Source: Planctomycetota bacterium
GTDB taxonomy: Bacteria > Planctomycetota > GCA-002687715 > DRQF01
Length of the DNA: 11,980 nucleotides
Assembly: GCA_036479435.1 (NCBI GenBank)
Contig: JAZGFI010000274.1
Coordinates: forward strand, 1 to 11,980
Direction: 5' to 3'
The first letter of the stretch is position 1. Each line of letters starts with the position of its first letter. The notes beneath the pieces are model-generated. The model was not told the DNA's origin and searched no databases. It worked only from the letters and a program-made list of their open reading frames with translations. This document shows positions 1 to 11,980 of the stretch, piece after piece. Made by a program: the position numbers and the translations under genes.

Positions 1-2
1 AC

Positions 3-2885
3 CTTCCCCGCCTGCAACTTTTGCATCCAGCTTGCGATGGCCGCGTCCGCGCCGACCGATTTCAACTTAGCGAGCGCATCGATGCAGGGGGCCGCCTCCG
101 CCGGATCACCGCGGCCGATGGCCTCCAATAGCAAGGGAAGGGCTAATTTTGGTTCGGCCTGCGCCAAGAGCCCGGCGGCGTGGGCGCGTAAGCGAGCTTG
201 GTCTGAACGCAGACAAAGGGCGGCGACGTCTTTGAAACGCTTAGAATTCAGATCAAACAATGCCTTCAGGGCCGTTCTTCTCAAACCCAAATCTGTGGTC
301 TTGTCGGTCGCCCAGGCGGCAAGGGTTTTAGAGGCTTGTTGCCATCCAAAGCGGCCAGCAGTTTGAGCAACGTGTTGGCGCCACTTGATCGACTTACCCT
401 GGAATAAGGCCTCGCGGTGGGGGGCCAAGGCTTTGGCGGCGTCGGCTTGGTCTCGCTTTGGACGTGGTGCGTGCATATTCAGGACGCGGTCGTTGGGGTG
501 GCTTGGCGTCCAATCGTAGAGCGCGTTGAGGGCTTCTAGACGCAAGTCTTCGTTGACATCTTGGCTCGCCGCAAAGGCCGCGAGCTTCGCGCAGTCTTCG
601 CTGCGACTGAGGAGATCCGCCGCTCCAATGACACGGCGGGCGAAGGCGGGGTTCTTCATTGCCGGTGCATCGAAGAGAGCGGCGAGAGTGGGAAGCTCGG
701 ATTGGATTGGGACATCGTAGATCGCACGGGCCGCTTCAACGACGAGGCGTTCCGAGCCATCTTTTAGAAACCAACGGACGCGAGAGTCTTTGAGGCGCCG
801 CAGGCTTAGAAGAGCTACGAGGCGTAGGGGCTCCGAGTCGGATTCAGCGAGCTCTGCGAGGCGGTCGGCGTCGCCGATGCCGCTTAAGCCCATGATGACA
901 GCGTGGCGGAGGTAAAGATCGCGATCGTCATTGCGTCGCGCTAAGGCGCTCAAGTCGTCAAAAGTCTCGGCGAGTTTGAGTTTGAGTTTGCCCGCCGCCA
1001 GGGCAGTGAAGAACTGAAGGCGTGGCGCGGCACTCTGCATTAGGGCGACCTGGATGGTCGCGAGTGCCGATTCGCCACCGCGGGCTTCGGCTAAGACTCG
1101 GGCCGCCTGGGCCGCGACCTCGGCATCGACATCGGCGAGGAGTGTGGCCAAGAACTCGGCGTGGCCGGCACTTTTTCGGGCGAGCTGGCCCAAGCCCCAG
1201 ATGGCGTGAAGGCGTTGCAACCTCGGGAGGCTCTTCTGGCTGGCGGTTTGGCGAAAGATCTCGGCCCCGGCCGGGCCCTGACTCGCCAAGGCGAACTGAG
1301 AACGTTGTCTTACTTCACGGTTGGGGTGGGCGAGCAAGTTCGTCAGACGCTCGTTCTCAAACGTCTTGAAGTCGAGCCTCAGCAAGCTCGCCGCCTCTTT
1401 GGCCGCGGGTTCCGCGAGCGCTTCTTCTGAAGCCAACCGGTAGATCCGACCTTTGCCGCAACCCGCCCAAGTCGCGACCCAGTCGCACATGTAAAGGGCC
1501 CCGTCGGGACCAAAGGCGATGTCGGTCGGCAAGGTGCCCTTCAAAAACCAATCGTCGGCCACGAAACTGAATCCGGCCCCGTTCTCCTTCAAGCGAAAAG
1601 AGCGGATGCCGCTCCCGCTCGCGCCGCCCAAAAAGTCACAAAGGAAAAAGCAGCCGCGGTACTTAGTTGGCATGCCGGTGCCGCGATCAAACTCGAGCCC
1701 CGACGGCCCATGACCGAGGTGTGCGATCGGCGGGATGAGGAACAAGCCTTCGTTTTTGTCGCGGGTCTGCCACCAGCCTTCCCTTACCCAGGGGCCGCGG
1801 CGGGGTTTGTACTGAAAGTTCATGCGCCAGCCGGTGATACCGCCCTCGACGACGTAGACCAGGCGAGCTTTGTCGTCGCTGTCGCTGTTGTTGTCACAGG
1901 TGATGAGGTTGCCGAAATCGTCAAAGACGAGGTCTTGAGGGTTTCGAAGTCCGGTGGCGAAGATCTCTAGCTGACTGCCGTCTGGCTCGCAGCGAAAAAC
2001 GGCGCCCGACCCGGGGTCGAAAAATTTCTTACCTTCCGCCGAGACGAAGTTGTAGCCGCGGTCGCCAATCGAAAAGTAGACGCGACCGCAAGGCCCGCGG
2101 CGAAGGCCGTGGAGGTCGTGACCGAAAAGGGCGTAGCGGACGCCGAAGCCGTTTTGGATTGAGCGTTTTTTCTCGGCGATGCCGTCGCCGTCGGCGTCCT
2201 CCAATTCCCAAAGGTGGGGAATGTTGGTGAACCAGACTTTGTCGTCGACCACCAAGACGTCGGTGCCGGGGCCGTCCACGATGGCGTTGAAACCGGTCGC
2301 AAACACGGTGTCTTTGTCTACGATGCCGTCGCCGTCGCTGTCGACGAGCTGGCGGACGCGATCAGAGCCCCATTGGAACTTCTCGGCGTACTCCGGGTGG
2401 TGTTTTAGGACGTAGCGTTCACGATCGGCGACGGATTGGGCGGCGACGTCGTCGTTTTCCCAGTAGGTGTGGTCGCGGTTGTCTTCGCCGCCGCCGTCGA
2501 CGCGTCGAAAGCACTCGGCAATGTAAAAGCGGCCGAAGCGATCAATGGCCATGCCGACGGGATTCGCGAGTCGGGGTTCGGCCGCGACGAGTTTGACTTT
2601 GATGTTGCGATCGACCTTGAATCCCGCGATGGCCTTTTCGCCCTCGTCGGACGCGGGTTCAATCCAGGGCACCCAGGCTTTGCGACGGTCACGGCCATCT
2701 TCCCTAAGGTAGCTCTTGTTTGCGCTTGGAGTAGATATCTTAGTAGAGGCTTTGGCAACATTCGAATTTGTCTGGCTGGCCGTTGGCGCAACCCGTTGGG
2801 CGGGTTCACAAGCGGTCCCAAACAGCAGTGAGCCCAGCCAAGTGCAGGCCCAAAGGAAAGCAGTATTGGAAGGGGCGCTGAACAT
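3..2885 (-). CDS. PVC-type membrane-bound dehydrogenase domain protein (beta-propeller plus HEAT-like repeats; family usually ends in a CxxCH cytochrome c domain), probable lipoprotein, 3' end outside the window
   Basis: Hand translation from ATG 2885 (GAGGA upstream): MFSAPSNTAFLWACTWLGSLLFGTAC (lipobox-like)...KLVAAEPRLANPVGMAIDRFGRFYIAE...DSDGDGIVDK...DADGDGIAEK...GHDLHGLRRGPCGRVYFSIGDRG...GLRNPQDLVFDDFGNLITCDNNSD...GPSG...PTDIAFGPDGALYMCDW, then Ala/Leu-rich helical repeats. The same frame reads ...ADAAIASWMQKLQAGK at the window edge. The ORF track lists no closed ORF in this frame, consistent with no internal stop. CxxCH itself is not visible. Confidence 0.9.
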   Translation of the reverse strand, partial: MFSAPSNTAFLWACTWLGSLLFGTACEPAQRVAPTASQTNSNVAKASTKISTPSANKSYLREDGRDRRKAWVPWIEPASDEGEKAIAGFKVDRNIKVKLVAAEPRLANPVGMAIDRFGRFYIAECFRRVDGGGEDNRDHTYWENDDVAAQSVADRERYVLKHHPEYAEKFQWGSDRVRQLVDSDGDGIVDKDTVFATGFNAIVDGPGTDVLVVDDKVWFTNIPHLWELEDADGDGIAEKKRSIQNGFGVRYALFGHDLHGLRRGPCGRVYFSIGDRGYNFVSAEGKKFFDPGSGAVFRCEPDGSQLEIFATGLRNPQDLVFDDFGNLITCDNNSDSDDKARLVYVVEGGITGWRMNFQYKPRRGPWVREGWWQTRDKNEGLFLIPPIAHLGHGPSGLEFDRGTGMPTKYRGCFFLCDFLGGASGSGIRSFRLKENGAGFSFVADDWFLKGTLPTDIAFGPDGALYMCDWVATWAGCGKGRIYRLASEEALAEPAAKEAASLLRLDFKTFENERLTNLLAHPNREVRQRSQFALASQGPAGAEIFRQTASQKSLPRLQRLHAIWGLGQLARKSAGHAEFLATLLADVDAEVAAQAARVLAEARGGESALATIQVALMQSAAPRLQFFTALAAGKLKLKLAETFDDLSALARRNDDRDLYLRHAVIMGLSGIGDADRLAELAESDSEPLRLVALLSLRRLKDSRVRWFLKDGSERLVVEAARAIYDVPIQSELPTLAALFDAPAMKNPAFARRVIGAADLLSRSEDCAKLAAFAASQDVNEDLRLEALNALYDWTPSHPNDRVLNMHAPRPKRDQADAAKALAPHREALFQGKSIKWRQHVAQTAGRFGWQQASKTLAAWATDKTTDLGLRRTALKALFDLNSKRFKDVAALCLRSDQARLRAHAAGLLAQAEPKLALPLLLEAIGRGDPAEAAPCIDALAKLKSVGADAAIASWMQKLQAGK

Positions 2886-2992
2886 GTCGATCCTCGTTGA
2901 GCGGCGGCTGGAGCTTGCGCTGGATTATGACCGATGCGACTCCCGCGTCAACGCGGGGCGAACGCTAGTGCGTGGGAACAGGAGTGAACGAA

Positions 2993-4010
2993 ATGCCCCT
3001 TGAACGCCATCTTTATCTGGGTGTCGATTTGGGGACCCAGGGGCTGAAAGCGGTCGTCTTTGATGCCCAGATCAAAGAAGTCATCGCCGATGCCCGTGCT
3101 CCCTACAGGTTACTTGAGTCCCAAGATCCTCGCGTGGCCGAGCAATGGCCCTCGAGCTGGGGAAATGCCCTTCGTGATGTGATGCGCGATCTCTTCGCGG
3201 TGCCGGGCGTCGAAGGTAGTCATTGCGCAAGGATTGCCGTGTCGGGTCAACAGCACGGCTTTGTGCCTTTGGACTCAAAGGGGGAGGTCATCCGACCCGC
3301 GAAACTTTGCTGCGACACGGCGAGCGGCGCGGAAGCGGAGGAGCTGATTAGCGGTGGGGGAGGTACCTTCCCGTCGGGTACACGGCTTCGAAAATCTTGT
3401 GGATGAAGCGTCACGAACTCGAGAACTTTCGCCTTTTGCATCAAGTGCTGCTGCCGCATGACTGCTTGAATCAAGAGTGCTACGGGATTCCCGAGGGCCT
3501 ACGCGCCGCGACCGGCGGTGGCAACAACATGATGGCGGCGATCGGCGCGGGGGCCACGCGAGGCGGCGTGGCGGTGCTGAGTTTGAGGACTTCGGGCACG
3601 ATCTTCGCCCGGCGCGATCGACCCTGTGAGGATTCGTGGGGGCTGATCGCGGACTTTATTGATGCAACGGGGGCTTGGTTGTCACTTTGTTGTGTGATGA
3701 ACGCGACTTCAGTCAGTGAAACCCTGGGAGCCTTGCTTCAATCGCAGGCCGAGGCGCATCAAGTGGTGGACCCTGCGTCCTTGGCCGAGGTCGCCTCGCG
3801 GGTCGAGCCGGGTAGCGAAGGACTGCTCTTGATGTCTTTTTTGCGCGGCGAGGATCTGAGTTGAGTTGCGACGCCTACGCGCAGTTGGCGGTCAAGATCG
3901 CCGCCGATTGCGTCGAGATCGACGAGGGACGCGCACGACAATACGCACCGCTCCGCGACCGCTACGCACGGGCTCTCGATGAACTCTATTTTGGCGTCGA
4001 GCCTTTTTGA
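2993..4010 (+). pseudogene. xylB: Degraded xylulokinase (FGGY carbohydrate kinase)
   Basis: AGGAG RBS and ATG 2993. Motifs YLGVDLGTQGLK, VSGQQHG, RPAKLCCDT (family KLWCDT). One-base frameshift near 3377-3379 restores GYTASKILWMKRHE. LLPHDCLN is joined almost directly to GIPEG..GGGNNMM (internal deletion; family GGGDN). SLRTSGT (family SLGTSGT). Premature TGA at 3862-3864. Probable residual C-terminal pieces in other frames (VELRRLRAVGG 3860-3892; VKIAADCVEIDE...RYARALDELY...TGA 3891-4010), so the 3' boundary is less certain. Confidence 0.85.
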
Positions 4011-5053
4011 CGGTTGGCGACCGCGAGGGTACGAGGCCAACTCGATACCAAGGGTTGGCCCAAGACGGTGGGCCATCCTGCTTTGGGGTGGGCCTTGATC
4101 TTTTTCAGCAGGGCTTGCTGCCGCGGCGACAAGATGTCGTAGCTGCGGGGATCGGAGACCTTGCCATTGAGTTTTGCGGCCTGAGCTTCGGTCATCGGAA
4201 GTTTCGCGAGCGGCGTTCTTGAGGCGTAGTACTTGCTGTCTTTGACGCGCCGGACTTGCATTTTGTTTCCAGCGTGAAGCTGCTTGCCGAAGTACTTGGC
4301 CGCGACTTTTCTTTCGGCCGTTGAGCCGGGAAAGGCTCGATCGGCGCAGCGTTTGTTTTTCGATTCGCGTGCGAGAGTCTCGTAGTTGACGACCTTAGGG
4401 TCGTAGCGCATGACCACGACTTCGTGGCTTCCGAGCCAACCCGAGTAGGTGTTGACGACACCCTTAATGAGACCGAACCCGGCCTCGCCTACCCAATATC
4501 AGCTCATCCCAAAAATGGCGGTATCCACGCCGCGCTTGAGGGTAGCCGCTTCGGCGGCGGTGAACTGGAACCACTTTGGAATGGTTCGGTCGCTCTTTTT
4601 GAGCGCGGCTTGCATCGTGGACCAAAGGCCGGCGCGGCTGAAGTCCTTGCTGTGACGAGGGACGAGGTCTTGGCCGTTTTGGTCGACGATGCGGATGACC
4701 GGGTAATTCCAGGTCGGTTCTTTGAAGCTCTTCAGAACCTGCGCATCGTGGCCGCCGCTGACGTTGTTGTAGATGCAGGCCGGAGTAAACAAAGACTCGG
4801 CGGCCTCGACGATGAGAGGGTGACTCAAAACTTGAGTCCCGTAATCACCGCATGTCTTTCAGCCGGGGACCTCTTGGAAGAGGAGCAAGATCGGCTTGCC
4901 GGTTTGGGCGGAGACCTTTTTGGCCTCTTCGAAGTTACGCAACCATTTGACCTGGCCGAGTTCTTTGGGCTGGGTTTTGCTTTGCGCGTCACCGGGTATG
5001 GCGCAAGAACCGATGGCCACAATCGCAAAAGCGAAAATGATGAGTTGCTTCAT
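3986..5053 (-). CDS. Exported thioredoxin-like plus MsrA-like selenoprotein with two Sec residues (U65, U185), 355 aa; resembles the VPGUxxT-family thioredoxin-like (seleno)proteins
   Basis: Track ORFs 4859-5053, 4499-4828 and 3986-4417 share one frame. The gaps translate without other stops: LLFQEVPG-TGA(4861-4859)-KTCGDYGTQVLSHP and DTAIFGMS-TGA(4501-4499)-YWVGEAGFGLIKGVVNTYSGWLGSHEVVVMRYDP. The real stop is TAG at 3988-3986. N-terminal signal peptide with possible lipobox (IVAIGSC17). Confidence 0.9.
4469..4486 (-). promoter_or_regulatory. Putative bacterial SECIS element for the second UGA (U185)
   Basis: mRNA GAGGCCG-GGUU-CGGUCUC: 7-bp stem with one G-U pair and a G-led loop. The stem starts 12 nt and the loop 19 nt after the UGA. 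Confidence 0.75.
4819..4840 (-). promoter_or_regulatory. Putative bacterial SECIS element for the first UGA (U65)
   Basis: mRNA GG-GACUCAA-GUU-UUGAGUC-A-CC: perfect 7-bp stem extendable over a bulged A. The loop starts with G and begins 27 nt after the UGA, fitting the bacterial SECIS model (G at the loop start, loop about 16-37 nt from UGA). Confidence 0.75.
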
Positions 5054-5205
5054 GTCGTCTGCGTGGCTCCCATCGCGAGTCTTGGAGTCGAAGGCGCCCC
5101 CGGTGATGAAGCCTTAGTGTGCCTTATTGGCGCAGCGTCCTCAATTCCGTCTCCGATGGGCGATCTGGTAGGATCAGCGCTCTTAGAGTTGATGCGAGAA
5201 CCGTC

Positions 5206-6492
5206 ATGACGCCGAACAATCCCGAACTATTGACTCCAGCCTCGCGCCGGGGATTTCTTAAGACCGGCGCCTTGTTGTCCGGTGCCGCCCTCAGCCTGCC
5301 GCTGGGGATATCCGGGGCTTTCGCTCGCGGGTCGGACACCCTAAGGATCGGGCTGGTTGGTTGCGGCGGTCGCGGAACGGGAGCCGCGAATGATTGCATG
5401 ACGGCTGATCCCGGGATCAAGCTCGTCGCGATGGGAGATGTCTTCCGAGACCGTCTCGACGCAAGCCGCAAGCACCTATCTTCCATCAATGCGAGTCAGG
5501 TCGACGTGGCCGATGACAAGTGCTTTGTGGGCTTTGATGCCTACCAAAAGGTCATTGCCTGCGATGTCGACTTAGTCTTGTTCGCAACCCCGCCGGCTTT
5601 CCGCTCCTTGCACCTCGAAGCCGCAATCGAAGCGGGCAAGCATGTGTTTGCAGAAAAGCCTGTAGCGGTTGACCCGGTGACGGCGCGCCGCGTCATGAAG
5701 GCGGCGATTCGGGCGAAGGAGCAAAACCTCTCGATCGTTTCGGGTACTCAGCGACGGCACGAGAGCAGTTATCTTGAGACGATGAAACGCATCGAAGACG
5801 GTGCGATCGGCGATGTCGTTTCGGCGCAGTGCTACTGGAATCAAGGCGGGTTGTGGTGTCACGAGCGAAAATCGCACTACTCCGACGTTGAGTGGCAGAT
5901 CCGAAACTGGCTTTACTTCGCCTGGCTGTCAGGGGATCACATCGTCGAGCAGCACATTCACAACATTGATGTCGTCAACTGGGCGATGGGCGGGCCACCC
6001 GAAAAAGCGATCGGACTCGGTGGTCGTCAGGTTCGGACCGACCCCAAATACGGCCACATCTTCGACCACTTCGCGATCGAGTACCAGTACGAAAGCGGCG
6101 CCCGTGCGCACAGCTATTGCCGTCAGCAAGATGGCGCCAAGGGCGAGGTTTCTGAACGCCTCGTTGGCACCAAGGGGACTTCAAATCCGAACGGCGCGAT
6201 CTACGGGGCCCAGGCCTGGAAGTTCTCGCGCAAAAAGCGCAACAACCCCTACGTCCAAGAACACATCGATTTGATAGCGGGCATTCGCGAGGGCAATCCG
6301 CTCAACGAAGGCCAACGTGTGGCCGAGTCCACCCTCACGGCGATCATGGGTCGCATCGCCGCTTACACCGGCAAACAAGTCACCTGGGAGCACATGACCC
6401 AAAGCAAACTCTCCCTCGTCCCCGACCTCACCCAGTTCGGCGACCTCCCCGTTCCCGCCATCCCTATGCCCGGAAAAACCCCCCTCGAATAG
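5206..6492 (+). CDS. Tat-exported Gfo/Idh/MocA family oxidoreductase (428 aa)
   Basis: Twin-arginine signal SRRGFLK, Rossmann motif IGLVGCGGRGTGA, ATPPAFR, GKHVFAEKPVAVD, GTQRRH, WLSGDHIVEQHIHNID. ATG 5206 is preferred over the track start 5119 because it places the Tat motif near the N-terminus. Confidence 0.93.
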   Translation: MTPNNPELLTPASRRGFLKTGALLSGAALSLPLGISGAFARGSDTLRIGLVGCGGRGTGAANDCMTADPGIKLVAMGDVFRDRLDASRKHLSSINASQVDVADDKCFVGFDAYQKVIACDVDLVLFATPPAFRSLHLEAAIEAGKHVFAEKPVAVDPVTARRVMKAAIRAKEQNLSIVSGTQRRHESSYLETMKRIEDGAIGDVVSAQCYWNQGGLWCHERKSHYSDVEWQIRNWLYFAWLSGDHIVEQHIHNIDVVNWAMGGPPEKAIGLGGRQVRTDPKYGHIFDHFAIEYQYESGARAHSYCRQQDGAKGEVSERLVGTKGTSNPNGAIYGAQAWKFSRKKRNNPYVQEHIDLIAGIREGNPLNEGQRVAESTLTAIMGRIAAYTGKQVTWEHMTQSKLSLVPDLTQFGDLPVPAIPMPGKTPLE

Positions 6493-6532
6493 TCAAACCC
6501 GCAAGGTTCGCGTCAGACGATTTTCACTACCC

Positions 6533-6584
6533 TCTCCTCCATAGATGACCGTCGCAAGCTCGCTGGGGAGGGCGGTGGAGGAGA
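6533..6584. terminator. Inverted repeat between convergent genes, possible bidirectional terminator
   Basis: TCTCCTCCA (6533-6541) and TGGAGGAGA (6576-6584) are perfect 9-bp arms lying between the stops at 6492 (+) and 6620 (-). Large loop and no clear U-tract. Confidence 0.35.
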
Positions 6585-6619
6585 CGTCAAGGTGAGTGAG
6601 TCAGGCCGTCGTGCTGTTT

Positions 6620-7255
6620 TTACCAGACGCTTGAATTTCGCCGCAGGCAAATACTGCCGTAGTATTGGCGATGGTTGTTGATTCCGACGATGGTGAGATC
6701 GGGGTTTGAGGCGAGGAGTTCGTGCACCGCTTGAATGACTCCCTCGTGTCCGGAGTCGTAGTCGTCCGCGACGATGATGCCGCCGGGGGCGAGGTGGGGG
6801 AGATAACGCGCGAAGTCTTTTTTTACGGCTTCGTAGGAGTGATCTCCGTCAACGTGAAGCATCGCGAGTGGGCCTTGCCAACTAAACGCCTGTGAATCGG
6901 TCCGAACCGTGCGGATGAAAGAGCCGAGACCGTAGTCTTCGAATCTCCGAGTGGCTTCCTCCAGCGTATCGAAAGTCTGGCCCCAAGATGGGGTCCCGGT
7001 GAACAGGTCGATCGTCGTGATCTCTTCGAAGCCCTTGTCGCGGCAAGCCATCGCCAAGAACACGGTTGAGCAGCCCTTGAAGCACCCGATCTCCAGTACG
7101 GAACCGAGGCGCGGGTCGGCATAGGCCAGCGCCGATTCGTAGAGGAATTTCATGCGGACTGCGTCCTGCATGTCATCCATTGAAGGCAGTTCAAAATCGA
7201 GAGCATCTCTTATGGACGCCAAATCTGCCGCTGGGTCGGAATGGATCGTGTTCAT
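6620..7255 (-). CDS. Class I SAM-dependent methyltransferase (Methyltransf_24-like), 211 aa
   Basis: VLEIGCFKGCST, TIDLFTG, MLHVDGDHSYEAVKKD, LAPGGIIVADDY. GGAGGG RBS precedes ATG 7255. Confidence 0.88.
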   Translation of the reverse strand: MNTIHSDPAADLASIRDALDFELPSMDDMQDAVRMKFLYESALAYADPRLGSVLEIGCFKGCSTVFLAMACRDKGFEEITTIDLFTGTPSWGQTFDTLEEATRRFEDYGLGSFIRTVRTDSQAFSWQGPLAMLHVDGDHSYEAVKKDFARYLPHLAPGGIIVADDYDSGHEGVIQAVHELLASNPDLTIVGINNHRQYYGSICLRRNSSVW

Positions 7256-7394
7256 GCTCAAAAGTCCCTCCGAGGTCGTTATCGACCAAGAATCTGGCAA
7301 AAGCTGAGCATCCTTGCTTCGGATTGAGAATACTGCCGGTGGCTCGGGATTGATCGTCACGGGTTGCGACAATCGAGGTCAAGCAAGGAACATC

Positions 7395-8240
7395 ATGGCC
7401 GACACGCTGGAAGTGGGCATCTCCACCTGCCCTAACGACACATTCGCCTTTTGCGGTCTGCTGAATGGCGCCATTACGGTGCCGGGTGTCGAGTTGAGCT
7501 TCGAATTGATGGACGTCCAGGCTCTGAACGAGGCGATGCGGGCGGGGCGCTTTGATCTGGTGAAGGCGAGTTTTGCGGCGGCGCTTCCCTGCGCTGCGGA
7601 CTACTACGTCATGCCCACCGGAGCGGCTTTGGGCCACGGAGTGGGGCCGGTGCTCTTGTCGCGAGCAAGGGGTGACGGCCAGGAGCTGCCGCCGTTAAGT
7701 GCCGCTCGAATCTTGGTCCCAGGAGCGGGAACTACCGCGGCCTTTTTACTTCGCCTCTTTCACCCGGAAGCAACGCCTGCAGATTCCGTCGTTTTCTCAG
7801 AGATCTTGCCAGCCTTGCAGAACGCTGAGACTGACTATGGAGTCTGCATTCACGAGGGCCGATTCACCTACAAAGCGCTTGGCTTGAGTTTGATCGAGGA
7901 TTTAGGGGAGAGCTGGCGGCAGCGAACAGGACTGCCTCTGCCTTTGGGTGGGATTTTTGGCCGGAACTCGATCGATGTCGAGCTCCTGCGTGCCTTCGGC
8001 CGAGCCCTCAAAGAATCTATCGACTACGCTCGATCCCATCCAGTTGAGGCCGAAACGATGATGTCGGCGCAGGCCCAAGAATTGGACCCGCCGGCGCTTT
8101 GGAAACACGTTGAGCTTTATGTCAATGAGAACACGCGCGACCTCGGCCGCTCAGGACGTCATGCCCTGCAGGTATTTGCCACCGAAGCGCAGTCCGATGC
8201 CTTGCTGACGGCACCAGGGCCATTCCAGTTTCTGGATTAA
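7395..8240 (+). CDS. mqnD: 1,4-dihydroxy-6-naphthoate synthase (futalosine menaquinone pathway)
   Basis: GISTCPNDTFAF, DVQALNE, GAALGHGVGP, PGAGTTA, CIHEGRFTY, DLGESW..TGLPLPLGG, HVELYVNE. AAGGAA RBS before ATG 7395. Confidence 0.93.
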   Translation: MADTLEVGISTCPNDTFAFCGLLNGAITVPGVELSFELMDVQALNEAMRAGRFDLVKASFAAALPCAADYYVMPTGAALGHGVGPVLLSRARGDGQELPPLSAARILVPGAGTTAAFLLRLFHPEATPADSVVFSEILPALQNAETDYGVCIHEGRFTYKALGLSLIEDLGESWRQRTGLPLPLGGIFGRNSIDVELLRAFGRALKESIDYARSHPVEAETMMSAQAQELDPPALWKHVELYVNENTRDLGRSGRHALQVFATEAQSDALLTAPGPFQFLD

Positions 8241-8264
8241 GACCACCTATAGTGGCAGGACCAC

Positions 8265-8981
8265 TTAGCCTGCGGGCACCAAAGTCGTTGCCGCATTCAA
8301 CATGATCTGAACTTGAGACGGTCGTCCCCAGACCACCAAGATGTCGTTTTCGGCGAGAACCGTTGTGCCCTTCGGAGGGAAGTGTAGGTCCAGTCCCTCT
8401 CGTTCGAGGGCGACAAAAGAAAGCTCGCTGGCTTCTTCGGCCCCGCAGGACTTAAGAGTTCTCCCAATAAGTCTGGAGCCCTTTGAGACGACAATTTCCG
8501 CGAGCGCCACATCCTCGTCCGGATTTGCCGATCGCGAAAGAAGGTCTGCCACGCGGGGGTTCGCGATGGCATTGACCGTGTCGATGCCAGCGCTGCGGTC
8601 GGGCACGATCACGGTGCGTGCTCCCGCTTTTCGCATCTTCCCGAGCTGATCTTCCCGAGCGGCCCGCGCTACGATTTCTAGGTGGGGGTTGAGCGCGTGA
8701 GCACTGAGGCAAGTTGCAATCGCGATTTCAAAGTCTTCCATGGCAACGACCAGGTGTGAGGCGCGAAAGGCCCCCGCCGTTACGAGGAGATCGTCCTCGG
8801 ATTCGACACCGCATACGGTGGTAAACCCTCGGTGCTTTGCTTCGGCGCAACGCTCCGGGCAACGCTCGAGAATCACGACCTCTCGCAGGGTCATGGCGAG
8901 CTGTTTCGCGATGACGCGGCCATACTCGCTGAATCCAGCGATGATCACGTGGTTTTGATAGGTCTCGATTGACTGGGTCAT
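8265..8981 (-). CDS. Stand-alone RCK protein (TrkA-N plus TrkA-C) with no transmembrane pore
   Basis: NHVIIAGFSEYGRVIA (degenerate GxGxxG), ALNPHLEIVARA, KMRKAGARTVIVP, C-terminal GSRLIGRTL...PPKGTTVLAENDILVVWG. GGAG lies 7 nt before the ATG. Confidence 0.85.
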   Translation of the reverse strand: MTQSIETYQNHVIIAGFSEYGRVIAKQLAMTLREVVILERCPERCAEAKHRGFTTVCGVESEDDLLVTAGAFRASHLVVAMEDFEIAIATCLSAHALNPHLEIVARAAREDQLGKMRKAGARTVIVPDRSAGIDTVNAIANPRVADLLSRSANPDEDVALAEIVVSKGSRLIGRTLKSCGAEEASELSFVALEREGLDLHFPPKGTTVLAENDILVVWGRPSQVQIMLNAATTLVPAG

Positions 8982-8996
8982 TTCATGGCTCCGAGT

Positions 8997-9689
8997 TTAG
9001 GAGGTTCCGGCCAGAAGTGGCTCAGCTAGGAACCTCTCGGCAGCGACAAGCGCTGGATCGACGTCTGCAGTCTTTAGGATGTCGTCTTGGTCGGCTGCTC
9101 TTACCAAGACCAAAAGGCCTTGGGTCGAGATGGGGGCCACATCTATGCAGTGGCCCTTGTCAGTAAATTGTAGGCGCGGGAAGACGTTGCCACCCGCAAG
9201 CCGAAAGAGATTTGCGCTCTCGGCGTAGGCTTCGCGCAAGTGTCGAGTCAAATTCGGATCGCTGATGCTATCCGCCGGATAGTGAAGTCTCGATTGACCG
9301 GTTTCATCTAGGATGTACACCGAGTCACACTTTGACCTCACGATCAGTTCTTCAAGCACACTACGTGTTCGATCAACTTCATCGCTCATTCGACAAAGCT
9401 CCAAGACCACAACATCCGTGGCCATGCCCAGTTGATCTTCAAGCGCGGAACTGTCGGCTTCGAACCAACAGTTTTCGCGCCCGTGCACTTGCATCGCGAC
9501 AATTGCTGGCAGCCCAGTTTGGGAGCCGATCTCCGCGTCGCAGATTTTTCCTTTGCGAAGGTGGATGATTCCGATCTCCTCGCCGCAGTCGACATTCAAT
9601 CGTCCGTCGGTCGACCCGATCGCCATCATTTGGATGACCTGCGTGAGGACCAGCTCGCCAAAATCTCCGCTGACTGTGAAGTTCGCCAT
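8997..9689 (-). CDS. DUF4388 (PatA-N-like) domain fused to an MglB-like roadblock/LC7 domain
   Basis: N-terminus SGDFGELVLTQVIQMM...DGRLNV...GIIHLRKGKICDAE follows the DUF4388 pattern. C-terminus SVLEELIVRSKCDSVYILDETGQ...LFRLAGGNVFP...GLLVLV resembles MglB by eye. Confidence 0.75.
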   Translation of the reverse strand: MANFTVSGDFGELVLTQVIQMMAIGSTDGRLNVDCGEEIGIIHLRKGKICDAEIGSQTGLPAIVAMQVHGRENCWFEADSSALEDQLGMATDVVVLELCRMSDEVDRTRSVLEELIVRSKCDSVYILDETGQSRLHYPADSISDPNLTRHLREAYAESANLFRLAGGNVFPRLQFTDKGHCIDVAPISTQGLLVLVRAADQDDILKTADVDPALVAAERFLAEPLLAGTS

Positions 9690-9695
9690 GATTCG

Positions 9696-10388
9696 TCAGT
9701 CCTTCGGTGATCGAAGGAACGTGGCCACGGCTTCGGCCGCATGCTCTGGGATGCCCTTGCCGCGAAAGGTCAAGGCCATCGCAGAACCCTGTTGCGCGAA
9801 CGACACCAAAACTGACAGCCGGCCCATTCGAATGGCGACTTGCCCCGTCGGAGTATCCGGGCTTTGTGTTTTCTTCCAAGTGGCAACGGTGCGTGCTAGA
9901 GCCTCGCCGTAGATCTCGGACACGCGATCTTGCCTGCGATCGTAGCCTTCGAGAATCGTCCCGTCTTGACCAATGAGGATTCCAGAGCTTGAGTGAAGTC
10001 GCGCGGCCAACTCGGAGAACGCGGTTCGGCTCTTTGGCGGGAACTCTTGTTCTTTCGGCTCGCGGTTCTTCTTCGAGCTTTGCGGCAAAGACTGTGCCGT
10101 ATCTAGGTTGATGTCTTTGCGTTTCTCTAAGAGAGCGATGGCATCGGGATCGCCACGCAGGTGGTCAAATAAGTCGATTGCCTCGAAACCCTGCAGACAT
10201 TTGGTCATCGTCCCGACCGAGTCGGCGGCGATAAGTCGTCTGCGCTCAAGGAAGGAGAGAAAGCTCTCAGCGGGTAGCGCTTCTTGCTTCCAGATCGCTT
10301 CCGCGAGTTCCACTTGTTGAAGGGTCAATAGACCCCGATCCGACAAGAAGAAGACGAGCTCGTCGCTGGAAATGCTGATGTTGACCAA
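9696..10388 (-). CDS. Hypothetical protein: N-terminal helical domain (GspE/PilB-N-like), polar linker, C-terminal roadblock/LC7-like domain
   Basis: Frame is open from 10448. TTG 10388 after AAGGG is the likely start (ATG 10433 is an alternative). FLSDRGLLTLQQVELA...FLERRRLI helical pattern; SGILIGQDGTILE...GQVAIRMGRLSVLV...MALTF roadblock pattern. Lies 6 nt upstream of the DUF4388 gene. Confidence 0.6.
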   Translation of the reverse strand: MVNISISSDELVFFLSDRGLLTLQQVELAEAIWKQEALPAESFLSFLERRRLIAADSVGTMTKCLQGFEAIDLFDHLRGDPDAIALLEKRKDINLDTAQSLPQSSKKNREPKEQEFPPKSRTAFSELAARLHSSSGILIGQDGTILEGYDRRQDRVSEIYGEALARTVATWKKTQSPDTPTGQVAIRMGRLSVLVSFAQQGSAMALTFRGKGIPEHAAEAVATFLRSPKD

Positions 10389-10510
10389 CTTTTCGCCCTT
10401 CGTGTGGTCGCGCGCCCATCGCCGCGACTGCATGTTTATTTTCGGCAAAAGGCGAAAGAAAACCTGACAAGAAATGTGCCAAAGTTCTTGGTCCGCCCTA
10501 GACGATAAAG

Positions 10511-10540
10511 GACACGGAACCGTGTCTTGAGACTTACGTT
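10511..10540 (+). promoter_or_regulatory. ECF-sigma-type promoter (GGAAC-N16-CGTT) overlapped by a 7-2-7 palindrome
   Basis: GGAAC 10516-10520, 16-nt spacer, CGTT 10537-10540, 30-45 nt before the parA-like start. Palindrome GACACGG-AA-CCGTGTC at 10511-10526. Confidence 0.5.
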
Positions 10541-10584
10541 GCGCCGATCTTGATGACGTCTGGCGCCGGATGGGAAATCACAAA

Positions 10585-11421
10585 ATGGCCAAGCCCTATA
10601 CGCTCGCGATATCCAGCCATAAGGGCGGATTCGGTCGTACGCTCAGCGCCGCCGCTCTCGCCGTCAGCTTGGGGCGCAACGGGATGACCGTCGCCATTCT
10701 TGATGTGACCAGGACCAAAGATCTACAGGAGATCGCCGCACGAGTCGAATGGGAGAACGTCGTTCTGATGGGCGATGAAGGCCTAGGCATGACGCCGGAC
10801 TACGTCATTGTCGACTGTCCTCACTTATCCGAGCCCGACGCCGTCTCAGTCCTCTCTTATGCTGACGGCGCACTCATCACTTGTCCGCCAGAGCGGTCGG
10901 CGACGGTGACGATCTCGACGGCAGTCAAAGCGTTGTTGCGCGCGCAGAGCGAGAATCCAGGTCTTGAGATCCTGGGGATCTGCCTGACTTCTTTTCGAGA
11001 AGAAAGCTCGCGGCAGCAAGGTGTTCTTGAGGAGCTATCTGAGCTGCACCCGGGATTGATGCTTGAGGCTGTCGTACCGGCCGACACGGCATTTTCGAAA
11101 TGGGCCCTGAGGCCGTCCCGCCCTCCGGTCGATGGCGCAGCGTTTCAGGCCTATGCGAAGCTTGCAGAGCACATCGAGACTCGACGCCAACACCTTTTGA
11201 GCAACCCTGCGCCTAGTGGGCTGGAAGAACTCGTCGCTGCCATCGCGCGTGAAGACGCCGCGGACGCGAGCGAACGACAGCTTGTCGATGACATCAACTG
11301 GTGCGAGCTGTGCGGCGGGAGCATTCCGCGCAAGTTCGTGCGCAACGGTAAGGCGAGGCGAAACGCCAAAGGTCAATTGAGTTGTGCCAAGTGCCTCGGA
11401 CAACCGGTAGGCGTCAACTAA
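10585..11421 (+). CDS. ParA/MinD-family protein with degenerate Walker A and a C-terminal Cys4 zinc-finger-like domain
   Basis: LAISSHKGGFGRT (canonical KGGxGKT/S), DYVIVDCP, YADGALI, LEILGICLT, AFQAYAKLAEHI; tail WCELCGGSIP...LSCAKC. Start is ATG 10585 or 10570. Confidence 0.82.
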   Translation: MAKPYTLAISSHKGGFGRTLSAAALAVSLGRNGMTVAILDVTRTKDLQEIAARVEWENVVLMGDEGLGMTPDYVIVDCPHLSEPDAVSVLSYADGALITCPPERSATVTISTAVKALLRAQSENPGLEILGICLTSFREESSRQQGVLEELSELHPGLMLEAVVPADTAFSKWALRPSRPPVDGAAFQAYAKLAEHIETRRQHLLSNPAPSGLEELVAAIAREDAADASERQLVDDINWCELCGGSIPRKFVRNGKARRNAKGQLSCAKCLGQPVGVN

Positions 11422-11459
11422 CTCGCTACAAACGCCGACCCTGCAGTGGTGAAGATTCT

Positions 11460-11723
11460 CTATTCCGTGATCGTAATCTTGTTGAGGCCGCGAGGGTTGT
11501 CGACGTCGTAGCCCTTGACCTCGGTGAGCGCCGCACAGAAAACTTGGCTCGGCACGATATTCACCAGGGGGCTCAGCCATTCCGGCGTCGGCTGCAAACA
11601 CACCCCGAGGCGGCCCGGTGAATGGGCCTCACGTTCGTCTCCCACCACGAAGACTTCGGCACCGTGCTTTTGTTCGAGTTGCCGGAGTAGGTCGCAGAGG
11701 TCATTCGCAACCGGTCCTTGATG
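11460..11723 (-). pseudogene. 3' remnant of a SIS-domain (GlmS-like) sugar-phosphate isomerase/deaminase
   Basis: Frame reads HQGPVANDLCDLLRQLEQKHGAEVFVVGD...PEWLSPLVNIVPSQVFCAALTEVKGYDVDNPRGLNKIT, the typical GlmS/SIS C-terminus. In-frame stops at 11724-11726 (TGA) and 11736-11738 (TAA), and no recognisable N-terminal part upstream. Confidence 0.78.
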
Positions 11724-11764
11724 TCAGCAGCCAACTTAGTCGAGGGCAATTCGGCGATTTATCG

Positions 11765-11810
11765 CCACGCTCTTTGAGGCTCGTTGGATTCTGAGCCTCA
11801 AAGAGCGTGG
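11765..11810. repeat. Perfect 18-bp inverted repeat with a 10-nt spacer
   Basis: CCACGCTCTTTGAGGCTC (11765-11782), GTTGGATTCT, GAGCCTCAAAGAGCGTGG (11793-11810). Extends 4 more bp with two G-U pairs on the + strand. Confidence 0.9.
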
Positions 11811-11853
11811 TGGTCGGCATCCGAGCCATGCCTTTGAAAACCTCGGGGGTCTG

Positions 11854-11872
11854 AGGGGGCTGGCCCCCTTTT
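11854..11872 (+). terminator. Short GC hairpin with T-run (terminator-like or REP-like)
   Basis: AGGGGGC-TG-GCCCCCT followed by TTT. Confidence 0.35.
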
Positions 11873-11980
11873 CCTCTTCAAGCGCCGTAGGCGCCCGCAC
11901 CCCAAAAAAAGAGGCCTCCCCAAGCCGCTCTTGACAAGCGATCTGAGAAGGCCAATGTCTCCGATATATCAACCCCGGAG

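Follow-up and report, generated by a model that had tools for sequence, protein, structure and literature searches.

The window analysed here is an 11,980-nucleotide stretch from a Planctomycetota bacterium (contig JAZGFI010000274.1). Its minus strand carries, at 3986..5053, a gene for 355 amino acids that ends in TAG and that table 11 translation cuts into three same-frame open reading frames (4859-5053, 4499-4828, and 3986-4417). Read from 5053 to 3986, the frame contains exactly two TGA codons, TGA1 at residue 65 (4859..4861, codon 4861-4859; context QEVPG-U-KT-C) and TGA2 at residue 185 (4499..4501, codon 4501-4499; context TAIFGMS-U-YWVGE). An earlier note on this DNA had joined the three frames across these codons into one double-selenocysteine (Sec) gene. 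The two-TGA, 355-residue reading was reproduced on translation and the coordinates hold, with the correction that the gene, for which no strand had been given, lies on the minus strand. It is very likely that both apparent stops encode Sec, yielding one redox protein with Sec in each of two catalytic sites. A scan of 3800-5300 returned neither a sigma-70-like promoter nor a terminator-like site on the minus strand, and in flanks of 1.5-4 kb no cluster of open reading frames, the gene and its shadow frames aside, recurred in more than 4 of 35 loci.

Two contigs from other studies, X2 (spanning the whole stretch and possibly this DNA's own source) and X4 (two pieces that include both codons), show zero differing letters, which rules out assembly or sequencing error as the source of the TGAs. 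Database fragments 91-94% identical to the 355-residue protein stop at the same two codons. In a check for expression, runs X8 and X9 spanned just 165 bases, with neither TGA among them. Since 23 of the 355 codons are one base away from TGA, a random pair of nonsense changes would strike positions 65 and 185 about once in 253 cases; the argument that chance was unlikely to hit two catalytic Cys positions is thus sound, and another 16 genomes retain both TGAs.

With both codons read as Sec, the protein falls within NF041383 (VPGUxxT thioredoxin-like selenoprotein, type 2), aligning to profile positions 1-286 of 287 at 349.4 bits (cut-off 275). Membership of the VPGUxxT family, proposed in the note, is thereby borne out, with EVPG-U65-KT-C68 set in a thioredoxin fold. 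The type 1 model, NF041382, is matched by the N-terminal domain only, at 137.7 bits against a cut-off of 350. Read-through at TGA1 alone gives 216.6 bits, under the NF041383 cut-off, and a double-Sec gene consequently stays in pieces, an annotation blind spot. One such piece is MFT7616456.1, a 70-residue NCBI 'hypothetical protein' that is the first segment of a double-TGA relative.

A full-length AlphaFold2 model (mean pLDDT 92.2, pTM 0.88) was used to delimit domains. About residues 1-24 (4982..5053, minus strand) form a hydrophobic segment and likely export signal (best 9-residue hydropathy 3.4; low pLDDT). A comparable segment is found in 116 of 121 family proteins. Judged from sequence, the protein is probably exported, and Cys17, which is not conserved family-wide, could act as a lipid anchor. 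The thioredoxin-fold domain, residues 26-157 (4583..4978, minus strand), holds the U65-x-x-C68 motif, in which U65 is NF041383's catalogued Sec and occupies the attacking position, together with WNxP118, putatively the cis-Pro position. Pfam Thioredoxin_7 matches this domain at 31.2 bits (cut-off 27), and VIA-align matches the model to 3f9u (Z 15.4, rmsd 2.5, 121 aligned) and to DsbH 2ju5 (Z 13.9).

Domain 2 comprises an MsrA-fold catalytic core at residues 175-278 (4220..4531, minus strand), in which both lid loops are shortened, followed by a C-terminal helical region at residues 279-350 (4004..4219, minus strand). The first part of the latter resembles the helical domain peculiar to Clostridium oremlandii MsrA, assigned to residues 145-209 in PMC4479559. 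Foldseek returned C. oremlandii MsrA as the best match to the domain 2 model (E 1e-6), VIA-align to 4lwj gave Z 13.4 and rmsd 3.2 over 145 aligned residues (model 175-321 versus chain 6-210), and E. coli MsrA 2gt3 aligned with Z 11.8 and rmsd 1.7 over 99 residues. The structural comparison therefore agrees with the note in pairing a thioredoxin fold with an MsrA-type fold (3f9u and 2gt3, respectively). At the sequence level, an MsrA profile matches domain 2 with E 3e-12; Pfam PMSR (PF01625) is not reached, at 20.9 bits versus 23.7, and TIGR00401 (msrA) is far from its cut-off, at 19.3 versus 108.1 bits.

TGA2 aligns with Sec/Cys16, the catalytic residue of C. oremlandii MsrA. The active-site equivalents kept are U185, Y186 (F in 116/120 homologues), W187, E211, and Y275, the register of the last with Tyr140 depending on a single profile alignment. 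Glu211 (4421..4423, minus strand) is invariant (120/120 and 34/34) and aligns with C. oremlandii Glu55, described in PMC4479559 as the proton donor and essential acid. The Tyr47 loop is deleted in 121/121 proteins, the Tyr90 position is Cys or Val, and the His137 position is mostly Glu, Gln, Asp, or Arg; the loop ahead of Glu211 has 5 residues in all 121 and is 13 residues longer in C. oremlandii MsrA. The sulfoxide oxygen is held by three residues, among them Tyr47 and Tyr90 (PMC4333827). With these two and His137 lost, methionine-sulfoxide activity is uncertain. The MsrA identity claimed for this region thus stands for the fold and the catalytic position and is weakened for the reductase reading, three of seven published active-site residues being gone. 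Two MsrA genes with intact loops lie elsewhere in the genome and leave the MsrA job covered without domain 2. Cys236 (4346..4348, minus strand) sits at the place of MsrA Tyr90 and is a candidate resolving Cys. It is present in 76/120 homologues and 14/16 double-Sec genes, occurs only together with C68 (76/76), and is also missing from both lineages that lost C68 independently. Its absence on its own in 9/120 homologues counts against such a role.

Residues 65 and 185 were compared across 120 listed homologues. Both are Cys in 120/120, never Trp or Gly, as the note's reading predicts, and they are the sole invariant Cys columns of the NF041383 family. A census of 401 Planctomycetota genomes yielded 39 genes above the family cut-off, whose states at sites 1 and 2 are 17 U/U, 10 U/C, 12 C/C, and 0 C/U; TGA is therefore found at site 1 in 27/39 and at site 2 in 17/39. 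The U/U genes are spread over 9 family codes. Metagenome loci matched by the site-2 pattern follow the same nesting, with TGA at site 1 in 17/17 loci that reach it (5 of 22 end earlier). On the tree, two changes at site 2 are enough and the AU test does not reject a single origin (p 0.24), so this nesting provides no independent evidence. A sample from a second phylum, built around a record titled Verrucomicrobia, contained 3 members among 301 genomes, each of them C/C. The phyla covered at DNA level are these two, and we do not claim restriction to Planctomycetota. A related-locus search of genome contigs identified 1 full-length relative among 11 loci. We propose, as the best explanation, that a family otherwise U/C or C/C was upgraded to the double-Sec form at the level of a lineage.

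Each TGA is followed by a candidate SECIS hairpin. Candidate SECIS 1 (4822..4838, minus strand; GACUCAA-GUU-UUGAGUC) has its loop 27 nt past the UGA and a folding energy of -13.0 kcal/mol (z -1.5 alone); candidate SECIS 2 (4469..4486, minus strand; GAGGCCG-GGUU-CGGUCUC) has its loop 19 nt past the UGA, at -13.5 kcal/mol (z -2.2). The published bSECIS model specifies a 3-9 nt loop with G in the two leading positions and a 4-16 bp stem, 16-37 nt past the UGA, with MFE <= -7.5 (PMC13188914), and both hairpins, with loops GUU and GGUU, lie within these limits. Whole-window folding z-scores are by themselves modest (-1.4 to -2.6), and the case for SECIS function rests instead on the contrast with Cys carriers. 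SECIS 1 pairing is complete (6/6) in 13/26 TGA carriers versus 0/9 Cys carriers. SECIS 2 is perfect in 14/17 TGA carriers versus 0/25 Cys carriers, which reach at most 5/7 pairs; among 16 TGA carriers 97.3% of cells are paired, with compensatory change in 2 pairs. One U/U gene (L095) counts against a shared element, as it forms just 3/7 pairs in the common SECIS 2 register and has another 8-bp hairpin instead.

The genome also encodes the means to decode these codons. A search for selA, selB, selC, and selD, which the note had advised, found all four, with selC as tRNA-Sec. A selA match is present in all 16 other U/U genomes; counting the other way, selA is likewise found in 11/12 C/C genomes, and no match turned up in one U/C genome (84% complete).

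These data bear on the reading that TGA2 is a stop or a lesion, leaving a one-Sec, 184-residue thioredoxin beside a C-terminal piece that is separate or dead, or that TGA is reassigned in this organism. Gene callers do deposit pieces of this kind, thioredoxin-only relatives exist, and two UGA read-throughs would lower yield. Nonetheless, in 17 genomes TGA2 coincides with an invariant Cys and the frame beyond it is intact, which rules out a pseudogene, and TGA2 has its own covarying hairpin that is missing from Cys carriers; termination at the catalytic residue would moreover split a predicted domain in two. Reassignment is likewise ruled out: tRNA-Sec alone bears anticodon TCA among the 44 tRNAs identified, long open frames end in TGA more often than in any other stop (489/1131), the window's long genes contain no internal TGA, and the homologues have Cys at these positions. 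We regard a stop, lesion, or altered code as very improbable.

We favor, as the more probable account, an exported double-Sec oxidoreductase in which the thioredoxin domain (U65xxC68) recycles the MsrA-derived domain (U185) and is itself fed by a DsbD-type carrier. Each UGA would be read by SelB via its own SECIS hairpin. U185 would then attack an oxidised sulfur substrate, with Glu211 donating a proton like Glu55 of C. oremlandii MsrA; the pocket being without Tyr47, Tyr90, and His137, this substrate may differ from methionine sulfoxide. Either Cys236 would resolve the resulting selenenic acid or U65 would attack it directly, the mixed bond would be released by C68, and a DsbD/CcdA-type membrane carrier would re-reduce the thioredoxin domain. 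A DsbD_TM gene is present in the genome, on another contig. The note had called this Sec-to-Sec relay self-contained, which overstates it, as an outside electron donor is still required. Precedent for such recycling is found in PilB, whose thioredoxin domain recycles its Msr domains (PMC12288474), and in C. oremlandii, where a Sec-glutaredoxin is reported to reduce Sec-MsrA (PMC4479559). In that paper glutaredoxin, but not thioredoxin, reduces the enzyme, which counts against the relay. More tentatively, we suggest a single-chain selenium-to-selenium relay with a remodelled Sec-MsrA-derived site, its lid loops gone and Tyr90 replaced by a resolving Cys, acting in the envelope on a substrate that is not methionine sulfoxide, in at least nine planctomycete families.

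Two other accounts accept the same double-Sec protein. Domain 2 could be a working methionine-S-sulfoxide reductase, making the protein a one-Msr selenium PilB whose thioredoxin domain replaces the lid loops. The retained catalytic position, Phe/Tyr186, Trp187, Tyr275, and helical domain are in line with this, as are Glu211, the counterpart of an essential acid, and the NCBI name of a Cys homologue (P0075), peptide-methionine (S)-S-oxide reductase. The loss of His137 and of the sulfoxide-oxygen residues Tyr47 and Tyr90 (PMC4333827), the loop shortened by 13 residues, the msrA score of 19.3 bits against a cut-off of 108.1, and the two intact MsrA genes in the genome make this account unlikely. 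Less likely still is that both Sec residues are real and no relay connects them, the two sites working in parallel, forming a stable U65-U185 bond, or providing a soft-metal or selenium site, with domain 2 as a binding or sensing module. Three relatives (L051, L100, and L101) carry the thioredoxin domain without an MsrA core, so this domain is able to serve other partners, which counts against the relay; C68 is absent in 35/120 homologues, leaving just two attacking positions, and metal-binding double selenoproteins are already catalogued. Against this account, the UxxC motif is kept in all 16 aligned U/U genes, C68 included, and the invariant catalytic-type Glu and F/Y-W motif favor MsrA-like chemistry.

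The main addition is thus an apparently unrecorded second Sec site in a catalogued, experimentally uncharacterised selenoprotein family, whose second domain is now tied to the biochemically studied C. oremlandii Sec-MsrA. Within one coding sequence, 360 nt separate the two SECIS hairpins, for which the relatives with Cys codons serve as natural controls, and the natural C/C, U/C, and U/U series on one scaffold bears on the reasons for choosing selenium and on whether a Sec reductant is required by a Sec site. If our reading is true, single-Sec annotation may likewise hide second Sec sites in other catalogued families. Literature searches found nothing on the NF041383/VPGUxxT family beyond reviews and BSepDB, and nothing that ties a Planctomycetota selenoprotein to MsrA plus thioredoxin.

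Bacterial multi-Sec proteins and thioredoxin–Msr fusions both have precedents. NF041383 itself appears in Table 1 of PMC13188914 as hypothetical protein OS_HP5, with one Sec listed (VPGU). The family and the present protein share the VPGU motif, the order of domains, and a hydrophobic segment at the N terminus, and this gene and 16 relatives add the second Sec, with its own hairpin, at the MsrA-type site. The note's suggestion that this Sec was unannotated holds for the 2026 catalogue entries; the NF041383 curator comment and the deep-Sep and BSepDB supplements could mention it. Its claim of rarity holds only moderately, as 2-3 Sec are listed for 14 of the 119 prokaryotic selenoprotein families in the catalogue, and these 14 include some domain fusions. 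The fusions NF041212 (HUGP/GUXX-star), NF047649 (methyltransferase/UXPK-star), and NF041537 (arsenite methyltransferase/AhpD) have 2 or 3 Sec per polypeptide, in different modules judging by their names. None of the 119 entries pairs thioredoxin and MsrA folds with 2 Sec, and the MsrA entry has 1.

Neisseria PilB and Fusobacterium MsrAB1 (Trx-MsrA-MsrB, DsbD/CcdA-fed; PMC12288474) likewise place a thioredoxin fold ahead of an MsrA fold, and envelope location and electron source are likely shared. The present protein differs in having Sec for Cys, a Thioredoxin_7/DsbH-like subfamily domain, and a Clostridium-type helical domain; PilB MsrA chains give a weak profile match (E 0.004-0.02), and the frame ends past the helical region with no MsrB family match in profile searches. 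The C. oremlandii 1-Cys/Sec MsrA (4LWJ, 4U66; PMC4479559, PMC4333827) is the best structural match to domain 2, helical domain included, with Sec at the same position and equivalents of Phe17, Trp18, Glu55, and Tyr140 kept. In contrast to that enzyme, loop L1 with Tyr47 and the ten residues before Tyr90 are deleted here, Cys or Val takes the place of Tyr90, and His137 is lost. Where C. oremlandii relies on a separate glutaredoxin, the putative reductant here is a fused domain, in a protein that is probably exported.

The selenoprotein gene lies on the minus strand (window:3986-5053) and, with TGA translated as selenocysteine (Sec, U), encodes 355 aa ending at TAG. Exactly two codons are recoded, U65 (QEVPG-U-KT-C; site 1) in a thioredoxin domain and U185 (TAIFGMS-U-YWVGE; site 2) in an MsrA-fold domain (domain 2), bearing out the two in-frame TGAs described in the earlier note. 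Contigs from two other studies, one possibly the source of the window DNA, have no differing letter at either TGA, and database fragments 91-94% identical stop at the same two codons. NCBIfam NF041383 (VPGUxxT thioredoxin-like (seleno)protein type 2) recognises the read-through protein at 349.4 bits, above its cut-off of 275. Of 593 proteins retrieved in the homologue search, 120 were listed; all 120 have Cys at positions 65 and 185, where Cys or TGA had been anticipated, and no other column is invariantly Cys in a 111-row alignment. Planctomycetota, Bacteroidota, Dadabacteria, and Deltaproteobacteria are named among the listed homologues. One divergent family member (L103, genome G020) has an additional Cys in its MsrA-type motif (C-Y-W-D-C-E).

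An FGGY-family sugar kinase gene in two frames (2972-3406 and 3397-3864, plus strand), apparently frameshifted and truncated, ends ~120 bases from the 3' end of the selenoprotein gene. An open-ended minus-strand gene (3-2885) encodes a product of 961 aa or more that begins with a signal-like segment and contains Ala/Leu-rich repeats; it presumably resembles PVC-type membrane-bound dehydrogenase proteins. Unrelated neighbours occupy 5119-11421: a Gfo/Idh/MocA oxidoreductase with a twin-arginine-like motif, Methyltransf_24, menaquinone biosynthesis (PF02621), TrkA, DUF4388, a 250-aa ORF, and a ParA-like ATPase. Antisense to the selenoprotein gene, a 261-aa open frame (4424-5209, plus strand) is probably a shadow ORF and could mislead gene callers.

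Hairpins at site 1 (loop GUU, 27 nt after UGA, -13.0 kcal/mol) and site 2 (loop GGUU, 19 nt after UGA, -13.5 kcal/mol) both fit the bacterial SECIS model in the available part of PMC13188914. For site 2, 16 TGA and 18 Cys carriers were compared, taken from 36 loci minus one duplicate and one without domain 2. The stem of 7 bp forms completely in 14 of the 16 TGA carriers, the remaining two pairing 5 and 6, while the Cys carriers reach 5/7 pairs at best and seven further Cys carriers 1-4 of 7. Among the TGA carriers 97.3% of cells are paired, with two pairs changed on both sides, against 30-58% in slid controls, a figure inflated by kinship and by derivation of the structure from the same 16 sequences. 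A seventeenth carrier, L095 (G085), forms 3/7 pairs in the common register and its own shifted 8-bp stem with a GGC loop, reflecting either turnover of the SECIS element or an independent acquisition of the second Sec. The site-1 hairpin is looser, with 6/6 pairs in 13/26 TGA carriers versus 0/9 Cys carriers, and in 2/17 metagenome loci scored in the same fixed register.

The genome holding the window (92% complete) has the Sec machinery that the earlier note proposed seeking (selA, selB, selC, and selD): selA, a TGA-containing selD, and tRNA-Sec form a cluster on one contig (C117:33644-36014, minus strand), and selB is on another. The selD hairpin likewise has a G-containing loop. NF041383 genes above cut-off occur in 39 of 401 genomes of the phylum (probably Planctomycetota), this one included, with sites 1/2 reading TGA/TGA in 17, TGA/Cys in 10, Cys/Cys in 12, and Cys/TGA in none. 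All 16 other TGA/TGA genomes have a selA match (15 above cut-off, one interrupted by a contig end), as do 11/12 Cys/Cys genomes; a match is missing from one TGA/Cys genome, which is 84% complete. The double-Sec form spans 9 family codes. A metagenome scan with a pattern from site 2 alone returned 22 loci, several of them near-copies, and site 1 is TGA in 17/17 extending that far. In a second phylum sample the family occurs in 3/301 genomes, all Cys/Cys. A family tree computed after masking the Sec sites and the residues encoded by the hairpins requires 2 changes at site 2, and the AU test does not reject a single origin of the double form (p 0.24); the nesting of site 2 in site 1 is thus inherited, not repeated. 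Site 1 switches several times elsewhere on the tree, never among the 17 double-Sec genes. Two same-family genomes (L025, L032) read TGA/Cys and still form 5/7 and 4/7 of the site-2 pairs; they are possibly reversions from Sec.

Translation table 11 breaks the frame into ORFs of 64, 109, and 143 aa, and the first piece of one double-Sec relative is deposited at NCBI as a 70-aa hypothetical protein. Such pieces would be expected were TGA2 a true stop or lesion, a reading that is very improbable beside the site-2 stem and the recurrence of TGA there. Both TGAs almost certainly encode Sec, and the gene is a well-supported, real double-Sec variant of a catalogued family. Annotation misses this form: the product with one read-through only scores 216.6 bits against NF041383, below cut-off. 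In Table 1 of a 2026 review, as far as available (PMC13188914), the family has motif VPGU and one Sec, and another family "1~2"; by our own count 14/119 families there have 2-3 Sec, none a thioredoxin-MsrA pair. The catalogue name of NF041383, OS_HP5, appears without a motif in the accessible part of PMC9312934 and is unnamed in that of the PMC1976440 main text. Term search of the deep-Sep main text (PMC12013277) returned nothing on NF041383/OS_HP5, as did the accessible BSepDB main text and part of its supplement (PMC13326102). It is fairly likely that the second Sec is so far unpublished.

An AlphaFold2 model from 111 sequences (mean pLDDT 92.2, pTM 0.88) agrees with the two folds proposed earlier. 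Residues 26-157 form a thioredoxin fold (3f9u Z 15.4, DsbH Z 13.9), and residues 175-321 align with the MsrA of Clostridium oremlandii, which naturally carries one Sec; the match extends over the unusual helical domain of that enzyme (Foldseek E 1e-6; Z 13.4, rmsd 3.2, 145 aligned). In the available text on that enzyme, Tyr47, Glu55, and Tyr90 line the sulfoxide side and Phe17, Trp18, His137, and Tyr140 the methyl side (PMC4333827), with Glu55 the essential proton donor (PMC4479559). Phe17, Trp18, Glu55, and Tyr140 are retained as Y186, W187, E211 (invariant in the family), and Y275, whereas the loop bearing Tyr47 is shortened by 13 residues in 121/121 family proteins, Tyr90 is replaced by Cys236 in 76/120 and Val in 33/120, and His137 is lost. 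Domain 2 scores far below MsrA family cut-offs, and the genome separately encodes an intact Sec-MsrA of C. oremlandii type (GLG-U-FWG, intact loops; L068:2624-3550, contig C170, minus strand; TIGR00401 108.3 bits, barely above cut-off) and a Cys MsrA with a canonical loop ahead of its GH-x-E motif (C201:18675-18881). Together these indicate that domain 2, as modelled, is MsrA-derived and only putatively an MsrA; the MsrA likeness claimed earlier stands for fold and catalytic position, and fails for Tyr47, Tyr90, His137, and family scores. Domain 2 is probably still catalytic. Plain MsrA activity, compatible with the retained residues, is unlikely in view of those lost. The L068 Sec-MsrA has an N-terminal hydrophobic stretch terminating in LFSC and also a long linker; it is possibly exported and a candidate in-trans client of the thioredoxin domain.

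The fusion protein is itself likely exported, since the N-terminus is hydrophobic in 116/121 family proteins. In the mechanism we envisage, U185, aided by E211, would reduce an oxidised-sulfur substrate, C236 or U65 would resolve the selenenic acid, and U65/C68 would recycle the U185 site, with electrons supplied to the thioredoxin domain by a DsbD/CcdA-type carrier; the genome has a DsbD_TM gene. C236 never occurs without C68 (76/76), two independent C68 losses both also lack C236, and C68 is kept in all 16 double-Sec genes aligned, which lends weak support to a relay. Counted against it are the loss of C236 alone in 9/120 homologues, relatives with the same Sec-thioredoxin domain and no MsrA core (L051, L100, L101; seven such one-TGA partial matches in the genome survey), and the lack of a conserved neighbour gene, no neighbouring ORF cluster being common to more than 4/35 loci in 1.5-4 kb flanks. 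L051 appears to retain the helical region, L100 stops after the thioredoxin domain, and L101 carries a different helical tail. Weighing both sides, we consider it improbable that U65 and U185 share no relay, and lean towards one running from the thioredoxin domain to domain 2, with a probably altered substrate.

The accessible literature offers two precedents: PilB for the fusion of thioredoxin and Msr domains (PMC12288474), and the Sec-glutaredoxin/Sec-MsrA pair of C. oremlandii for a Sec-to-Sec relay between separate proteins, with glutaredoxin and not thioredoxin as the reductant (PMC4479559). Newly specified here is the link of NF041383 to the Clostridium-type Sec-MsrA, and the pocket of domain 2 is remodelled.
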